Part shown: positions 1 through 64,000 of the stretch, in pieces | Layout of the letters: each line of letters starts with the position of its first letter | Position numbering within the stretch: position 1 is the first letter of the stretch | Origin: a virus | Length of the DNA stretch: 64,000 nt | Reading direction: 5' to 3' (one strand) | Virus record (IMG/VR): IMGVR_UViG_3300026097_000805 | Span: 64,001-128,000 of that record | Notes under the pieces: model-generated | Databases searched by the model: none | Told to the model about the DNA's origin: nothing | Seen by the model: the letters and a program-made list of their open reading frames with translations, nothing else | Made by a program: the position numbers and the translations under genes

Positions 1-307
1 TGAAGTTATTAGGCTTAGTCAACCTAAAGCGGAACAAACTATCTGTGTAGTGTTCTACTTCTGTGACTGTAAGTTGTCCTTGTTCTTCTTCAAGATACTT
101 TTTATATTCAATTTGATATTCTTCTTCGCTAAGAGAGTGCCACCCACGGCATCCGTCTGGTGAACGTCCACATCCACAAGCCATTACTCGTCCTCCTCGT
201 AGTTTAATTGTTCTTTTAGTTCGTTTACAAGATCAGCAACTTTCTCAATAAGTGCTACATCTTGATCGCTTTCTGTGTCTAGTTCCACTTCAATTTTAAT
301 TTTCATA

Positions 308-2977
308 TTACTCTCCAAAGTCAAACAAACTGTTAAATGTAGTGTGCTGCTTTGTATCTTCTAGTGGATAGTTCAACACACCAATCAAGTTGTCTAACTT
401 ATTATCAATAATAGTTTCTGCCATTGCCGCATCATCAAATGGCAACTCTTTGAACCAATCGGGCAAACGCAACTCATCTGTAGGATACGCAACACTTGTA
501 TAGCCTAGCGGATTTTGCTTGAGCTTGCAAACAATAACTTTCATACCATCTACAATCTCTTGAGAGTATTTGTCTCCATTCATGCGCTTGAGTGTATTCC
601 AATTAATACTTGCTCTAACGTGTCCGGGCATATTCGCTTTGCCTTGCTTTTGCTCCAGTCGCTGATAGTGTCCGATCTTGTTTGCACGTTTGGGCGAACC
701 TTTTTCCCAACCCGGCATTTCTTGAAACTCTTTGCGGAACTGTGTAATACGCTCTAGTACATCTGCCTGCGGAACATCTGTTAGCACCATTAGCAATAGT
801 TCTTTCAAGAAGTCCTGCATAAACACAGGTGTATCCGAACGGCGCAAGTCCAAGCCCATGGCCTTTACCTTACCCGGACTTCCTTCTTGGTCTGTTCTAA
901 AGCCTTCGTTATCTACTACTAGTGCCGCATAACGCTTCTTAGTAATATACAAACCGCTTACAGCAACAATCTCACGTCCTGCTGCAATTACGTCTGCACG
1001 ACTTTTAGGACAGTGAAACGCACGACCCATAAAGTCAACAAACGTTGTGTCTACTTGCTCACAGATTTGATCATACAGCGCAATAGCCTTTTCAGTCGAC
1101 CATTCTAGTTTACCAGACTCTACGTCATCTTTTAGAATAGGCCATGCACTAAAATACACAGAGTCAGTATCACCGTAAATAACAGCCTTGCCTACATGAT
1201 CATACTCGCCTGCAATAGTCTTGTTTGCTTCTGCACTCATGTGCTTAACAATCTGTCTACCTGTAAGTGTAGTTGACTGTCCGATACGTTTATCGAAGAA
1301 TCTACAACCAGGATTGAGAATCGCACCATACAAACTGTTCAAGTTAATCTTCTTAACTAACTGTCGTTTGTCCCAGTATTCAATCTCAGCATCGTTCTTA
1401 GCATCCTTTGCTTTTTTCAGCATCTTCTGCATGTCTTTACGTTCAGCATACCAACGCTTTAGAATACCTGGAATTACACCTTCAAACTCAGTTGTAAATA
1501 TAGTACCGTTAGCACTAAGCATCCAAGGCATATGTGAGTCGAATATAAGTTGATAAATCTCCGCACCTGATAGTACATCCGACCTACCATCCTCCCAATC
1601 AACTGTAAGTGCAACATCCTTTCGTTGATCCATAACTGCTTCGTATTCTTCTGTCGCAAATCTACCTTCCCAACTGCCTGCAAAGCTCTTTTTCTTTAGT
1701 GTCATGTCTTCATGCACACGAGCATCGCTGATCTCTGCTCGAATCTGTCCTACAATAGTTTCTGGCGCCATGTTCAACGCACGAATCACACTAGGATACA
1801 GTGAATTCAAGTCCATTGACGCCACCCACTTGTGTAAGCCCTTCTTAGGAAACGCAACATACGCACCCGCTGCCTGTGTGTTCTCGTCGTCACGTTGTTT
1901 GCGATTGGGTACTTGTAGCCCACGATTGTGTGCTTCGTTGATAATGCCTTGCTCTGTGACAGCAACAGCGCCCATTGTAGTTTGTAATAGTACTGTATTT
2001 TCGTGTGCAACTGTATTACTCAGGTCAATGAAGCGCAGTTTCTTGTCTAGCTTGTCAAGTAGTGCAGTATCCTGAATATTATATTCAATAAACTTACGGA
2101 AATCGTTGTTGTACAGTTGATCCAGTGTACCTTCATATGGTACTTTGTTTTCACCTACTTCAATCTCGCCGATAGCATCCAGTCGATATGTGTGACGTTC
2201 TTCATAGGTGTACTTGCGATACAGTTCAAGACTGTCCAAGTGTACACGACCTACTAGATCAAACGTGACAGCTTGCTTCCCATATTTTTCATATTCACGC
2301 TTCTTGGGCAATTGTCCCCATAAGCAGAATCTACGTGTATCATCTTTGCTTAATACACGCATTGTTCTATTAACAGTGTAGGGAATATCATAACCTTCAC
2401 TGTTCCAGCCACTTAAAATATCAGCATCTTCAATTAGTGTCAAGAAAGTGTCAATCATCTCACTTTCTTTTTCAAACAACATTACATTGTCAATGCCTTC
2501 AAGTTCTACCTTTGCTTGCTCCATAGTAAGTGTCTTAGGCGGAACAGCAAGACACACCATTGTTTCCATCCACTGCAAATATACAGATATTGATGTAATG
2601 GGCATAAACGGATCCGCAGGATCAGCAAAGCCTCGTTCCGGATCAAAGTCCGTCTCGATATCGAAGAACGCAATGTTTAGTTTGGGTGCATCTTGATTGA
2701 GATAGTGTTCGCTTAAACACTGAAAGATTGGATTTACATCGCTTTCAAAAAGTGTTTTATCTTTGTTGATAGCAACTTCTTTGCGAAAGTCTTTTGTGTT
2801 CTTACACACAATGCGAGATAACGGATCGCCGTACACACTCTTGTACTTGCCGCGTTCGTCCTTGTAATAAAAAGTATATTTTGCTTGATATTCTTGGAAG
2901 TGTCTTTTGCCGTCTCGTCGTTCTACGACACGGATAATATCTTGATCGCGATCGAACATCGCGTCTACATATGGCAT
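308..2977 (-). CDS. Family B DNA polymerase (T4 gp43-like)
   Basis: Exo I FFDIETD, region II DLNSLYPS, region III KINLNSLYG, region I YGDTDS, KKRY; 889 aa with no intein-sized insertion. Confidence 0.97.
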   Translation of the reverse strand: MPYVDAMFDRDQDIIRVVERRDGKRHFQEYQAKYTFYYKDERGKYKSVYGDPLSRIVCKNTKDFRKEVAINKDKTLFESDVNPIFQCLSEHYLNQDAPKLNIAFFDIETDFDPERGFADPADPFMPITSISVYLQWMETMVCLAVPPKTLTMEQAKVELEGIDNVMLFEKESEMIDTFLTLIEDADILSGWNSEGYDIPYTVNRTMRVLSKDDTRRFCLWGQLPKKREYEKYGKQAVTFDLVGRVHLDSLELYRKYTYEERHTYRLDAIGEIEVGENKVPYEGTLDQLYNNDFRKFIEYNIQDTALLDKLDKKLRFIDLSNTVAHENTVLLQTTMGAVAVTEQGIINEAHNRGLQVPNRKQRDDENTQAAGAYVAFPKKGLHKWVASMDLNSLYPSVIRALNMAPETIVGQIRAEISDARVHEDMTLKKKSFAGSWEGRFATEEYEAVMDQRKDVALTVDWEDGRSDVLSGAEIYQLIFDSHMPWMLSANGTIFTTEFEGVIPGILKRWYAERKDMQKMLKKAKDAKNDAEIEYWDKRQLVKKINLNSLYGAILNPGCRFFDKRIGQSTTLTGRQIVKHMSAEANKTIAGEYDHVGKAVIYGDTDSVYFSAWPILKDDVESGKLEWSTEKAIALYDQICEQVDTTFVDFMGRAFHCPKSRADVIAAGREIVAVSGLYITKKRYAALVVDNEGFRTDQEGSPGKVKAMGLDLRRSDTPVFMQDFLKELLLMVLTDVPQADVLERITQFRKEFQEMPGWEKGSPKRANKIGHYQRLEQKQGKANMPGHVRASINWNTLKRMNGDKYSQEIVDGMKVIVCKLKQNPLGYTSVAYPTDELRLPDWFKELPFDDAAMAETIIDNKLDNLIGVLNYPLEDTKQHTTFNSLFDFGE

Positions 2978-3005
2978 TTATTTCTCCTTGTTGATTATGG
3001 CCAAC

Positions 3006-3278
3006 TTAACCATCTACATGCTCTTTTGAGCGAGACTTGTACCATTGTACCAGTCCGTAAATACTTAGCGCAAACCAAAATATCTCAATAATAATACTGG
3101 ATAGGTTAGGTTTGAAGTATAAGTTAATGCCAAGCAGTACAGCAACAACCATGTTATTGAAGCTATACCAAAAGCCCTTGGCATCTAGTTTGCCAAACTG
3201 TAGTAAGGCAAACGTTCCAACTAGTATGACAACACCTACGTTGCCTACAAAGTCGCTCCATTCATAAGTGTATTCCAT
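3006..3278 (-). CDS. Small multi-pass membrane protein (CBU_0592-like)
   Basis: Three hydrophobic segments; D-x-VGNVG...LLQ..K..YS..N pattern recalled for this family. Confidence 0.55.
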   Translation of the reverse strand: MEYTYEWSDFVGNVGVVILVGTFALLQFGKLDAKGFWYSFNNMVVAVLLGINLYFKPNLSSIIIEIFWFALSIYGLVQWYKSRSKEHVDG

Positions 3279-3281
3279 CCA

Positions 3282-3515
3282 TCACCTAATAAAATAATTG
3301 TATATTCCGTATGCATCTACAAATAGAAACACAAAGTTTTGTATAAACATGGGCTTGTCTTTTAAATAAAAGAACAAACTACTCAAAACCACATGTCCTA
3401 GTGCAAATACAATAAATCCATAGCGACTGTATTCAAAGTTCGAACTTAGTAGTATAGCCGCAATGAAAAATAATATTGTGCCGGTCCACTTGGCAGTCTC
3501 TTGGTAGCGTATCAC
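3282..3515 (-). CDS. Small membrane protein
   Basis: KWTGT followed by three hydrophobic helices; tightly packed with neighbours. Confidence 0.65.
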   Translation of the reverse strand: MIRYQETAKWTGTILFFIAAILLSSNFEYSRYGFIVFALGHVVLSSLFFYLKDKPMFIQNFVFLFVDAYGIYNYFIR

Positions 3516-3772
3516 TTATCGTATCCGAGTGTAGCAACAAGTGTTTCGAGATCTTCGTGTGCATCTGCATGATTGTCCCAGTCACGATTCTTAGCAATTT
3601 TAATTGCTTTGTTAATAAGTGCAGGTTTGATATCGAGTTCTTCTGCAACAGCTTTTACAGTTTCTTTAAGGCCGCCCTGCAAGTCTTCTACTTCTTGCAT
3701 GACAGTTACTCCTTCACGCACAAGACGTTCTAATTTTGCTTTTTCTTCTGGTCCGTAGGTACGGTCACTCAT
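3512..3772 (-). CDS. Small dsDNA-binding protein (T4 DsbA/GapR-like)
   Basis: 86 aa helical; LKETVKAVAEELDIKPALINKAIK resembles the DsbA/GapR helix pattern; SD and own promoter upstream. Confidence 0.5.
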   Translation of the reverse strand: MSDRTYGPEEKAKLERLVREGVTVMQEVEDLQGGLKETVKAVAEELDIKPALINKAIKIAKNRDWDNHADAHEDLETLVATLGYDK

Positions 3773-3800
3773 TAGGATACTCCTCCGTTAATTTATAACT

Positions 3801-3829
3801 AGTATATGATATATTTAGGTAGATGTCAA
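3801..3829 (-). promoter_or_regulatory. Sigma70-type promoter
   Basis: TTGACA-17 nt-TATACT on the minus strand; TAAATA inside the spacer. Confidence 0.8.
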
Positions 3830-3833
3830 GTAT

Positions 3834-4466
3834 TTAAAATACTTTTTTGTTGTCGAACGCACGATCCCATCCAAAGAACTGTGCCTTATAGTCCGAATGG
3901 TCGTCACTTGAAAGATTGATCCATTCGTCTTTGCGTTGCCATAGTTTGACAGCGCCTTCATACCAATCGGTATTGTCGATAATGTTTTCTAGTTTTTCTT
4001 TAGCATCATATGCATCTTCTATTCGATCAAAGTCTTGTTCGATGTGTATTACTTCCATTACTAGATCGTGACTTACAAAGTCCAGACTAAAGTCTATCCC
4101 CCATTTAGGTTTGATGTTGAGCAGCTTTTGTAGTATAGGACGACTGCGACAAATTTCTTCAATCTGTTCTCTTGCTTCTCCTGCAAATGCATATCGTGTT
4201 AGCAGCATACAGTGATCTAATACTAGATTCTGTTCAGTTTGCTCTGTGTCACGATACCACTCTTGTACAGGCGCTATATGGAACTGTATTTCTCGATTAA
4301 GTTCGACACCGTTTGCTTCGTAATGCAAGTGTTCTAGAGGAGTAGGAACTTCGTATCCATCCTTATCAAAGTCTTTGAAAGGAAGTGTTTCTACTAAAGA
4401 TCGCTCTATTGGTTTAGTAAGGAATGGATTGTTTGTAAACTTGGGATGTAAGTTTACTAGATTCAT
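3834..4466 (-). CDS. Hypothetical protein
   Basis: 210-aa ORF in the main coding direction, abutting neighbours. Confidence 0.8.
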   Translation of the reverse strand: MNLVNLHPKFTNNPFLTKPIERSLVETLPFKDFDKDGYEVPTPLEHLHYEANGVELNREIQFHIAPVQEWYRDTEQTEQNLVLDHCMLLTRYAFAGEAREQIEEICRSRPILQKLLNIKPKWGIDFSLDFVSHDLVMEVIHIEQDFDRIEDAYDAKEKLENIIDNTDWYEGAVKLWQRKDEWINLSSDDHSDYKAQFFGWDRAFDNKKVF

Positions 4467-4774
4467 CCTATCTCCTGGGCTCCCATTTTACGAATAGCTT
4501 CGTCTATGTATAATGCAAGTTCAAAGTCTAACTGTGTCAAACCGCCTACATCGTGGGTATACACCATTAACACTACTTCGTTATAAAAGAATCCTATGTC
4601 TGCAAAATGGTCTAGTTTTACTTGTGGCTTTTCGATGTACAAAAGGAAGCGTAGCACACTGTTGTAGTCATCGAACGCTACTTTCTTGTATAGATACTTA
4701 CCCTTGCGAATTTCCCAGTCGGAAGCAAACTTTCTACGAATAGGTTCAGCTTGTTCAATGTCTAGTCGCTTCAT
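4463..4774 (-). CDS. Pterin-4a-carbinolamine dehydratase-like protein
   Basis: DHF(A/P)-like motif and THDVGGLTQLDF. Confidence 0.8.
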   Translation of the reverse strand: MKRLDIEQAEPIRRKFASDWEIRKGKYLYKKVAFDDYNSVLRFLLYIEKPQVKLDHFADIGFFYNEVVLMVYTHDVGGLTQLDFELALYIDEAIRKMGAQEIG

Positions 4775-5190
4775 TGTGTTCTGTCCTTATCATCGATTGC
4801 ACCACCACTAACCCAGGCAGTGCAACTACGTGTACCTGCACACTTGAAGTGGAGGAAGTTGCAGTATCCCAAATCTGCTTTATGGATTGTAGCCATTGCA
4901 TCAGCTTCTTTTTCATCACCTTGAATTCCACCTTCTATACAGTTCCACATTTTATCTGATACATCAAATGCTGCACAGTTGTTGCACTGCATGGTCTTAG
5001 CAGTTGTTTCATCTATGCCCCATTTCTTAGCATAGTCTTTCCAGTAAGTGCCTGGCTTTTCAGGATTTGCAGGACCGTACATATAATCGTGGATTGCACG
5101 TTGACGATTTTTAAGATTTACATCAATGTCTTGTGTAGCAACAGGACAGCCTTTGTTAGCTGCTTCTACAAGATTGATGTAAGATCTCAT
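4771..5190 (-). CDS. Cys-rich hypothetical protein (probable internal-head family)
   Basis: CNNC and GYCxxLHFKCAGTRSCTAW; N-terminus MRSYINLVE. Confidence 0.75.
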   Translation of the reverse strand: MRSYINLVEAANKGCPVATQDIDVNLKNRQRAIHDYMYGPANPEKPGTYWKDYAKKWGIDETTAKTMQCNNCAAFDVSDKMWNCIEGGIQGDEKEADAMATIHKADLGYCNFLHFKCAGTRSCTAWVSGGAIDDKDRTQ

Positions 5191-5810
5191 TTATAATCCT
5201 TTAGTGCTGCATACAAACGATCTTTAATTGATTCGGTTGTTGATTCTCTAGGAGCAGATCTTTCAAGGTCATCCATACCTTTAGCTTGACGCATTAGATC
5301 TTGGAAGTCAGTATCTTGCATTTGTTCCGGACTTGCACCGATTGCTTTTCTATCGTCGTTAAAATGCATATAGGCAATTTGTGCAAACATTCTTGCAGCT
5401 TTTTTCGGCATGCCTTTGTTCACAAATTTTTCAATTAATTTGTCTAGCTCTGGATTTTGTTCTGTGTTTTCATCTTCTCCCACGAGCTTGTCTTTCAAAG
5501 GATGTGGTTGTTCGCCGCTTGTGCTAGGAGTGCTTGTTGCGGGCATAGGATCTTTTCCTCTTGCATAGTCTCCGTGTTTTTGTGCTTCATTTACTTGTAC
5601 CCCTGCAAGCGCAGCAAAATCTGCAACACTATCTAGGCCTAAAGGCATAGATCCTTGCGGTACTTGTACTGACTCATTTACATAGTCTTTGGTAGGCGGA
5701 ACATCAGCTACCGCACCGCCTTGTGCTTGAGACTGCAACTTTGCTAGATCTTCTCTAGGATCCGTGGGGTCTAATTCAAATAGTTTACGTTGTAAGTCGT
5801 GATAATCCAT
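5187..5810 (-). CDS. Hypothetical protein (probable internal-head protein)
   Basis: 207 aa, acidic, with xNE/xTE junctions and an LAGV motif. Confidence 0.7.
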   Translation of the reverse strand: MDYHDLQRKLFELDPTDPREDLAKLQSQAQGGAVADVPPTKDYVNESVQVPQGSMPLGLDSVADFAALAGVQVNEAQKHGDYARGKDPMPATSTPSTSGEQPHPLKDKLVGEDENTEQNPELDKLIEKFVNKGMPKKAARMFAQIAYMHFNDDRKAIGASPEQMQDTDFQDLMRQAKGMDDLERSAPRESTTESIKDRLYAALKDYK

Positions 5811-5811
5811 A

Positions 5812-6300
5812 TTACATCTTCACACAGTTGTCTACAGTTTTGCCGCCCTTTTTCTTAGTGCCCATACGCTTGTAGCCTTTCCAGCATACTTTGCCGTCTA
5901 CACCTTTTTGCTTTTCTTCAGGTAGGGTAGTATAACTAGGCTTACCACAGTCTGAACAAACACCTTCAGTTTTTTCTGCTAGTTTTGAACGCAGGGCATC
6001 GACATAGTTTTTAGATTCTACAGGCATTTCTGCAGGCATTGCTTGCCCACCGTTTGCAAACTTCATATCATAATCTAGTGCATGGTATACACTTGACATA
6101 TAATCTGCTGCTTTAGTAATTTTGCTCTGCTGCCAGCCCTCGATGCCCTCTGCTTCTGAAACAGTTTTTAACATCTCGTGTAGCTTTACAGCATACTTTG
6201 CAATTTTATATAGGTCTGAACGAGCCATCTGAACTTCGTGATCACGTTCTGCACGATCGGCTAATTCACCTAGACCTTCTTGTATTTTTTTCATTCTCAT
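5812..6300 (-). CDS. Hypothetical protein with C-terminal CWKGYK basic module
   Basis: EGWQQSKITKAADYMSSVYHALDY core plus KVCWKGYKRMGTKKKGGKTVDNCV tail; GATAAATA upstream. Confidence 0.75.
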   Translation of the reverse strand: MRMKKIQEGLGELADRAERDHEVQMARSDLYKIAKYAVKLHEMLKTVSEAEGIEGWQQSKITKAADYMSSVYHALDYDMKFANGGQAMPAEMPVESKNYVDALRSKLAEKTEGVCSDCGKPSYTTLPEEKQKGVDGKVCWKGYKRMGTKKKGGKTVDNCVKM

Positions 6301-6329
6301 TGAAGCACTCCAATATACGTATAATGTAT

Positions 6330-6848
6330 TTATCGTTTGAGCGTTTGACCTGACATTAAATTAGCACCGCTGTCTAGTGCATTTGGCGCAACACCCTTGC
6401 GCTTTTTAGGCTTTTTAGCATTACGAGTGACACTTGGATTGGATACTGTGGCAATTGCGCCGCCCCCTACACTTGTTGCACCGCTAGTTGCAGTTTCGTT
6501 ATATACATTTCCTACACTTCGGCTTTGTGCAATTATTTTATCTCCACGTTTAAGTACATAACTTGGAACTGGAGTATCGTGCTTTGAATACACATTTTCA
6601 ATTGCTTTGCCAAAATTCGTCCATTTTTCTTTTGCTGTATTTCCTTCGAAATCTGTAAGGTCAAATTCTTTACCATTATCCATTACAATTACTAAAGTTG
6701 CTTGGCTATCGGCTGTGTTGTCTCTTAATTTTTTCTTGCGACGACGACCACTTGCTTTTGCGGCTTTATAGCTTTTCTTATAGCTTTTTGATTTTAAACG
6801 ACCTTCTGTTTCAATCGATTCTTCGCTTAAAATTTCATTTACTCTCAT
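6330..6848 (-). CDS. Hypothetical protein (probable internal-head protein)
   Basis: Start reassigned to MRVNEILSEE at 6848; contains NETATSGATSVGGGAIATV. Confidence 0.7.
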   Translation of the reverse strand: MRVNEILSEESIETEGRLKSKSYKKSYKAAKASGRRRKKKLRDNTADSQATLVIVMDNGKEFDLTDFEGNTAKEKWTNFGKAIENVYSKHDTPVPSYVLKRGDKIIAQSRSVGNVYNETATSGATSVGGGAIATVSNPSVTRNAKKPKKRKGVAPNALDSGANLMSGQTLKR

Positions 6849-6939
6849 AGTGCTGTCTCCAAAATGCATTACGCTCATTAGTACTTAGTCTTTGCGCTTC
6901 GTGTTCTTTATACTTTTTAACGTAATATGCAATATCCAT
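6835..6939 (-). CDS. 34-aa hypothetical protein (not in ORF track)
   Basis: MDIAYYVKKYKEHEAQRLSTNERNAFWRQHYESK; fills the gap, ATG overlaps the upstream TAA. Confidence 0.55.
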   Translation of the reverse strand: MDIAYYVKKYKEHEAQRLSTNERNAFWRQHYESK

Positions 6940-7967
6940 TATTTCTTTCTACCTGATTTCATATTAGCACACCAGTGATACATTTTAGCCTTCTCACCAC
7001 TTGCGTTCTTAGCACGTTTGCGAAGTGCTGTCACTGATCCATTGCAACTAGCACCTGAACGTTTTACACGCCCTGGTCTGCTTTTGCCTTTTTCCTTACC
7101 GTCAGCAAAGTTTTCTTTGACCATTGAACGAGCCTTGTCTAATGCCGCAGCAGCCTTAATAGTCATTGATCCTGCTAGACCAATCTCAAGACCATCTTTA
7201 TCTCTTATAGTAAGGTCCTGCGCAACATCAGCACCTACTTCAACTTCTCCTGCTTTCACTGCTTGTGCTAACCATCTTCTTGCAGCCTTTAGTTCATTCC
7301 ACATCATTTTGTATGTAGCACCACCCTGAAGTTTAAAGCCAGCACCTTTTTTAAAATATTTGTTTATTAAATTTTTGTATTGTTCTTCTGTAGTTGAATC
7401 TCCTGCAGAGTTTTCTTCTACAGGCTCTTGCATATGCTGTTTGATTGCTTTTGCTGTTCTTTCAAATTTATGATCTTTGTACTTAAATCCTATACCACCA
7501 GCTGCTTCCCAGTTGTTGATGTTAACACCATAGTCGTCAATCAGTATGTTAGGTGTGCCGTCTTCGTGTTTAGCATATTGTGGTTTGTTGTGAGTGACAT
7601 ATACTTCTTTGGGCGGGAAAAATGCTAGATTTTCTTCTACCCAAGTACGCTTGTGTCTTTCTGAATTAGGGTCGTCTGCTAAAGGACTGGTACAAATATA
7701 GTATTCACCTTTGACTTGTTTGATTAAATTTAGTAATTCTTTTGCCTGAGGTAGTACGGGAAGTCTTAACCAAAAGTCGTCTGTATCACGTATTTTTTGT
7801 AATGCATCGTCAATGTCATGCTGTTTGTTAATTTGTGTAAAATGATCTACATCCATTAGTCTTGCCCACTCGCCAAAGAAGTCAGCAAGTACACCATCCA
7901 TATCCACATATATTTCACTCGCACTTGCAATCTCGCCAAGATTTTCAAAAATCTCATGTACTCGCAT
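6939..7967 (-). CDS. 5'(3')-deoxyribonucleotidase (HAD, NT5C-like) fused to head-protein modules
   Basis: YVDMDGVLADF, CTSP, K, LIDDYGVN motifs; basic Cys-containing C-terminal module. Confidence 0.85.
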   Translation of the reverse strand: MRVHEIFENLGEIASASEIYVDMDGVLADFFGEWARLMDVDHFTQINKQHDIDDALQKIRDTDDFWLRLPVLPQAKELLNLIKQVKGEYYICTSPLADDPNSERHKRTWVEENLAFFPPKEVYVTHNKPQYAKHEDGTPNILIDDYGVNINNWEAAGGIGFKYKDHKFERTAKAIKQHMQEPVEENSAGDSTTEEQYKNLINKYFKKGAGFKLQGGATYKMMWNELKAARRWLAQAVKAGEVEVGADVAQDLTIRDKDGLEIGLAGSMTIKAAAALDKARSMVKENFADGKEKGKSRPGRVKRSGASCNGSVTALRKRAKNASGEKAKMYHWCANMKSGRKK

Positions 7968-8520
7968 CTGCGTTTTCCTTTAATGTAATAACACCACAGG
8001 CTAATCTATCTCCAGCATTGCCTGTTTTTAAACTTTCGTCGTCCCTGCCTTGGCCTAGATCATCTTCGTCACTGTGTACTACAACAGCACGACCTACTAC
8101 ACTGCGTTCACCTGTGAGGTCCACACGTTTTGCTGCTATACTGATGTTAGCAACACCGTCTTCGTCTGCTGTTATATTACCCAGATCGCCTACGTGTCCT
8201 TCGTCCAAATCCCCATGATCAACTCCATCCGGATTATAGTGTCCGCCTGCACTCTCACAACCTTGACTTAAATCACCAAACTCGTGAATATGGAATCCGT
8301 GTTCACCTGGAGTTAGTCCAGTTATCTTGCCTACTATGAGAGTAGGACCGTTTGCTTGTTGCTTGAATAAGATTGTGCCTTCAACTGTGTCTGAATGTTC
8401 TAGCACACATACCGCTGTGACGGTTTCTTGTGCTTCTGTGATCTTGTTTACGCTTTCGCATTGACATGCACTGGCTTTGGTTCTAGGACATTGTGTCGTT
8501 AGCACTTCATAAATTTTCAT
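7954..8520 (-). CDS. sodC: Cu/Zn superoxide dismutase
   Basis: GEHGFHIHEFGD, SAGGHYNP, HVGDLGNI, GRAVVVH, GNAGDRLACGVI. Confidence 0.96.
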   Translation of the reverse strand: MKIYEVLTTQCPRTKASACQCESVNKITEAQETVTAVCVLEHSDTVEGTILFKQQANGPTLIVGKITGLTPGEHGFHIHEFGDLSQGCESAGGHYNPDGVDHGDLDEGHVGDLGNITADEDGVANISIAAKRVDLTGERSVVGRAVVVHSDEDDLGQGRDDESLKTGNAGDRLACGVITLKENADAST

Positions 8521-9335
8521 TTTTTACGTCCTTGACAATGTGCTTTTTGACTGAAGCCTTTTGGATTAGAGCAATTAATACTGTCTTTATATTTTTTACT
8601 CCATTTTTCTTCTATACTCTCAACCTGTGACATTGCTTTTTGCATTTGCTTTTGACTAAACTTTATACCTTGTCTAACAAGAAATTTTTGTAAGAAGGTT
8701 AAGTGTGCCAAACCAATAGCTGCTGCAATCATTATAAGGATATTTGGTGCAAACTTTTTTATTAGTTCAGCTAATGCACTAGGTTTTTTATTTTTATATC
8801 TAGCTACTATTTGATCAAAATTCTTAGGACGTAGTTGAGGTACTGGAGCAGTTGCTGGTGCTGCTTCAGTTTGTAGCACATCTCGTGCAGTCTTAATAGC
8901 ATCAGGTCCTTGAGGATGTTTCGGATTAATACTTACTACTTCACCATTTATGAGTTCTGAAATGTTAGCCGCTTTGCCTACGCTATCTAGCACTTGATGT
9001 AATTTGTCTTGTGCATCATAGTTGCCACGTTCATAACCTTTTTTACCACGAACTTCTATACGATGTTTATTGTTAGTATCCATGATATGTAAAACATCTA
9101 TTTCGTCGTCTCTTTCTAAACGAAGCTTAATGCCTTCTGTCAGGCCTAAATTAAAAAGAACATTAGTGCTTTTACCTTTGACTTTTTTGCTTAGTGTAGG
9201 CGGACGTCCGTCTCGGTCTACTGTATTGCCAAATTTCTTTGCTTGTTTAGTGATTTCATCAGGGCCTACGTCAGGCGTTGTGTTTACACCTTTTACAATT
9301 CTGCCTACGCCTTCGTATAACTCGTAAACCTTCAT
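8517..9335 (-). CDS. Modular hypothetical protein (probable internal-head protein)
   Basis: MKVYELYE start; modules separated by LTE/LQTE/IEE; C-terminal KWSKKYKDSINCSNPKGFSQKAHC. Confidence 0.75.
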   Translation of the reverse strand: MKVYELYEGVGRIVKGVNTTPDVGPDEITKQAKKFGNTVDRDGRPPTLSKKVKGKSTNVLFNLGLTEGIKLRLERDDEIDVLHIMDTNNKHRIEVRGKKGYERGNYDAQDKLHQVLDSVGKAANISELINGEVVSINPKHPQGPDAIKTARDVLQTEAAPATAPVPQLRPKNFDQIVARYKNKKPSALAELIKKFAPNILIMIAAAIGLAHLTFLQKFLVRQGIKFSQKQMQKAMSQVESIEEKWSKKYKDSINCSNPKGFSQKAHCQGRKK

Positions 9336-9550
9336 TTCTTTTTACGACCCCTAAATTGTACCTGCCCTGTCATATAAGGTTTACTAAACCATAACTGAAA
9401 CCATTCTGGATCACCTGGGCGTATATTCATTTCACGTTCTTTTTTCTTGATAGCTGCCGCTGTCTCGCTAGGATTTTCGTCTAACACATATTCTGTGTAG
9501 CCTTTGAATTCATTTATTCCAGCAAGTTTGCGAAGCTCATCTAGATCCAT
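9332..9550 (-). CDS. Small hypothetical protein
   Basis: MDLDELRKLAGINE start and IRPGDPEWFQLWF; 4-nt and 1-nt overlaps with neighbours. Confidence 0.75.
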   Translation of the reverse strand: MDLDELRKLAGINEFKGYTEYVLDENPSETAAAIKKKEREMNIRPGDPEWFQLWFSKPYMTGQVQFRGRKKK

Positions 9551-11718
9551 TATAGCCCCTGTTCAACTGCTTGAGCTAGTTGCTCCGCACCTACTTCTTT
9601 ACCGTCTAAGTAAATTTTTGCTGTACCTTTGTCTAGCAAGGGCTTTACGGCCATAGGATCCTTGAGAATAGCAAGAGGATCTCCGCCTAGTATCTGTGTC
9701 ATCATTGTTCTAGGATTTTTGTGAAATGCTGGACGATCTAAGACTTTACCGGTAAGTGCTACTTTAAGTCTGCCTATTGTTATACTACCTTTAATTACAG
9801 GTTGACCTTTTCTTGCATCGAAAATAAATCTAGCACCGCCGAACGCATATGACAAATAATCAGCCTCACTCGGTTTGTTTCCTTCTAATGGTCCTCTTGC
9901 TTCTAATCCACCACCGCTAAAAATATAACGAGCTTTACCATCTGCATACTTTATTGTAGACAGGCCATTAACAACGGGAGTTTGCGTTTTGATTAGTTTT
10001 CCATTAGCATCATAAAACTTTTTACCCCATGCTCCACTGTGTGTATAGCTTCCGTCTGCGGCATAGTCTTTTGTGCTCCCGTCTGGTAATTCTTCAGATC
10101 TTTCTTCGTTAAATTCTGCACTCACGTCTGCTGTGTCTTTATCTAATTGTCTTTGGCCTAAATCAATTAATTTTTCTACTGATAATCCGCTCAATTTTTG
10201 TGCTTGTGTTATCATTTGATTTGCTTTTTTCTTTGCTGAAGGTGATAAAATTACAGTTGTATCCATTTCATCTCCGCCAGTGAGGCTACCTTGTAATAAA
10301 TTTTGTGCCCCCATAGCTAGTGCAATTGCTCTTTCTAAATTAGGATTAGAAGATTCACGCATTTTCTTTTTACGATTTTTACAACTTGCTTCAAACGCGG
10401 TTATAACATCTTCGCTTGTAATTTGATAACGCTTGCCGCGGCTCTTAATTTCTTTGCCAACAAGTATTTTAAGAACTTTAGAAAGTTTGGCAATATCTTG
10501 TTCTTTATCAATAGCATCGTCAATTAGCATACGTAGATATTGACGTAGTTGTACAGGGTCGATCACAACATCGCTTTCGTTGGTTTTCTTTTTCTTCTTA
10601 TTATGTTGTGCCCAAGCTATAGCATATGGCGCACCTTCGTCATCCGGAAATTCTTTTTTAAGAGCTTTTACTTGATCTTCTCTTCCTGGAGGTGCTTCTT
10701 CATCAGTCTTTTTATATTTCTTTAGCATCTTCTCCTCATCTGGAGAATCACCAAAATATTTGTGTACTAAATCATCTAATTCGTTGTGAAATTTATCTTC
10801 GTCTTTAGGTGATACATCTTCTTTTTTAAACAAATCATTCAATGAATCATCGGAGTAGCCTGGACCGCTTCCTAACCAACTACGCTGTGACATTCTTGTC
10901 TTTTCGTCCGGTATTAACCCTAACTTTTCGTAGTATTGTCTTAACTCCGATCTTGACATTTCCTGAGATTTTTTAGCATAGTCTGCCATTATTAATTCTT
11001 CTGCTCTTTTTGGATCTATACCATTGTCAATCATCTTCTGTTTTATTCTAGCAAATATATTATTACTATTTTCTGCTACATTTTCGCTTACAGGTGCTTC
11101 TGGATCGCCTAATGCTTTGTTAAGCAGTTGCGTAGCTGTTTGTGCATTCCCTGGATACATTAGTTCGGCGGCCTGTAATTTGTCTTCGTCTGACATTTCT
11201 GGCCATGCTGCTCGTAGCTCACTAGCACTTTTAATGCTCATGCCGCTAAAATTAAAGTCAATTGTAGGACCGTATGCTAGATAACCGTGGGTATCTGCTG
11301 TTTCTAATTCACCGTCATTATAAGAAATTAAGTATCCCATGTTGCCATCACTTTTACGCACTTGATCAGGTAAAGGATGACTTGTTTTATCTTTTTCGCT
11401 ACGCACAAATACAAGTGCTGTCTGTGATGCGTCACTTATAATATCGTTATAGGATAACGCATTAAAAGGTGACTTGACCTGTATAAATCTGTTAGCAGGA
11501 ACACCAGCCATTTGTGCAAGTTTTATCTTTACATCGAATGGAAAAGGCCTTGATTTTGTATCATTAGTTGCTGCAACATATACATTATCTTTACCAAATG
11601 TTTCTACAGCCCAGTCATACAGACTTTTGTGCCCGGGATGAAAAGGATGAAATCCACCAGGCATAACTGCTATTACTTTTTGTGCAGGTGCTGCTTCAAA
11701 TAGTTGACGTAGTCTCAC
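9550..11718 (-). CDS. HIGH-family (cytidylyltransferase-like) nucleotidyltransferase fused to head-protein modules
   Basis: PGGFHPFHPGH, SASELR; MRLRQLFE start; multiple xxE junctions. Confidence 0.75.
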   Translation of the reverse strand: MRLRQLFEAAPAQKVIAVMPGGFHPFHPGHKSLYDWAVETFGKDNVYVAATNDTKSRPFPFDVKIKLAQMAGVPANRFIQVKSPFNALSYNDIISDASQTALVFVRSEKDKTSHPLPDQVRKSDGNMGYLISYNDGELETADTHGYLAYGPTIDFNFSGMSIKSASELRAAWPEMSDEDKLQAAELMYPGNAQTATQLLNKALGDPEAPVSENVAENSNNIFARIKQKMIDNGIDPKRAEELIMADYAKKSQEMSRSELRQYYEKLGLIPDEKTRMSQRSWLGSGPGYSDDSLNDLFKKEDVSPKDEDKFHNELDDLVHKYFGDSPDEEKMLKKYKKTDEEAPPGREDQVKALKKEFPDDEGAPYAIAWAQHNKKKKKTNESDVVIDPVQLRQYLRMLIDDAIDKEQDIAKLSKVLKILVGKEIKSRGKRYQITSEDVITAFEASCKNRKKKMRESSNPNLERAIALAMGAQNLLQGSLTGGDEMDTTVILSPSAKKKANQMITQAQKLSGLSVEKLIDLGQRQLDKDTADVSAEFNEERSEELPDGSTKDYAADGSYTHSGAWGKKFYDANGKLIKTQTPVVNGLSTIKYADGKARYIFSGGGLEARGPLEGNKPSEADYLSYAFGGARFIFDARKGQPVIKGSITIGRLKVALTGKVLDRPAFHKNPRTMMTQILGGDPLAILKDPMAVKPLLDKGTAKIYLDGKEVGAEQLAQAVEQGL

Positions 11719-12041
11719 TTGTAGTCACCTCGCTTGATTTGTTCCATTTCTTCGGAGAATAGTTTATCAATTAGCGCATCGCGGTCTGGCTGTTTAAAAA
11801 CATCTTCAGCAGAACGACCTAGGTTATACTTTTTAACATAACCATTGATACCCTGTTCAATCATATCCATTATCATAGTACGATCAACTTTTTTACCCTC
11901 GCTATGATTATCAGCTAATTTAGCCATACACGGAAAATACTGTTTGCGATAGAAATTAGGGTCGTTGCGCATGTAGTAGCTAGCATCGTCTACAAGATCA
12001 AAAGGTAAGCTATTTTCTGTGACTTCATAAATCTTTACCAT
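11715..12041 (-). CDS. Hypothetical protein
   Basis: Start reassigned to MVKIYEVTE at 12041. Confidence 0.7.
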   Translation of the reverse strand: MVKIYEVTENSLPFDLVDDASYYMRNDPNFYRKQYFPCMAKLADNHSEGKKVDRTMIMDMIEQGINGYVKKYNLGRSAEDVFKQPDRDALIDKLFSEEMEQIKRGDYK

Positions 12042-12595
12042 TTTCTGCAACTCCAATAGCGAGCTTTATGACGAGGTCCCGGATTGTCACAATTGTGTCT
12101 TGCTCTAAAGCTTCTACGTCTTTCTGGATTAGATTTTTTTATCTTAGCACCCTTTTGGCCAAAGTTTACTTTAACTACATTACCTTTTGGATTTTTTACA
12201 TATACTTTGAACTTTTTAACATCGCCCGCCATAGGCTTGCCCAATTTGACTTTGCGACCTTGATACTCTGCTTCGTCTAAGTCATTGTCCTCGTTAAACC
12301 ACATTACTCCGAATTCTTCGTAAAAGTCATCGTCATCATCAAACGTGACTTCCTCTATGTCTTCATCTTCTTCGCCTACATATATATCAAAATCTTCATA
12401 ACCTTGTTCAAACATATAATTAGCAAGCTTTTGTGCATATTCGTCAGATTCATCTAATGTAAGAGCTCTTGCAAGAGGTATTTGAATGACTGTGGTATCT
12501 TGTTCTGTATCATATGATTCAAAAACAGGAAAAATACTTTCGTCCAATTTAGTTGACTCTTGTTTTTCCATTACTACTCTTACAAAATATTCCAT
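12035..12595 (-). CDS. Hypothetical protein with C-terminal basic Cys/His module
   Basis: LDE-AEYQGRKVKLGKP...RRSFRARHNC...ARYWSC. Confidence 0.75.
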   Translation of the reverse strand: MEYFVRVVMEKQESTKLDESIFPVFESYDTEQDTTVIQIPLARALTLDESDEYAQKLANYMFEQGYEDFDIYVGEEDEDIEEVTFDDDDDFYEEFGVMWFNEDNDLDEAEYQGRKVKLGKPMAGDVKKFKVYVKNPKGNVVKVNFGQKGAKIKKSNPERRRSFRARHNCDNPGPRHKARYWSCRKW

Positions 12596-12604
12596 GATTT
12601 TACC

Positions 12605-12961
12605 TTAGTGATTTAGTTTGATAAAGTTAATTACGCCGTCAGTGTACTCTATATATGCCCGTACCCAAACATAATTTCCTGTAAAATTTGCAATAACACT
12701 CGAAGTAGTGCCTTCATCTGCACTTACAGGGTGAGCTTGCGTGTAAACAGCAAACCAGTCAGCTTCGACCGGATCAATAGCTAGAGTACCTTGTATATTC
12801 ACAGTGCCAATGAATCCTGAGATATCGTATTGAATAGTATGGAGACCGTCACTACGACCGTAGTATCCGTCTCCTTTATATTTGTCACCTGTGATTGTAG
12901 CAACTGAGCTATCACTTGGGTGTGTATTTTGACTTAAGATTATTTCACTGTTATTTGGCAT
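12605..12961 (-). CDS. Probable virion structural protein
   Basis: KGDGYYGRSDGLHT and FTGNYVWVRA; GATAAATA at 12967-12974; start at MPNNSE. Confidence 0.65.
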   Translation of the reverse strand: MPNNSEIILSQNTHPSDSSVATITGDKYKGDGYYGRSDGLHTIQYDISGFIGTVNIQGTLAIDPVEADWFAVYTQAHPVSADEGTTSSVIANFTGNYVWVRAYIEYTDGVINFIKLNH

Positions 12962-12965
12962 ACTA

Positions 12966-13658
12966 TTATTTATCAAGATCTTGCTTACAGACAATTTTGT
13001 CTACACGACCAAGACTGCCGAGCATAAGTCCTACAATGTTAAGGATTTTTTCATCTCTTACATAAAAGTATAAACCTTTAGAATATCCACTATTTGCCAC
13101 TTCGTTAAGAAACACAGGGCCTGCTTTTGAAAGTTTTGGATTATTTTGTATCCATTTAGCTAAACTAGGATCAGGCTTAGAGTTTAGTGTTATTCTATAT
13201 TGATAATCACTAGGTTTTTCTACAAGTATGGTATTTTTTGCTAGTATTACAGGAGGTTCATAAAACTCCGTTGGTGCGTTGACTTGAGATGCTATATACA
13301 GAAGCCAATCTTTGTCTTGACTATATAATTGTAGCATAGGATATTCTACGCGGATCTTATAGTCATTCCTTTTAATTAATTCTTTGTATAACCATTTACA
13401 CTCAGTAAAAGTAGCTAAATCATATTCCTTCTTACGATACGTTCCTAACACTAGAGGTTTATTCATTTCCACCATGACTTCGAGTCTAGACAGTTCTTCT
13501 CGAGCAAATCTAAACTTTTTTTCACGGAAAATATAAGCTAGAGAATTATATAACCCTAGCTTATATGGATATTCATTATAGAATAGCTTTTTGGTTTCAA
13601 GAGTTCGCAACAACTTCCTCTCCAACACTTTCGAGGCGTAGTTCGCCATCAGCAACAT
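12966..13658 (-). CDS. Hypothetical protein (true start probably near 13610)
   Basis: 230-aa ORF directly after clpA. Confidence 0.7.
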   Translation of the reverse strand: MLLMANYASKVLERKLLRTLETKKLFYNEYPYKLGLYNSLAYIFREKKFRFAREELSRLEVMVEMNKPLVLGTYRKKEYDLATFTECKWLYKELIKRNDYKIRVEYPMLQLYSQDKDWLLYIASQVNAPTEFYEPPVILAKNTILVEKPSDYQYRITLNSKPDPSLAKWIQNNPKLSKAGPVFLNEVANSGYSKGLYFYVRDEKILNIVGLMLGSLGRVDKIVCKQDLDK

Positions 13659-15837
13659 CTATTTTTACACTGCCACCGTGCTTAAGATTGCCAAACAAAA
13701 GTTGTCTAGAAAGAGGACGCTTAATTTCGTTGTCGATAACACGTTGTAGTGGTCTTGCACCCATTTTCTTGTTAAAACCCTTATCGACTAGATAATCAAG
13801 TGCTTCGTCTGATACAGTAATACTAACACCTTTTCCAACTACCATTTCTTTAAGTTCAACTAGGAACTTGCCCACAATCTTAATCATAACTTCCTTGCCA
13901 AGTTTAGCAAAGGTTATTGTTCCGTCTAATCGATTACGGAATTCAGGTGCAAAGAATTTTTTCAGTTCAGTATCTTCGTATTCTTTATCAGTTTCGTCTG
14001 TAAAGCCAATAGTATTCTTTTCTGCTTCCTGTGCGCCTAAATTAGTTGTTAGGATAAGAACACAATTACGGGCATCTGCTTCCTTGCCATTAGATCCAGT
14101 AATTTTACCATTGTCCATAACTTGTAGTAAAATTTGTGAAACATCAGGGTGTGCTTTCTCGATTTCGTCCAGCAATAATACACAGTTAGGATTTTCTTGT
14201 AGTTTAGTTATAAGCAATCCGTTGTTTTCTTCATACCCTACATAGCCCGGAGGAGATCCGATTAGTTTAGCAACAGCATGCTTTTCTTGATATTCGCTCA
14301 TATCAAAACGTACAAGTTTTACACCTAAGTTATTAGCAAGAGCTTTAGCTGTCTCCGTTTTACCTGTACCAGTCGGACCCATAAACACAAAACTGCCAAT
14401 TGGTTTATCATCCGGTTTCAAACCAGCTTGTGCTACAAGAATTTTATCTACAATACTTTCGATAGCTGTGTCCTGACCGTAAACAACACCTTTCAAATTC
14501 TTTTCAAGATTTACAAGATTTTCTGTTTCACGTTCTGCAACTTGCTCCTCAGGTAAATTTATAGTCTTTGCAAGTTCAAATTCAATTTCTTTTTCGCTAA
14601 CAATTTTTTCATCAACAGGGTCTTTTAGATTAAATCTTGAACACGCCTGGTCAATTAGATCAATTGCTTTGTCAGGAAGTTTTTTATCAGATTGATATTT
14701 TACACTTAACTTAACAGCCGCTTCTATAGCATCGTCAGTAATTGTTGTATTATGGTAGTCTTCATAATACTTTTTAATACCTTGCAAAATATCGTTAGCT
14801 ACTTCTGGGCTCGGCTCGTCTACGGTCACACGCTGGAAGCGACGCATCAGCGCACGATCCTTTTCAAAGTATTTGCGATATTCTTCCCAGGTAGTACTAG
14901 CAACAACTTTTAAGTCGCCTTTTGTAAGAGCAGGCTTTAACATATTTGCTAGATCGTTTGAACTATTTTGTCCACCAGCGCCGGCACCGTTCATCATGTG
15001 TGCTTCATCTACGAACATAATGGTTTTACCTTTTTTACGAAGTCCTGCAAGCACAAGTTTAAACCGTTCTTCAAAATCTCCGCGATATTTACTACCAGCT
15101 AACATAGCACCAATATCTAGATTGTAAACTTGATATTCGTTTAAAAATTCAGGAACATTTCCTTGTACGATGTTAAAAGCCATACCTTCAGCAATAGCTG
15201 TTTTACCAACACCTGGCTCGCCTACTAGTAGTACATTATTTTTACTACGGCGCCCTAGTGCAAGCGCAATACTATCAAGCTCTTCCGATCTTCCAATTAC
15301 AGGATCTATTCTATTACGTTTTACTTCATCATTTAAGTTAGTTGTGAATGAACGTAAAGCACGTTGTGCAGCGCCGCTGATCTCTTCATCTTCAATAATC
15401 TCTTCTACTTCATTATCTAAGTAATCTGCAAATTGTTCTTTGGTGACACCACCCTTTTGTAAGAAGTAGTAAGAGTGACTTTTCTTTTCTGATAACATAC
15501 TCATTGCAACATCGCATAGTTCTATATTATTTCTACCGGCAAACAATACTTGAGTAAATGCTCTATTTAAAACTCTTTCTACAGTTTGTGTTTTTTTAGG
15601 TTTAAATTTGGTTGTGTCTATTTTTATATCGTCTAAATTATTTTTCAAATAATGTTCTAAATTAGCTTTGATAAAATCAACGTCCGCACCATAACCTTTT
15701 AAAATATTAAAAAAGTTTTCACTGCACATCATGCTAAACAAAAGATGTTCTAATGTAACATATTCGTGTTTTAATTTTTGTGCATCTTTAACTGCTTTGT
15801 CAAATACTAATTGTAGCTCTTTGCTCGGTTCAACCAT
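13597..15837 (-). CDS. clpA: ClpA-type AAA+ protease ATP-binding subunit
   Basis: N-domain HEYVTLEHLL; NBD1 GEPGVGKT; NBD2 GPTGTGKT; PPGYVG; GARPL; no ClpB M-domain. Confidence 0.93.
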   Translation of the reverse strand: MVEPSKELQLVFDKAVKDAQKLKHEYVTLEHLLFSMMCSENFFNILKGYGADVDFIKANLEHYLKNNLDDIKIDTTKFKPKKTQTVERVLNRAFTQVLFAGRNNIELCDVAMSMLSEKKSHSYYFLQKGGVTKEQFADYLDNEVEEIIEDEEISGAAQRALRSFTTNLNDEVKRNRIDPVIGRSEELDSIALALGRRSKNNVLLVGEPGVGKTAIAEGMAFNIVQGNVPEFLNEYQVYNLDIGAMLAGSKYRGDFEERFKLVLAGLRKKGKTIMFVDEAHMMNGAGAGGQNSSNDLANMLKPALTKGDLKVVASTTWEEYRKYFEKDRALMRRFQRVTVDEPSPEVANDILQGIKKYYEDYHNTTITDDAIEAAVKLSVKYQSDKKLPDKAIDLIDQACSRFNLKDPVDEKIVSEKEIEFELAKTINLPEEQVAERETENLVNLEKNLKGVVYGQDTAIESIVDKILVAQAGLKPDDKPIGSFVFMGPTGTGKTETAKALANNLGVKLVRFDMSEYQEKHAVAKLIGSPPGYVGYEENNGLLITKLQENPNCVLLLDEIEKAHPDVSQILLQVMDNGKITGSNGKEADARNCVLILTTNLGAQEAEKNTIGFTDETDKEYEDTELKKFFAPEFRNRLDGTITFAKLGKEVMIKIVGKFLVELKEMVVGKGVSITVSDEALDYLVDKGFNKKMGARPLQRVIDNEIKRPLSRQLLFGNLKHGGSVKIDVADGELRLESVGEEVVANS

Positions 15838-16336
15838 TTATTAACCTCTTTTGTTTTTCTAGCTTTTTGTTAGCCATTGCTAATTTTAATTTCGATACTC
15901 TATCAGTGAAAGTGACACCGTTAAGATGGTCATACTCATGCAAAAAGCATCTAGCATCTATTCCACTAAATTCTATTATACATTCTTTTGCGTCTAAGTC
16001 AAGAAATTGTGCAATTATTTTACTAGGTCTCTTGACATGTAATACTAATCCTGGATAACTTAGACACCCTTCTGGTCCGTTAACAGTCTCTTCATCTACT
16101 TCTAAAATCACAGGATTAATGATAGCAAATGGCTTTTTAATTTCAGGGTGTTCGATCGGACGCATCACAAAGATTTGTGCATCTAAACCTACTTGATTTG
16201 CACTCAACCCAATACCGTTTTGTGCCATCATAATCTCACACATCTTTCCAGATATATCCACAGCATCTAAAGTATCAAAATTAAAAGGCTTAACAGATTT
16301 ATCAAGCCATTCATCGGGTGCTTTAACTAATTGCAT
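15830..16336 (-). CDS. def: Peptide deformylase
   Basis: [15 protein letters not shown] and HEYDH all present. Confidence 0.95.
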
Positions 16337-17141
16337 TTTTTATTTCCTCTATTTTGTCAAGTAAGTCTTTGTCTTCGATTTTTGGAATATTTGCATCTAT
16401 TTTTATGTATAAATTTCCCTTCCTACCTGTATTTACATTAGGAACACCGTGACCTGCGATACTAAAGGTAGTTCCTGGTTTTGTTCCTTTGGGCACATTT
16501 AAATTTAGCAAATTTCCTGCTGGCGATTCTATTACTATCTCTGTCCCTAATAGTAAGTCGAAGACTGATATTTTTTTTGTAGTTGTAAGATTGTCTTCTG
16601 TGCGTTTCCATATTGAGTTTGGAGGTATCCGAATTTTTAAATTTAAGTTGCCTTTTGGTATATTTGAAAATGTGTCATCTCCGTATCCTGCGAAATTTAT
16701 CACATCGCCGTCTTTCACTCCTGGAGGAATCTTAACATCTAAAAATTGTTGCTTACCGCTAGGCAGTTTATAAGCAATACTTACACCTCTACCTGTAAAG
16801 ATATCTATAAAATCTAAGTTGTATTGAATTTGTATATCTTTATTTTTTCGTATACTATTATGTCTCGGTCCTCCAAAACCAAAAACTTGAGAAAATACGT
16901 CTTCAAAATTATGCATATTATGCATATTAGATGTGTTAAAATTTCCTTGATGACTAGGACTGTCGTATTGCTTACGTTTTGTAGGATCTTTCAAGACATC
17001 ATAAGCTTCGTTCACTTGCTGCAATTTTTCTGCAGATCCGCCACGATCGGGATGATGCTTCATCGCAAGCTTGCGGTAAGCTTTTTTAATATCATCTTGA
17101 GAGGCGGTTTTACCTACGCCTAGGATAGAATAATAGTCCAT
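16323..17141 (-). CDS. DnaJ-family (class B/CbpA-like) co-chaperone
   Basis: [10 protein letters not shown]-domain with HPD and C-terminal domain; no Zn finger. Confidence 0.93.
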
Positions 17142-17184
17142 ACAGTTATTTACCGCATGGACCATTGTGTAAAGTTAGTACTGA

Positions 17185-17532
17185 TTATTCTTTAGGCTTG
17201 CTCTTACCTTTAATTGCATCAGCGCCAAAGAATGCTGCAACCAACGCAGAGATAGCAACAAAATATGTAGGCGCAATATCACCAATAATCTGTGCAGCAT
17301 TGTCTGCTCCTAATAGAGATGTTGCAACAATAGTAAATGGATATAGTAGCATACCAAATAGTGCAAACCAAGTCATGTTGCGCATTGCATCACGCTGTGC
17401 ATCTTGATCTTCTAGAGCCTTTCTTTTGAACTCTAGATGCATTTCCATTTCTTCTTTTGAAATATGTCCGTCACCATTTGTGTCAATACCCTCTACAGCT
17501 GATGCGTCAATTGTTTTCTTTTCGTCTGCCAT
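17185..17532 (-). CDS. EF-hand membrane protein (holin/antiholin candidate)
   Basis: DTNGDGHISKEE loop followed by two TM helices; last gene of the lysis block. Confidence 0.65.
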   Translation of the reverse strand: MADEKKTIDASAVEGIDTNGDGHISKEEMEMHLEFKRKALEDQDAQRDAMRNMTWFALFGMLLYPFTIVATSLLGADNAAQIIGDIAPTYFVAISALVAAFFGADAIKGKSKPKE

Positions 17533-17813
17533 TAGTCTTTCCCCTCTAGTTTAGCAATGCGAGCTTCTAGCTCATCAATCTTTGAAGTTATTTTAGGATA
17601 CTTTATACGCCATGCGGTTGGATCGTTTTGAAGCCAAGTCCATCCCCAACGCATTGCAAGATATTCTAGTGTACTGTCAAACTTTTGTACGCCCCATATT
17701 GCCATTCTTGTATCTTTGAACCAGAACAAAAATGCTGCACCAAATAGTGAACCAGCAATACTAGTATAAATCCACAGACGGTCGCCTGCCATCTGTTGTA
17801 TCATTTCCCACAT
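17532..17813 (-). CDS. Membrane protein, holin candidate
   Basis: N-terminal TM segment and coiled C-terminus; GATAAATA upstream; next to spanins. Confidence 0.5.
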   Translation of the reverse strand: MWEMIQQMAGDRLWIYTSIAGSLFGAAFLFWFKDTRMAIWGVQKFDSTLEYLAMRWGWTWLQNDPTAWRIKYPKITSKIDELEARIAKLEGKD

Positions 17814-17890
17814 ACTAACCCCTCTTGTTAACTATGTGTATTTATCTTACAATGCTAATAGCACTGAACATGGACAGAGAAGGAGGAAGT

Positions 17891-18346
17891 TTAGAATATC
17901 TTGAAAAAAGATTGGTCTTTGGTCTCTGTTTGTTCTTCGATCTCTTTTTGAGCGTCTTCGATGCCGGCATTGGCAGCATCAAGTGCTTCGTTCGCGTTCT
18001 TGTAGTAGTTTTCGTATGCAGCAATAATTGCTTGCTGTTGTTGAATGTATGCTCTAATGCTAGAGAAGTTTAATGAGATATTTTCGTAGCCTTCGTCTGT
18101 TAGCGCAAAGAACACAACTGGACGTCCTGTAGCTTCAATTTCAGCTACCTTTTCTTCGAAGTTTTCAGGAGTGAGTAGTACCCATTCTACATCCTTCATG
18201 CGAATGCCATCTGCATTTGGAAGTACAAGTTCGGGTTTGTCTACAGGTTTAGCACTAACCTCAATCTTCTGAGGCATGCTGGTACAACCGCTAAGGATTG
18301 CTAGGATCAGTCCAAAGCCAAGGACATTCTTTATTAAATTGGTCAC
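17891..18346 (-). CDS. o-spanin (Rz1-like lipoprotein)
   Basis: Signal peptide with lipobox LSGC; overlaps the 3' end of the i-spanin. Confidence 0.75.
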   Translation of the reverse strand: MTNLIKNVLGFGLILAILSGCTSMPQKIEVSAKPVDKPELVLPNADGIRMKDVEWVLLTPENFEEKVAEIEATGRPVVFFALTDEGYENISLNFSSIRAYIQQQQAIIAAYENYYKNANEALDAANAGIEDAQKEIEEQTETKDQSFFKIF

Positions 18347-18752
18347 CGCTTGTTGCCTCCTTTTCTTTGTCTGTTAGTTCTGCGCCTGCTAGTATTTCAA
18401 AACATCTGCCTGCGTTAACTGTGCCTCTGTTTACTAGTCTTTCTACTAATCCAGGTTTCCCTGCGCCTAGCACAGCCAAGTCGTGTTTTGCAAGTTTATC
18501 TGCTAGTACGTTGTTTTGCGCACGTATAGCAGCAAACTCTTGATTAACACGATTTAGCTCTTGGTTTGCCTTTGCGAAATCAGCCTGCAAAGTCGAAACA
18601 GCCTCTTCACTTATAGCTACTGCTGTTTCTAACTTTGCATTGTTTTGATTAAGGATAGCAATGCGTTCTTGTGTATCGTTATAATACCAATAGAACGCAC
18701 CGCATAAAACTAGCATCATCATTGCCATTGCACCTGCTAGTTTCATTCCCAT
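18291..18752 (-). CDS. i-spanin (Rz-like)
   Basis: N-terminal TM, long coiled coil, two C-terminal Cys; starts right after the endolysin. Confidence 0.75.
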   Translation of the reverse strand: MGMKLAGAMAMMMLVLCGAFYWYYNDTQERIAILNQNNAKLETAVAISEEAVSTLQADFAKANQELNRVNQEFAAIRAQNNVLADKLAKHDLAVLGAGKPGLVERLVNRGTVNAGRCFEILAGAELTDKEKEATSGDQFNKECPWLWTDPSNP

Positions 18753-18753
18753 T

Positions 18754-19629
18754 TTAGTCGTCCAATAGTTTCGCAAATGTAGCCGGACCTGCAATACCGT
18801 CTGCTGTGAGACCGTTTGCTGCCTGCCATTCTTTTAACGCACGTTCTGTGCCAGGACCAAATGCACCGTCTGCACTAATGCCTAGTGCTTCTTGCATGAT
18901 CTTAACACCTTCGCCACGTGAACCTTTGCGTAGTACACCGATGTCATCAATGATATCTTCTGCACTGTTGTCGTCCTCGCCTAAGTCTTCTACACTCATG
19001 CCTAGCACTTCCATTGCATGTGCATAGCGTCTCTGACGATCTTCTAGTCCAATAGTGCCGCCATTGATCTTTTTAGTCATACGCACAACATCATCACCGT
19101 CAGCAATGTCGTTTAGGTTTCTGCTTTCCCAGTACCAGCAAGCTGATTCAACTGCACCTGCAGGAGTTGCTACATATTCTGCGGCTTCCTCTGCGGTCAT
19201 GTCTACACTTGCGCCAAAGCGTGTGTAGTTTTCACGTCCAGTCAATTGCTTTAAGCCACGCCCGCGGAATCTCCAGCCATCACCTTCTTCAACGTTGCCC
19301 ATTTTGTACTTACGGAACTCGTCCATGTATACATAGTTTGCAATCATCTCTGGGTTGCGGTGATACTCGTCTGCATCACGCTTCGGAGCTTCACCAAAAT
19401 AGCGTCCAAACACTGCACGAAGTGCTTTTGCTGAATAGTTCAAGTTTTCTTCTAGGCGCTTAAATCCGCCTGATTCGTGAGCGCACTGGCTTAGAAAGTG
19501 TGCTACTCTACGTTCTGTAGTAATACCATATTTAGGTAAAATGTCACACAGTGCATCATACCAATCGTCTGCATCTGCTGAAATAATTTCAGCTAGATGT
19601 TCTTTTGTAAAATCAAATTCAAAGCTCAT
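18754..19629 (-). CDS. Endolysin, GH19 family with C-terminal peptidoglycan-binding domain
   Basis: FLSQCAHESGGF, EENLNYS, FRGRGLKQLTG, INGG; LRKGSRGEGV...DGIAGPAT. Confidence 0.93.
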   Translation of the reverse strand: MSFEFDFTKEHLAEIISADADDWYDALCDILPKYGITTERRVAHFLSQCAHESGGFKRLEENLNYSAKALRAVFGRYFGEAPKRDADEYHRNPEMIANYVYMDEFRKYKMGNVEEGDGWRFRGRGLKQLTGRENYTRFGASVDMTAEEAAEYVATPAGAVESACWYWESRNLNDIADGDDVVRMTKKINGGTIGLEDRQRRYAHAMEVLGMSVEDLGEDDNSAEDIIDDIGVLRKGSRGEGVKIMQEALGISADGAFGPGTERALKEWQAANGLTADGIAGPATFAKLLDD

Positions 19630-19783
19630 CTTTTGTATCCTTTAGGTTTGTACATTTTTTACATCTGCAAGACTTGCAGACTACAACTTCATTTATGCCA
19701 AGTTCGTCGGCTTGCACTTTCATCTTAGCGTCAGTACCACAATGTGATTCTCTACCACAATTTTCACAGAATGTTGTACCCAT
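19619..19783 (-). CDS. 54-aa Cys-rich protein (not in ORF track)
   Basis: MGTTFCENCGRESHCG...VCKSCRCKKC; fills the gap upstream of the endolysin. Confidence 0.7.
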   Translation of the reverse strand: MGTTFCENCGRESHCGTDAKMKVQADELGINEVVVCKSCRCKKCTNLKDTKDEL

Positions 19784-19789
19784 ATTTAT

Positions 19790-20503
19790 TTACAGCCTTT
19801 CAACTACCAATGTTTTTCCGGCGTTTTCGAATGTTAATTTTTGGCCGTATTTGGTTATGTTATAATCACCTATATATTTAGATAGAAAAATTATCTCGGC
19901 AAATTCATTTACATTAATACTTTCAGCGAGTGATTCTATTGTTTCGACTGTATCTCCAAAATCTACAAAACGGAAATTTAGTGGATCTGCATACTTTTTA
20001 TTGATTGTTAGAATGTCATCTGACATATCTACACTTTCTAGATAGCTTCTATTAAAGAAGTTTTTATAGTTTTCTAGATTTGATTCATTTACTTTAACAC
20101 CATAGTTATCAGGGTCTAATGGAACCTCTTCGTCAAGTGCTATCTGTGTTGCCGATTGGCTGCGCCAATTCTTATAATAGCGGAATTTAATATCATCTAA
20201 ATCTGCTAGCTTAGATACACCATCTACGATTTCCATTATGTTTTCAGTTGCGCCACGTTCTCTTTGCAGTTCTACAAATACTTTATAAGTACCGTCTTTT
20301 TGTTCTCCTGTAGTTGCATCTGCGTCTAGAACAAAACTGTATCCTGATTCTAAGAACTTTACAAGATCATCAGCGGGTGCTTTATCTTTGACACTAAAGC
20401 TAATAGTAATGATATTTTTATCATCACCCATTTTGCTTGCAAAACTATCAATTTCAAAGATGTGATATACTAGATCTTTTAAGTCGCCTGCTCTAAGTCC
20501 CAT
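19790..20503 (-). CDS. Hypothetical phage protein
   Basis: 237 aa; EIDSFASKMG, LDADATTGE. Confidence 0.8.
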   Translation of the reverse strand: MGLRAGDLKDLVYHIFEIDSFASKMGDDKNIITISFSVKDKAPADDLVKFLESGYSFVLDADATTGEQKDGTYKVFVELQRERGATENIMEIVDGVSKLADLDDIKFRYYKNWRSQSATQIALDEEVPLDPDNYGVKVNESNLENYKNFFNRSYLESVDMSDDILTINKKYADPLNFRFVDFGDTVETIESLAESINVNEFAEIIFLSKYIGDYNITKYGQKLTFENAGKTLVVERL

Positions 20504-20504
20504 A

Positions 20505-21065
20505 TTATATTGCTCCGTCTAATGGTAGTTCTCCACCGCCCGCTGGTGCCTCTCCCGGTGCAGGTGCTGCTGCCATATCTGCAGGTTGTGGAGCTACTTC
20601 TCCTGCTTGCGGAGTATCAGTAGCAGGTTCTAAACTTAGTTCTTCAATTTTAGAAGTCCCACCATAAACGTCTGCAATTAATTTTTTCGGCATTTTTATC
20701 TGCACCAACCAAATAGGATGTCGATCTAACTTACCTTTTTTTGAACCAGGACGAATGTCATCAGGTTCACGAATTTTTCTAGGTTTAATTACGTAATCTT
20801 TTTTATATCCAACTTTGCAATCATAATCGAGTAGTCTTTTGCCGCCCATAGGATCAGGCATTTTATTTCTGTCCCACATAAATGTGCATGTCACAAAATG
20901 TCTCGTTATTTTCGGACCAGCAGCTAATTCACCGTCTTGCCAATTTTCATAAACATAGACATCTAGCTCGTCTATAACTCTTTCAAAATCCTTCAGCACT
21001 TGAAATGCTGTGTTAGAGTCATAAATTCTTTCAATGTTTTGTACAATGTCAGCTGAATCTTGCAT
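20505..21065 (-). CDS. Hypothetical phage protein
   Basis: 186 aa; GATAAATA at 21092-21099 upstream. Confidence 0.8.
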   Translation of the reverse strand: MQDSADIVQNIERIYDSNTAFQVLKDFERVIDELDVYVYENWQDGELAAGPKITRHFVTCTFMWDRNKMPDPMGGKRLLDYDCKVGYKKDYVIKPRKIREPDDIRPGSKKGKLDRHPIWLVQIKMPKKLIADVYGGTSKIEELSLEPATDTPQAGEVAPQPADMAAAPAPGEAPAGGGELPLDGAI

Positions 21066-21215
21066 TTGGATATCCTATATTCTTACATACTTATTTATCG
21101 CATGTTAATCATTAACAATAAGTTTTTCTGCAGGACCTCTTAGCTAAATACTTTGTAGGGCAAATGCCCATCCGGCACAGTGTCCTATTTGAACCTAATC
21201 CATAAGGAGGACTTA

Positions 21216-21932
21216 ATGGGTGCAAAAAGAAAGTCTCGTCAGAGACAGGATAACTTCTCAAACGTTGTAAATATCAACACTTTCACTAAAAAACAATCAG
21301 TCCAGATACTTCCAAGAAATAGGAATCAAGAGCAATATGTACTAAAACTGTTAGACCCAAAGAAAGATATTGTCTTTGGTATTGGTCCTGCAGGCACAGG
21401 TAAAACACTGCTAGCAGTACAAGTTGCAGTAAAACTATTCAAAGAAGGCACAATCGACAAAATTATTGTGACAAGGCCAGCAGTTAGTGTAGACGAAGAT
21501 CTAGGATTTTTACCAGGCACACTAGAGCAGAAAATGGCACCATGGACCAGGCCAATTTTTGATGTATTAAGAGAGTACTTTAATGCAAAAGAAATCGAAG
21601 GCATGATCGAAGAAGGAATTATAGAAATAGCGCCTCTGGCATATATGAGAGGACGAACTTTTAAAAATAGTTTTATTCTAGCAGATGAGATGCAAAATGC
21701 AACCCCAAACCAAATGAAAATGCTTTTAACAAGATTAGGAGAAGGCTCAATGATGGCCGTTACAGGCGACCTAGCTCAAGCAGATAGGCTCAAGGATAAT
21801 GGTTTAATTGACTTCACTAAACTGTTAGAATCAAGCAATTCAGCCCATTTGGACATAGTCCACTTTGAACAAGGAGATATTGAAAGACACGAGGCAGTGA
21901 AAGAGGTACTAAAAGTTTACGGAGACGAATAA
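21216..21932 (+). CDS. phoH: PhoH-family ATPase
   Basis: GPAGTGKT, RPAV, LGFLPG, YMRGRTF, DEMQN, GDLAQAD; AGGAGG before ATG 21216. Confidence 0.95.
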   Translation: MGAKRKSRQRQDNFSNVVNINTFTKKQSVQILPRNRNQEQYVLKLLDPKKDIVFGIGPAGTGKTLLAVQVAVKLFKEGTIDKIIVTRPAVSVDEDLGFLPGTLEQKMAPWTRPIFDVLREYFNAKEIEGMIEEGIIEIAPLAYMRGRTFKNSFILADEMQNATPNQMKMLLTRLGEGSMMAVTGDLAQADRLKDNGLIDFTKLLESSNSAHLDIVHFEQGDIERHEAVKEVLKVYGDE

Positions 21933-22297
21933 ACTCTTTCCCATGTATGTTCGGCAGTTAATTTAAAACTGCCGAACAATTTCTTCTCCCATTTTTCAGG
22001 TTCGATCATACTTAAAAATAATCCATCATTACCTTCATAAAGGTAGTACACATTTCCTACTACAGGATTAAAGTTACAACGAGCACTGTATACCATTTCG
22101 GTGTCTTCAGCAAGCCTGCATAGTCTAAAATACTCCTCCTTTAGTTGTTCGAATTTTGTTTCAAGTTGATGTGTAGCATTGACACCCCTCTCTTTTTTTC
22201 GGCCTATAACATCGGGCACAGTAAACGCCGGCGCACCTACATTAGTAGGATAATTCATTGACATAGGATTAGCAACTACATTGTCGGGTTTTTTCAT
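21917..22297 (-). CDS. DUF2452-like protein
   Basis: YPTNVGAPAF, F.PVVGNVYYLY, FLSMIEPEKW. Confidence 0.65.
   Translation of the reverse strand: MKKPDNVVANPMSMNYPTNVGAPAFTVPDVIGRKKERGVNATHQLETKFEQLKEEYFRLCRLAEDTEMVYSARCNFNPVVGNVYYLYEGNDGLFLSMIEPEKWEKKLFGSFKLTAEHTWERVYSSP
21948..21978. terminator. 12-bp perfect hairpin between convergent genes
   Basis: TGTTCGGCAGTT-7 nt-AACTGCCGAACA, 15 nt after the phoH stop. Confidence 0.55.
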
Positions 22298-22605
22298 TCT
22301 TGAAACAATCTTCCATATTTGCTGGCCCAGGTCATCTGCCTGTAAATTCTTGCCCTATGGGCGTATAAGTCTTTTTTTTTTGAATCGTAGCTTAACTGAT
22401 ATACAAGATATTCGTTAGGTGTAAGAATACGGTCCCACGACAATCCTTTGATAGGCGGACGTCCCATTGAATCGTAAAATGTTTTTATAAGCACATACTT
22501 CTTGCCAGGCCATACAAGTTTACCAGAGGCTGTGCGCTTCCACCACCAAGCACGTTTTTCTTCCGCTCGTTCTTGAGGATCGCCCACGGCGTTAGCACCC
22601 ATCAT
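22294..22605 (-). CDS. Hypothetical protein
   Basis: 4-nt overlaps with both neighbours. Confidence 0.6.
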   Translation of the reverse strand: MMGANAVGDPQERAEEKRAWWWKRTASGKLVWPGKKYVLIKTFYDSMGRPPIKGLSWDRILTPNEYLVYQLSYDSKKKDLYAHRARIYRQMTWASKYGRLFQE

Positions 22606-23456
22606 ACAGCCATTGGCGCCTTAATACTATCCATTGGATTATAGTTTAAAAGTTTGTAGTCATTTACGTTTGTTTCTAAAATACGATCCAAACTTCCAAA
22701 CGCAGGCATTTCAAGTTTAGGCATTTTTTTAGGTCTACGTTTGATTTGCTGTTCTACTTGTTCGATGTGGTTATTATAAATATGACAGTCCCCGCCAGTC
22801 CATATAAACTCGCCTACTTCTAGTCCACAAATTTGTGCAATCATGTGGGTAAGCAAACTATAGCTTGCAATATTAAACGGAACGCCTAAAAACATATCAG
22901 CACTACGCTGATATAGTTGACAACTTATTTTGCCATTGATTATTCTAAACTGTGCCATTGTATGACAAGGCGGAAGTGCCATTTCAGGAATCTCTGGAAC
23001 ATTCCATGCATTTAAAATTATACGTCTACTGTCAGCATTAGTATTGATTTCATCTATAATCTTAGCAATCTGGTCAACACCGCCAAAGTTGCGCCATTGT
23101 TTGCCGTATACAGGTCCTAAAGCTTTAATAGTATCCGTATTAGTATAACCTAGTTCTTTACCTTGTGCATCTGCATTAGCTGTCCAAATAGTATTTTTTC
23201 CATTTAGATTTTCCCTAGTATCTCCGTAAAGGATTTCGGCAAGCCTGCGCTCATCTGTGCCTCCTTCTAAAAACCATAAAAGTTCGCTTACTACACTCTT
23301 CCAGGCAAGACGTTTTGTGGTCACAGCAGGAAATCCTTTTTGCAGATCAAAACGCATTTGATAGCCGAATACTGTAAGTGTCCCTACACCTGTACGGTCA
23401 TTAACTTGTTCTCCGTTTTTTAGAACGTATTTTAATGCATCTAAATATTGTTTCAT
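22602..23456 (-). CDS. thyA: Thymidylate synthase
   Basis: DRTGVGT, MALPPCH, YQRSADMFLGVPFNIASY; TAATG coupling to DHFR. Confidence 0.97.
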   Translation of the reverse strand: MKQYLDALKYVLKNGEQVNDRTGVGTLTVFGYQMRFDLQKGFPAVTTKRLAWKSVVSELLWFLEGGTDERRLAEILYGDTRENLNGKNTIWTANADAQGKELGYTNTDTIKALGPVYGKQWRNFGGVDQIAKIIDEINTNADSRRIILNAWNVPEIPEMALPPCHTMAQFRIINGKISCQLYQRSADMFLGVPFNIASYSLLTHMIAQICGLEVGEFIWTGGDCHIYNNHIEQVEQQIKRRPKKMPKLEMPAFGSLDRILETNVNDYKLLNYNPMDSIKAPMAV

Positions 23457-23938
23457 TACTTCTTCCAAATTTGAAATGTGACTTCAGGATGTTCTTCCTC
23501 ATGTGTCAAAAAGAATTTTTCCTCGATAGCTTCTAATGGCAAATATGCATCGCATTCAAACTCTCCGGGAATACGACTGATGTAAAACTCGTCGATAATA
23601 TCTAAAGTTTGTTCAATAATCTTAGGGCCGCCGATGATCCAAGTAATCAAGCTGCTATACTTTTGTTCGACACTGCGTATACCTTCAACTACATCACCGT
23701 TGATAAAATCATCTGCTAGTGGACAGTTTTCAGGCTTGCTGGTCACAACAACGTTCTTGCGCTTAGGCATAGGCTTGGGCATATCCGGGTCAAGATATGT
23801 TGCACTGCCCATTACTACCACGTGTCCTAAAGTATTGTCTTTAAACCATTGGAAGTCTCGCTTGACGTGTGGCCATGGCAGTGTGCCTTTGTTTCCTACT
23901 CCGCCTTTTTCGTCACACGCTAAGATTGCTTTTATCAT
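23456..23938 (-). CDS. folA: Dihydrofolate reductase
   Basis: [25 protein letters not shown]. Confidence 0.92.
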
Positions 23939-24294
23939 TCTATCTCCATTATGGGTATACTCTTTTCGATATATTGTTCGTACTTGTTAGGAATACCGTT
24001 AAATTTCTCTGCATCTGGAGGAGAATCTTTTACTTCTGTGATATTTTCTCCCTGACCGCTAAGAACTTCGTTAATAGCATACCATTTATCGTGTTCTGCA
24101 CCTTCTAGTGCATTATCAGGAACAATTGCATCTACAGGACATTCCGGCTCGCATACTCCGCAATCAATACATTCAAGAGGATTAATCACTAGCATATCGT
24201 CTACTTCGTAGAAACAGTCTACAGGACAAACTGAGACACAGTCTGTATGCTTACATTTTACACAATTATCTGTGACTAGATATGTCATTGGCAA
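23935..24294 (-). CDS. fdxA: 7Fe (FdxA-type) ferredoxin
   Basis: [18 protein letters not shown] and [16 protein letters not shown]. Confidence 0.92.
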
Positions 24295-24383
24295 AGATCC
24301 TCATACATGATAGTATACTGTCTGTGTTTGCTCATATCACGTTTAAACACAGGTACAAATTCTAATAACTTTTTTAAAATCAT

Positions 24384-25298
24384 TTAAATCCTCGCCAGGC
24401 GAATAAGTGTCGCCGCTAAATTTATTTCAGGGTCTGCTACTAGCGTATGATCTACTAGCCCTTGTTTAATAGTTAGTACTGCGGTATCTTGTTGTTCTTC
24501 ATTTCCGAACAACGTAATATTGTCATACAGCCAGCGATAGATTTCTTCCATCTCTTCTGGACGCACTGCACCACACAACAGTTTACGTGCATCTTGAATC
24601 TTGCCTGCTTTAAACAGTTCTACCATTTCAATCTTCCAGTCTTGCTCTCCTGTGTCACCTTCGTGTGGTGCAAGCAAAACTCCATCCTGACAGTTCATCT
24701 GTACTGTGTTGATGCACTTTCTTAAGTCTGGATATGTTGCTTTGACATAAGTGTCGAGAGTATCCAAATCCGGAGTGATACCTTCAGTGATGAGGATCTC
24801 AGCGACCCTAGCAGTAAATTCTGTTTGATCGATCTTGGCAATATGGAAACCTTGGCACCTACTATGCAAAGCCGGAATAATACGGTTAGGATAATTGCAA
24901 GTAAGGATAAAACGTGCAGTAGTATGATACTCCTCCATAACTCCACGTAGTGCTGCCTGTGCGTTTGGAGATAAGTAATCTGCCTCATCTAATAATACCA
25001 CCTTAAAGTCGCCAAACGGAATCATTTGTACAAAGTTTACAATCTTATCGCGTACATCATCCACACTGTTTGTTCGCGATGCGTTAATTTCTAAGATGTC
25101 TAAGTCGTTGATGTCCAACTCATTAAACAACAGTTTAGCAAGTGTAGTCTTACCAATACCTGCATTACCACTAAACAGCAAATGCGGAATAGTTTTGTCT
25201 TTGATCCATGTGTTTACCTGTGCTCGTTGTGCTTCATCACGAAACACATAACCGCCTACTGTTTTAGGACGATACTTTTCTACCCATAATTCTTTCAT
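24384..25298 (-). CDS. Sliding-clamp loader ATPase subunit (gp44/RFC-small-like)
   Basis: LWVEKYRP, GNAGIGKTT, LDEAD, SRC. Confidence 0.93.
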   Translation of the reverse strand: MKELWVEKYRPKTVGGYVFRDEAQRAQVNTWIKDKTIPHLLFSGNAGIGKTTLAKLLFNELDINDLDILEINASRTNSVDDVRDKIVNFVQMIPFGDFKVVLLDEADYLSPNAQAALRGVMEEYHTTARFILTCNYPNRIIPALHSRCQGFHIAKIDQTEFTARVAEILITEGITPDLDTLDTYVKATYPDLRKCINTVQMNCQDGVLLAPHEGDTGEQDWKIEMVELFKAGKIQDARKLLCGAVRPEEMEEIYRWLYDNITLFGNEEQQDTAVLTIKQGLVDHTLVADPEINLAATLIRLARI

Positions 25299-25459
25299 TC
25301 GTCTGCCTTCTTTTTCTTACTACCATAAAAACTACGTTTAAATTCAAGATTCTCTGTACGCTCTCCGGGAGGACATTTAGTAATAGTGCCGCCTTTGTCC
25401 AAGTATTCTTGTAATTGTTCTTTGGTTAACCCGCCATCTTTTGATTGTCGATCTATCAT
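25295..25459 (-). CDS. 54-aa protein, SutA-like RNAP-binding motif candidate (not in ORF track)
   Basis: QLQEYLDKGGTITKCPPG; ATGA overlaps at both ends. Confidence 0.55.
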   Translation of the reverse strand: MIDRQSKDGGLTKEQLQEYLDKGGTITKCPPGERTENLEFKRSFYGSKKKKADE

Positions 25460-26001
25460 CTTGCCTTTACTCCAAAATGTTTATATGATTGTTGTACACA
25501 TTTAGCCTGATAATAACAGTCTGCTAATGCATTGTGAAGACTTTCTTGTATTGCTTTACGCGGATCTTGAGGCATCATAGCAAACAATGTTCTACTATCT
25601 CTAATCTGCCAGTAATTCCATGGAGCAGGTTTTTCTGCTTCTTTGTATAAATGTTGCAATATTACAAAGTCAAATGTAGGACCTTGACACCAAATGTAAT
25701 CTAGTCCAACACACCATTTGTTTAATTGACGTAGCATTTCTTGGACACTTACTCTTTCTAAGTCTTCGCTAAATGCTTCATCTTGAATTTCTTGAGGCTG
25801 TTTGCTCCACCAAGCAAGTGTATTATCATCAATACTACGATTATAGTCAGTAGTTTGTTCCTCAACGTCGCCTCGTAGATATAGAGGACTATGCGGTTCT
25901 GCATCTGTAAACGGGTCAAACTTAATAGCACCTAGCGTCATAACAACACTGTCAGGCTCTACACCTAGTGTTTCTAAGTCAATCATTCCATGTGTAGCCA
26001 A
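25456..26001 (-). CDS. DEDDh 3'-5' exonuclease (Rv2179c-like)
   Basis: MIDLETL, FDFVIL, HNALADC. Confidence 0.85.
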   Translation of the reverse strand: MATHGMIDLETLGVEPDSVVMTLGAIKFDPFTDAEPHSPLYLRGDVEEQTTDYNRSIDDNTLAWWSKQPQEIQDEAFSEDLERVSVQEMLRQLNKWCVGLDYIWCQGPTFDFVILQHLYKEAEKPAPWNYWQIRDSRTLFAMMPQDPRKAIQESLHNALADCYYQAKCVQQSYKHFGVKAR

Positions 26002-26028
26002 AAGAAAACTCCTAACAATTTATACTAT

Positions 26029-26057
26029 ATTATAGCGTATAAACTGTTAGGAGTCAA
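26029..26057 (-). promoter_or_regulatory. Sigma70-type promoter
   Basis: TTGACT-17 nt-TATAAT. Confidence 0.75.
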
Positions 26058-26060
26058 GTA

Positions 26061-26414
26061 TTATTTTACAAACTGTGCTAGTTCTGGAGCCTTCCAACCT
26101 TCTGGCTTGAGCACTTTACCGTCTTCACGCTTGCGTACCTTGCCTGTTTCTGGATCAATCTTTGCAAAGTTTGTGTCCATTACTTCTCGCCAAGCAGCTT
26201 CACTATCCCAGCCTGCTGCTCTAATAGCACCCATAGTAACAACTAAGATGTCCACTAGTGCATCGAGTTGTTCTACCTTGTCATTTGCTGCTACAGCATC
26301 AACAAGTTCTGCCACTTCTTCGTCAATAAGCGACAAGTACATTTTGTAGTTTGCGTCACTAGGTTCTTGGTCACACGCTGTCTGAAACGTGTCAATATCT
26401 TTAAATGGATTCAT
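26061..26414 (-). CDS. MazG-like/all-alpha NTP pyrophosphohydrolase
   Basis: LIDEEVAEL, LDALVDIL, TNFAK, REDGKVLKPEGW. Confidence 0.85.
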   Translation of the reverse strand: MNPFKDIDTFQTACDQEPSDANYKMYLSLIDEEVAELVDAVAANDKVEQLDALVDILVVTMGAIRAAGWDSEAAWREVMDTNFAKIDPETGKVRKREDGKVLKPEGWKAPELAQFVK

Positions 26415-26423
26415 TTTTTCCTC

Positions 26424-26822
26424 TTAAACAAATGCGCTCGGGTCTACAGTTGCATGTTCACCGTCATTATACTCGGCTCCAATTTGGACGCCTGCAGGCT
26501 TTTCATCGGAGAACGCAAGTATACTTTCTGCCTCAACCATACGTATATCCTTTTCGCCTTGAGAAGTTTCAATTTTCATACTCCGTGTCCATCTGCCATG
26601 TTCTATAAGGATCCAATCTCCAATGTTATATTCATCTAAATTGTCAGGACCTTTTGAGTATACTTTACCCCAACGCGGATATATTCCCCTAGTTGTTCCG
26701 TCATCGTCTTTTATGATTAATCCGCTAGCAGTTTTTTGCTCTCCAAAGTACATATCAACTACTAGAACTCTATTTCCGATTGCTCGTAGTTCACCTTTAA
26801 TTGTATTTAAATTAATAGCCAT
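26424..26822 (-). CDS. GroES-like co-chaperonin
   Basis: LRAIGNRVLV, KTASGLII, G-x-V-x-x-x-GP. Confidence 0.8.
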   Translation of the reverse strand: MAINLNTIKGELRAIGNRVLVVDMYFGEQKTASGLIIKDDDGTTRGIYPRWGKVYSKGPDNLDEYNIGDWILIEHGRWTRSMKIETSQGEKDIRMVEAESILAFSDEKPAGVQIGAEYNDGEHATVDPSAFV

Positions 26823-27142
26823 TATTCACCTTTTTTTATAAAGTTTCCGTCATCGTCTTCTTCCCACTCTGCTAATTCAGCAGCAGTTGGTTCAGTAGTA
26901 GTTGCACCTTTTTTAACCGCATGTTCGTCTACTACACCTTGGCTTGATGCATAATAATCTTTTAGCACTTCTTCTTTCTTTCGGACAATTTGACCACCAG
27001 AACCTAGTTCGTCGCCTCGAGCATTTACCTTAGCATTACCTACAGCAGGGGTTAATTCATTACGCTGACGCAGCAAGTCCATGTCAATTTGTTTACCTTG
27101 CATACTTTTGTAGACCTTGCGGCCTGTTTGTTTCATTGGCAT
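26822..27142 (-). CDS. Hypothetical phage protein
   Basis: GKQIDMDLLR, AVGNAKVNARGDELG; GATAAGTA upstream. Confidence 0.75.
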   Translation of the reverse strand: MPMKQTGRKVYKSMQGKQIDMDLLRQRNELTPAVGNAKVNARGDELGSGGQIVRKKEEVLKDYYASSQGVVDEHAVKKGATTTEPTAAELAEWEEDDDGNFIKKGE

Positions 27143-27169
27143 TTTGTATACCTCCTAATATATACTTAC

Positions 27170-27688
27170 TTATCTCAAGAACTCTTGCCAATCCAGGCCA
27201 TACTGGATTGAATTGATACGATGTACACCTATCAAATACAGTACATAACTTGCTACACTTGATCCACGTCCTACACCCCATACAATATCATTCTCACGCA
27301 TGTAGTCTACAAGATAGATCATATAGCGTAAAAGATTTCCCATGCCACGCTTTTCAAACTCATTTAATTCTTCAAAGCATCTTTCAAAATATTCGCCTGG
27401 ACATTTTTTAATAACGTAATCACGCACATCCATATTCTTGTATTCATCGGGCATAAACCATTCACCTTGACATACACCGTCAAAAGTCTTTTGATCTACA
27501 TCTAGGGGAATATACTTTTGTAGTTTGTCTAGACCCTGTTCTTCCATAGCGGCATTGAACTTGTCTACATCATCGTCGGCATCACACAATACCACATGCA
27601 CTTTGTCCGCATGGCCACTATAGATCATATCGACAAGATCGCGATTAGAGAATCGTGGAATACCTAGTTCATCTGTTTTCATAAGCAT
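27170..27688 (-). CDS. Stand-alone DNA polymerase III alpha (DnaE) fragment
   Basis: GVGRGSSVASYVLYLIGVHRINSI matches the DnaE GRGSAAGSLV motif; stops before the catalytic PDxDxD. Confidence 0.8.
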   Translation of the reverse strand: MLMKTDELGIPRFSNRDLVDMIYSGHADKVHVVLCDADDDVDKFNAAMEEQGLDKLQKYIPLDVDQKTFDGVCQGEWFMPDEYKNMDVRDYVIKKCPGEYFERCFEELNEFEKRGMGNLLRYMIYLVDYMRENDIVWGVGRGSSVASYVLYLIGVHRINSIQYGLDWQEFLR

Positions 27689-27697
27689 GCACTTAGT

Positions 27698-27934
27698 TTA
27701 ATTGATATTGATTAAATTGTCAAGTCCGTTTTCACCGGTTTGTTCTTGATCTTTTAGTTTGGCTTTTGCTGTGCGTAATTGTAATTCTTGTTTATACATA
27801 TCTAAAATTACAGAAATCTGCTGTTGCACTTGGGGATTGCGAGAAATAAAATATTTCCTAGATAATTCGGAAACTTTATTTTCAATCTCTGAATCACTTA
27901 GGTCATTAAAATTATCTACTAGCGGGTTAAACAT
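27698..27934 (-). CDS. Hypothetical protein
   Basis: MFNPLVDNFNDLSDSEIE coiled-coil protein, coupled to the upstream gene. Confidence 0.75.
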   Translation of the reverse strand: MFNPLVDNFNDLSDSEIENKVSELSRKYFISRNPQVQQQISVILDMYKQELQLRTAKAKLKDQEQTGENGLDNLININ

Positions 27935-28503
27935 TAACTAAATGATCCATACGATTGACGCAAAACTGTTAATCCTGCATCTGAAGTCCAAAAATCTACA
28001 ATAACAGGATTAGAGTCACTAACCACAGTAAACGATCCGGGCCAGTCAGTATGACTTTTGAATGATCCGCCTCCGCCTGCGGCCCACGAAATAGTATAAG
28101 TGGCCGTACCATCAGTAACAATTTCTAAACGTAATTTCGCAAGTTTTCCTGACTCTGGCCAATCCGTTAGTGTAAGTGTTAGATTGCCGCCTACTTCTAC
28201 TTTTTGATAATGACCATTTGCAAAACTAATATTTTGACTAGTGGTAATATTACCTGTTTCATAAACAGTTTCTGTAGTTGCAATGAAATCAGCTTCCTGG
28301 ATTTTATTCCCATTAAAATCATTGTCAGCATTTTTCTTAGCTGTATTGGTATCTAAGCTTGCTAGATCGGCTGCTGCTGCACTTAGGCTGTTTTTGATTG
28401 ATGTAAAGTTGTCACGAAACCCCTGCGAATCATTATCTACACCTGCAACAGGATATGTTGCATCAATATCGTTAATAGTAGTTGTGCTTATTGTAATGGC
28501 CAT
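27934..28503 (-). CDS. Virion structural protein (baseplate/tail)
   Basis: IDATYPVAGVDNDSQGFRDNF; beta-rich; late motif upstream. Confidence 0.7.
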   Translation of the reverse strand: MAITISTTTINDIDATYPVAGVDNDSQGFRDNFTSIKNSLSAAAADLASLDTNTAKKNADNDFNGNKIQEADFIATTETVYETGNITTSQNISFANGHYQKVEVGGNLTLTLTDWPESGKLAKLRLEIVTDGTATYTISWAAGGGGSFKSHTDWPGSFTVVSDSNPVIVDFWTSDAGLTVLRQSYGSFS

Positions 28504-28536
28504 TTATTATTTCTCCTGCAACATTATTTATCGTAG

Positions 28537-31308
28537 TTAAATGTTAAATTTATAATTTGCGAACAGCACATACTGTTCTTCTGAATTTCCAGTTGTGCTG
28601 TCGATAATATACCTGTCCATATCAAAGTTAAACTGTGTAAAATCTGGATCTACAAAATCTAATGCGTTTTTCACAATAGCACTAGTTCCTGGTTTACAAT
28701 ATACCAAAGGAATAGCATTTACAAATCCTAATTCGTTGACACTGTCTACTTGTGCTGTACGCATCCATAGAGGAAGAAAATTTCGTTCTGTACTTCCTAG
28801 GTCTCGTATAGCATCTCTCATGTGACTAATATTGGATATGTATCTCACATGATCACCTGCTCCGTCGACTGTTATTGCATTTGTATCAACCGTAATAGTA
28901 TTTGCCGGATCTGGTCTATATTTTTTACTTATAGGAGTTCCTAAAGTAAATGGAACTTCAATTTCTGACCCGTCTCTAAGGGTAATCAGTAATTTAGTAG
29001 ATACAGGGTAGGTCACCTTAAAGTCTCTTGTAAACAAGTCAATGCCAGGTCCAAAATCTACATCTGCTATGTCACCGTTTCGGGTAGTAATTTTTGTTAT
29101 ATTTGGTAAGGCATCGTACAGTTCGTTTACACTTGTATATTTGACAGAGTTAACAATCTGGGGTGATTTATTTTTTATTTTAATTTGTTTTTGTACATCG
29201 CCGACGGCACTTTCATATGGATCAATTACTTCAATATAAATTACTTCATATACAATATCATTCGTTCCAGGCGTTTTAGCAACAGCCGTTTTTACTTCGC
29301 CTAATTTTAATTGACGTCTAGAATGGTTTTTTGCTGCTGCTGCCACATATTCTTGTATACTCTTTGTTTCAATTCCCGAATATAACAACATTTTTAATTT
29401 TCTTTGTAAGCCGAAGTTTGGATCATTGGGTCTATATATATAATCAGGATTAAAAACTTCGCCATTGTTGATTAGGTCGATCAAGTTTTGACGTTTTTCA
29501 CTTTTCATAAATGGCTGTACATATATATTGCTGTATTGTTTATTACCAGGGTCTGACACTGTTATATTGAAATGTCTTTGTATCGCACTATATCCAAATT
29601 GATCTTGTGCTTTTATTGTAAAACTATACTTCCTGTCAACCGTAGTTGTATTACCATCTAGAATTAGATCTTTTCCGTCAAAAACAGTTAGTCCTGGATT
29701 CAATTCAGTTCCAAAAGGTCTAATTTTACCTATAATTTCTCCATCTAAGCTTAGACTTAATCCTGGAGGAAGTGTTCCGCTTTCAAGTGAGTATATTAAT
29801 CTTGCATTAGGCACTGTGGTTTGCGCACTAACGCTTAAAGTACTGATATAGTTTGCACTAATGCTTCCTAGATTCTCTGGAGTTAGCCATTGTATTGTAC
29901 TATCTATTTCACCGATCAGGCTGATTGTAAACGTTTTAGATTTTTCGGCAATTTCTTGTGCAGCTACATCTACAGTGCCTAAATCAATAGTATCACCTAT
30001 ACCGACGTTCTCAGTTAGGACTTTATCTAAAGTGAGTACGTCATATAAGCTATTGACTGTGTTTATACTTATTACTTTATAGGCTGTAGTCCCTACGCGA
30101 AATTCTTGATTTAAAGCATATGATGAAAATTCACCTAATTTGTTTATTTTAATTGTATTTGTGCCCTGGGTAGTATCCTCATACGCAAACTGTTGAAACT
30201 GTATTGTATCAGAACCTGAATCGATTCTTCTTGCATTTATTGTGAATTTGTATTCTTTTGTAATTGCAGGTTGGTACGGAGTATATCCTGCTACTTCACC
30301 TGTAGTGCTGTCAAGTGTCAACCCAGGCGGCAATAAACTATCGCTCCCGTCGTCGTTTTTACTTGCTAAATTGTAAACAACGACTCCAGTTAATGTATTA
30401 GGATCAATTACGTCTAATTTTAAGGTCACGTAATTATTGGCTCTGCGGAAGCCGAAGTCTCTAGGTGTAATCCAAATAGGAGTTCTTACATGTGTGATAT
30501 CTGCTGTAAAAGTTCCTGTGCCTACTTGCATTATAGTTGTATCAGCACGGAAGAAATCATCACCTACTACATAAATTCTAAATGTTCTTCTTGCTATAGT
30601 ATCACCATCTGAGACATTTACTGTAAATTGATAATATCTATTTAATTTCTTAGGAGAACGAGTAGGTGTGCTAAAGTCATAAGTTGTTGTATCGTAAAAA
30701 TAACTATCATAGCCATTGTTAGATCTCACACTCCAGTCATATCCAATTTTAGACAAATAGTCAAACGGGCCATCGTCATAATAACCGCTCGATGCTGCTT
30801 TCTCTATTGCTAGAATAGGATCTACTATACCTATCAATCTTCCATCAGTAGTAAGCTGAATACCTGGCGGAAGTTGTCCGTCTCTATTACCTATAAAATA
30901 TTCTAAGGATTGACCTGTACTAGTATCTTGATCAGTTGCCTCTAATTGGAATTCTATTGGAGCACTGTCTAAGATAAAGTATTGTCCATTTATGCCAACA
31001 GGTAAAAGATCTTCTGCCGTCACCCACTGAGGCGCATCTTCTCCTTGTATTACTATTTTGAAAGTTCTATCACTAATAGCGCCTTGATATGATGCTCTTA
31101 ACACAAAAGTAAAAGTAGTCTCTCTAGGAACTTCAAATGGTGTTCCTACAATTTGATTAGAATCTAACCGCATGCCATCAGGCAAAGACCCACTAATCAG
31201 TGTTGTTGTAGCTGAGTTTTCTGTAAGTGGTAAAGCAACACTGGTTGTTCTTCTCTCTTGAAGTGTTGCAATTATTTCACCTGATGATCTTGACCATAGT
31301 CCTGACAT
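28537..31308 (-). CDS. Baseplate wedge-like protein with putative Ig (He_PIG-like) repeats
   Basis: Repeated SGxLPxGLxL..G.I.G...YxFTxxA units; C-terminal LPLWMR...FxxDRY. Confidence 0.75.
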   Translation of the reverse strand: MSGLWSRSSGEIIATLQERRTTSVALPLTENSATTTLISGSLPDGMRLDSNQIVGTPFEVPRETTFTFVLRASYQGAISDRTFKIVIQGEDAPQWVTAEDLLPVGINGQYFILDSAPIEFQLEATDQDTSTGQSLEYFIGNRDGQLPPGIQLTTDGRLIGIVDPILAIEKAASSGYYDDGPFDYLSKIGYDWSVRSNNGYDSYFYDTTTYDFSTPTRSPKKLNRYYQFTVNVSDGDTIARRTFRIYVVGDDFFRADTTIMQVGTGTFTADITHVRTPIWITPRDFGFRRANNYVTLKLDVIDPNTLTGVVVYNLASKNDDGSDSLLPPGLTLDSTTGEVAGYTPYQPAITKEYKFTINARRIDSGSDTIQFQQFAYEDTTQGTNTIKINKLGEFSSYALNQEFRVGTTAYKVISINTVNSLYDVLTLDKVLTENVGIGDTIDLGTVDVAAQEIAEKSKTFTISLIGEIDSTIQWLTPENLGSISANYISTLSVSAQTTVPNARLIYSLESGTLPPGLSLSLDGEIIGKIRPFGTELNPGLTVFDGKDLILDGNTTTVDRKYSFTIKAQDQFGYSAIQRHFNITVSDPGNKQYSNIYVQPFMKSEKRQNLIDLINNGEVFNPDYIYRPNDPNFGLQRKLKMLLYSGIETKSIQEYVAAAAKNHSRRQLKLGEVKTAVAKTPGTNDIVYEVIYIEVIDPYESAVGDVQKQIKIKNKSPQIVNSVKYTSVNELYDALPNITKITTRNGDIADVDFGPGIDLFTRDFKVTYPVSTKLLITLRDGSEIEVPFTLGTPISKKYRPDPANTITVDTNAITVDGAGDHVRYISNISHMRDAIRDLGSTERNFLPLWMRTAQVDSVNELGFVNAIPLVYCKPGTSAIVKNALDFVDPDFTQFNFDMDRYIIDSTTGNSEEQYVLFANYKFNI

Positions 31309-31344
31309 ACGTTTTTCCCTATTATAACGTATTTATCGTAAATT

Positions 31345-32085
31345 TTAGATTGTTGGATTTGTAAATGTACCGTAGTCTGATGCAAGACCTGCAGGTGCAG
31401 AAAATGTACCGTAGTCTACTGATGCTGTTGCTATAACTAAATCTATACCACTTGTAGCTTCGTTTATAAATCCGCCATAATCTACTCCGAACAGTGTTCT
31501 ACCTAATGCTGCTTCATAGAATCTTAAATCAATATCATGTACATTACCTACATAATTTGGGGCTGTTATTTCTGTGTTTGCTGTAATAGTATTTACAGTT
31601 AGTATATTGACATTATTAATATCGTTCGCAGCGGCGTTCAATACACCACTAAGAACTGGACTAGGGTCTTGCGATACTAGATCTGTACCATTAATAGCTA
31701 TAGTTAACGTGTTTCCAGAAAATGTTGTATCAATATTTTGTCCACCTAGCAGATTAATTGCATCACTTCCTGTGAAGGCTAGGTTTCCTGTGTCAGCATT
31801 AAACTGAATATTTCTTAGGCTATCCGGCACACTTACGGTAATATCATTTGCTGTTGAAGTTAATGTAACGTTGTCTCCTGCAACAAGACTTTTAAATTCT
31901 AAAGTATTACCGTCTTTTACATAAAAAACGCCTTCCCCAGATCCTAAATTCTCTGCATCAGTGGCTACTGTGACTCTGCTATCAATGTCTGTAAAATTAC
32001 TGTTTACTTTTGCAAAAGCTACACGGAGATCGTCGCCTGTTCCATCATTTGCAATTTGTCCTATGTTAATTGTTTGTACTGCCAT
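31345..32085 (-). CDS. Baseplate/tail structural protein
   Basis: N-terminal INIGQIANDGTGDDLRVAFAKVNSNF motif (T4 gp9/gp10-like start). Confidence 0.75.
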   Translation of the reverse strand: MAVQTINIGQIANDGTGDDLRVAFAKVNSNFTDIDSRVTVATDAENLGSGEGVFYVKDGNTLEFKSLVAGDNVTLTSTANDITVSVPDSLRNIQFNADTGNLAFTGSDAINLLGGQNIDTTFSGNTLTIAINGTDLVSQDPSPVLSGVLNAAANDINNVNILTVNTITANTEITAPNYVGNVHDIDLRFYEAALGRTLFGVDYGGFINEATSGIDLVIATASVDYGTFSAPAGLASDYGTFTNPTI

Positions 32086-32097
32086 TTACATCTCCGT

Positions 32098-33000
32098 TTA
32101 TAAGTTTGCTAATACCCATGCCTTAAATGCTGCATAATCACCAGCACCGTCTTGAAGTGCTGTTTTTAGATCTGCAATTTTTACATAACCTGGTATCTCA
32201 CCATTTACGCCATCTACTAATAGTGTACTATTATCAGCAAATACACTACCAGTGACATCACCGTCTACGTTTCCGTTAACATTTCCGTAGACTTGACCAC
32301 TTATGTGTATGTCTTTAAATTGGTCTTCTGCACTACCGATATCGTATAGTTCACCTGCACCTGCTCTTGGCAGTACATGTCCTCTAATAGTGCCTGATAC
32401 GTTTACACTGCTAAGAATTGCGTCTACAAGAATAGTCGAGTCTTGTCCAAACACACTACCTATTAAATCTCCACTATTGTTTACATCAACAGTTAAATCT
32501 CCATTTTGGACTTGAGCTAGTGTAATATATCCTGAATCATTGTTTAAAGTGCTGATATTACTACCAGGTTGTAGAGCACTGTCTGCTGTTGTGCCCTGAG
32601 CACTAGTCGCAGCATCTGTTATACCATATCCACTTAGTGTTGTAGGCTTACTAGTTAGATCTGCAAATGCTACTGTTGTTAAATAACCCGAATCATTATT
32701 TAAATTACTAACATTACTACCTGTCACAACATAATTCGCATCATTTGTAAACAAGCTAATATTAGTAGGTTTATCCGAAAGATCGTCATAACTTCCGCTG
32801 GTGGCTATAGTTGCTAGAGGCGTTCCTCCTTTTGTAATAGTTGTTGCACTGATACTACCAATGGTAAGTGTTCCACTCCCTGTAATATCTACTACACCTA
32901 TTATACTATTTCCAGATAGCTGTAAACTATCTCCCGAAGGAATTTCCTTTATCTTATTACTATCCGAAGTATCTACTATTAGTGGAAATCTGTTTGCCAT
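32098..33000 (-). CDS. Tail-fibre-associated protein with short repeats
   Basis: ATSGSYDDLSDKP, ADLTSKPTTLSGYGITD, repeated NxSxLNNDSGY and GSVFxxxSTxLVD. Confidence 0.75.
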   Translation of the reverse strand: MANRFPLIVDTSDSNKIKEIPSGDSLQLSGNSIIGVVDITGSGTLTIGSISATTITKGGTPLATIATSGSYDDLSDKPTNISLFTNDANYVVTGSNVSNLNNDSGYLTTVAFADLTSKPTTLSGYGITDAATSAQGTTADSALQPGSNISTLNNDSGYITLAQVQNGDLTVDVNNSGDLIGSVFGQDSTILVDAILSSVNVSGTIRGHVLPRAGAGELYDIGSAEDQFKDIHISGQVYGNVNGNVDGDVTGSVFADNSTLLVDGVNGEIPGYVKIADLKTALQDGAGDYAAFKAWVLANL

Positions 33001-33048
33001 CTTGTAATCCTGTTTTATATATTTATCGGCTTTTGTAAGTTGTGAGCC

Positions 33049-36000
33049 TTAAACTCTGCCCACAACTACTTCAACTATACCTTTTTCTGTGTCTAGTTTT
33101 TCGCCAACAGCTTTACCAATCACTGTGCCAACTCTTGGATCATTGTCTACTATAGCATAACCAGGTATTGCACTGGCAACCAACATATCACCCTTACAAA
33201 CTTTGCCAATAACTTTACATGGCACACGCCCTTGCAGTGCGATAGGTGTAGCTATGCCAGGGCATGCTTGGTTCATTGTATATGCAGGGTTTTCAGATAC
33301 AACACCTGCAACTCTCGTTGAACGATGGTCTATACTTTGTGTAATTTCCTTTTCCCCACCAAACACGACTACTGTACCAAAATTATATTCAGCATCAGCT
33401 TCATAATATTCTGCCAAGTCAGCGTATGTTGCTTCAAAACGTGAACCGGTTGAAAGACTCCAATTACCAGTTATAGTACCTGAGGTTGCAGCAAGACCTG
33501 TACTTATAGTTCTAACTGTAAGTGTGTCTGTACCGGCAACTGTTACGCCACCAGCAGCAGCAATAGTTAAACGTTCTACTCCTGCCGTATAGAATCTCAG
33601 TTGATCGTTATCATCACCCGGTGCATCTTCAGCACTAATGTAAGTGTCTTGATCTACATCTTTTACACCACCCAATGATCCCCAATTTGAACCATCGTAT
33701 CCTTCAAACGTACTATCTGTAGTATTATAACGAACCATGCCTTGGGATGCTGTAGTACCAGCGGCTGTTCCAGGACGTTGAGCTGTTGTACCGACTGATA
33801 GTTTTAGTGCCCCTGTTCCTGAAACAAATACTTGTCCTGTTCCGTTTGCGCCTAAATTTAAATTAGCATTTGTTGTAAGTGCAGCTAAAGTATCTGTATT
33901 TACAGCACTAGAAGTTACTCTTGCCATAACACTGCCGCCCGCAACAAAAGTCACAATATCTGCGCCGCCTGCACTAAAACCTGTTCCTGCACCTATACCA
34001 ATACCTGTGCTATTTGCATCTTTTTCACCCGGTGCTTCAATAAATGAACTATAAATCCAACGTGCTGCTAAAGCAGAAGTTTCTACTGTACTACCAGCAC
34101 CACCTACTGTACCAAAGGTACTTGCTTGATGGAAGTTGCTTTCACTATATGCAGGTATATCACCAATTCTAACAACGCCGCCTGTATTAATAGTTGGCTT
34201 GCTTGCACCAGACGATGTAAAAATCGTGCCTTGCTCCGGCGTAGTCATTGTCAAAATAGCACTTGCTTCTGATAAAACAGTGTAAGAAGGGTCACCTCCT
34301 ATGATTAAACTATCTGCGTGTATTGCACCTGTGATGTCTCTTTTTACAAGACTATTGCCTGCATTATCGTATGCTATATCAGTATATGCATAATCGCCTG
34401 CACCTGCTGTGCCATATTGTATTAATGCTAATCCCGGATCGTTAGGAATAGTATTAGTTGGAGGATTAGACCAATAAGCTCTTTCCGCAGCAAAATCACC
34501 ATCTGCAAGGCCTGCACCTTTGTCAATTACATTAGCATAGGTATCAATTTCAGGACTACCGTTGCCTGATGTAGTTCTCCCAAATAATTGATATTGATCA
34601 ACAGCAGGAAGATCTGCAAGATCAACTCCATTAGCTGCTAGTGTCACCCACCCGTTTGTGACAGTGAAATCTCCGCTATCAAAACTGGCAAGACCTAGAT
34701 CAGCTTGTGCAATACCTGTAGCATTTGCTCTTGTAGTTGCGGCATTCATATTGAGTTTGCTTTGCGCAATAGCAGCAGAGTTATTAACATCAGCGTTCAC
34801 AATAGCCTGTGATTCAATTTGTAAATTTATTGTTGTGTCACTCGATGACCTATTTACGTTAATGTTAATATCGCTTGCACTATCTTCTTTTGCATTAGCA
34901 AACTCGTCTTGAGGATTTTCGAGAACAGCCGCAGCTTTTGTACCAGGTGATGTGACATACACAGGTGTAAGTGATGTGCTGAATCCTGCACCTGATTGTA
35001 AGTCATAAGTGATTATCTGAACATTTTGGTTTAAGGAATAATCAAATCTTGTTTCTACTGCAATGACAGTAGCAGTTGACGACCCGTCTTCAAGAGTATC
35101 ACCGGCTATTATTGATCCAACTGTAGGTTCAACAGTTAATCTTTTATAGCCTGTAGGAACAAATACTTGTTTTTGTTCATCTCCGCTTCCTGTTCTGTCG
35201 TGTATTACAACATTACGTATGTCATCTAATTCATCATAAGCCTGCGTTGCTTGAACAACATAGTCTTTTGTAGTAGCATCGTTGTCGTCAGTTGGATCTA
35301 GAAGATTTTTAATCTGTCTAGAATTCATATTCATGTTGCCTTCCATCTTTGTGGAACCGTCTAGTGCCATGAATCCAGGAGCAAATCTTGCACTACCTGT
35401 CAACTGAATACTTCCGTTATGACCTAGTCTTCTACTAACATAATTTGCAATTGCCTTTTCAGTTGGCACTGCTGTATCTGATAAATCTGTAAACAATTCG
35501 TCATTTGAAAATTCATTAATTGTTACACCATCTCTGAATCCTAGGCTAGCAGCTCTAGAAATACCAACTTCACCAGCGAATGTCACACTACCTGTGCTTT
35601 GGTCTACAACGAAATACTTACCTACTCTGAAGAATCCATCTTCGTCCGAGCTAATAAAAAATACTCTACCTTTTCTACGTTCCCAAACTTGGGCTTTTGT
35701 TGCATCATCCGCATTGCTGTACGAACCTGCCTTAGCAGCTGAACCGCCAAGTGGCGAACCTAATAATACGTTAGGATAATTACTTGTGTTAAAACCGCCT
35801 GTTCCTATTTGAGTAAAATCATGTCCTGTTGCTCTAAGCAAAGAGATCGCAATTGTAATTTCTGCCGTACTACCTGCAGGCAGTGCCGGAAATAGTTCTC
35901 TACCAGACGTGAATGAAGTTTTGATACCATTATTTGCACTGGTTCCTGTGATATCCCAATCAGCACCATCGGTTTGATAATCCTGTATTTCAATATACCA

Positions 36001-39000
36001 GACGCTATCAGATTTTATCCATCTACCGCCGCTAGTATATGCATCATACGCACTACTGTCCAATCCGCTAGTCAGACCGCTATCAGTATAAAGTTCAAAG
36101 GTATTTGTAGCAACATTTCCTACAAAAAACGTGTTGGTGTTAAGGTCTGTCATTCCTCCTACATCACGTATTTCTATGCTGTCCCCGTTTGATAGGTTAT
36201 GACTTGCACTAACTACCACAGCAGGATCGGCTTGTGTAATGCTTGTTATATTGCCTTGATCAACAGCATCATAGTCTATTATTTGGAATGTTTTTCCTTG
36301 GTAAGCAAAAATCTTACCCCCACTATATCCTACATCACCCGGATATAATATATTTTGATTTGTTGCATCAGTTGCATCAGCAACAAGACGTAATTCTGTT
36401 AGCACATTATCTAAAGGTTCTACAGCTATTTTTGTATCTGCAATTGTGCCTCCAAGTGTTTTCGCACCATCATCTGGATCTGTTGTACTAACATTGCCAA
36501 AATCCACAGTGATTATCTCAAAATCGAAACCGCTGTCAAATGTTGCCTTAACTTCGTCGGATCCTAATTCAAGTCCTTGGTCGTCTGTCTGTGTGAATCC
36601 TGTGCTTCTATATGTGGTTAAATCGCTTTCGTCAAAATTTACAGCAGTGCTAGGACGTTCTGTAATACTTTCGGGGTTTGCAACACTTGTAAAAATGAAA
36701 TTTTCACCTTGTCTGTATTCTATAAATGTATCATGAGTCACACTTGCTTGTAAATCTGCAAAGAAGTCAATATTAGATCCTGCTTCTTGAATAGTTAATC
36801 TATAAACATGATTACCTATTTCACCTGCCTTAGTCCATGTTCCGCCCGACGTATAGGCTGTAAATACAGTTCCGTCTACTGCTGAGGTTTGGCTTTGATT
36901 ACTATATAGAGTAAAAGTATTTGTTGTGACATCTCCTACATAATAAAAGTTGTCATTTAGCTCTACCATTCCTGATACACCAGTTATAGTAATTCTATCA
37001 CCATTGGATAAATTATGACCTGCGCTTGTAATTTCTATAGGAGATGCCTGTGTAGCAGCGGTAATATTGCCTTGTGTAGATGCTGCAATATAGGTACCTG
37101 GAGTGTTTTGATACACTGTTTGCACATCAATAGTTAAATCTCCTGCACCGTCGACGCCGCCTATATCAGCGCCGCTTATTGTAATTGTATCAGAATTTGT
37201 ATACCCACTTCCTACATTAGTGATTGCAAAACTAGCTGATCCGGCGGATATAGTTACACTAAATTCTGCTCCTATGCCGGACCCACTGGTTGACTTTTGT
37301 GCTACTCCAGTATAAGTAGCACTACCTGAAGGAACAGAGCCAGTTATACTGGTGTTGTCAACAGCTTCGATACCTGTAGCAACCACAGCTCCGGCTGCAC
37401 CAATTGTTCCGTCATTGTTTGGATCTGCTAAATTTTCAATTCTACTGATTCTATAATTTAGCGGCCCTGTTGCACCCCCATGATCAATTAGTATAAAACT
37501 ATTAGTCATCGGCGGTTCTTTAAAATCATATACGGTTATGCTTGTATCTTCAGATGCATTAGTAAATCCGCTATAAGTGAAAGCTTTTATCGGCTGCACC
37601 ATATTTCTTAAGGTTAGCACTTCGTCTGGAATTTCATTTGGGTCAGCGCCTTCTGCAACCAATCCAAAATTACCATAACCGTTTGAGCCGTTTAGTGAGC
37701 GTATTTCAGATCCGTTTGCAGCATAATAAGCAGCATGGCAGTAGTATGTAAACATACTAACCATTTCTGAGAATGCACCGTTTGTCGTTACAAGGCCATA
37801 ACCTAAGTCATTAATCTGTGTAAAGTCGTTGCCTAAAATTGATCTATTACCTGCTGTCTGCAGGAAAATATCCTGAATAACATCGTTTGCATCGTGTCCA
37901 GGATCGCCTATATCATCCGAGCCTGTATAATTCCAGCCATTACCGTTGTTAGATCCCGGGTCTAGATAAATTACAGCACGACCTGTTCCGCTATCATAGT
38001 TTGAAATGGCATTTACTTGATAACGTTGCCCTTCAAAGTAAAAAGGTGCAGGTAGTTCTGGAAGCCTCAGTTTAAGCCCTTGCGGTTCGCCACCTACATC
38101 TTGTGACTCTACATATAATGTGAATGCGTTAAGAGCTACTGTGCTTGCGCTGTCTGTGTAATTTCCACTATTTGCTTTTATACGCATAGGTATATTACCA
38201 GCAAATGCATCGACAAACATGCCGCCACTAAATGCCTGTGCGTTTCTTGATCTTGAAAAGCTAGATGCTGTTTGTATATATGGTGATTTTGTTAGAATCT
38301 GTCCTGTAGGATCCAACACACACATAAATCCTCCATGACCTTGTACAGTAACATTACGCACAATAGTAGCATCGTCCATCATGAATACGTCTACGCCGTC
38401 TGCATCATTACGCTTTGGAGGATTGTAGTCTGCATCAAAGGCAAAATTAACTTTATCTACAAGCTCTCCTACAAGAGCCACTGAACCTGCAACTTCTTGC
38501 CATTTGGTTGTGTCAGTCAATTTTTGATAGGTTGCACTTAATGGATCTAAGTCTTCGTCTGCTGCAATTGACGTGTGTGCAGACACAGCTTTATAGAAAA
38601 ATGTATCTAGTCCTACAGTTTTTTTAACAAAATCTCCTTGTGCATAATTAGTTCCTGCTGCCCATGTAGGTTCTGCTACGCCGCCGTCTAAATCCACAGC
38701 AACAGTGCCTCTTATAGTCGAAGGCGCTGTTCCTGTTAACAAGTCACTAGCAAGAGTTGAAATATAGTTGATTGCATCTTCGGTTTCTGCTTCTGTACCC
38801 GGTGTAAGTGCGCCCGTATAATACTCCCCTTGTGCTTCTAAAACTCCTTCTACGCCACCCCTTTCTAAGTCGTTGATAATTGCGTCAACAATTAAACCTA
38901 CATCTCTTTCACATTTTGTTCTTGATTCTGAAGAGAATAATAACGGATAAGTTGCATCTACATATTCGCCCACTTCTGTTTGAATAAAGGATCTGTTTAA

Positions 39001-41592
39001 TTCTAATATATTTGCTGCGCTATTATACCCGCCTATACTAGTGACTGCGGCACCTACATTTAGCGGTTTAGTATTGTCCAACAAATAATGATACCCAAAG
39101 AATCCTTGTACCTCTCCTACTTGGTTAATAAAAGGAGTACCTGTAGTTAAAAGTGTTATACCGTCAAATTCTTTATCTCTGTAAAAATAAGTATTTGCAA
39201 AGGAAGATTGTGATACTCTTCTTTTTGGACGTATAATTACACGTCTAAACTCGTCGCCTTTTAGTGAAACGTTCTTAGTAAGTTTTATTGGATAATCTTC
39301 TTCGTATATACCTGATTCTACTCGTATAACAACTTGCTTTGACTTTACAAAGTTGCCCATTTCAAGCTCTTCACCTGCTTCAAAGTCTTTGGCTTCTAGC
39401 GGTTGAAGATAAAAGGTAGTAGAACTAGTATCTTGTTCATATGTGATAATTCTACCTATTGCTCCTGACCTCTTGCCTACTATAACCTTGCCAGGCAAGG
39501 CATCTACGTTATCAGGATCTGTTTGATCTAAAATTCCACCTGTGCTATTTGTTATGTCAAGTTCATATCTATTACCAAATGCTATATCTGCACCTGCATC
39601 AATGCCGTTATTGATAATATTTCTAATCAATGCAAAGTTTTGTGTGACTGCTACATAACCGTTAGCAGAAGGAGCAATTCCAGATATACTAGTATCTTGG
39701 CTGAGCTTGTCTTGATATCTAAGTCCAATTTTTGCATTCCCATCATTTACAAATGTTGTAAATGCGCTATTATCGTATGGGGTTTCTAACGTTGAATCTG
39801 TAAATAATTCCAAAGTTCCAGAATCTATAACTTTTACAAACACAATTACATCTTCAATTTCGGTCATACCTGACACATCTTTGAAGATAACTTGATTGCT
39901 GTTTGACAATCCGTGTGCAGTACTGGTTGTCACACTTGCTGGAGTATCTCCTGACTTTTTAGTTATAGCTGTCACAGTCTTAGGATTTAAAACCGAATTT
40001 TGTAGAACTGCTTGAGCTATTTCTAGTGCCTTTGCAAAAGCCGCATCTGTTCTTGCTAACTGACTAGTGATAGCAATTCTTCCACTAACACTAGAATAAT
40101 ATCTTTCTGCTGCTGTTCTAGATAGATAGTTTGCAGTATTCCCGCGAGTAGCATCAAAGCTTACCGCATCTAGAACTAAACCAAGATCTCTTTCGCAAGT
40201 ATCTACATTATAGGAAAACGATGGATAAGTGTAAGCAAGGAAGCCAGTAATTTCTTTTATAATATATTCTCTATTATTTTGGATAATACTCCTAGTGTCA
40301 GTGTTAACCGGAGTTTCGACTGCTGCACTTACGACTGTAGATGCTGTACCTTCAGTTGTAGAAGTTGCACCAAAGCTTAGTGTTTGAAAATAAGGTCCTG
40401 GCTCTTCAGGTGCTGTGTTTATAAGTTCACTAGCTCGCTGTGCCGCTGCATTAATCGTTCTGTAAGCATAGGTTGCTGCTGAACCCTCTTTGCCTGCAGG
40501 AACTCCACTCATGGTGTCGTCGCCTGCTGTGCTAACAAACAGCACTTCTGGTGAACTATAAGCTGTGTTATCTACATAATATTTGGTAGCTGCTTGTAGG
40601 TCTTCTGATCCATTTGGTGTTCCTGCTCCTGCTAACTCTCCTGGATGGTCAGATAAAAATAGTGCGCCCTCCATTGTATCGCCTTGACGTCTAGTGACAC
40701 TCTCTCTAGGCATAGCAACATCCCTAAGGAAATTACCTGTCAGTGTTGCATCGTATCCTGCATCTGCAATTGTATGGGTATCATCAGCAGCAATAGAGCC
40801 GCTTACAATAATTTTAAATGGATCGGCTACACTATCACTTTCTGCTTGGGCTTTGGTTTGGTCACTAAAAAGTGAAAGTTCAGTATCTGATTCGTATCTT
40901 ATATAGTAGGTTGTACCCGAAGTTAGGCCTGTTGGATCTGTATCTTCAGCGTCGAAAACATATGCAGTGCCGTTTACGCCGCTATCAAATCCATGACCGC
41001 TTTCAAACACTAAATGACCACTACCATTATAACTGTCAATAGTAAGAGTGTACTGGCTCACACCGTCTGGTTCTGCTGCTACACGGATTGGAAGGCCGCT
41101 TGTCACATAACGTCTGTCTGCGTAGCCTTTAGTAATAACAAGATCATCAACTGTATATGTCGTGGAGCGTCCTTCCTGTGCCGACAAAGCTGCTGCTGCT
41201 GCTTCCGAAATATTAACACCCCCGATTGCAAAATTTGCCGCGCTCAAATGATTACCTAGTGTTGGAGCAGTATTATCCTGCACTATTTCAATTCCTGTGA
41301 CACTCAGATCTATTTCACCCGGAGTTGTGACAAGATCTACACCTATTGTACCGTCGCTCGAAGTAATACTAGAAAATATTACAGCATTACCTGTGCCGTT
41401 TGTAGTTAATATTTTATTAGCTTCAAATGCACTAGGGGTATCTCCTAAAGAAAGAAAACTTAAACTTCCTTCTACGCCAAATACAGCATAAATTTCTGTA
41501 AAGTTTTCGTTTACCTTTCGAAACGATTCGCGAATACTATCGCCTGTTCCGTCATTACCTTCAACGCCGATATCAATATCTTGTCTTGCCAT
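33049..41592 (-). CDS. Giant (2847 aa) tail fibre/baseplate structural protein
   Basis: NDGTGDSIRESFRKVNENF start; three repeats of an ITxxT...HxLSNG beta module; C-terminal YADLAEYYEAD chaperone/cleavage-type domain. Confidence 0.85.
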   Translation of the reverse strand: MARQDIDIGVEGNDGTGDSIRESFRKVNENFTEIYAVFGVEGSLSFLSLGDTPSAFEANKILTTNGTGNAVIFSSITSSDGTIGVDLVTTPGEIDLSVTGIEIVQDNTAPTLGNHLSAANFAIGGVNISEAAAAALSAQEGRSTTYTVDDLVITKGYADRRYVTSGLPIRVAAEPDGVSQYTLTIDSYNGSGHLVFESGHGFDSGVNGTAYVFDAEDTDPTGLTSGTTYYIRYESDTELSLFSDQTKAQAESDSVADPFKIIVSGSIAADDTHTIADAGYDATLTGNFLRDVAMPRESVTRRQGDTMEGALFLSDHPGELAGAGTPNGSEDLQAATKYYVDNTAYSSPEVLFVSTAGDDTMSGVPAGKEGSAATYAYRTINAAAQRASELINTAPEEPGPYFQTLSFGATSTTEGTASTVVSAAVETPVNTDTRSIIQNNREYIIKEITGFLAYTYPSFSYNVDTCERDLGLVLDAVSFDATRGNTANYLSRTAAERYYSSVSGRIAITSQLARTDAAFAKALEIAQAVLQNSVLNPKTVTAITKKSGDTPASVTTSTAHGLSNSNQVIFKDVSGMTEIEDVIVFVKVIDSGTLELFTDSTLETPYDNSAFTTFVNDGNAKIGLRYQDKLSQDTSISGIAPSANGYVAVTQNFALIRNIINNGIDAGADIAFGNRYELDITNSTGGILDQTDPDNVDALPGKVIVGKRSGAIGRIITYEQDTSSTTFYLQPLEAKDFEAGEELEMGNFVKSKQVVIRVESGIYEEDYPIKLTKNVSLKGDEFRRVIIRPKRRVSQSSFANTYFYRDKEFDGITLLTTGTPFINQVGEVQGFFGYHYLLDNTKPLNVGAAVTSIGGYNSAANILELNRSFIQTEVGEYVDATYPLLFSSESRTKCERDVGLIVDAIINDLERGGVEGVLEAQGEYYTGALTPGTEAETEDAINYISTLASDLLTGTAPSTIRGTVAVDLDGGVAEPTWAAGTNYAQGDFVKKTVGLDTFFYKAVSAHTSIAADEDLDPLSATYQKLTDTTKWQEVAGSVALVGELVDKVNFAFDADYNPPKRNDADGVDVFMMDDATIVRNVTVQGHGGFMCVLDPTGQILTKSPYIQTASSFSRSRNAQAFSGGMFVDAFAGNIPMRIKANSGNYTDSASTVALNAFTLYVESQDVGGEPQGLKLRLPELPAPFYFEGQRYQVNAISNYDSGTGRAVIYLDPGSNNGNGWNYTGSDDIGDPGHDANDVIQDIFLQTAGNRSILGNDFTQINDLGYGLVTTNGAFSEMVSMFTYYCHAAYYAANGSEIRSLNGSNGYGNFGLVAEGADPNEIPDEVLTLRNMVQPIKAFTYSGFTNASEDTSITVYDFKEPPMTNSFILIDHGGATGPLNYRISRIENLADPNNDGTIGAAGAVVATGIEAVDNTSITGSVPSGSATYTGVAQKSTSGSGIGAEFSVTISAGSASFAITNVGSGYTNSDTITISGADIGGVDGAGDLTIDVQTVYQNTPGTYIAASTQGNITAATQASPIEITSAGHNLSNGDRITITGVSGMVELNDNFYYVGDVTTNTFTLYSNQSQTSAVDGTVFTAYTSGGTWTKAGEIGNHVYRLTIQEAGSNIDFFADLQASVTHDTFIEYRQGENFIFTSVANPESITERPSTAVNFDESDLTTYRSTGFTQTDDQGLELGSDEVKATFDSGFDFEIITVDFGNVSTTDPDDGAKTLGGTIADTKIAVEPLDNVLTELRLVADATDATNQNILYPGDVGYSGGKIFAYQGKTFQIIDYDAVDQGNITSITQADPAVVVSASHNLSNGDSIEIRDVGGMTDLNTNTFFVGNVATNTFELYTDSGLTSGLDSSAYDAYTSGGRWIKSDSVWYIEIQDYQTDGADWDITGTSANNGIKTSFTSGRELFPALPAGSTAEITIAISLLRATGHDFTQIGTGGFNTSNYPNVLLGSPLGGSAAKAGSYSNADDATKAQVWERRKGRVFFISSDEDGFFRVGKYFVVDQSTGSVTFAGEVGISRAASLGFRDGVTINEFSNDELFTDLSDTAVPTEKAIANYVSRRLGHNGSIQLTGSARFAPGFMALDGSTKMEGNMNMNSRQIKNLLDPTDDNDATTKDYVVQATQAYDELDDIRNVVIHDRTGSGDEQKQVFVPTGYKRLTVEPTVGSIIAGDTLEDGSSTATVIAVETRFDYSLNQNVQIITYDLQSGAGFSTSLTPVYVTSPGTKAAAVLENPQDEFANAKEDSASDININVNRSSSDTTINLQIESQAIVNADVNNSAAIAQSKLNMNAATTRANATGIAQADLGLASFDSGDFTVTNGWVTLAANGVDLADLPAVDQYQLFGRTTSGNGSPEIDTYANVIDKGAGLADGDFAAERAYWSNPPTNTIPNDPGLALIQYGTAGAGDYAYTDIAYDNAGNSLVKRDITGAIHADSLIIGGDPSYTVLSEASAILTMTTPEQGTIFTSSGASKPTINTGGVVRIGDIPAYSESNFHQASTFGTVGGAGSTVETSALAARWIYSSFIEAPGEKDANSTGIGIGAGTGFSAGGADIVTFVAGGSVMARVTSSAVNTDTLAALTTNANLNLGANGTGQVFVSGTGALKLSVGTTAQRPGTAAGTTASQGMVRYNTTDSTFEGYDGSNWGSLGGVKDVDQDTYISAEDAPGDDNDQLRFYTAGVERLTIAAAGGVTVAGTDTLTVRTISTGLAATSGTITGNWSLSTGSRFEATYADLAEYYEADAEYNFGTVVVFGGEKEITQSIDHRSTRVAGVVSENPAYTMNQACPGIATPIALQGRVPCKVIGKVCKGDMLVASAIPGYAIVDNDPRVGTVIGKAVGEKLDTEKGIVEVVVGRV

Positions 41593-41604
41593 TTTATACT
41601 CCGG

Positions 41605-41961
41605 TTATACTGGTGTTGCCAGTTTATCTATATCAAAATTTACACTAACACCGCAGCCGCAACTGCTCTGCGCATTAGGATTTTTGATCTCAAAATTTGA
41701 TCCTATAATAGATTTGGTATAATCTATAGTTGATCCTGCTAGAAACATTAAACTATGTGCCCCTACTACAAACGAACCTGTATCACACTCGATTAAAAAA
41801 TCGTTTGCTTCTAGTTCGTCTACTTGTGCTGTACCCCATTCATATTCGAAGCCTGCACAGCCTCCTCCTTTGATATTAAGAGTGATTGCATAGCAATCAT
41901 GCTCTTGACACAGTTTGCTAATCTGATGGTTTGCTGAAGGAGTTATAGTAATTAGACTCAT
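41605..41961 (-). CDS. A-type Fe-S carrier (IscA/ErpA/HesB family)
   Basis: GGCAGFEY and NPNAQSSCGCGVS. Confidence 0.92.
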   Translation of the reverse strand: MSLITITPSANHQISKLCQEHDCYAITLNIKGGGCAGFEYEWGTAQVDELEANDFLIECDTGSFVVGAHSLMFLAGSTIDYTKSIIGSNFEIKNPNAQSSCGCGVSVNFDIDKLATPV

Positions 41962-42022
41962 ATTTTGTTCCTTTCTAATGTTATTTATCGGATGATTTTA
42001 TAATCTTAATGTAAATATAGTT

Positions 42023-42310
42023 ATGTACATAAAGGAATATATTATTAAGAAGCGATACGAACGTGTCAGTAAGTATGGTACGACGCATACTTACTACCGT
42101 GACTTAACTATGGTTGTTTTACGATGCGACAACTGCAATGCAGCATTTGAACGTTCGCGAGGAAGTATGGATCCTAAACGCCTGAGCAATAATTATTTTC
42201 ATGTGTGCGGAAATTGTGATGCAAAGAAGTTCGCGCAAAAGAAAGGAGTTGAACGTAAACAAATTTGGAATATGAGTGCTAGTTCAGATCTCCCTATTGG
42301 TAAATTATGA
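42023..42310 (+). CDS. Zn-ribbon protein
   Basis: CDNC and CGNC; ATG follows a TAAATA box. Confidence 0.7.
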   Translation: MYIKEYIIKKRYERVSKYGTTHTYYRDLTMVVLRCDNCNAAFERSRGSMDPKRLSNNYFHVCGNCDAKKFAQKKGVERKQIWNMSASSDLPIGKL

Positions 42311-42565
42311 TTGTTGTAGAAACTTCTTTTCGTATTCTTCAGCAGTATAACAGCCTCCGAAGAATACTAGTCCGTCTGCGCTAGCAAATTCAAATTCAAA
42401 ATTTTCATCTACTACGGTTGTATTTGTGCCATCGTCTGCTAATGCATTTACAAACTCTGCACATTCTTCGTGTGTAGCGTATAGTTTTTCGCTGATTTCG
42501 GGCCCTGTTCTTGCTGTAGGATTATTGATCCAAAAGGTAAAGAAAACTAGGGCAATAGTATTCAT
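42305..42565 (-). CDS. Small exported/membrane hypothetical protein
   Basis: Hydrophobic N-terminus and two Cys; ATGA overlap. Confidence 0.6.
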   Translation of the reverse strand: MNTIALVFFTFWINNPTARTGPEISEKLYATHEECAEFVNALADDGTNTTVVDENFEFEFASADGLVFFGGCYTAEEYEKKFLQQS

Positions 42566-42726
42566 TTTTCTTTCTTGAACAATGTCCAAGCACCATATGC
42601 AATTGCGCCGTATGCCACTAGGCTTGCAATCGGTTTAAAGATTAGAAACGCAACTCCTGCACCGATCAGTACAGCACCGTCAAGTGTAGTACGCTCGCTT
42701 AATCTGTCAATAATAAACTTTTTCAT
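42562..42726 (-). CDS. 54-aa two-TM membrane protein (not in ORF track)
   Basis: MKKFIIDRLSERTTLDGAVLIGAGVAFLIFKPIASLVAYGAIAYGAWTLFKKEK. Confidence 0.7.
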   Translation of the reverse strand: MKKFIIDRLSERTTLDGAVLIGAGVAFLIFKPIASLVAYGAIAYGAWTLFKKEK

Positions 42727-42896
42727 TGATACTTGGCTCCGTTTTTTGTGTTAGGACTTGTTTTCATAGATTTAGTTTTAGAAGGAAATTGAGTTGAACT
42801 TTTTACAGGAACATAAGTCATTCTTTGTCCTTTATCGTGGCGTATGCCTGTAATTTTATCCAAATTTAATCTTCCTGTATATCCTATTCTTGCCAT
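42723..42896 (-). CDS. 57-aa basic protein (not in ORF track)
   Basis: MARIGYTGRLNLDKITG...; GGAG SD and AAATAAATA upstream; ATGA overlap. Confidence 0.6.
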   Translation of the reverse strand: MARIGYTGRLNLDKITGIRHDKGQRMTYVPVKSSTQFPSKTKSMKTSPNTKNGAKYQ

Positions 42897-42953
42897 TTTT
42901 AAATCTCCTGCTAATTGTATTTATTTAAATAAGTTTCCTTAAGGAGAAAAAAT

Positions 42954-43220
42954 ATGTTTACATGGTTAAAGAAGCTATTTGGTTCAGACGTGCCTGACAC
43001 TCCTGTCATTGCACAAGCGCCAAAAGAAGAAGCAAAGTCGCATATTAGTAAAGTTGTAAAGGTAGAGCAAACTAAAAAACCTGCGACTAAAAAGGCAGCA
43101 AAAGTTGATTTGGATTCTATGAAGAAGAATGAATTACTTGCTCATGCTAAAGCAAAAGGTATTAAAGCTAATGCAAGCATGAATAAAGCTGCACTGCTCG
43201 AAGCAATTAAGAATGGTTAA
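42954..43220 (+). CDS. Protein with C-terminal Rho-N/HeH-like nucleic-acid-binding domain
   Basis: MKKNELLAHAKAKGIKANASMNKAALLEAI; AAGGAG SD. Confidence 0.7.
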   Translation: MFTWLKKLFGSDVPDTPVIAQAPKEEAKSHISKVVKVEQTKKPATKKAAKVDLDSMKKNELLAHAKAKGIKANASMNKAALLEAIKNG

Positions 43221-43494
43221 TACTATTCTGCAATTGATTTAATGCAGCATCTAAGCGAGTCAGCTTTCGCTCTAATACAGTGATAGCGGCTCGCTGTTTT
43301 TTTGACTGCTCTTCCAATGAACGTACATATTCAATTGTAGGAATCTTTTGAACACTACCATCTTCACCTAGCATCTCAAATGTGTCTACACCTTGCGCAC
43401 GTAATCCGCCTGCTACACGATTAGGATTTTTATCAGATGATGATTTGGTCTGGGCCTGCGGCTTTCTGCCGTACATTTGATTTAAGTAGCTCAT
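43207..43494 (-). CDS. Hypothetical coiled-coil protein
   Basis: KNPNRVAGGLRAQG; GGAAA SD. Confidence 0.7.
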   Translation of the reverse strand: MSYLNQMYGRKPQAQTKSSSDKNPNRVAGGLRAQGVDTFEMLGEDGSVQKIPTIEYVRSLEEQSKKQRAAITVLERKLTRLDAALNQLQNSINHS

Positions 43495-44557
43495 TGTCTT
43501 TTCCTTTGTAGTATTTATATAGCTCGATACTTGCTAAGTTCTTAGCCTTGCTCTCCGCCATAATGTCTGCGTACTCTAAAAACTCTAATGCCCAGTCATT
43601 GGCAGCATTGTTAGGATAATAATCACTATGCGCACGTAGTTTTGCTTTCTTGTATCCTTGTTCTAACAATGTAGGGAAGTCAGGTAAGGTATCTTTATCA
43701 ATATGTCCTACCCACTCCTCTCTACTATAGGAGTAATGAATCACAGGCCGCACACCACGCCACGAATCAATTACGCGAGAATATCTATCGTCGGTGGGGT
43801 AAATGTATTCATTCTCACGACACAAGTGGTGGTGGATATCGAGTACCAAAGCGCAGTCGTCGACGAGCTCAAGGCTGTGTTCGAGTCCCCACTTGTTTTC
43901 GTCGTTTTCGATTGTGATGATATTTCGCGCCTCAGGCGAGAGTTGTTTAAGTGCGTCCTTGATGCCTTGTGGACCTCTTCGACCCGATATATGGACATTG
44001 CATTTAAAGTCTTGAAATGTTTGTCCGTATCCCATCCAGCGCACGACATCGGTGTGATATTCAAATTCTTCTATGCTCCTCTCTACAATCTCGTCATTGT
44101 CACTTGCAAGAACTGTAAACTGGCCAGGATGCATAGACAAACGAACATCAAGCCTACGAGCAGTCTCGCCCACCTCGGCAAAATGTCTTTCACAATATGC
44201 TCTAACGTCTGGTAGTCTCCAGTAGTACCGCCAATCATGCTGAGTGTACACAGGCAACACATCGCTACCCAATCTAACCATTCGCAAATTTTGTGGTAAG
44301 CTACCAACATATTCAATCAACCTTTTGTAAGAAGCAATGTTATGCTCCATCAGTTCCCACAAGCGTTGCTCTGCATCTTCACGTGTTTGACGATTGAGCC
44401 ATTGCACTGTGGTACTGCGAGTATTTAGCGGTCGTTGAATTTCCTCTAATTGTTTCCTTGGTAGCGATTGATCTGGGTGCATGTACTTACATGCGAAGCC
44501 TATACGTGTAGTTTGTGCCTTCATAAAGTCGCCTGCTGTTGTAAATTTTAAATCCAT
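43433..44557 (-). CDS. uvsE: UV-damage endonuclease
   Basis: RIGFAC, RLSMHPGQF, ENDE, LVLDIHHH, HYS, AHSD, ESKAKN. Confidence 0.93.
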   Translation of the reverse strand: MDLKFTTAGDFMKAQTTRIGFACKYMHPDQSLPRKQLEEIQRPLNTRSTTVQWLNRQTREDAEQRLWELMEHNIASYKRLIEYVGSLPQNLRMVRLGSDVLPVYTQHDWRYYWRLPDVRAYCERHFAEVGETARRLDVRLSMHPGQFTVLASDNDEIVERSIEEFEYHTDVVRWMGYGQTFQDFKCNVHISGRRGPQGIKDALKQLSPEARNIITIENDENKWGLEHSLELVDDCALVLDIHHHLCRENEYIYPTDDRYSRVIDSWRGVRPVIHYSYSREEWVGHIDKDTLPDFPTLLEQGYKKAKLRAHSDYYPNNAANDWALEFLEYADIMAESKAKNLASIELYKYYKGKDNELLKSNVRQKAAGPDQIII

Positions 44558-44562
44558 AGTTT

Positions 44563-44591
44563 ATTATACTGCCCTTAGCGCCAATTGTCAA
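44563..44591 (-). promoter_or_regulatory. Consensus sigma70 promoter for uvsE
   Basis: TTGACA-17 nt-TATAAT. Confidence 0.85.
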
Positions 44592-45417
44592 TCACCCAAG
44601 GATCTTCACAATTGTGAGGATTAGGGTCACCATGGAACACACAAACACAACATTCGACTCTAGGAGTCACATTTTCAACAGTTTTAAGTTTACGACTGCC
44701 TTTGGTCCCGCCGGGAGCAAATTGACGATCTTTTCTTACTTCCCATTTCCAGCTTTGTATCCAGCTGTCCGGATAAAGCACGGGTGCTTTTTGTTTGAAG
44801 GTCGCGTCGTATAAGTAATCCTGATCACCAAAAAATTTGCGCTGTATTAATTTAGGGTCTTTGATATAATCTTCCCATACATGTTTTAACTGTCCTACTT
44901 CAAATCTTACCACACTGCTGTTATACTTGTGCCATTTAGGCCGCATAGCTCTAGTAAAGTCTCTAACAGTACACCATTGATCAGGATGATAAGTGAATAG
45001 TTTATCAATATTTGATGCAATGACTACATCTAAATCTAGATATAAAATAGTTCCTTTGATAGGTAAGTCTGTGCTAAACATATAAGGTTTACACCACCAG
45101 CCAGTTAGACCAGCTGGAAGTAAGATTATTTTTACATCTGGGTGTATGTCTTTTGAATCATCGGTCAAACAAACCATTTCAAAATCCAAACTACAATGGC
45201 GCTTTACGCCATTATATAATTTATTTACATAGTCTGCAGAATACTTCGAACCATGCTTAAGGCACATGACATATCGTTTTTCTTCCTTAGTTGTGCTCAC
45301 TACTTGCGAAGAAGGCAAAGTTTTTTCTAACTTTTGCTGTGCTTTATAAAGCTTTCGCTGTTCTTTAATTACTCGCCACTCTTCTTTAGAGTACTGACTC
45401 TTATCAATCTTAGCCAT
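44575..45417 (-). CDS. GT-A-type glycosyltransferase
   Basis: CLKHGSKYSADYV, CLTD, WWCKP, YLDLDVV, GDQDY, VFHGDPNP. Confidence 0.75.
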   Translation of the reverse strand: MAKIDKSQYSKEEWRVIKEQRKLYKAQQKLEKTLPSSQVVSTTKEEKRYVMCLKHGSKYSADYVNKLYNGVKRHCSLDFEMVCLTDDSKDIHPDVKIILLPAGLTGWWCKPYMFSTDLPIKGTILYLDLDVVIASNIDKLFTYHPDQWCTVRDFTRAMRPKWHKYNSSVVRFEVGQLKHVWEDYIKDPKLIQRKFFGDQDYLYDATFKQKAPVLYPDSWIQSWKWEVRKDRQFAPGGTKGSRKLKTVENVTPRVECCVCVFHGDPNPHNCEDPWVIDNWR

Positions 45418-45997
45418 TTATGCGTTTCATCAAATCCTTAGGTGATTCCCATACCCAACGAGGCTTTTGCGGAAGTGTTGATCCAAACTTTTGTAAGTAT
45501 TCAACAGCACTTGCTTGTGCTGTAGGACGATTAACTTCGCACATTGCATCGTTGCGTTCGTGTTCGTATACACGCACACGCTCTACATAACAACGACCGT
45601 CTGTGATAGCATGAATGTATGCGTTAACGTGTTCCCAAATAAACACACTACTCATTTCCATACTAACACCACTTGGCAATACACGAAGTGTACCTAACAG
45701 TCCACCATCATTAACCATTACATCCGGAATGTCTCCAATGCGTGGATCATCAGCTGGCAGTACAGTCACGTGATCGAAATAGTATTCTAAGAAATCTTTT
45801 ACTGCCTTCAATTTGCCAAACGGAACAATCCATCCATGTTCGTCGACATCACCTGCAAACGTAAATTCTACACTACGATCATAACCATGTACCTGCGCAC
45901 AGTGTCCTGGTGTGCCGTCATCGTTTGTATCAAAATGTTGTGCATGACCGCACGGTAAGTTCTTGTATACTTTTGTTGCTTTAATTTGTAAACCCAT
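45410..45997 (-). CDS. queD: 6-pyruvoyl-tetrahydropterin synthase family (QueD-like)
   Basis: CGHAQH, HCAQVHGY, FDH, SME, VRVYE. Confidence 0.8.
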   Translation of the reverse strand: MGLQIKATKVYKNLPCGHAQHFDTNDDGTPGHCAQVHGYDRSVEFTFAGDVDEHGWIVPFGKLKAVKDFLEYYFDHVTVLPADDPRIGDIPDVMVNDGGLLGTLRVLPSGVSMEMSSVFIWEHVNAYIHAITDGRCYVERVRVYEHERNDAMCEVNRPTAQASAVEYLQKFGSTLPQKPRWVWESPKDLMKRING

Positions 45998-46026
45998 CTC
46001 TTGCCTCCTGTGTTCGAGTAAGTTTG

Positions 46027-46066
46027 ATGCGCAGAGTATTTAAAGTGGGTTGAGCATTAGTCCACT
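46027..46066 (-). promoter_or_regulatory. Candidate H-type pseudoknot in the queD leader
   Basis: AGUGG/CCACU stem; loop AUGC can pair with downstream GCAU; sits at the predicted transcript 5' end. Confidence 0.35.
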
Positions 46067-46072
46067 GTGTAT

Positions 46073-46101
46073 ATACTACACGATATTACTTATCTTGTCA
46101 A
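46073..46101 (-). promoter_or_regulatory. Sigma70-type promoter with late-like box in the spacer
   Basis: TTGACA-17 nt-TAGTAT; GATAAGTA in the spacer. Confidence 0.7.
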
Positions 46102-46663
46102 GTATAACATTGTTGTATTTCCAGGCTTTAGGAAGCTGCCAGGTGTCTTCTTGATAAATTGTAAATTGTACTTTTGGAAAGCATTCAAACACTTTGCCTA
46201 TCTGATGTATCCAGTACCTTGGATCAACAGCTCTTTTATGCGAGTCGTCATAGTTAGGGGTGCTTTTATATATGTTATTTACAGTGTTTGTTTTACTATA
46301 CAAATCAAAACCTAACAATTTTACATTATGTTCTTTTTCTAGTTTTGCAGCTAGAAGAACAGCATATGGACCACTCCCCCAATTGAAAGGTTCGTCCCAA
46401 CGTTCACTACCAGCATATGGAAGATCGGGTACAATACGTATACGTTTATGACATTTAAAATTTTTATGCCATTCTTCTCTAGTATACACAAGACTGGTCG
46501 CATTAGTATTGCAATCAACAGCTTCTTGTACCATTCTCCTATCAACACATACCAAATAGTCAACTATAAAATCTCTTAGTATAGCGTTGCATCCTATCTT
46601 AAGGTCTTTAATTTTGTTGATGTCGACAGATTTACGGCTTTCGCCATTACCAATAACTAACAT
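46076..46663 (-). CDS. DUF115/MptE-like Rossmann protein
   Basis: VIGNGESR, GCNAI, LVCVD, LLGFD. Confidence 0.6.
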   Translation of the reverse strand: MLVIGNGESRKSVDINKIKDLKIGCNAILRDFIVDYLVCVDRRMVQEAVDCNTNATSLVYTREEWHKNFKCHKRIRIVPDLPYAGSERWDEPFNWGSGPYAVLLAAKLEKEHNVKLLGFDLYSKTNTVNNIYKSTPNYDDSHKRAVDPRYWIHQIGKVFECFPKVQFTIYQEDTWQLPKAWKYNNVILDKISNIV

Positions 46664-46667
46664 ACAG

Positions 46668-46976
46668 CTATTTATTGAGGTCGTCTCTTACCTTGCGTAA
46701 TTCTCTTTTAATTTCTTGAAAGTTATTAGAAGTTCTTTGCATAGCTTCAGCAAACAATCGAATGGTATCTACTGCCCACCACCACCATATGACGCTAATA
46801 ACAAAGAAAAATAAGCCACCTATTATTATAAGTTTATTTGCAAGTTGATCCATACCTAATGCATAAAGTAAAAATTCTGCTGCAAGCCATATCAAAGGCA
46901 CAGACCAAGCAAAATACTTCCAGATCTTTGACTGAAAGATTGCTCTCTCATATATTTTTTTATTTTCTTTATTCAT
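46668..46976 (-). CDS. Two-TM membrane protein
   Basis: Two hydrophobic helices and a WWWW patch. Confidence 0.7.
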   Translation of the reverse strand: MNKENKKIYERAIFQSKIWKYFAWSVPLIWLAAEFLLYALGMDQLANKLIIIGGLFFFVISVIWWWWAVDTIRLFAEAMQRTSNNFQEIKRELRKVRDDLNK

Positions 46977-48071
46977 TTATCTAGAGATTTGACCGAATGG
47001 TTTCCAAGCACCCGGAGTACCATCAGTTATACATATCCAACCAACCCATCCAGTTGGTTGCGGATTGTCATTCCAAATTATATCCCCTTTACGATATGAT
47101 CCAGTTTGCGGTTCGCTTGAACCTACTTCTTGCTTCTTATTTTGAAAACGTACAGGACCTGCTGTTGTGATATCAACATCGTCTCCAAAGTTTTTTACTC
47201 TTACGCCAATTCGGTCTGCAAAAGTTGTTCTTTCATGAACTCTTATACCGCCTGTTGGTTCGAAACTGATTCTACGAGAATCATCTGTGACAATATCAAA
47301 ACCGCTTGTTGTCCATGTTCCTAATTTAAAGCGTAAATCATCTGTGTAGTCTATAACAAATTCATGCTCTAAACTTTTAACACTTAGGGCACCATTTGGT
47401 TCCATTGTGCCTAATCCAAGACGCATGGAATTTGGATCATAGTGTACAAAGTTGTCTATTGTAAAGGATCCTGCAACATCTAGTTTAGTCAAAGTGCCTA
47501 CAGTTCTTAGTGAGCTGTTTCTAATGCCGACGCCTAGGCTATCACTACTTAATACAGTCTGACCTGCTATACAATATTCTTTGTCTCTAGCAATGTCGAG
47601 CGTTTCGCTGGAAAATAATCTATCAGGATTGCCCTGCATTGTTAATTGTCTAGTATTACCTTGGCCAGTCCAAACAAGTCCTTTGTTTGCAATAGAACCA
47701 TTTTCTGCTTTGAACTCTAGTGGTCCTGTTCTTTCGTTTCGAACGTCTGCACTGATTTCGTCTACGTGTAGTTTAGTAGCTGTAATTTCTCCTTCGACTG
47801 TAAGCGAACCTTTTACAGTTAAAGGGTTTAAGATTTCTTTTGCTTCTAGTGCAGGAGCAATAATTTTATCATTTTCTATTACAAGTACAGGTTTCTCTGC
47901 ATACGTTGCATTGTCTTTTATGCCTACACTAGCAAATTTTGCAATCTTGCCGCCCATTATCTTATCGCCACTTAACTCTCTATCGAGTATCTGTGGTTTA
48001 GGAACCGGACGATTTTGTAGTTCTTCGATTGTTTCTGCTAGTGCAACTAGGCTATTTTTAAGTTCGCTCAT
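46977..48071 (-). CDS. Probable virion/tail structural protein
   Basis: Beta-rich; C-terminal KGDIIWN..P...GWVGWIC...G.PG.W..FG; GATAAATA at 48099-48106. Confidence 0.7.
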   Translation of the reverse strand: MSELKNSLVALAETIEELQNRPVPKPQILDRELSGDKIMGGKIAKFASVGIKDNATYAEKPVLVIENDKIIAPALEAKEILNPLTVKGSLTVEGEITATKLHVDEISADVRNERTGPLEFKAENGSIANKGLVWTGQGNTRQLTMQGNPDRLFSSETLDIARDKEYCIAGQTVLSSDSLGVGIRNSSLRTVGTLTKLDVAGSFTIDNFVHYDPNSMRLGLGTMEPNGALSVKSLEHEFVIDYTDDLRFKLGTWTTSGFDIVTDDSRRISFEPTGGIRVHERTTFADRIGVRVKNFGDDVDITTAGPVRFQNKKQEVGSSEPQTGSYRKGDIIWNDNPQPTGWVGWICITDGTPGAWKPFGQISR

Positions 48072-48104
48072 TTGATAAATCCTGCTATTATGCAACAGTA
48101 TTTA

Positions 48105-49406
48105 TCAAGAAACCTTTAGCAGTATCGTATCTGGATTACATCGACCATTGAGTTTTGTGTCTGTAGTAGCAATGTCATCTAAGAACTTACGTAGTGCTAC
48201 TTTACCTGCACTCTTAAATGCTTTGAGTTGCTCTTCAGGTTTGCGCAGAGTCTTTTGAATACTTAGTGCTTCGTCAAAGCCAATAATAGTTGTACCTTTC
48301 ACACTAAGCCCACTACCTTCACGCTTCATTCCTTTAGGATCAATGTTAGCGGCAACATACTTGCCCAGTTTGCGTGTTTTTACGTTAAATACCCAAAGCT
48401 CATTAGCACCTACAACGTCTACAGGATTAACACTTGCTAGACTGTACTTGGCATCTGTCTTACAGTACTTGAGCTTCTCCACTAGTTTAGTAGCACTCTT
48501 AGGCTTGGCCTTGCGTGGCTTGCGTGTCGCCTTTGCACTTTCAATTAGGAAGTCTAGTGCAGTCATTAGTTCTTCAATAGCAGTACGCAACTTTTTAATG
48601 TCTGCTTTTTTAATGTGTGCATAGCCTTCTTTAAGTTGTGCCCACAGGTCAGCTTCTTTTTCGTCTAGTTTTTTAAGTTGTCCTGCTGTAGGCATGCGTT
48701 CTAGCTCGTCATAGTCTGTTAGTTCATTTTCATAAAATGCTTTTAGCTTGCGAGCGTGTGCTTGTGTGACTCCCATGTCCATAAAGTGCTTTTTAAAGTC
48801 AAAGCCTTTAGGATCAAACGTAGCAGGATCAAGAATCCAACCTTCCAACCAACTGTCGATCTTTTCACTTTGCTGACGAGCCTGTTCCGTCAATCGTTCT
48901 TGGATAGTAGGAACATATACATCCTTCTTGTCTTTTTCCTCTTCTTGCTTTTCTTCTACGACAGTACTACCAATGTCAATAGCATGTTCAATACGCTTCT
49001 TTAAAAATTCTGTTATAGGACGTTTACTGCCTTGTGTGCCAGGAAGGCTTTCCCAAAACTCGTTTTCTTTCTCGCTGTAGTCAGGAGCTCCGTCCATAAG
49101 TGTATGGGCTAAGATACCAGCTGTGACACTTAATGCATGTCCTGGTGCAGCCTTAGCATGTTTAATTTGCTCTTTGCTATACTCACCGCTTTGCTCCATC
49201 CATTTAAATGCTGCTTGATATAAGTCAGCAGGTTTGAAGTTTTCGTAATAGAAGCTACGGCAAAATTCTCTATGGCGATGGATCTGTTCTCCAGTCCATT
49301 CTTCCCAGCCGTCCCAACCAGGCGAAGCAAGTTTACCACCGCGCTTTACACGAGGTGCAGCTCGTGGTGCTTTCTTTTTAACTTTTACGCCTGCTACTGT
49401 TGCCAT
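48105..49406 (-). CDS. Large-phage hypothetical protein
   Basis: TIQERL; C-terminal LWVFNVKTRKLGKY...KTLRKPEEQL...GRCN; own sigma70 promoter. Confidence 0.8.
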   Translation of the reverse strand: MATVAGVKVKKKAPRAAPRVKRGGKLASPGWDGWEEWTGEQIHRHREFCRSFYYENFKPADLYQAAFKWMEQSGEYSKEQIKHAKAAPGHALSVTAGILAHTLMDGAPDYSEKENEFWESLPGTQGSKRPITEFLKKRIEHAIDIGSTVVEEKQEEEKDKKDVYVPTIQERLTEQARQQSEKIDSWLEGWILDPATFDPKGFDFKKHFMDMGVTQAHARKLKAFYENELTDYDELERMPTAGQLKKLDEKEADLWAQLKEGYAHIKKADIKKLRTAIEELMTALDFLIESAKATRKPRKAKPKSATKLVEKLKYCKTDAKYSLASVNPVDVVGANELWVFNVKTRKLGKYVAANIDPKGMKREGSGLSVKGTTIIGFDEALSIQKTLRKPEEQLKAFKSAGKVALRKFLDDIATTDTKLNGRCNPDTILLKVS

Positions 49407-49433
49407 GTGAATTCTCCTAACTGTTTAATTGCT

Positions 49434-49462
49434 AGTATATAGCCGTTGAGGATTTTTGTCAA
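49434..49462 (-). promoter_or_regulatory. Sigma70-type promoter
   Basis: TTGACA-17 nt-TATACT. Confidence 0.8.
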
Positions 49463-49698
49463 CTCTTTTTGAGTGCCCAGAAGGTAGCATACTTGTCTTC
49501 TAGACAACCTGTGATTATAATACGATGACCAAATATGCTAGGATCTATCATTGTTTGCCATTCTATGTCTGTGGCTTTTTCCATACAGAACTTGCCCTCG
49601 GGTGTTTGTTGCCATTCATAGATAGGCTGTGCGGCATAGATTTCTACGTCCTCTACATCTCCTAGTGTAAATTCGTGTAGCTTATACCTACTTAGCAT
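49459..49698 (-). CDS. Hypothetical protein
   Basis: DVEIYAAQPIYEWQQTPEG; abuts the ligase stop. Confidence 0.7.
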   Translation of the reverse strand: MLSRYKLHEFTLGDVEDVEIYAAQPIYEWQQTPEGKFCMEKATDIEWQTMIDPSIFGHRIIITGCLEDKYATFWALKKS

Positions 49699-51003
49699 TT
49701 ATATTTTTTCGTTAGGCTCAAAGCCTCTGAATGTTTTGAATCTTGGAAATCGCAAACTATATGTACCATCTTGATTTTGTGTAATTGCATCTGCTCTTAC
49801 TTCGACTAAATTGCCGATAATAGCATTGCGATTATTCCAAAACTCGTCCCGATGAACATCAGAAAAGCCACTACCCACGTTAACGCGAATATCTTTTCCA
49901 TCATCGATCCCCTCACAAACGAATGCTCCAAGACGTCCTTGATTCCTGCCAGTGCCTTCTTCAACTTCCTTTACCTCCAGTGTGACTTCAATAAATGGTT
50001 TTGCTTTGAGCCAAGCATGTGTACGCTTGCATTCATAAGGTGCGTCAATGTCTTTGATCATAACACCTTCATATCCACCGTCTACAGCCGCTTTATTAAG
50101 CTCTACAAAGCGAGCTTCGCCTTCTGGTGTGTCTAAGTCTACTTCTTCCCAATCCAACGCTTGTACGTGCTCTAAGACGTCCTTGTGATCTTCTACCCAG
50201 TGCTTGGTGATCTCACTACGGAAGCTCTGAGGCTTATCCCACGAACCATTCTGGAAACAACCTAGCGGAATAGTATCAAACAAGTGCAGTACAGCATCGT
50301 TTGCTTCTACATTGTCTTTGCGATGCACTTGCTTCATAAGGTCTTGGAAGTTAGCACTCATTACTTCACCGTCTAACACTAGCGGATAAGGTACAGGATA
50401 CTCTGCAACAACTGCTTCAAGTTCTTCAATGATGTGCCCAAAGTTGTGAAACTGTTTTCCGTTGCGACTAAACATTTCTACTTTGTTGCCGCGAATAATT
50501 GTAATAACACGAACACCATCAAGTTTGATTTCAATCTGTTTCTTGCCACGCATCTTCTTTTCGTGCTTGAGACTGTCATGTGCAAGCGCACAAGTAAACA
50601 CAGGCACAGTACCTGGCACTACTTTGTTCACAGTCTTTTCACTTACACCACAGCGCAGGTCTTTGATAAGGATACGTCGATACCAGTCATTCCATTGTTC
50701 CTTTGTTGCTACTTCCATAGCAAGTAGGATGGCATCGCGAGCAGCGTGTCCAGTTGCATCTCTGTTGATCAACAAGTCAGTAAGTTTTACAAAGTTATCC
50801 CAGTGCAAGCCTTGTCCTGTATCTTCTTCTTTGACAGGCACTTGTTTTACACCAAAAGTCACAAGTGGGTCCAATGCCATACGCAAGCCTTCAAAGAACT
50901 CTGGAAGTCCTTCTTTATGTGCGGCAAGAATAATATCTTCTTTGTTAAGACGACTGTTGTGTATTTCTAATTGTCGTATAATTTGATCTGGCTGGGTTCG
51001 CAT
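49699..51003 (-). CDS. ATP-dependent DNA ligase
   Basis: EIKLDGVR (KxDG), LDGEV, LFD, EGVMIK, WLKAKP, SLRFPRF; start at MRTQPD. Confidence 0.95.
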   Translation of the reverse strand: MRTQPDQIIRQLEIHNSRLNKEDIILAAHKEGLPEFFEGLRMALDPLVTFGVKQVPVKEEDTGQGLHWDNFVKLTDLLINRDATGHAARDAILLAMEVATKEQWNDWYRRILIKDLRCGVSEKTVNKVVPGTVPVFTCALAHDSLKHEKKMRGKKQIEIKLDGVRVITIIRGNKVEMFSRNGKQFHNFGHIIEELEAVVAEYPVPYPLVLDGEVMSANFQDLMKQVHRKDNVEANDAVLHLFDTIPLGCFQNGSWDKPQSFRSEITKHWVEDHKDVLEHVQALDWEEVDLDTPEGEARFVELNKAAVDGGYEGVMIKDIDAPYECKRTHAWLKAKPFIEVTLEVKEVEEGTGRNQGRLGAFVCEGIDDGKDIRVNVGSGFSDVHRDEFWNNRNAIIGNLVEVRADAITQNQDGTYSLRFPRFKTFRGFEPNEKI

Positions 51004-51182
51004 CTTTGTTCTGGCTCCATGTCTAATGATTCGTGAAAGTCGAACACTGTCCAACCTTGTAATGCATACATTGTAGCATGAGAAGGCGTACAGAGCAAGA
51101 TTTTTTGCTCCATATACCCTGCGGTTTCTACTCGAGCGTGTTCTACAAATCGCTCGATACTGTATAGTCTGTGTTCAATCAT
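50967..51182 (-). CDS. Hypothetical protein
   Basis: Fills the gap between flanking genes. Confidence 0.5.
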   Translation of the reverse strand: MIEHRLYSIERFVEHARVETAGYMEQKILLCTPSHATMYALQGWTVFDFHESLDMEPEQRCEPSQIKLYDN

Positions 51183-51327
51183 CCCAATCAATTTTGTTGT
51201 ACTTAGGTTTCTTTTTGATCTTGTTTTTGATCACTTGTGGACGGAAGGGACCTTGTGGATCCCTTACCGCCTTTGCTTCAAAGTTGCGTCTCTTGGGTGC
51301 TTGAGGACGTCTTAGTTTCTTGGACAT
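51175..51327 (-). CDS. 50-aa basic protein, ArfA-like candidate (not in ORF track)
   Basis: MSKKLRRPQAPKRRNFEAKAVRDPQGPFRPQVIKNKIKKKPKYNKIDWDD; TAATG-coupled. Confidence 0.65.
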   Translation of the reverse strand: MSKKLRRPQAPKRRNFEAKAVRDPQGPFRPQVIKNKIKKKPKYNKIDWDD

Positions 51328-51866
51328 TATACAACCCTTAGATCCTCAATGTTTATAGGAGTGTAGTCAATATGCTCTACACAAACACATCTGTGATGTT
51401 CTGTTGGACTTGGATTCTGATGAATATGTCCGTGAACATTTAACAACTGCTCACCTGCCTTGTTGTGACGATAGCGGTACAGTCCACTAGGGTCCAACGG
51501 AATGTGACTCAACAACAACCCATGCTCGTGAAACTCTCTCCACACAACAACCTTGGTGACAAGTCCGTTCTGAATAAAGAACTTGGCATCATCGTGATTG
51601 CCAAGAACTAATCTTTTAGAACCATTCAGTCTGGCCCATAAACTTCTAAAAGTGTCTTTATTGCCAAAAAACACATCACCCAAGTGGTATACAATATCAC
51701 CGGGCTTGACAACACGGTTCCAGTTTTCGATCATTGTTTCGTCCATTTCTTCAACAGAACTAAAACGATCGCCACGAACTAACTTACCTGTGCGTGAATC
51801 CACAAAGTTAAGGATATTGGCATGTTGAAAGTGTGTATCACTAATTAACCAAATATCTCTAGACAT
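51327..51866 (-). CDS. Calcineurin-like metallophosphoesterase
   Basis: SDTHF, HLGD, GNHD, SHIP, HGHIH. Confidence 0.92.
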   Translation of the reverse strand: MSRDIWLISDTHFQHANILNFVDSRTGKLVRGDRFSSVEEMDETMIENWNRVVKPGDIVYHLGDVFFGNKDTFRSLWARLNGSKRLVLGNHDDAKFFIQNGLVTKVVVWREFHEHGLLLSHIPLDPSGLYRYRHNKAGEQLLNVHGHIHQNPSPTEHHRCVCVEHIDYTPINIEDLRVV

Positions 51867-51895
51867 GTTGCCCTCCTTTCTTAAGTGTTAATAGT

Positions 51896-51924
51896 ATTAT
51901 ATGTGTATTTAACTTGTTTGTCAA
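51896..51924 (-). promoter_or_regulatory. Consensus sigma70 promoter
   Basis: TTGACA-17 nt-TATAAT; TAAATA in the spacer. Confidence 0.85.
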
Positions 51925-51931
51925 CCAATAG

Positions 51932-52007
51932 TGGTGCTAGAGGACGGAATCGAACCGCCGACACGAGAATCTTCAATACCCTGCTCTACCGACTGAGCTA
52001 CTCTAGC
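51932..52007 (-). tRNA. tRNA-Phe(GAA)
   Basis: 76-nt cloverleaf, encoded CCA; U-U mismatch in the anticodon stem. Confidence 0.9.
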
Positions 52008-52011
52008 ATTA

Positions 52012-52082
52012 TGGTAGTAAATGATAGAATCGAACTATCTCTTCAGGCTTATGAGACCCGAGTCCGGACCACCGGATTTACT
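52012..52082 (-). tRNA. Atypical tRNA(CAT), Met or Ile2
   Basis: Acceptor AGTAAAT/ATTTACT, T-loop TTCGATT, CCA; shortened D region; 71 nt. Confidence 0.75.
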
Positions 52083-52083
52083 A

Positions 52084-52166
52084 TGGAGTGCAAGACAGGA
52101 CTCGAACCTGCATAGTCTTACGACACGGATTTGCAATCCGATGCATAACCATTCTGCCACTTGCAC
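52084..52166 (-). tRNA. tRNA-Cys(GCA) with long variable arm
   Basis: Anticodon GCA, U73, CCA; 13-nt variable region GTC-GTAA-GAC-TAT; 83 nt. Confidence 0.9.
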
Positions 52167-52167
52167 A

Positions 52168-52242
52168 TGGCTGGGGCGGAAGGACTCGAACCTCCAATCG
52201 ACAGAATCAAAATCTGTTGCATTACCAATTATGCTACACCCC
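52168..52242 (-). tRNA. tRNA-Gln(TTG)
   Basis: U1-A72, G73, CCA. Confidence 0.95.
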
Positions 52243-52248
52243 AAAACT

Positions 52249-52324
52249 TGGTGGACTCGCTCGGATTCGAACCGAGGACCAATTGATTAAAAGTCAACTG
52301 CTCTACCAACTGAGCTACGAGTCC
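52249..52324 (-). tRNA. tRNA-Lys(TTT)
   Basis: Canonical 76-nt cloverleaf, CCA. Confidence 0.96.
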
Positions 52325-52325
52325 A

Positions 52326-52409
52326 TGGTGGGGAAGGTAGGATTCGAACCTACTCACTTTACGAACTGATTTACAGTCAGCCGCGCCTCTCCAACTGCGC
52401 CGCTTCCCC
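52326..52409 (-). tRNA. tRNA-Tyr(GTA)
   Basis: Class II cloverleaf, CCA. Confidence 0.95.
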
Positions 52410-52410
52410 A

Positions 52411-52486
52411 TGGTGTCAAAGGATGGACTTGAACCATCGACCTAACGGTTATCAGCCGTTTGCTCTACCAACTGAGCTACATTGAC
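52411..52486 (-). tRNA. tRNA-Ile(GAT)
   Basis: Canonical cloverleaf, CCA. Confidence 0.95.
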
Positions 52487-52491
52487 AAACT

Positions 52492-52565
52492 TGGCACCGG
52501 TCCAGGGAATCGAACCCCGAGTTTCAGTTTTGGAGACTGACGTGTTGCCATTACACTAGACCGAT
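52492..52565 (-). tRNA. tRNA-Trp(CCA)
   Basis: Anticodon arm TCAGT-CTCCAAA-ACTGA, G73, CCA. Confidence 0.93.
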
Positions 52566-52586
52566 ATAAAACTTTTTCCTCCTACT

Positions 52587-52627
52587 AAAAATAAAAAACC
52601 CCTGCTAATATCTCTACTAGCAGGGGT
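52587..52627 (-). terminator. Intrinsic terminator of attenuator 2
   Basis: ACCCCTGCTA-10 nt-TAGCAGGGGT followed by TTTTTATTTTT. Confidence 0.9.
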
Positions 52628-52651
52628 GCGTTAAATAACTTTTCTTGACTA

Positions 52652-52729
52652 CTATGTCAAAAGCACACTCCTGCCTTCGCTAAACCAGCGAATGCAATAT
52701 TGTTGAATATGTTTCATCATTGTAGTCAT
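52652..52729 (-). CDS. Leader peptide 2, MTTMMKHIQQYCIRWFSEGRSVLLT (25 aa)
   Basis: Between a promoter and a terminator; codons 19-22 complementary to the terminator 5' arm; codons 4-16 match the downstream tRNAs. Confidence 0.85.
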   Translation of the reverse strand: MTTMMKHIQQYCIRWFSEGRSVLLT

Positions 52730-52766
52730 TTCTATTTCTCTTTGTTTAATTTCTTAGTATGTGTAT

Positions 52767-52795
52767 ACTATACACGTTTATTTATCTTCTGTCAA
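52767..52795 (-). promoter_or_regulatory. Composite promoter for leader 2 and tRNA array 2
   Basis: TTGACA-17 nt-TATAGT with GATAAATA (52779-52786) in the spacer. Confidence 0.85.
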
Positions 52796-52810
52796 CCGTT
52801 TATTTTACTT

Positions 52811-52834
52811 TTTGACAATTTAGATACAATATTT
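52811..52834. repeat. Trailer arm of the 24-bp inverted repeat enclosing tRNA array 1
   Basis: TTTGACAATTTAGATACAATATTT is the exact reverse complement of 54211-54234. Confidence 0.92.
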
Positions 52835-52838
52835 TAAA

Positions 52839-52913
52839 TGGTACACCGTAGGGGAATCGAACCCCTCTTTCCTGCGTGAAAGGCAAGCGTCCTAACCGAT
52901 AGACGAACGGTGC
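52839..52913 (-). tRNA. tRNA-Glu(TTC)
   Basis: Canonical cloverleaf, CCA. Confidence 0.95.
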
Positions 52914-52918
52914 ATATA

Positions 52919-52995
<77 letters not shown>

Positions 52996-53001
52996 AATAA
53001 T

Positions 53002-53094
53002 TGGCGGTGAGGGTGGGATTTGAACCCACGGAACGCTATTAACGTTCGTCTGTTTTCAAGACAGGTGCAATAAGCCGGACTCTGCCACCTCACC
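53002..53094 (-). tRNA. tRNA-Ser(TGA)
   Basis: Class II, long variable arm, G73, CCA. Confidence 0.95.
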
Positions 53095-53101
53095 AATAAA
53101 T

Positions 53102-53387
53102 TGGCAGCCCGTTAGCCACACACCGTTGGAATGATGCTTGTGACCCCTACACTGTAATAGCCCTGCTGTCTAGTTTATCAGTCTAGGGCACAAACTATTG
53201 TTTAGGTATAGGACTTTTGCTTCTCACTAAAGACCGCCACGGACCAACGGACGGCACTCTTTAGAACTAACACTAATGCAAAGAGCAAGTGGTTAACCAA
53301 TGCATCGACCTAGTTACTTGATAGACTATATCATATCTTTCGCTACTATCGGGCGGTTCAGGCCCTTATCGCCGTCTCTTTCGAGCT
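53102..53387 (-). ncRNA. Unidentified ~286-nt structured RNA ending in CCA
   Basis: 5' AGCUCG pairs with 3' CGGGCU before G-CCA; several internal stems; sits in a tRNA slot of the array; no listed ORF. Confidence 0.6.
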
Positions 53388-53397
53388 AGTGTGTAGT

Positions 53398-53473
53398 TGG
53401 TAGCGGGAGCAGGAATCGAACCTACCTCAGTCCGGCTTATGAGACCAGTGAGTTCCCAGAACTCTATCCCGCA
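53398..53473 (-). tRNA. Initiator-like tRNA-fMet(CAT)
   Basis: 1:72 mismatch (U-U), GCGGG acceptor, CCA. Confidence 0.85.
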
Positions 53474-53476
53474 ACT

Positions 53477-53550
53477 TGGAGCGGATACCGAGAATCGAAC
53501 TCGGACGATCACGTTGGCAACGTGAGAGGCTACCTTTACATCATATCCGC
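53477..53550 (-). tRNA. tRNA-Gly(GCC)
   Basis: U73, CCA. Confidence 0.93.
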
Positions 53551-53554
53551 AATA

Positions 53555-53630
53555 TGGTGGAGATACGCGGGATCGAACCGCGGACCTGAAGCTTGCAAAG
53601 CTACTGCTCTCCCATCTGAGCTATATCCCC
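53555..53630 (-). tRNA. tRNA-Ala(TGC)
   Basis: G3-U70, CCA. Confidence 0.96.
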
Positions 53631-53635
53631 ATTAA

Positions 53636-53712
<77 letters not shown>

Positions 53713-53719
53713 TTTAATA

Positions 53720-53802
53720 TGGTGCCCTGGGGGAGACTCGAACTCCCACTCCGAAGAACTGGTACCTAAAACCAGCGTGTCTACCAATTCCACCACCAGG
53801 GC
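53720..53802 (-). tRNA. tRNA-Leu(TAG)
   Basis: Class II, CCA. Confidence 0.95.
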
Positions 53803-53808
53803 AATTTA

Positions 53809-53883
53809 TGGTGCTGATGGAGAGAATCGAACTCCCAATCTACGCATTACAAGTGCGTTGCCTTACCATTCGGCCACATCAGC
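53809..53883 (-). tRNA. tRNA-Thr(TGT)
   Basis: Canonical cloverleaf, CCA. Confidence 0.95.
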
Positions 53884-53889
53884 AATATT

Positions 53890-53964
53890 TGGAGCGGGTG
53901 GACGGGATCGAACCGACGACACCTGACTTGGAAGGACAGTGCTCTACCACTGAGCTACACCCGC
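53890..53964 (-). tRNA. tRNA-Gly(TCC)
   Basis: U73, CCA. Confidence 0.95.
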
Positions 53965-53968
53965 AATA

Positions 53969-54057
53969 TGGCGGAGCGACTGGGAGTCGAACCCAGTGAA
54001 CGCGGTTAGCGTTCTACGGATTAGCAATCCGCTGCATTACCATCCTGCCCCCGCTCC
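53969..54057 (-). tRNA. tRNA-Ser(GCT)
   Basis: Class II, G73, CCA. Confidence 0.95.
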
Positions 54058-54127
54058 GTATGTGTTTGGCTCTACCCTCCCCTCTGGGCGATTTAACTAA
54101 CGAGGCATCTTGCGTTAGTACCATGTT

Positions 54128-54202
54128 TGGCTCCCGGTGTTGGAATCGAACCAACCAATGACGGATTAACAGTCCGCTCCCCCACCTTGGGGGCAACCGG
54201 GA
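54128..54202 (-). tRNA. tRNA-Asn(GTT)
   Basis: U1-A72, G73, CCA. Confidence 0.93.
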
Positions 54203-54210
54203 ATAAACCT

Positions 54211-54234
54211 AAATATTGTATCTAAATTGTCAAA
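54211..54234. repeat. Leader arm of the 24-bp inverted repeat enclosing tRNA array 1
   Basis: Exact reverse complement of 52811-52834. Confidence 0.92.
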
Positions 54235-54261
54235 GAGCGTGTAGCAAGTTCTTCTTGCTAC
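54228..54261 (-). promoter_or_regulatory. rrn-like antitermination leader (boxB-like hairpin plus boxA-like motif)
   Basis: GTAGCAAG-5 nt-CTTGCTAC then CGCTCTTTGACA (10/12 to E. coli rrn boxA TGCTCTTTAACA). Confidence 0.65.
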
Positions 54262-54272
54262 GTTATGTATAT

Positions 54273-54301
54273 ACTATACTACTTTATTCTGTGCCTGTCA
54301 A
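54273..54301 (-). promoter_or_regulatory. Sigma70 promoter directly upstream of tRNA array 1
   Basis: TTGACA-17 nt-TATAGT. Confidence 0.85.
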
Positions 54302-54321
54302 CTACTATTTTGCCTTAAACC

Positions 54322-54358
54322 AAAAAAAAACCTTCCTTGCTGTGTGCTTGGAAGGTTT
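54322..54358 (-). terminator. Intrinsic terminator of attenuator 1
   Basis: AAACCTTCC-13 nt-GGAAGGTTT with a 9-U tract. Confidence 0.85.
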
Positions 54359-54384
54359 TTGGAATCTTGTTAGCTAATGCTCGC

Positions 54385-54474
54385 TTACGTTCCGCAACCC
54401 TCCAGGCATAGACTACCCGCTGGATTTTCCGATCCAGGTGTCCATGTATCTAATGTGAGTACGAATGTAAACAT
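54385..54474 (-). CDS. Leader peptide 1, MFTFVLTLDTWTPGSENPAGSLCLEGCGT (29 aa)
   Basis: AAGGA SD; codons 24-27 complementary to the terminator 5' arm; codons 9-22 match the downstream tRNAs. Confidence 0.85.
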   Translation of the reverse strand: MFTFVLTLDTWTPGSENPAGSLCLEGCGT

Positions 54475-54504
54475 TGAAAGTTTTTTCCTTATTAACTATG
54501 CATT

Positions 54505-54512
54505 TATTTATC
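54505..54512 (-). promoter_or_regulatory. Late-promoter-like box GATAAATA upstream of leader 1
   Basis: Same 8-mer precedes many structural genes in this window; resembles T4 late TATAAATA. Confidence 0.65.
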
Positions 54513-54563
54513 ATCTAGATAAAAAACACGCACATATTGGCTTATTTTTGGAACTTTGCTGTG

Positions 54564-55160
54564 TTAATATCTCTTAGGATGAATAAATGAAGAAATAGAA
54601 AATCTACCATCTATTGCATCATCCGACTGCATTTTTACCGGTTCTACATTATGTATTAAACAACTGGGAAATAGCACAGTTCTTGCATTCTTCAGTTGAA
54701 TATTGTTGCCTGCAATATTAAAATCTCCACCTGTAAACTTTTTTGGTTCCTTAAATAACCATGTAATACACGACATCAAAGCTGTATCTGCATGAGGCTT
54801 GTAATAGTCGCCTTCATTGTACCTTGATAACAACACGTCATACTCGAACTCACAAAATAAGAATTCAAAAAAATTACTTTTGCTTGCTAAACTTTGCTTT
54901 ATCTGTAGATCATAAAGTTTTTTATGAACATTAATAATATCACTATATTCCGGATTTATCACTTGATGAATCCAGATTCCTTTATTCTTTTTTAAATCTT
55001 GGCCTGTTAGATCAATTGCTGACCCAGTATTATTAGGGTTAAGCAACTTTGAAGACAAAAATGATACTTCTTTCCAAATTGCAGAAATTTCTTTGTCGTC
55101 AAAAAAATTGTCTATAATAGCAACAGGTAAGTCTTTTACTTTAAGGATTTGTAAATGCAT
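54564..55160 (-). CDS. 2OG-Fe(II) oxygenase (prolyl-4-hydroxylase-like)
   Basis: YYKPHAD, FTGGDF, HNVEPV, GRFSI. Confidence 0.88.
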   Translation of the reverse strand: MHLQILKVKDLPVAIIDNFFDDKEISAIWKEVSFLSSKLLNPNNTGSAIDLTGQDLKKNKGIWIHQVINPEYSDIINVHKKLYDLQIKQSLASKSNFFEFLFCEFEYDVLLSRYNEGDYYKPHADTALMSCITWLFKEPKKFTGGDFNIAGNNIQLKNARTVLFPSCLIHNVEPVKMQSDDAIDGRFSISSFIHPKRY

Positions 55161-55165
55161 TTGAT

Positions 55166-55612
55166 TTACTTACTAAATTTTAGCGTATAAGTCTTACCAT
55201 TGTTCCAAAACTTAATTGTGCTATGACTATAAACTTCTCGCTGGCGTTCTTCATATCGTGTTTCGATCGAGCATTGACGCTCCGTACGATAGCCTGTGAC
55301 GCTTTGCTTGGACTGATTTTTATCAGCGGCAATCATACCTCCAATAACGGCGCCAGCTGCCGCACCTTTGTCGTCACCCGAAGCACCTTTGCCAATAAGG
55401 CCACCAATAATCATACCACCTAGTACATCTCCTGCACTAGCACCACTTCCAGTCTGGCCGTACACAGGTACCTGTACATCCTTGCATACCTCTACACGAT
55501 ATGGCTCTTGTTCGATTACAGTTTTATAATGATCTTGTGTGACACCACGAACATTTTCTGCAAGTGCAGGAGTTGCAATTAACATACACGAAGCAACAAT
55601 AAATTTTCTCAT
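55166..55612 (-). CDS. Exported glycine-zipper protein
   Basis: Signal peptide; GDVLGGMIIGGLIG...AAAGAVIGG. Confidence 0.8.
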   Translation of the reverse strand: MRKFIVASCMLIATPALAENVRGVTQDHYKTVIEQEPYRVEVCKDVQVPVYGQTGSGASAGDVLGGMIIGGLIGKGASGDDKGAAAGAVIGGMIAADKNQSKQSVTGYRTERQCSIETRYEERQREVYSHSTIKFWNNGKTYTLKFSK

Positions 55613-55962
55613 TTTATATCCTCTCTATACCATCCAGTATTGTATTCATCTACAATGTTTACATTATTTACACGATCATAACGGAAACTGCGCCATCCTT
55701 TAGCATTTACGTCCCATACACTCACAACAGCATCTGAGACTTTTCGAACAGCTTTTTGAGTCATAGGATCTTTCTTAGTTGCTGGCGGTTTCATGTCTTC
55801 ACGCAAGGTACAGGTCATAACACGCTTGTCACCGTCTAATTTAGTAAAGTCAACTACGAGCACATTTTGTTCTAGTAATCTTTCTAAATCTTCACGTACA
55901 GGAATACCTTTGAGTGTTGCTACTGTCTCAGCGACTTGAGACGACTTTATCTGCGAATCCAT
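55609..55962 (-). CDS. SH3/Sm-like (WYL_2/DUF2693-like) protein
   Basis: [15 protein letters not shown] and [13 protein letters not shown]. Confidence 0.75.
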
Positions 55963-56545
55963 TTTCTACTGCTTCCTCTGCTGTTAAGAACGTATCAAAC
56001 TTCATAGTTTCAAACAGTTCTTCATAAGACTTGTTTGCTGTGTTGTGTTTAACATACAGCTCTGTAAGACGCTTGTTGATCTTCTGCGACTCTTCGTAAT
56101 GACGTTTTGCATCTTCAAACTGTAGCTCTTGAACATGCACACTGCCACTTGTACCTGGAGTACCTGAGCTTACACGATGGATCATCGTACGGCTTTCTGG
56201 CAATACAACTCGCTTTCCTGGCGTGCCTGCTTGTGCAAGGAACGAACCCATTGAACATGCTTGGCCCATTACAATAGTGCGTATATCGGGCTTAATAAAC
56301 TGCATAGTGTCGTAAATAGCAAGTCCTGCTGTGACAGCGCCTCCGGGCGAGTTAATGTACAAACTAATTTCTTTGTCACTGTTTTGACTTTCTAGATATA
56401 GCAACTGTGCTACAATCAAATTGGCCATATTATCTTCTACTGGACCGTTCAACATCACAATACGGTCTTTCATCAATCGGCTGTAAATATCGTATGAACG
56501 TTCGCCGCGACTTTCTTGTTCTACTACCATTGGAATTAGTGGCAT
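55928..56545 (-). CDS. clpP: ClpP protease proteolytic subunit
   Basis: [23 protein letters not shown] (Ser), MIHR (His), FDTFL (Asp). Confidence 0.96.
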
Positions 56546-56769
56546 TATCGGCCCTCCTTAATATATTGTACTTTTGGACCTTTTGAAGTAAACTCCATTC
56601 CGGCCATATTTCCTACATAAATCTTACCGTTCCAGCTCATGCGTATTCTGTTGCCTGCTACAAAAGCATCAAATTTTTGTTCTTCTTTGAAGTTATCTAC
56701 TTCCGCTTCGACGCTTACATCACTCTTTGTATTTGTAAGCATCACTTTATCATCTACTATAGTTCTCAT
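56545..56769 (-). CDS. Hypothetical protein
   Basis: [12 protein letters not shown]; coupled to clpP. Confidence 0.7.
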
Positions 56770-57020
56770 TTCTTTCCTAACAATTTAAGATTCAGTACAA
56801 AGTTTTCTACTAGTAGTTTAACAATGATTGCGCCGTCTGTCAATGGATTTCTTTCCATTTCAAGCACATGAGTTGCCATCATTATGTAGGCTTGTTCTTC
56901 GGTAATGTTTAGTTCGCTCCAATCAATAGGGTCTATTGACTCGCCTTCTTTTGCTAGAATAACCAGGTTTCTAACTGCCTCGTCATCTACTTCGAACATA
57001 TCAGTCATCTGTATTTTCAA
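56766..57020 (-). CDS. Hypothetical protein (start may be ~57000)
   Basis: DPIDWSELNITEE; packed operon. Confidence 0.7.
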   Translation of the reverse strand: MKIQMTDMFEVDDEAVRNLVILAKEGESIDPIDWSELNITEEQAYIMMATHVLEMERNPLTDGAIIVKLLVENFVLNLKLLGKK

Positions 57021-57402
57021 ACCCTATATTTAGAAGACTGTCTGCTAAAATAATATCATCTTCGATGTCGTCTTTCTTTGCTTTAATTGCTGCCATGTCT
57101 GCGGCAGTAAATTTTACGTCTTTGCCACTAACTCGTAGTTCTTCTTCTAAACGAAAAATCTTTTCTAAGCTTCCTGGTCCTTCCCAAATATCATTCATTA
57201 CTTGGTTTATTTTTTCTAAAGGCACTCTACGAATTCTATATTGTCCAAAATACCTCTGTAGAAATCCGTGAAATACACTTGGAATTAAATCGTGTGCAGA
57301 GAAGTTAAATGTCCCATTAAATCCATTTGGATGAAAAGGATCTTCTAAATACTTTGGATTGTTATAAAATTCAATTGTGCTTTCAATATTAGTTTGATAC
57401 AT
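57001..57402 (-). CDS. Hypothetical protein
   Basis: 133-aa ORF with SD. Confidence 0.65.
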   Translation of the reverse strand: MYQTNIESTIEFYNNPKYLEDPFHPNGFNGTFNFSAHDLIPSVFHGFLQRYFGQYRIRRVPLEKINQVMNDIWEGPGSLEKIFRLEEELRVSGKDVKFTAADMAAIKAKKDDIEDDIILADSLLNIGFENTDD

Positions 57403-57410
57403 AGGTTTCC

Positions 57411-57815
57411 TTAATTTACTAGTTGTGATACTAAATTCATTGCTACTGCTGTGCCTGTGATGCTCGAGCCAATCATAATAGCTCTGTCACTCCACGCCAT
57501 GCCCACATATACCCATGCCATACTGGCTACAAGATATGCAAACTGTCCATACATGCCTAGTCCTGCTGAGATAAGAAATACTCCAGCTACTGCTAAAATT
57601 GTAGCAGTCCACTTAACATACCAGTCCGGTGTTCCTGTAGGCGTAGTAGGTGTTAGATCCTCTACTTCTGTTTGTAGTTCTGCAAGTTCTTCTTTGAGGC
57701 GTTTGCGTTCTTTAGAAAGTTCCATTGCAAGATTGCGAGCTCTACTTTCAGAACTTGCTTCCTTGTATTCTTCTTTAGCTATTTCTTGTGTTTCAGACAA
57801 TTTGTTCGATCTCAT
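57411..57815 (-). CDS. Coiled-coil plus small membrane domain protein
   Basis: DWYVKWTAT followed by three TM helices. Confidence 0.7.
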   Translation of the reverse strand: MRSNKLSETQEIAKEEYKEASSESRARNLAMELSKERKRLKEELAELQTEVEDLTPTTPTGTPDWYVKWTATILAVAGVFLISAGLGMYGQFAYLVASMAWVYVGMAWSDRAIMIGSSITGTAVAMNLVSQLVN

Positions 57816-58503
57816 ATTTTGCGCCTAGTGCGTAGACATTGTAATCATAACCTATAACTTTTGTTATACTGCCGGTTTCGCTTTTAATATTAACTTTACC
57901 TTGTTGTGCAAGAAACTGCCAAGCAGCCAATCCCATGTCAGTCAGCGGAAACTGTAGCCTTACAAGATAGTTGTCGGGTGTACGCCAATACTGTATGTCC
58001 AGCTTGCTACGGCTGCTTCTACGCTTTACTGTGCCTACATATTCAATAGTAGTATGCAAGCCGTGTTGCTGTTTATTGGGCAAGCTGGTGTGTGCATTAA
58101 AGATAGCTTCTGTTGCCTTGTCTTCTTCATAGAAGTCAGGCAGCTTCAACAACGGACTAACACTGTCCTTGTTGACGCGACGAGGCGATTCAATCAAGTC
58201 ATCCACAGCCAACATAAACTTTGAAATACGTGTATTCTGTAGGCGCCGCATTAGAATCTTGTTGCGAAAGTGCTTGCGCACAACAATAGCTCGTTCTCTA
58301 TCTTCTGCTTCGATAGTATCTTTAATAGAGGTATAGCCATGCAATACTTCTGCAATCTCACTATATTGGTTGCCTGTGCGAAGCATAGCACACACTATTG
58401 CCAGAGGATCGTTATCAAACTCTAGATACACGGGCTCTGAAAGGCCTGCCTGTGCTTGATTACAATCCCACTCAGTCCACTCGTCTATCGCGACTGTGTT
58501 CAT
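57793..58503 (-). CDS. Hypothetical protein
   Basis: Start reassigned to MNTVAID at 58503, just after the upstream stop. Confidence 0.7.
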   Translation of the reverse strand: MNTVAIDEWTEWDCNQAQAGLSEPVYLEFDNDPLAIVCAMLRTGNQYSEIAEVLHGYTSIKDTIEAEDRERAIVVRKHFRNKILMRRLQNTRISKFMLAVDDLIESPRRVNKDSVSPLLKLPDFYEEDKATEAIFNAHTSLPNKQQHGLHTTIEYVGTVKRRSSRSKLDIQYWRTPDNYLVRLQFPLTDMGLAAWQFLAQQGKVNIKSETGSITKVIGYDYNVYALGAKYEIEQIV

Positions 58504-58504
58504 T

Positions 58505-59224
58505 TTAGTCCCAAAGATTTTCGTAGTATTTGCCAAAGAGCCTAAAGCCATTTGAAATCCTTTCTTGATATTTCTTTCTACCTTCCCAATCATACTCTTT
58601 GGTATCATTAGGTCCACGAACCATTTCACTCATACCACCTTTAAGTGTCTTGAACTGAATATCACTTTCGCCTGTTTCAAACTGATCTTCCCAACTATCA
58701 TCTAGTTTGCTTTCAAACGCAAAAATCATTTCGTCCAGTACCCAGTCCCAACGTTCAAAGAACTTTTCGTCTGTAGTACCGTCGTACTCGTATTTCCTCG
58801 TATCAATCTCGTTAGCTCTCAAAGACTCAGGCACATCTTCCATATCTACGTTAGGAGCACCGTGCTTGGTTGCTTTTAGCTGTACAAGCATGGGCAAGAT
58901 AATGTGTGCAAGTGTTTCATCCATGCTCCAAGTGTCCCAGCGATCAATATGCACTTGAATCTTACGCTGCTTCTTTGAGTGTGCCCAGCTTAGGAAACGT
59001 GCTAGCAGAGTTTCGTGACGATTACGATCCCACCCATGTATTTCACCTACTTTAGGATCTGGCTCTACACTACCGTGAGCCAGCCATTCACCAAAGTTGT
59101 GTACCCAGTCTGGCTTACGGGGAATGCCATATTCGTCTTCTACTGGCTTTGCCCAAAAGCAAAGTTTTTCAGCGAGCTGATATGGGCCGATCCAGTTTGT
59201 GTATGGTCCTATACGTACTTTCAT
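58505..59224 (-). CDS. T4-like phage hypothetical protein
   Basis: DTWSMDETLAHII.PML.QLK, WDWVLDEMIFAFE, FGKYYENLWD. Confidence 0.8.
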   Translation of the reverse strand: MKVRIGPYTNWIGPYQLAEKLCFWAKPVEDEYGIPRKPDWVHNFGEWLAHGSVEPDPKVGEIHGWDRNRHETLLARFLSWAHSKKQRKIQVHIDRWDTWSMDETLAHIILPMLVQLKATKHGAPNVDMEDVPESLRANEIDTRKYEYDGTTDEKFFERWDWVLDEMIFAFESKLDDSWEDQFETGESDIQFKTLKGGMSEMVRGPNDTKEYDWEGRKKYQERISNGFRLFGKYYENLWD

Positions 59225-59305
59225 TTCTTGTTCCTTGTTGTACACTTGCCGCTCATGCACATTGAACAATAGTGCTTGCGGTCTTCATGCTCGAATCCAT
59301 AAGCT

Positions 59306-59334
59306 ATTATAACATCACATCCGTCACAGAGCAA
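59306..59334 (-). promoter_or_regulatory. Sigma70-type promoter
   Basis: TTGCTC-17 nt-TATAAT. Confidence 0.65.
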
Positions 59335-59371
59335 GGCCCCACGGCCTCCATTAAATTTAACTTGTGCAACT

Positions 59372-59596
59372 TTATATTGCTTCGTCATAATTAACTACCT
59401 TGACATTGCGTTCTTTGCCTTCGATGGTAAATGTTCTTGCATACTCTAATGCATCGTTGATGTCGTCAAACAACACAGGACGCAGGTCCCACATGTCACA
59501 CGACCCTGTGTCTTCTGTGACAAAGATCCAATCGTCTTTGCCGTCCAAACATACCATTATCGCCCAAGGTTGATCTGTGTAATCTTCAAGACTCAT
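59372..59596 (-). CDS. Hypothetical protein
   Basis: Start reassigned to MSLEDY; DWIFVTEDTG. Confidence 0.65.
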   Translation of the reverse strand: MSLEDYTDQPWAIMVCLDGKDDWIFVTEDTGSCDMWDLRPVLFDDINDALEYARTFTIEGKERNVKVVNYDEAI

Positions 59597-59741
59597 TCCA
59601 GGTAAATCCACAAAAATAATCGCCTCTAGGGCATTGTCCGTTATTAAATCCAATATCTCGATTCTCGCCGCCACCTAGAAATGCAAATACACCTCCAGTT
59701 GCGCCAAACATCAATACCATTCCAATTATTACTTCTTTCAT
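59586..59741 (-). CDS. 51-aa exported peptide (not in ORF track)
   Basis: MKEVIIGMVLMFGATGGVFAFLGG...CPRGDYFC; ATGA overlap. Confidence 0.55.
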   Translation of the reverse strand: MKEVIIGMVLMFGATGGVFAFLGGGENRDIGFNNGQCPRGDYFCGFTWNES

Positions 59742-59893
59742 ACGCCTGCCTCTTTTCTCAGTTCTTCTGCTCGTTCCATTAGGAAACTGTACTGCTTGAT
59801 GTCACCGTTTCGCTGTGCCTTTTGAGCAACTTCCAGTGTTTCCAAATACTTTTTCTTTGCTTTTTCTTTAGGCGATTTAAATAGTCCAAACAT
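59738..59893 (-). CDS. 51-aa hypothetical protein (not in ORF track)
   Basis: MFGLFKSPKEKAKKKY...AQRNGDIKQYS; TAATG-coupled. Confidence 0.65.
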   Translation of the reverse strand: MFGLFKSPKEKAKKKYLETLEVAQKAQRNGDIKQYSFLMERAEELRKEAGV

Positions 59894-60192
59894 TATCCTT
59901 CCTTCTCTAAATCCCACTGTACCTTATTAGGTGGTGCTGGAGGAGTTCTTGACTTCTCCTTGGTGAATACATAAAAAGTAAAGAACAAACAAGTAAGAAG
60001 CACGGTGTGTCCAATAATGTTGTATCCAATAAACAGTAGTTCTGCTGTGTAGATACCAAAGCCGATACACCACATTGCCGCAAGTAGATTGCTTGCTAAG
60101 AACTTGTATTCCATAGGACTGTTGCGTAGTCCGTTCTTTGTAGCATCCAAGATGCCGTAGGCAAAAGTGCCCAAGTTAATCCAACCTCTCAT
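59893..60192 (-). CDS. Small membrane protein
   Basis: LAAMWCIGFGIY with two TM helices. Confidence 0.7.
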   Translation of the reverse strand: MRGWINLGTFAYGILDATKNGLRNSPMEYKFLASNLLAAMWCIGFGIYTAELLFIGYNIIGHTVLLTCLFFTFYVFTKEKSRTPPAPPNKVQWDLEKEG

Positions 60193-61346
60193 TTTAAAAT
60201 CTCCACGATTCTTTCTGCTAATTGTTTAAACCATTCAGCATCCTTGCCCCGTGTAGTCTCTGCGGCTGTGCCAATTCTAATACCACTTGTTTCTACAAAC
60301 GAACGTGGATCATTTGGTACGCCATTCTTGTTTACTGTGATGCCATTCTCTTCCAATAAGTCTGCGGCTTCACGACCTGAATGTTTACTTTCACTCAAGT
60401 CAAGTAATAGTATATGCGAATCCGTGCCTCCTGTCAAGAGTTTAAAGCCATTATCTACAAATACTCTTGCCATTGCTTGTGCATTGTGTACAACACGACT
60501 TGCATAGTCAATAAACTCGTCTGTGTTTGCTTCTGCGAATGCCTGTGCTTTTGCGGCAACAATGTTCATCAATGGTCCGCCCTGTGTGCCTGGGAAGATT
60601 GCTGAGTTTATCTTTTTAGTAAAGAACTCATCGTTCCAAAGAATAATGCCGCCGCGAGGCCCACGCAAAGTTTTGTGTGTTGTGCTTGTGACAACATCTG
60701 CATAATCACAGGGATTAGGATATGCTTTGCCAGCAATCAAGCCACTGTAATGTGCCATATCAACCATAAAGATTGCGCCTACTTGATCTGCAATATGACG
60801 CATTTCTTCCCAGTCAATGCGGCGTGGATATGCACTTGCCCCTGCAATAATCATAGCAGGTTCTACTTCCAGTGCTTGTTTCATAATAGCATCATAGTCT
60901 AACCAACCTTCATCGTTTACACCATAACTGTGTGCTTCAAACCATTTGCCACTTACATTCGCTGGTGATCCGTGTGATAAATGTCCACCACTTGCCAAGT
61001 CCATTCCTAGGATTTTATCACCTGGTTGTAAAAATGCTTTGAACACAGCAAGGTTAGCGTTAGCACCTGAATGCGGTTGAACATTGGCAAATTCACATCC
61101 ATACAGTTCTTTGAGTTCGTCAATGGCAAGTTGCTCAACCTCATCCATGTGCTCGCAACCATTGTAGTATCGCTTGCCTGGATAACCTTCTGCATACTTG
61201 TTGGTAAACACACTACCGCACAATTGCATAACTGCTTCACTTGCAAAGTTTTCACTGGCAATAAGTTCTACTGTTTGATACTGTCTGTCTGTTTCTTTTG
61301 CAAGAATGTTATTGATTCTTTGATCCATTGTTTTTCCTTTGTTCAT
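60189..61346 (-). CDS. glyA: Serine hydroxymethyltransferase (start possibly 61328)
   Basis: LIASENF, YAEGYPGKRYYNGC, GGHLSHG, TTHKTLRGPRGG, FPGTQGGP. Confidence 0.97.
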   Translation of the reverse strand: MNKGKTMDQRINNILAKETDRQYQTVELIASENFASEAVMQLCGSVFTNKYAEGYPGKRYYNGCEHMDEVEQLAIDELKELYGCEFANVQPHSGANANLAVFKAFLQPGDKILGMDLASGGHLSHGSPANVSGKWFEAHSYGVNDEGWLDYDAIMKQALEVEPAMIIAGASAYPRRIDWEEMRHIADQVGAIFMVDMAHYSGLIAGKAYPNPCDYADVVTSTTHKTLRGPRGGIILWNDEFFTKKINSAIFPGTQGGPLMNIVAAKAQAFAEANTDEFIDYASRVVHNAQAMARVFVDNGFKLLTGGTDSHILLLDLSESKHSGREAADLLEENGITVNKNGVPNDPRSFVETSGIRIGTAAETTRGKDAEWFKQLAERIVEILK

Positions 61347-61578
61347 AGTCGTGCATTAGTACAGTTAGCTCATCTAACTCATTGCCGCTTTGTATTACTT
61401 CTGGACACTTCCTTGATATCATGTCTAAATCGTAAGGACGGGGATAATGTCGCAGACAACTACGTGCCATGTTTCTAACTTCTCTAGACACTCGCGGTGT
61501 CTTCTTAGGATCGCACAAGTCCAACAGAAACTTTTCTGTGTACCGTAAACTGTTGTAGCGTTCACATGGCAATGTCAT
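61309..61578 (-). CDS. Small phage hypothetical protein
   Basis: MTLPCERY...TPRV...LRHYP. Confidence 0.7.
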   Translation of the reverse strand: MTLPCERYNSLRYTEKFLLDLCDPKKTPRVSREVRNMARSCLRHYPRPYDLDMISRKCPEVIQSGNELDELTVLMHDYEQRKNNGSKNQ

Positions 61579-61906
61579 ATGATGTATTCCTTGTAGTGTC
61601 AAATTTTAGACTCATAAAAGTATAGTCTTTAGGGCGTAAATATCCTGTGAGGACATATTTAGCAGTATAGCCTGACATATTTTTAATCAGAGCCCATTCA
61701 TGTTCGCGAGCACGATCCATCACAAACTGTGCCAGTTCTGGATATCTGATAAAGAATTCTTCTACTGCTCGCCGTTCGTTATTCTTTTTTACTTGATCTA
61801 TATATGTCTCTGGATCTTCGTTATGAAATATTTCTAGAGGTAGTGAAATACTGCGGTACAATATACGCTGTTCATACACTTCATCGTTGATGATTTTACA
61901 TCTCAT
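61562..61906 (-). CDS. Hypothetical protein
   Basis: Packed operon. Confidence 0.6.
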   Translation of the reverse strand: MRCKIINDEVYEQRILYRSISLPLEIFHNEDPETYIDQVKKNNERRAVEEFFIRYPELAQFVMDRAREHEWALIKNMSGYTAKYVLTGYLRPKDYTFMSLKFDTTRNTSYDIAM

Positions 61907-62087
61907 TGCTTTTGCTATTCTTCATCCAATCCATAAACAACTTGTAAGCCTCGCCTGCATCGTCAATGGTCTCGCCTTTGTAATGGAAGCCCTTGTCGTC
62001 TAATCGTAGAACTTCTGTTTTGTCTTTGAAAAATCTAAACTCATTTTTTGGTTCAATGTGAAATGTATATACTTCTTCATTACTCAT
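61896..62087 (-). CDS. Hypothetical protein
   Basis: EVLRLDDKGFHYKGE.I.DAGEAY. Confidence 0.7.
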   Translation of the reverse strand: MSNEEVYTFHIEPKNEFRFFKDKTEVLRLDDKGFHYKGETIDDAGEAYKLFMDWMKNSKSNEM

Positions 62088-62287
62088 TGTTTATCTCCTG
62101 TTCGAGCACAAAAAATTCCCTCACCAACACGACCACATTCAATCTTACCTTGCCAATGCTGTGCCGCACCGTAGTTGATGTAGCGTTGTTTGCTATTAAA
62201 TTCGCCAGCCTTGTAAGAAAGTAAAGCGGCAACTATTACCGCAGGTGCGGCGATAGCGACAATCTGTAACTTACTAATTGTTTCCAT
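62084..62287 (-). CDS. Small membrane protein
   Basis: N-terminal TM; 4-nt overlap. Confidence 0.6.
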   Translation of the reverse strand: METISKLQIVAIAAPAVIVAALLSYKAGEFNSKQRYINYGAAQHWQGKIECGRVGEGIFCARTGDKQ

Positions 62288-62291
62288 TACT

Positions 62292-62678
62292 TTAAGATAA
62301 CCCCGCGATTAATTTGTAGTTATTCCACGCCTTTTGTGCCGCAGGATTTGTAGCAATTTCTTCTTCTGGAGCAAATGTATCTAACCAGTAGTAGGGCAAG
62401 CGTCTAGGATGAGCACCAAACTGTCGTGGCTGATGCAGTTTACCGCCTTCGTAAAGTTCAACAAGAATGTCTCGCATCGCTTGCTCTTGTTCTTCTAAGC
62501 CTGCCCACTCTGGGTTGCTCATGCCACCATAGAGATAGCCTTGCCAAAGACCGTCCCAGTGACTTTCATTATGCGGGTCTACATCTGTGCGAGCAACGAT
62601 TACTAGCACATCTTCAATGTCTACCTTTTCCTCTAATATGTCTCGCATACAACGTGATAGGCTCAATCCAATTTTCAT
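62292..62678 (-). CDS. Phage hypothetical protein
   Basis: MKIGLSLSRCMRDI, GKLHQPRQFGA. Confidence 0.75.
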   Translation of the reverse strand: MKIGLSLSRCMRDILEEKVDIEDVLVIVARTDVDPHNESHWDGLWQGYLYGGMSNPEWAGLEEQEQAMRDILVELYEGGKLHQPRQFGAHPRRLPYYWLDTFAPEEEIATNPAAQKAWNNYKLIAGLS

Positions 62679-62977
62679 GACTTCTTCCTTTTGGGATTAT
62701 TGTTGGCGATAAGGTCCCCCAATCCAGCTTCCTGTGCCATACTACTTTTGTAGCCATTCTTCAAACTGTTAAGTCTAGAATAGTCTACACCTTTTTTAGT
62801 TTCAATGGCTTTTTGTACAGCGAACAATTCGTTGTCACGTTCTTGTCCGTTGCGTTTTTGCTTTTGCTCTAGTACAATTTCATACAACTTATAAAGTTCT
62901 GCATCAGAAAGTTTGCGAATCATTTCGTATGCTTCTTTGTCGTAGTTGCGTGTATCTACGTGTACTGCTCGTCTCAT
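62675..62977 (-). CDS. Hypothetical protein
   Basis: 4-nt overlaps with neighbours. Confidence 0.65.
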   Translation of the reverse strand: MRRAVHVDTRNYDKEAYEMIRKLSDAELYKLYEIVLEQKQKRNGQERDNELFAVQKAIETKKGVDYSRLNSLKNGYKSSMAQEAGLGDLIANNNPKRKKS

Positions 62978-63468
62978 ACGTCATCTCGTTTGTCAATAAA
63001 CACTTTTAGTGTGCGATCGTCATCTTGAAGATTATACTTGATCCTTTCGCCTTGATCTTTGTGTAAGTACTTTACATATGCTCGCCCAGAGTCGTCAATC
63101 ACTTCAAAGCGAGTCACACCTTTCATACGCTGTAATTCTTCACCGTCAAAGATAGCATTGTGAATAGCCATATAACCACAGTTCATACCATGCATATACA
63201 TGCCTGGATCAAAGCCAAACACATCGTACAGTGCCCAACGATACGTGCCGTTATCTATGCCATCTGCCTGCCATATACGCTTACACACAGCATAAAACGC
63301 ATCTTCACGTTCTTTCTCAGAGAGTCCATTCCACCAGGCATCATTGTCTGCTTCATGTTTTTTGCGAGACTTTTCCATTTCTTGCTGTAATTTTGCAAGA
63401 CCGTCTAGTGCTCGTTCTTGCTTTTCGTGTTCATCTGCCATTTCGTTAAGATCCACCATCTTGTTCAC
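62974..63468 (-). CDS. Phage hypothetical protein
   Basis: GTYRWALYDVFGF; TRFEVIDDSGRAYV...LQDDDRTLKVFI. Confidence 0.75.
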   Translation of the reverse strand: MNKMVDLNEMADEHEKQERALDGLAKLQQEMEKSRKKHEADNDAWWNGLSEKEREDAFYAVCKRIWQADGIDNGTYRWALYDVFGFDPGMYMHGMNCGYMAIHNAIFDGEELQRMKGVTRFEVIDDSGRAYVKYLHKDQGERIKYNLQDDDRTLKVFIDKRDDV

Positions 63469-63594
63469 GTTCCTTAAAATATGCAGTTCCTTCTACTACT
63501 AGTATGGTCATCCCTGCTACTATAAGAAATACATTGTCGTATGTCCAGCCTGTAAACAATCCTAAATAACCTACAAGCATACCTGTTGTTCTAG

Positions 63595-63870
63595 TCATTT
63601 GCTTTTACCTACATCAACCCAATCACGAAACTTGTGTGCAAATTCCTTTGCATGTAAGTCGTGTTCAAAGTAGAAACTGTGACTGTACACATCTGTGTAT
63701 GTGTCCATGCTCCACTCCCAGCGATTTAGATTTCCTCTACACCAATGTTTACATTGTACATCCAAATCACTGTGTACGTCAACCTGATAGGAATTGGGCT
63801 TCCAACGATTTTTATATTCAAATATTTCTTGCGGTGTCATTTTCATTAAGTCAGTGAAAGGTCGGTTCAT
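63595..63870 (-). CDS. Hypothetical protein
   Basis: MTPQEIFEYKNRWKP...YTDVYSHSFYFE. Confidence 0.7.
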   Translation of the reverse strand: MNRPFTDLMKMTPQEIFEYKNRWKPNSYQVDVHSDLDVQCKHWCRGNLNRWEWSMDTYTDVYSHSFYFEHDLHAKEFAHKFRDWVDVGKSK

Positions 63871-64000
63871 TATCTTCCTCGTTAGGATCAATACCAAAAA
63901 ATTCCATACAAATATCTGCAATAGAATCAGGTATTGTTTCTTCGTCTACTCCTTCAGGTATCCAAATACCTTTAAGTTTTCCTGTTTTCCCGCATACTAT

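Follow-up and report, generated by a model that had tools for sequence, protein, structure and literature searches.

The eight-tRNA array at 52565-51932 on the minus strand of the DNA analysed here is quite probably gated by a ribosome-mediated (leader-peptide) transcription attenuator in the style of trp and ilv, and its tRNAs are probably made only when the codons they read are decoded slowly. The stretch analysed (the window) comprises 64,000 nucleotides, bases 64001-128000 of a viral contig of 179,647 bp with a G+C content of 38.6%, and coordinates are those of the window unless stated otherwise. A blastn search of GenBank phages with the leader region yielded zero matches, and a 6-kb query recovered tRNA-level similarity alone, in unrelated phages; no cultured relative was found among them. 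The features of the locus, in minus-strand order, are as follows.

First in order, minus strand: 2OG-Fe(II) oxygenase gene, 5' of a small ORF and terminator
54301-54273, minus strand: promoter P1 (strong), preceding array 1
Ending at 52839, minus strand: tRNA array 1, running from Asn to Met, then an RNA of ~300 nt (53095-53397), Ser, Asp and Glu
52795-52767, minus strand: promoter P2, TTGACA, 17-nt spacer, TATAGT, predicted by promoter scan
52737-52743, minus strand: Shine-Dalgarno-like motif AAAGAGA, purine-rich, 8 nt 5' of the ATG, read from the sequence
52729-52652, minus strand: leader ORF, 25 codons plus stop
52705-52728, minus strand: region 1, 5' arm of the long 1:2 helix, containing the start codon and first codons, predicted in MFE folds
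52682-52720, minus strand: sensing block, codons 4-16, core MMKHIQQYCIRWF
52676-52692, minus strand: central 7-bp hairpin UUCGCUG-GUU-UAGCGAA within the ORF
52675-52664, minus strand: region 2, 5' arm of the antiterminator, GGCAGGAGUGUG
52646-52671, minus strand: 3' arm of the 1:2 helix, overlapping region 2 and the stop codon, predicted in MFE folds
52630-52619, minus strand: region 3, 3' arm of the antiterminator, CGCACCCCUGCU, overlapping the 5' arm of the terminator
52627-52588 (stem to 52598), minus strand: intrinsic terminator, 13-bp stem, 4-nt loop and U-tract
52565-51932, minus strand: tRNA array 2 (Trp, Ile, Tyr, Lys, Gln, Cys, CAT, Phe), from ARAGORN and the Rfam tRNA model
51924-51896, minus strand: consensus promoter after array 2
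After the promoter at 51924-51896, minus strand: calcineurin-like phosphoesterase gene

A total of 20 tRNA genes were identified in the genome using ARAGORN and Rfam, all on the minus strand and spanning 54202-51932. The anticodons of array 2 are Trp(CCA), Ile(GAT), Tyr(GTA), Lys(TTT), Gln(TTG), Cys(GCA), CAT and Phe(GAA), the CAT species being probably an elongator Met tRNA. The tRNA-Cys(GCA) (52084-52166, minus strand) measures 83 nt and has a long variable arm, an uncommon trait among tRNAs for Cys. The ~300-nt RNA of array 1 matched no Rfam family above threshold. The initial annotation had proposed a search for His and Arg tRNAs elsewhere in the genome; the whole 179.6 kb contains no tRNA-His, tRNA-Arg or tRNA-Val. 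ARAGORN also called a permuted tmRNA-like gene with the tag peptide ANDNYAPETALAA outside the window (C1:154692-155076, minus strand).

The 25-codon leader described in the initial annotation is present on the minus strand, and codons 4-16 read ATG ATG AAA CAT ATT CAA CAA TAT TGC ATT CGC TGG TTT as it had reported. Its claim that these codons cover all eight specificities of array 2 is upheld, each codon being readable by the matching anticodon, and the His and Arg codons are indeed extra to a genome that has neither tRNA. Stop-free windows of 13 codons were examined in all six frames of the whole genome. Only two of 181,981 contained all eight amino acids; these overlap, and both belong to this leader. 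When His and Arg were added, solely the same two windows contained all ten. The corresponding rates per window in shuffled genomes were 5.3 x 10−5 for all eight and 2 x 10−6 for all ten. Since those ten amino acids account for 37% of codons in long ORFs, a run of 13 consecutive codons drawn from them is improbable. The leader codons for K, Q, Y, F, I and H are the phage's most frequent synonymous codons, and the codons of the tail specify amino acids of the other array. Each specificity is represented by one or two codons, with no runs, and sensitivity to any single tRNA may therefore be low.

Folding of the leader gave an energy far below that of shuffled sequences (z = −8.4). The terminator stem, given as 10 bp in the initial annotation, was found to extend to 13 bp, of which six are G-C, with a stability of about −22 kcal/mol. 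The antiterminator was confirmed as pairing at 11 of 12 positions, two of the pairs being G-U; the duplex of regions 2 and 3 in the window has an energy of −17.7 kcal/mol, equalled by 0.5% of shuffles. Across lineages with differing terminators, cognate duplexes of regions 2 and 3 ranged from −15.7 to −21.8 kcal/mol, energies reached by ≤0.6% of shuffles, and non-cognate partners paired more weakly. Pairing was counted on an alignment (A3) of 13 distinct sequences. For the antiterminator, 92% of cells were paired and four pairs had changed on both sides, as compared with 34-58% of cells in slid controls; for the terminator, 94% were paired, again with four pairs changed on both sides. Between the window and relative L294, for example, GUGUG:CGCAC of the antiterminator is replaced by GUGUA:UACAC. 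Terminator and antiterminator have thus both been retained through compensatory changes, as expected of an attenuator, and since both use the 5' arm of the terminator they are mutually exclusive.

The long 1:2 helix, which would sequester the antiterminator arm, was predicted in the MFE structure of 13/13 sequences although its sequence differs by lineage. The central hairpin within the ORF, a candidate RNA polymerase pause hairpin, was paired in 98.9% of cells with a variable loop, an invariance that is in part ascertainment, the hairpin having formed part of the search motif. All four predicted structures (1:2 helix, central hairpin, antiterminator and terminator) recur in each of the 13 distinct sequences. 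Rfam scanning of 50500-56000 with E values up to 1 revealed no T-box or other leader family, and identity with a T-box was ruled out on this basis. The sole non-tRNA leader match, to the PyrG leader (31.5 bits against a cut-off of 65, E = 0.26), was taken as chance similarity to a terminator.

When full-length RNA was folded at equilibrium with ribosome masks, the terminator was always favoured, as is the case for classical attenuators. The switch must therefore be kinetic, and equilibrium masked folding was dropped as a model of it in favour of truncated transcripts. In these folds the transcript ended before the 3' arm of the terminator and a ribosome footprint of assumed size was forced to be single-stranded. 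For six variants, placing the A site at codons 2-15 gave a probability of ~0.9 that the antiterminator occupied the terminator arm; with the A site at codon 16 or further on, up to the stop codon, this value was 0.2-0.4. The zone in which a stall would permit read-through consequently coincides with the matched codons, which, together with a 5' helix predicted in all variants to sequester the antiterminator arm, agrees with attenuation. With the footprint assumed, Phe codon 16, the last of the matched codons, lies marginally beyond the permissive zone, and the codons of the tail fall where the ribosome would block the antiterminator.

The following sequence of events is proposed. Transcripts from P2 or from the upstream tRNA operon would carry the 25-codon ORF, which samples every specificity of array 2. 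Under fast decoding, the lead ribosome would reach the tail or stop codon and cover region 2, the terminator would form and RNA polymerase would halt ~25 nt before tRNA-Trp. Were a matching charged tRNA scarce, the ribosome would stall at codons 2-15, leaving region 2 free to pair with region 3, the 5' arm of the terminator, and polymerase would pass into array 2. Where no ribosome had loaded, the long 1:2 helix would sequester region 2, resulting in termination. Slow decoding would thereby turn the tRNA block on and sufficient supply would turn it off. As the products are the tRNAs themselves, such a circuit would constitute negative feedback on decoding capacity. Translation of the ORF, coupling of transcription to translation and a physiological trigger are parts of the scheme that we infer.

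Relatives of the locus were collected from IMG/VR and metagenome contigs, by way of the flanking phosphoesterase (L002) and then by pattern scans. The first viral pattern scan was loose, and relatives were taken among the matches listed and filtered by tRNA context. Most were found using a motif in which the hairpin and the codons for Cys, Ile and Arg are specified, and these elements are accordingly uninformative across relatives. The ORF, its ATG and the Shine-Dalgarno-like motif are intact in 13/13 distinct sequences, indels being multiples of three; a GAG/AGG motif lies at equal spacing from the ATG in all variants, and Cys occupies codon 12 or 13 in every case. Codon order is scrambled between variants while membership of the set, the frame and the distance to the hairpin are conserved. 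A crude screen of tRNA arrays beside distant phosphoesterase homologues (L001, L040, L045 and others) found no convincing leader-terminator unit.

Among the matches listed, eight leader variants were distinguished, and in none of them is there a downstream tRNA without a corresponding leader codon. L002 has a core identical to that of the window and an array of Trp, Ile, Tyr, Lys, Gln, Cys, Met, Arg(ACG), Phe and His(GTG), giving 10/10 matched. The His and Arg codons of the window are thus matched in L002, and the window phage has evidently lost its tRNA-His and tRNA-Arg. L144 and its type share the same core, and their tRNA for Tyr departs from the canonical form, with a length of 87 nt and the anticodon GUA. 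The L073/L080/L191 type has the core QQKHMQKHICIRWF and an array of Trp, Ile, Lys, Gln, Cys, Met, Arg, His and Phe, the Tyr codon and the Tyr tRNA of the array both being absent; L191 carries a Tyr tRNA in array 1 and still has no Tyr codon in this leader, which indicates that the leader matches its own array and not the full tRNA complement of the phage. The same nine tRNAs are found in L294, with the core MMKQIKQHCIRWF. L231 and L285 (core QNSYHNMCIRW) have Trp, Ile, Tyr, Gln, Cys, Met, Arg and His tRNAs plus one without assigned identity; they are devoid of both the Lys codon and the Lys tRNA, and the hairpin loop has no Phe codon. In L013, 6/6 downstream tRNAs (Tyr, Trp, Cys, Arg, His and Phe) are covered, with Met, Lys and Gln tRNAs located just upstream. 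Finally, in L099 and L185 the array is reduced to Trp, Cys, Met and Phe. The 148-nt leader region of L099 differs from that of L182 by only three bases, as a result of which a Thr codon stands in place of the Lys codon and an Ile codon in place of the Tyr codon, and the L099 array has neither a Lys nor a Tyr tRNA.

Tabulation of ten amino acids in seven variants (array/leader) gave 54 cells +/+, none +/−, 12 −/+ and four −/−, an association with a Fisher P of 0.002 and a P of 0.019 when leaders were permuted against arrays; L294, the eighth variant, was left out, and the variants are related, so that cells are not independent. The codon set of the leader therefore tracks the tRNA set of the array across relatives, as the attenuator reading predicts. 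Covariation at the level of isoacceptors was not found: L231 encodes tRNA-Gln(CTG) yet has a CAA codon, and the CGC codon is likewise imperfectly paired in variants with tRNA-Arg(TCG). Orphan codons occur for His and Arg in the window, for Tyr in L182 and for His, Ile, Gln and Arg in L099.

Such orphan codons, which remain after loss of the tRNA, would be expected if the element were a real attenuator that senses general translation status, such as ribosome availability or coupling early in infection, with the codon match being historical or secondary. The presence of each codon merely once or twice, and a 1:2 helix that ties the outcome to whether any ribosome loads, agree with this explanation. 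A general sensor would, however, have no need of the three differences between L099 and L182, all of which remove the Lys and Tyr codons, and the codon sets follow array content through several losses (Tyr, Lys and the Phe position) with order scrambled and membership retained. We therefore consider general-status sensing unlikely. It is still less probable, to the point of being very unlikely, that the 25-residue peptide is itself functional, as a small regulator or an arrest peptide with the tail CIRWFSEGG, and that the codon match is a by-product. The C-terminal half is strongly conserved as peptide in all variants, but the hairpin and the antiterminator arm fall in this same half and ascertainment accounts in part for its invariance, while the position of the stop codon and the residues of the tail vary. 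The N-terminal half is permuted between lineages yet stays within the amino-acid set of the array, which points to selection on codon content and not on the peptide. A small hydrophobic peptide resembling a type I toxin was also considered and ruled out, the peptide not being hydrophobic and its N-terminal half being permuted between relatives.

Several further features were observed in the relatives. The Tyr species of L144 (2257-2343, reverse strand) is a cloverleaf of 87 nt with a tRNA-Tyr acceptor stem, a GUA anticodon loop and an aberrant T arm; it was called neither by ARAGORN at default settings nor by the Rfam tRNA model, and also occurs in L210, L218, L266, L249 and L292. In L073 (1319-2231) an insert of ~770 nt interrupts the tRNA-Trp following the attenuator, close to the anticodon, as it does in L109, L117, L159 and L204; the halves match the intact gene of L232 and L233, and the related L080 is intact at the equivalent place. 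This insert is probably an intron or homing element. Two genes were noted in L231 (3039-3135 and 3213-3295): one, recognised by eye and missed by ARAGORN, is tRNA-like, with ACG in its anticodon loop and an extra arm that is long, and the other, the last tRNA of the array, has an oversized anticodon loop and no assignable identity. GOLLD RNA adjoins the tRNA arrays of L266 (8251-8715, minus strand, 187.5 bits) and L182 (1784-2080, minus strand). Between the terminator and the first tRNA of L013 lies a second ORF of 18 codons (1441-1497), with a strong Shine-Dalgarno sequence and many Cys, Tyr, Trp, Lys, Met and Phe codons. Its position corresponds to that of an AGGAGG retained in the window at 52578-52584, where there is no ORF.

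Promoter P2 was predicted by promoter scan with 11/12 matches to the sigma-70 consensus, and TTGACA-17-TATA(A/G/T)T is found at the equivalent position in leader variants A-F and H; the leader of L013 has no strong promoter of its own. There is no terminator between array 1 and the leader. Array 1 is flanked by the two halves of a long inverted repeat (54234-54211 and 52834-52811, minus strand), the 5' half being a boxA-like motif that follows P1. The 3' half of this repeat stops right before the −35 element of P2, and transcripts of array 1 would therefore continue into the leader, so that the attenuator would gate the flux from both promoters. The promoter scan found zero promoter-like sites in the gap between terminator and tRNA-Trp (~25 nt past the U-tract), in accordance with the earlier statement that no convincing promoter lies there. 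The accompanying claim, that array 2 is fully dependent on antitermination, is sustained in the sense that no promoter follows the terminator and in that sense only, as upstream P1/boxA transcripts also enter.

Transcripts of the P1/boxA operon might be modified for antitermination and ignore the terminator. On another reading, the hairpin would simply end transcription of the upstream tRNA operon, or act as a leaky insulator, with array 2 expressed by basal read-through or by a P1 polymerase modified through Nus/boxA, and P2 and the ORF could represent an unrelated mini-gene or go untranslated. P1 and the boxA-like element upstream, the lack of a terminator between array 1 and the leader and the L013 leader without a strong promoter of its own are all compatible with such an arrangement. 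It offers no account, however, of why compensatory change has retained the antiterminator helix, why frame and geometry are conserved, or why the codon set is unique and covaries with the arrays, and we judge it to be distinctly improbable. Control by ribosome-mediated attenuation remains the preferred reading.

Upstream of P1, a small ORF at 54385-54474 (minus strand), designated 'attenuator 1', has a core enriched in the amino acids of array 1 and is followed by a terminator at ~54352-54325. As this terminator precedes the strong promoter P1, 'attenuator 1' is unable to gate transcription initiated there. No homologue of its peptide or DNA was present in any of the fetched relative loci.

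Multivalent leader-peptide attenuators include those of ilvGMEDA, ilvBN and thr in enterobacteria, with trp and his as the textbook form. As judged by its sequence, the phage leader possesses the tested structural elements of a ribosome-mediated attenuator, namely the ORF, the codons, the terminator and the antiterminator. It resembles the enterobacterial systems in having a short leader ORF with several kinds of regulatory codon and four RNA regions, of which 2 pairs with 3 (the antiterminator) and 3 with 4 (the intrinsic terminator), a 1:2 pairing being predicted in addition. The outcome modelled here is also alike, in that a stall in region 1 would lead to read-through and a ribosome at the stop codon to termination. 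The enterobacterial attenuators, in contrast, regulate biosynthetic enzymes and present their regulatory codons in runs, whereas the phage element would regulate tRNAs and samples 8-10 specificities once or twice each; the phage product would relieve the stall directly, in a closed loop on decoding capacity. The attenuator of pheST (leader pheM), encoding the phenylalanyl-tRNA synthetase of E. coli, is similar in that a gene of the translation apparatus is controlled and the signal is the supply of charged tRNA; it differs in its single specificity (Phe codons), its protein product and its being a host gene. T-box riboswitches likewise tie translation-related genes to tRNA status through a choice of terminator or antiterminator, but they bind one uncharged tRNA directly, by means of a specifier codon and the T-box sequence, and do so without translation; the phage leader would sense many specificities with the ribosome as reader. 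Since the regulated genes are eight tRNAs, the element lies outside the classical scope of attenuators, that is, amino-acid biosynthesis enzymes and aminoacyl-tRNA synthetases. Full-text searches of the literature found no published description of leader-peptide control of phage tRNA arrays.

Phage tRNAs have been viewed as compensation for cleavage or degradation of host tRNAs and as a means of nuclease evasion (eLife 2023;12:e85183, PMC10264068). That work, as summarised in its abstract, likewise deals with tRNAs carried by phages, Lys and Tyr species among them, and sees in them an answer to the loss of host tRNAs; it concerns why phages carry tRNAs and describes no leader-peptide switch over tRNA transcription. 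The leader might be regarded as a multiplexed alarm that signals when the host tRNA pool is attacked, an inducible counter-defence circuit and not housekeeping feedback, although we hold this to be rather doubtful. Loss of any of up to ten tRNAs (Lys, Tyr, His, Arg and others), whether by host anticodon nucleases or by the phage's own host shut-off, would stall the leader ribosome, and the stall would switch on a block of replacement phage tRNAs. That anticodon nucleases of the PrrC or PARIS type are the trigger, as opposed to plain feedback of supply and demand, is speculation.

The reasons for which phages carry tRNA genes, and the manner in which these are expressed, have been debated for decades. 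If the attenuator reading is correct, phages of this kind would gauge decoding capacity codon by codon and supplement just what is short, and classical attenuation would be extended from amino-acid supply to tRNA supply. The leader would provide a readout of tRNA depletion during infection, arising from mismatched codon usage, host shut-off or anticodon-nuclease defence, and may be of use as a compact natural part that senses the availability of many tRNAs simultaneously. The comparative record, in which codons are lost where the array is without the tRNA and relic codons persist after recent loss, makes the idea testable.

Follow-up and report, generated by a model that had tools for sequence, protein, structure and literature searches.

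A ribosomal-operon-like leader with a boxA element before a tRNA block of an uncultured phage

How a phage gets a long tRNA precursor transcribed to its end is the question raised by the locus described here, since an untranslated precursor of 1.4 kb is naturally exposed to Rho and requires Rho-resistant transcription. Outside the lambdoid phages, Nus-factor antitermination is mostly viewed as specific for rRNA, with a few mRNA targets. The analysed DNA, below called the window, is the 64,000-nt stretch from base 64001 to base 128000 of a record which is 179,647 nt long, has a G+C content of about 40%, and represents an uncultured marine phage. In a preceding sequence-only reading it was proposed that the leader of a tRNA operon in the window mimics the leader of ribosomal RNA (rrn) operons and recruits host Nus factors against Rho. 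The comparative data collected below make it fairly probable, but not certain, that this leader is a working copy of a host ribosomal-operon leader placed before a phage tRNA block, with binding, antitermination, and cleavage being inferred.

Architecture of the leader and the leader-trailer helix

The window carries 20 tRNA genes, all of them on the minus strand, and the leader lies upstream of the first block (Table 1). When the minus strand is read, the order previously described, namely sigma70 promoter, 8-bp hairpin, and boxA-like motif, is exact. The promoter ranks among the three best promoter-like sites found by promoter scan in the 52–64 kb region, and boxA is located 34 nt past its −10 element, the start site being predicted and not mapped. 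The hairpin is situated about 5 nt past the predicted RNA start and 2 nt ahead of boxA, i.e., in the place of boxB in rrn leaders. Thus the proposed boxB-then-boxA order stands insofar as the hairpin precedes boxA as it does in rrn leaders, but the hairpin is boxB-like in position only and its loop is not conserved. The stretch following the hairpin and AC and preceding tRNA-Asn reads GCTCTTTGACAATTTAGATACAATATTTAGG, and boxA is found 20–25 nt upstream of this tRNA gene. According to the predicted fold (z −3.75), the first 64 nt of the RNA form the hairpin and a weak second hairpin, separated by 12 unpaired nt which contain the boxA core; in the minimum-energy fold, which is a prediction only, ACGCUCUUUGAC is unpaired between the two hairpins. 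The second tRNA unit of the window phage has no boxA, and the layout in which the trailer arm is followed by a promoter also occurs in two related contigs (L307 and L506).

Table 1. Positions of the leader, tRNA block 1, and adjoining elements in the window.
Feature	Position	Strand	Remarks
Intrinsic terminator-like hairpin with U-tract	54322–54364	−	just upstream of the promoter; ends the preceding leader unit; context only
Sigma70-type promoter, TTGACA-17-TATAGT	54273–54301	−	11/12 to consensus; predicted start near A54266
−35 TTGACA	54301–54296	−	followed by 17-nt spacer
−10 TATAGT	54278–54273	−
8-bp hairpin, GTAGCAAG-AAGAA-CTTGCTAC	54241–54261	−	loop AAGAA
Linker A	54240	−
Motif CGCTCTTTGACA	54239–54228	−
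boxA-like element CGCTCTTTGACAA	54227–54239	−	preceded by AC
NusB/S10-contact core CGCUCUUU	54239–54232	−	8 nt
Leader arm of leader-trailer helix	54211–54237	−	overlaps 3′ part of boxA
tRNA-Asn, start	54202	−
tRNA block 1	52839–54202	−	12 tRNA genes, Asn to Glu; enclosed by helix
Non-tRNA sequence within block 1	53102–53387		about 300 nt
Trailer arm of helix	52808–52834	−	begins 4 nt past tRNA-Glu
Next promoter, TTGACA-17-TATAGT	52767–52795	−	directly after trailer arm; starts second tRNA unit

The boxA-like motif had also been said to begin a long-range stem, and this claim is borne out by two arms of 27 nt which are 96% complementary, 24 nt of them perfectly, while reversed-sequence controls for long-range arms gave nothing above 13 nt. 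Comparable helices were found in L307 (24 bp, spanning 1.4 kb and enclosing 5 tRNAs), in L321 (25 bp, one of them a U.G pair, over 0.67 kb and with 3 tRNAs), and in L506 (24 bp, 2.7 kb, 13 tRNAs). Three positions of the arms vary between these three and the window, and as every trailer matches its own leader, the changes are compensatory; a U.G pair like that of L321 is compatible with pairing in RNA but not with pairing in DNA. The UUU of boxA is the start of the arm in each of the four phages, and the trailer begins a few bases past the last tRNA. Most tRNA-linked boxA sites in other phages lack a long-range partner of at least 15 nt. With the same method the leader-trailer repeat of E. coli rrnB was found to start in TTTAACAA of boxA, and a Hyphomicrobiaceae rrn operon has a 30-bp helix starting 8 nt after boxA. 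The helix of the window would pair boxA nucleotides 6–13, overlapping the boxA core by 3 nt, and therefore boxA binding would have to come first and helix formation later. The helix is long enough to be a likely substrate of RNase III, cleavage being inferred.

boxA spelling in bacterial rrn leaders and in cultured phages

The 10/12 identity to the E. coli rrnB boxA claimed in the sequence-only reading was reproduced, and it becomes 15/17 when the comparison is extended to YGCTCTTTRACAATTTA, the E. coli operon reading hairpin, AC, and TGCTCTTTAACAATTTA. The distance of boxA from the predicted start is also close (about +28 in the window versus about +32 in E. coli rrnB P2). Core positions 2–8 are identical to those of E. 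coli, while the C at position 1 is shared with lambda; the CGCTCTT core is indeed common to the window and the lambda nut boxA, as had been noticed, both nutL and nutR carrying CGCTCTTA. Position 9 is G in the window, in contrast to the first A of the gammaproteobacterial consensus GYTCTTTAANA (PMC5725501). Because NusB-S10 reads only boxA nucleotides 1–8, with a G9 also in the boxA of Aquifex (crystal structure paper, PMC3177189), the deviation from E. coli falls outside the contacted core. The sequence criterion for boxA, which is a (U/C)GCUCUUU core within GYTCTTTAANA or a class-specific variant of it, is met. A single exact copy of the 12-mer is present in the window, and no further one in the rest of the 179.6-kb record; with one mismatch allowed the window has 3 matches versus 1.7 expected from shuffles. 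The 12-mer alone is weak evidence, and it gains weight only through its position and the comparative data.

Concerning the rrn leaders themselves, E. coli is not the right comparison, and the match is better than the sequence-only reading supposed, being 11/11 to the alphaproteobacterial consensus. This was established on a sample of 30 alphaproteobacterial 16S loci, the upstream sequence of which was examined for GYTCTTTRANA; one unpublished genome (G044) was included, and no claim depends on it. A boxA with at most one mismatch from this pattern is present in 24 of the 30 leaders, 130–364 nt upstream of 16S, and G instead of the first A of the consensus is found in 23 of these 24. The exact pattern occurs in 15 of the 30 leaders, of which 11 read GCTCTTTGACA, the sequence of the window (11/11). 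The 16-mer GCTCTTTGACAATTTA is present in three Hyphomicrobiales rrn leaders (two Hyphomicrobiaceae and one of the Rhizobiaceae group), and the two Hyphomicrobiaceae leaders read GCTCTTTGACAATTTAGAT, which is 19/19 with the window. When a genome collection was scanned with the 16-mer, rRNA was found on 4 of 120 loci among the matches listed, giving a lead to Alphaproteobacteria and no host. A class-wide scan with the boxA pattern was uninformative, 48 of 401 genomes being matched and control matches being frequent. The best cultured homologues of the phosphoesterase encoded downstream of the tRNA array in the window belong to phages of Sinorhizobium and Ruegeria, so that an alphaproteobacterial host of the window phage may be suggested, though weakly and with the support of this single gene.

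Several cultured phages carry a similar element. In Roseobacter phage DSS3P8, which infects the alphaproteobacterium Ruegeria pomeroyi, the G form CACGCTCTTTGACAATTTGG (record position about 6320) is followed after about 100 nt by two tRNA-Glu genes, both unannotated, with which the tRNA region of this phage begins. Those with gammaproteobacterial hosts have the TTAACA, or A, form: the T5-like Vibrio phages VspSw_1 and Ceto contain TTGACA-17-GATACT, the hairpin GTTCCC-AA-GGGAAC, AC, and GCTCTTTAACAATTTGG before the pre-early genes A2/A1, and among E. coli phages TGCTCTTTAACAATTTGG follows a promoter in T5-like EPS7, TGCTCTTTAACAATCTG precedes the first gene of SP6-like ACG-C91, and CGCTCTTTAACAATCTGG is located 62 nt after the A3 start of T7. 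The T7 site has presumably been remarked on before in the literature. On the basis of these few cultured phages, boxA spelling in phages appears to follow the class of the host.

In these phage records some additional features were observed. The early-leader boxA sites (L450:2950–3030, L451:2950–3030, L482:1150–1230, L483:800–850, and L484:400–440) are unannotated, and the T5-like boxA before A2/A1 lies inside the terminal repeat. In DSS3P8, ARAGORN finds two tRNA-Glu and a tmRNA-like gene missing from the deposited annotation (L449:3617–3802 and 6245–6666, corresponding to 6433–6618 and 9061–9482 of the record).

Occurrence of the leader in other phages

Lack of conservation in related arrays had been named in advance as a result that would refute the proposal. 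The loci of relatives were obtained by means of the phosphoesterase gene, the nearest being L011 (94% identical protein) and L013 and L014 (88%). At the homologous place of the closest relatives L011–L014 the leader module is absent, and alignment with these four shows no conservation: L011 has a leader-peptide/terminator unit followed by tRNAs, L012 has an HNH nuclease gene, and L013 and L014 have unrelated sequence. Accordingly, the module is not fixed in this lineage and is optional, dispensable, or replaceable. Homology searches also gave nothing for the leader as a whole, since no homologous sequence was returned by BLAST against cultured phages, the exact leader 34-mer is absent from the viral contigs, and there is no Rfam family for it. 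That the motif is due to chance, as was first suggested by the lack of conservation in the four closest relatives, was a reading overturned by wider scans of viral contigs.

In L012 (positions 415–615) the HNH-type nuclease reading frame, with the motif ...CANCH...H, adjoins tRNA-Asn where the window has its leader, an indication that the heads of such arrays are remodelled by the traffic of homing endonucleases.

The wider scans were carried out with GYTCTTTRACAATTTA on a viral contig collection, using the same letters reversed as a control; raw match totals were uninformative, but motif and control differ sharply in the position of their matches relative to tRNA genes. Among the matches listed, 30 of 123 lie within 700 nt of a tRNA gene on the sense strand versus 0 of 118 for the reversed control, while on the opposite strand the corresponding numbers are 1 of 123 and 3 of 118. 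The tRNA-linked sites represent at least 20 different sequence contexts, and in 13 of 28 of them a strong sigma70-type promoter is present no more than 110 nt upstream, compared with 6.7% of stretches picked at random in these loci; homologous leaders have the same kind of promoter as the window. The exact 18-mer ACGCTCTTTGACAATTTA was found in 42 viral contigs, about 2 being expected by chance, usually downstream of a sigma70 promoter and a covarying hairpin, with the ACGCTCT located 5′ of TTGACA invariant across these 42 contigs despite their unrelated flanks. A 20-mer was found in 30 metagenome contigs. The motif is consequently conserved, being placed downstream of promoters and on the sense strand in the tRNA arrays of many other phages, though not in those of the closest relatives, and the refuting result named in advance did not occur.

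Two settings of the element can be distinguished. In class A, to which the window belongs, the promoter, the hairpin, AC, and boxA are followed by a tRNA array usually headed by tRNA-Asn, and several arrays repeat the promoter-hairpin-boxA unit before successive sub-arrays, with boxA spelled GCTCTTTGACAAT or GCTCTTTGAAAAT. In class B, represented by many short marine contigs, the promoter is followed by two hairpins, AC, boxA, a ribosome-binding site, and the ATG of a small gene.

The hairpin preceding boxA was studied separately. Sixteen distinct stems abut boxA across the leaders, and MAFFT alignment of the hairpin region followed by RNAalifold predicted no structure, the stems being of different length and out of register. 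A covariance model was then built from seven in-register leaders and gave 58 matches in the loci searched. In the family alignment both-side changes are seen at all 7 pairs of the stem. In the hairpin alignment 98.3% of cells pair, versus 80.9% in shuffles and 27–53% with slid partners, and double changes are found in 23 cells versus 4.6 expected. This alignment was fitted to the covariance model and is hence biased towards structure; the effect is large. The loops vary across the family (AAGAA, GCAA, ATAA, AAAA, GTGA, GAAG, and others), and the absence of loop conservation argues against a sequence-specific N-like reader. A lambda-type nut site with such a reader of boxB was accordingly rejected, as the hairpin precedes boxA and the loops are unconserved. 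The data fit a structural role of the hairpin, which would keep boxA unpaired and perhaps protect the 5′ end.

A number of particular loci may be listed here as observations in their own right. The class B setting was seen in L075, L137, L143 (e.g., 1840–1990), L153, L300, L302, L309, L311, L314, L318, and L322–L325; the stem of its second hairpin covaries and is closed by a GGGCAA(A) loop, the 18-mer is the same as in class A, and the layout resembles the suhB-type boxA adjoining a start codon. The unit is repeated before a second sub-array in L129:13540–13650, L155:411–520 (minus), L304:5000–5110, L327:3837–3950 (minus), and L086:890–990, with boxA spelled GCTCTTTGAAAAT, GCTCTTTGATAAT, or GCTCTTTGACAGT, which recalls the second boxA of rrn spacers. 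In three distant phages (L052:7395–7420, L053:8015–8040, and L055:6950–6975) a boxA-like TGTTCTTTGACAATTG or TGCTCTTTGAAATTG stands between tRNA-Trp and tRNA-Ile, directly after tRNA-Trp, and is conserved although the downstream spacer differs.

Many class A relatives also have 200–500 nt of conserved non-tRNA sequence between boxA and tRNA-Asn, which the window does not have (L307:6400–6520, minus; L303:9610–9680; L304:3612–3690; L129:6710–6780), with TTAGACGCAAGTCGATGATGG and GTAAGTAG among its motifs; this stretch may be a small RNA. In L502 (oriented 11617–11654, plus-strand 762–799) the family hairpin and ACGCTCT are followed by ATAAT, i.e., by a truncated boxA, which is probably a recombinant or decayed copy. 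The metagenome contig L495 (1294–1336) has a leader nearly identical to that of the window, with one C-to-T change in the 3′ arm of the hairpin that converts a G-C pair to G.U; its leader-arm sequence, GATATAGTATTT, differs from that of the window, and the contig is too short to contain a trailer.

Proposed mechanism, rival readings, and significance

For the loading of NusB-S10 and the assembly of the rrn antitermination complex, boxA is both required and sufficient; this complex resists Rho, speeds elongation, and has been proposed to keep the leader close to the RNA exit up to the appearance of the trailer (PMC10250234, PMC12360218, PMC3177189). By analogy, host RNA polymerase would start at the sigma70 promoter of the window, and the first ~60 nt of RNA would form the 5′ hairpin followed by the unpaired boxA (CGCUCUUUGACAA). 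Host NusB-S10 (NusE) would bind the 8-nt core and, together with NusA, NusG, SuhB, and S4, convert the polymerase to an rrn-type antitermination complex that transcribes the 1.4-kb untranslated precursor quickly and resists Rho. The same complex would keep the leader near the RNA exit, so that the leader arm could pair with the trailer arm once the latter is made, and the resulting helix of 24–27 bp may be cut by RNase III, releasing the 12-tRNA block for further processing. Points that count against this account are the lack of the module in the closest relatives and of boxA in the second tRNA unit, the pairing of part of boxA in the helix, and the weakness of rrn-type complexes at intrinsic terminators. 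Given that the module recurs in many phages and that, in the few cases available, its boxA is spelled according to the host group, phages probably borrow the rRNA transcription machinery of the host to make tRNAs.

The layout agrees with that of a bacterial rrn leader in its promoter, hairpin, boxA, and leader strand of a long helix closing around structured RNAs, in a boxA identical to the alphaproteobacterial rrn consensus, and, as far as rrnB is concerned, in a leader-trailer repeat starting in boxA. Unlike an rrn operon, it encloses tRNAs and not 16S or 23S rRNA, is carried by a phage genome, has a perfect 24-bp helix overlapping the boxA core by 3 nt, and lacks a second boxA in the window phage, although some relatives repeat the unit. 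With lambda nutL and nutR it has in common C at position 1 and the use of host Nus factors by a phage element, which is inferred for the window; it differs from them in that lambda boxA is 5′ of boxB whereas the hairpin comes first in the window (the rrn order), and in that the full UUU of the rrn-type boxA is present. The early leaders of lytic coliphages (T7 CGCTCTTTAACAA after promoter A3 and T5-like pre-early leaders) similarly place an rrn-type boxA shortly after a promoter for host polymerase, and the Vibrio T5-like phages even share hairpin-AC-boxA with the window; unlike the window leader, the T7 and T5-like leaders head protein-coding early operons instead of tRNA arrays and have no leader-trailer helix. 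The suhB-type boxA of Gammaproteobacteria is likewise located outside rrn and was identified by GYTCTTTAANA, but it represses translation and promotes Rho termination, contrary to what is read from the window (Baniulyte et al. 2017, PMC5725501).

This last behaviour leads to one of the rival readings, in which boxA acts negatively as at suhB and hisG, Nus binding promoting Rho termination or throttling the array so that its output is tied to free Nus factors. Outside rrn such action of boxA, by Rho termination or translational repression, is known (PMC5725501, PMC12360218), and the class B elements do place boxA immediately before a ribosome-binding site; since the tRNA block is untranslated, the suhB mechanism of translation block followed by Rho polarity is inapplicable to it, and boxA acts positively in rrn, the layout of which is copied here, so this reading is considered highly improbable. 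Somewhat more room, while still unlikely, is left for the recruitment of Nus factors mainly for RNA handling and not against Rho, where the tethered 5′ leader would ensure that the helix forms around 1.4 kb of competing tRNA structure and that processing is ordered. It agrees with the leader arm beginning within boxA, with the compensatory changes that keep the helix in four phages, and with the rrn looping model, in which loss of the helix gives a stronger phenotype than loss of boxA (PMC10250234). It is weakened by the majority of tRNA-linked boxA sites elsewhere, which have no long-range partner of at least 15 nt, and by the boxA of T5-like, SP6-like, and T7 phages, which heads protein-coding early operons needing no such helix.

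The motif might instead act on DNA, its TTGACA (54233–54228) being either the −35 of a second, tandem promoter starting at tRNA-Asn or a protein-binding site, as TAGGTT follows after 16 nt and relatives have TATGCT, TACGCT, or TAGCTT in its place. The second sigma70 promoter was rejected because of its weak −10 candidate, TAGGTT matching only 3/6 (with a spacing criterion of 16–18 nt) and not being listed by the promoter scan; moreover, a −35 role leaves unexplained the invariant ACGCTCT, the identity to transcribed rrn leaders, and TTAACA in phages of gammaproteobacterial hosts, and we give action on DNA very little credence. Identity with bacterial rrn leaders that reaches 19 nt and the patchy presence of the module among close relatives could also be expected from a passenger, i.e., a functionless fragment of a host rrn leader gained by recombination and spread with the tRNA cassette, or, as a variant, from a decoy titrating Nus factors away from host rRNA synthesis. 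This too is hardly tenable: the 18-mer is invariant amid diverged surroundings and always lies on the sense strand after promoters, and the adjoining hairpin and trailer arm covary, all of which indicates selection. The working copy of a host rrn leader remains the preferred reading, and those predictions of the sequence-only reading that can be checked on sequences all held.

Neither for phage tRNA arrays nor for the T5/T7 leaders was a published description of boxA found, older subscription literature not being covered, and the boxA roles listed in a review of Rho from 2025 include none in phage tRNA arrays. The published boxA survey explicitly excluded non-coding RNAs (PMC5725501). The general idea of virulent phages carrying boxA is probably not wholly new, whereas the tRNA-array setting, the leader-trailer helix, and the matching to host class appear to be new.

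In summary, a broader proposition can be put forward, for which the case is evenly balanced: a portable mimic of the rrn operon may be widespread enough to occur in virulent phages that infect several classes of host. It would consist of a sigma70 promoter, a 5′ hairpin, and a boxA matched to the host, supplemented in some phages by a leader-trailer helix, and would convert host polymerase to an rrn-type complex for tRNA arrays and also for early operons. Tractable systems for testing it are Roseobacter phage DSS3P8 with its host Ruegeria pomeroyi and the T5-like phages with nus mutants of E. coli. If true, there is a second class of natural substrates for the rrn machine of antitermination and RNA chaperoning, and boxA spelling could mark the host class of uncultured phages. 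A conserved rrn-style leader would explain how long untranslated tRNA precursors of phages escape Rho and would bring tRNA arrays within the scope of the “polymerase as RNA chaperone” model.

Follow-up and report, generated by a model that had tools for sequence, protein, structure and literature searches.

The window analysed here is a stretch of 64,000 nucleotides, bases 64001–128000 of a single virus sequence of 179,647 bp (38.6% G+C). tRNA genes were located with ARAGORN, which returned 20 in the window, all on the minus strand between 54202 and 51932. Array 1 (54202–52839) comprises 12 of them, 11 elongators plus Met, in the order Asn GTT, Ser GCT, Gly TCC, Thr TGT, Leu TAG, Pro TGG, Ala TGC, Gly GCC, Met CAT and, after a 303-nt gap, Ser TGA, Asp GTC and Glu TTC; the second array (52565–51932) comprises 8 (Trp, Ile, Tyr, Lys, Gln, Cys, Met and Phe). 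The gap between tRNA-Met and tRNA-Ser TGA (53095–53397) gave no convincing Rfam match, and a sub-threshold sX4 match at this place overlaps a tRNA. Directly 3' of the last tRNA lies a perfect sigma70 consensus promoter (12/12; 51896–51924), which drives a metallophosphoesterase gene (51866–51327). Outside the window, ARAGORN reported a permuted tmRNA-like gene on the minus strand with the tag ANDNYAPETALAA (G000:C1:154692-155076); such a gene in a phage is of interest beside a system that depends on stalled ribosomes.

Upstream of array 1 a short open reading frame was found at 54474–54385 (leader ORF 1), with its ATG at 54474 and TAA at 54387–54385; like all elements of the two leader regions described below, it lies on the minus strand. 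It has 29 codons plus the stop and encodes the peptide MFTFVLTLDTWTPGSENPAGSLCLEGCGT (29 aa). A Shine-Dalgarno-like AAGGA (54486–54490) precedes the ATG by 11 nt, and AAAAGGAAAG is kept at this position in homologs. The 11-nt spacing is longer than optimal and counts against reading the ORF as the leader of an attenuator. Codons 9–22 (54450–54409; DTWTPGSENPAGSL) form a list of the array-1 tRNAs. Coverage was scored with a strict wobble rule (G34 reads C/U, U34 reads A/G), under which array-1 tRNAs can decode 13 of the 14 codons and none of the 11 elongator anticodons lacks a codon. When every stop-free 14-codon window in the six frames of the 179,647-bp genome was scanned (174,219 windows), this block was the sole one with 11/11 coverage; 10/11 was reached by 4 windows. 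The codon list is thus confirmed as an observation and is far beyond chance. An earlier, sequence-only reading of the same DNA had claimed that the leader names the 11 elongators of array 1 down to the isoacceptor and that TGG is the one foreign codon; the first claim survived the strict rule, the second is true (array 1 has no Trp tRNA), and all coordinates given in that reading were correct. CCT needs no U-U wobble for coverage because CCA is also in the list. Classical attenuators carry runs of 2–8 regulatory codons; here each array-1 tRNA is represented by 1–2 codons only, which was counted against the attenuator reading. The coding-selection signal at codon positions was only mild (variable sites 4/1/6).

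The ORF is followed by an intrinsic terminator of the form AACCUUCC/GGAAGGUU, with a G+C-rich stem of 8–9 bp and a U9 tract (−13.8 kcal/mol). It is missed by a simple terminator scanner because its loop measures 13 nt. Its 3' arm GGAAGGTT is at 54336–54329 and the T9 run at 54330–54322; the terminators of homologous leaders form hairpins of −17.8 to −18.5 kcal/mol with U6–U8. Folding divided the leader into four regions. Region 1 (54457–54472), in the 5' part of the ORF, is predicted to pair with region 2 in the untranslated nascent RNA. Region 2 (54396–54404; RNA UGGAGGGUU, DNA TGGAGGGTT) corresponds to codons 24–27 and is the putative antiterminator strand, region 3 (54349–54357; RNA AACCUUCCA, DNA AACCTTCCA) is the 5' arm of the terminator, and region 4 (54322–54336) is its 3' arm GGAAGGUU running into the U9 tract. 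A 9-bp pairing of TGGAGGGTT with the terminator 5' arm AACCTTCCA had been proposed in the sequence-only reading, and the calculation bore it out: the duplex of regions 2 and 3 reached −15.6 kcal/mol, a value matched by none of 2000 shuffles (mean −7.7, sd 2.0).

Nascent prefixes up to nt 122 folded into one long 1:2 hairpin (−32.8 kcal/mol) between the 5' part of the leader ORF and the region around UGGAGGGUU; prefixes of nt 126–140 adopted the 2:3 antiterminator, UGGAGGGUU with AACCUUCCA (−36.7 to −38.3 kcal/mol); and the full-length leader contained 1:2 together with the 3:4 terminator (−48.7 kcal/mol). As modelled, co-transcriptional folding of the leader is that of the four-region trp attenuator (1:2, 2:3, 3:4). 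Ribosomes were represented by a mask with a footprint of 28 nt on a transcript cut before the 3' arm. In this model the terminator 5' arm was sequestered to 0.84–0.90 with the ribosomal A site at codons 1–19, and sequestration fell to 0.2–0.4 with it at codon 22 to the stop, so that the previously proposed effect of a ribosome at the stop as against one in the list block holds in silico. Stalls at the last two list codons, AGT and CTA, partly cover region 2 (occupancy 0.55 and 0.34). The step at the end of the list block was present in 12/12 leader variants modelled. When the full leader was folded to equilibrium under ribosome masks, neither the window nor L089 showed switching: the terminator always won (P about 0.99), and the switch must therefore be kinetic, as in trp.

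BLAST searches with 54000–55200 and with the neighbouring phosphoesterase gave no close cultured-phage relative, and the relatives are marine metagenomic contigs. Two strict back-translated leader-1 patterns had zero matches; relatives were gathered by a conserved 22-nt anchor just 5' of tRNA-Asn together with a leader pattern, which gave about 30 loci, and homologous leaders were present on about 20 related metagenomic contigs. At least 12 distinct variants of leader 1 (for example MKLTLTSVEYSTLGSSNPGADVCGVCES and MKLVSNNLSTWTPGSENPAGDVCLEVSRS) were distinguished. All carry the GATAAATA motif or GGTAAATA, the AAGGAAAG element, the ATG and the list block, and they further share the position of the stop and the terminator, followed by 1–3 sigma70-like promoters. 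Their C-terminal peptides vary (VCGVCES, LHEGWDD, VCSEGWGGGN, VCGVCKVK and, by a frameshift in L094, TCRGLQS), and despite this drift the G-rich strand that can pair with the terminator arm, GGGGUUUG or GAGGGCUGG, is kept. The combination points to an RNA-level constraint on the 3' part of the ORF and a codon-identity constraint on the list. Column-wise covariation on alignment A1 was dropped in favour of energy cross-tables because the loops of the three terminator types are of unequal length and the types fall out of register. The significance of the antiterminator was moderate for the L073 type (p about 0.04) and weak for L084 and L089 (p about 0.2).

Leader ORF 1 could instead be an ordinary gene for a small protein that has a terminator of its own and matches the array as a by-product of a composition rich in small residues. 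This would account for a conserved ORF with a start and a Shine-Dalgarno-like motif, and many variants do have a CxxC-like pair of Cys residues. In L076, L098, L094 and L084, however, these residues are replaced along with the entire C-terminus, with the RNA pairing kept; the list block is unique among 174,219 windows, and a second leader, unrelated to the first, matches the other array in like manner; composition alone explains neither the complete coverage nor the split between two arrays. We therefore consider a small protein gene of this kind very improbable.

The second leader belongs to a sister unit at 52598–52795, in which promoter (52795–52767; 11/12), leader ORF (52729–52652; MTTMMKHIQQYCIRWFSEGRSVLLT) and terminator (52627–52598; 13 bp plus U-tract) are followed directly by the second array, with about 25 nt between terminator and tRNA-Trp. 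Codons 5–16 of the sister leader cover 8/8 tRNAs of the second array, and this 12-codon block is unique in the genome (1/190,313 windows). No promoter was found between the terminator and the tRNAs of this unit, and the sister leader is the cleaner example of the same design. Its two apparently foreign codons, CAT and CGC, match tRNA-His GTG and tRNA-Arg ACG, which are found in the same array of L006, L083 and L089. The two leaders split the tRNAs between them: in the window as in L083 and L089, a leader covers its own array to 100% but only 2–5 anticodons of the other one (Fisher tests of leader codons against arrays, p = 0.019, 0.0008 and 0.009). The leader-2 family has five different terminator arms, each with its own complementary upstream strand (p 0.0005 to 0.05), and in energy cross-tables the cognate pair of arm and strand was usually best.

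The sequence-only reading had named homologous leaders whose codons do not track array content as an outcome that would refute the list, and on this point the relatives mostly upheld the list. Coverage of the leader's own array 1 was complete for the complete arrays of the window (11/11), L083 (13/13), L089 (12/12) and L076 (14/14). In relatives whose array 1 includes tRNAs for Tyr and Val, leader 1 has codons for Tyr and several for Val; array 1 of the window lacks both of these tRNAs, and its leader 1 is without a Tyr codon. In L083, tRNA-Tyr is in array 1 and not in array 3, leader 1 has TAT, and leader 2 has ATT at the place where others have TAT. The array of L071 holds Trp, Lys, Pro, Ser TGA, Gln and Cys, and its leader (LKTVQQSSLQNWCSPSRRGMS; GTG start, first residue Met) contains K, Q, S (4 times), W, C and P, with H, I, Y and F lost; in L017 an array of Tyr, Trp, Cys, Arg, His and Phe is preceded by a leader reading ...MHNMFYCIRLW.... 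In array 3 of L089, an 87-nt gap between tRNA-Ile and tRNA-Lys proved to be a divergent tRNA-Tyr(GUA)-like gene that ARAGORN had missed; its acceptor stem and anticodon loop are intact and its T arm is aberrant. Exceptions to tracking are TGG in leader 1 of the window, the TAT kept in leader 1 of L089 without a Tyr tRNA in array 1, and L072, where the array has three tRNAs and the leader names many others besides; L093 and L095 cover 10/11 and 12/14. From these exceptions it follows that the arrays change faster than the leaders. No comparable leaders were found in distant phages with tRNA arrays (L044, L049 and L046).

In L071, L072, L078, L085 and L087, which are without leader 1, the second tRNA of array 1 is called as a tRNA-Ser with the anticodon ACT in place of GCT; A34 in a tRNA-Ser is unusual.

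The same hardware might have another output, namely a response to amino-acid starvation or translation stress, an effect on precursor stability or processing, or a small RNA or peptide acting in trans. A stalled ribosome cannot distinguish a missing from an uncharged tRNA, as is established for trp and his attenuation, and a terminated leader RNA of 150–200 nt would be abundant. That products of an attenuator (peTrpL and rnTrpL) can act in trans is shown in two papers (PMC7298713, PMC7968998). Against such outputs, the list fits the tRNA isoacceptors of the adjacent array, including both Gly and both Ser boxes, which is hard to explain by amino-acid sensing alone, and it shifts as tRNAs move between arrays; the lack of conservation of the C-terminal peptide argues against a peptide acting in trans. 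We give these alternative outputs little credence.

Between the leader-1 terminator and array 1 lies a sigma70-like promoter (TTGACA-17-TATAGT; 54273–54301; 11/12). Because it stands below the terminator, attenuator 1 gates only transcription that arrives from upstream, and the caveat already attached to the sequence-only reading, that the attenuator can only add to promoter-driven expression of array 1, was correct. Counterparts of this promoter are kept in all leader-bearing relatives, and in six related contigs without leader 1 such a promoter is the sole upstream element. The promoter and the six leader-less contigs together mean that the regulatory weight of attenuator 1 may be small. The function of attenuator 1 remains unproven and is probably auxiliary to the constitutive promoter.

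Transcription from upstream would probably start at GATAAATA (54505–54512). No sigma70-type match of at least 9/12 was found ahead of leader 1. Over the genome, GATAAATA has 16 occurrences on the minus (coding) strand against a single one on the plus strand; of the 16, 13 sit 19–49 nt 5' of an ATG. It is kept 5' of the leader-1 homologs (once as GGTAAATA) and is also present inside the spacer of the leader-2 promoter. As far as motif counts can tell, it fits a phage-specific, T4-late-like promoter element and is a candidate for the promoter of the leader transcript. Late transcription from this motif had been suggested earlier; strand bias and spacing to the ATG favour the promoter role, and the later timing is only an inference.

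These data bear on the possibility that leader 1 is a vestige, an attenuator that once controlled array 1 and has been bypassed since it gained one or more strong promoters downstream, now serving as terminator of the upstream operon without meaningful effect on tRNA levels. The promoter between terminator and tRNAs, present in the window and in every leader-1 homolog (in some as 2–3 copies), the six contigs that retain the promoter alone, and arrays that outpace the leader in change (L093, L095) are all compatible with it. Against a vestige, the list block, the start, the position of the stop and the complementarity of region 2 are all retained in at least 12 variants whose neighbouring spacer and C-terminus drift; this retention indicates continuing selection, and the conserved promoter-like GATAAATA upstream suggests a dedicated leader transcript. 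A bypassed attenuator is accordingly regarded as unlikely, if still conceivable.

The leader was compared with five defining features of trp/his/ilv-type attenuators that can be assessed from sequence. It has a short ORF with a start and a ribosome-binding site, both kept in at least 12 homologs; its codons match the genes to be controlled (11/11 anticodons in 14 codons); an intrinsic terminator lies between the ORF and these genes; and an antiterminator that depends on ribosome position and excludes the terminator is present, in silico only. Sole dependence of the downstream genes on read-through, without an intervening promoter, is not met by leader 1 and is met by the sister leader. Leader 1 thus meets 4/5 of these features.

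The likeness to the ilvGMEDA (Ile/Leu/Val), thr (Thr/Ile) and trp attenuators lies in a short translated leader, codons for several amino acids and an intrinsic terminator, and in mutually exclusive 1:2, 2:3 and 3:4 helices among which the position of the ribosome picks the fold. In contrast to these systems, the phage leader precedes tRNA genes and not genes of biosynthetic enzymes, its list names 11 tRNA species, mostly once each and isoacceptor-specific, in place of runs for 1–3 amino acids, and it is phage-encoded and, in this copy, has a promoter below the terminator. The pheM leader of the E. coli pheST (phenylalanyl-tRNA synthetase) operon is a leader-peptide attenuator of a decoding component and is similar in that the decoding machinery is controlled by the speed at which its own codons are read; it differs in regulating a synthetase and sensing one amino acid or tRNA, not tRNA genes and not many species. 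T-box riboswitches likewise respond to the state of one particular tRNA by choosing between terminator and antiterminator. They bind the tRNA directly by a specifier codon and the T-box sequence, without translation, whereas the phage element has a Shine-Dalgarno motif, an ATG, a conserved frame and a stop. In the small-ORF sensing of tRNA-Cys cleavage by VapC4 in Mycobacterium tuberculosis, reportedly described by Barth et al. (PNAS, 2021), ribosomes that stall in a small ORF upstream also report the depletion of a tRNA; that circuit differs in responding to host stress, in sensing one tRNA and in having protein-coding targets, with neither a phage array nor a multi-tRNA list. No description of leader-peptide control of tRNA genes was found in full-text searches, whose coverage left out most subscription journals and the older work on phage T5.

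A T-box or other Rfam leader or riboswitch was rejected, as an Rfam search of 51000–56000 (E ≤ 1) returned only tRNAs and sub-threshold chance matches; among the latter, a PyrG_leader match on the leader-2 terminator (E = 0.23) was far below threshold.

Taken together, leader 1 is probably a ribosome-stalling transcription attenuator that lists the downstream tRNAs and senses their supply. This interpretation is supported by structure modelling and comparative data; the function is inferred, and neither termination nor read-through has been shown. In the mechanism we propose, a transcript would enter from upstream, either from the promoter-like GATAAATA or by read-through of the gene at 55160–54564, and a ribosome would start translation at 54474. 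If all listed aminoacyl-tRNAs were plentiful, it would reach codons 23–29 or the stop and cover UGGAGGGUU, the hairpin AACCUUCC/GGAAGGUU with its U9 tract would form, and the transcript would end at about 54322. If any listed codon were slow, possibly with the corresponding host tRNA scarce, cleaved or uncharged, the ribosome would stall within 54450–54409; a stall there would melt the 1:2 hairpin and leave UGGAGGGUU free to pair with newly made AACCUUCCA, no terminator would form, and RNA polymerase would continue into array 1. The new phage tRNAs would relieve the stall, which amounts to negative feedback. With the promoter at 54301–54273 below the terminator, such a switch adds to the expression of array 1 and does not govern it; it might matter mainly when the sigma70-type promoter is unused, for example later in infection.

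For the marine phage clade as a whole, a leader peptide can be envisaged that acts codon by codon as an OR-gate for the supply of each tRNA species of an array, with the array transcribed on demand and the tRNAs themselves providing negative feedback. Array 1 would then have an early constitutive mode (sigma70-type promoter, rrn-like leader) and a later demand mode driven by GATAAATA; we regard this wider model as about as likely as not. If it is true, the phage would respond to a host codon mismatch, a tRNA shut-off or an anticodon-nuclease defence only in case of need. The purpose of tRNA genes in phages and the way they are controlled are matters of long-standing debate, and the proposed roles include codon compensation and escape from tRNA-cleaving defences (for example PMC10264068). 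A leader that lists the tRNAs of its own array implies a phage that monitors decoding speed and makes tRNAs on demand, and with such control leader-peptide attenuation would reach beyond amino-acid metabolism to the tRNA pool itself. As a sensor with termination at one defined site, leader 1 is directly testable. A short ORF whose codons correspond to the downstream anticodons could further serve as a signature for annotating tRNA operons in uncultured phages, and the leader itself as a compact part for synthetic biology, reporting on the supply of many tRNAs simultaneously.

Several other elements were seen near the tRNA genes of relatives. A second tiny ORF with a strong Shine-Dalgarno motif follows the terminator in L076 and L082 (between leader-1 terminator and promoter) and in L017 (1441–1497); the peptides MTTEEYWQWIHANVQ and MCYNDVSEYWKWMKSNFQ share an EYWxW motif, and the window has no such ORF. 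A conserved element of about 140 nt (GGCTCGTGAGGCC..GCAAGC..AACCTTGT..GATACTAGTAAC..) lies directly 5' of tRNA genes in L007 (1905–2056) and L017 (832–979), where other relatives have a leader or promoter. In L006, an HNH-endonuclease-like ORF (301–615) is inserted directly 5' of tRNA-Asn with a duplicated tRNA 5' end nearby, suggesting that leader 1 was displaced there by homing. The same contig contains, around a tRNA-Ser-like gene in the array, a stretch of about 1.1 kb (1990–3090) whose RNA is apparently highly structured and rich in CGCAAG/GCAAGG loops; it may be a large ornate RNA.
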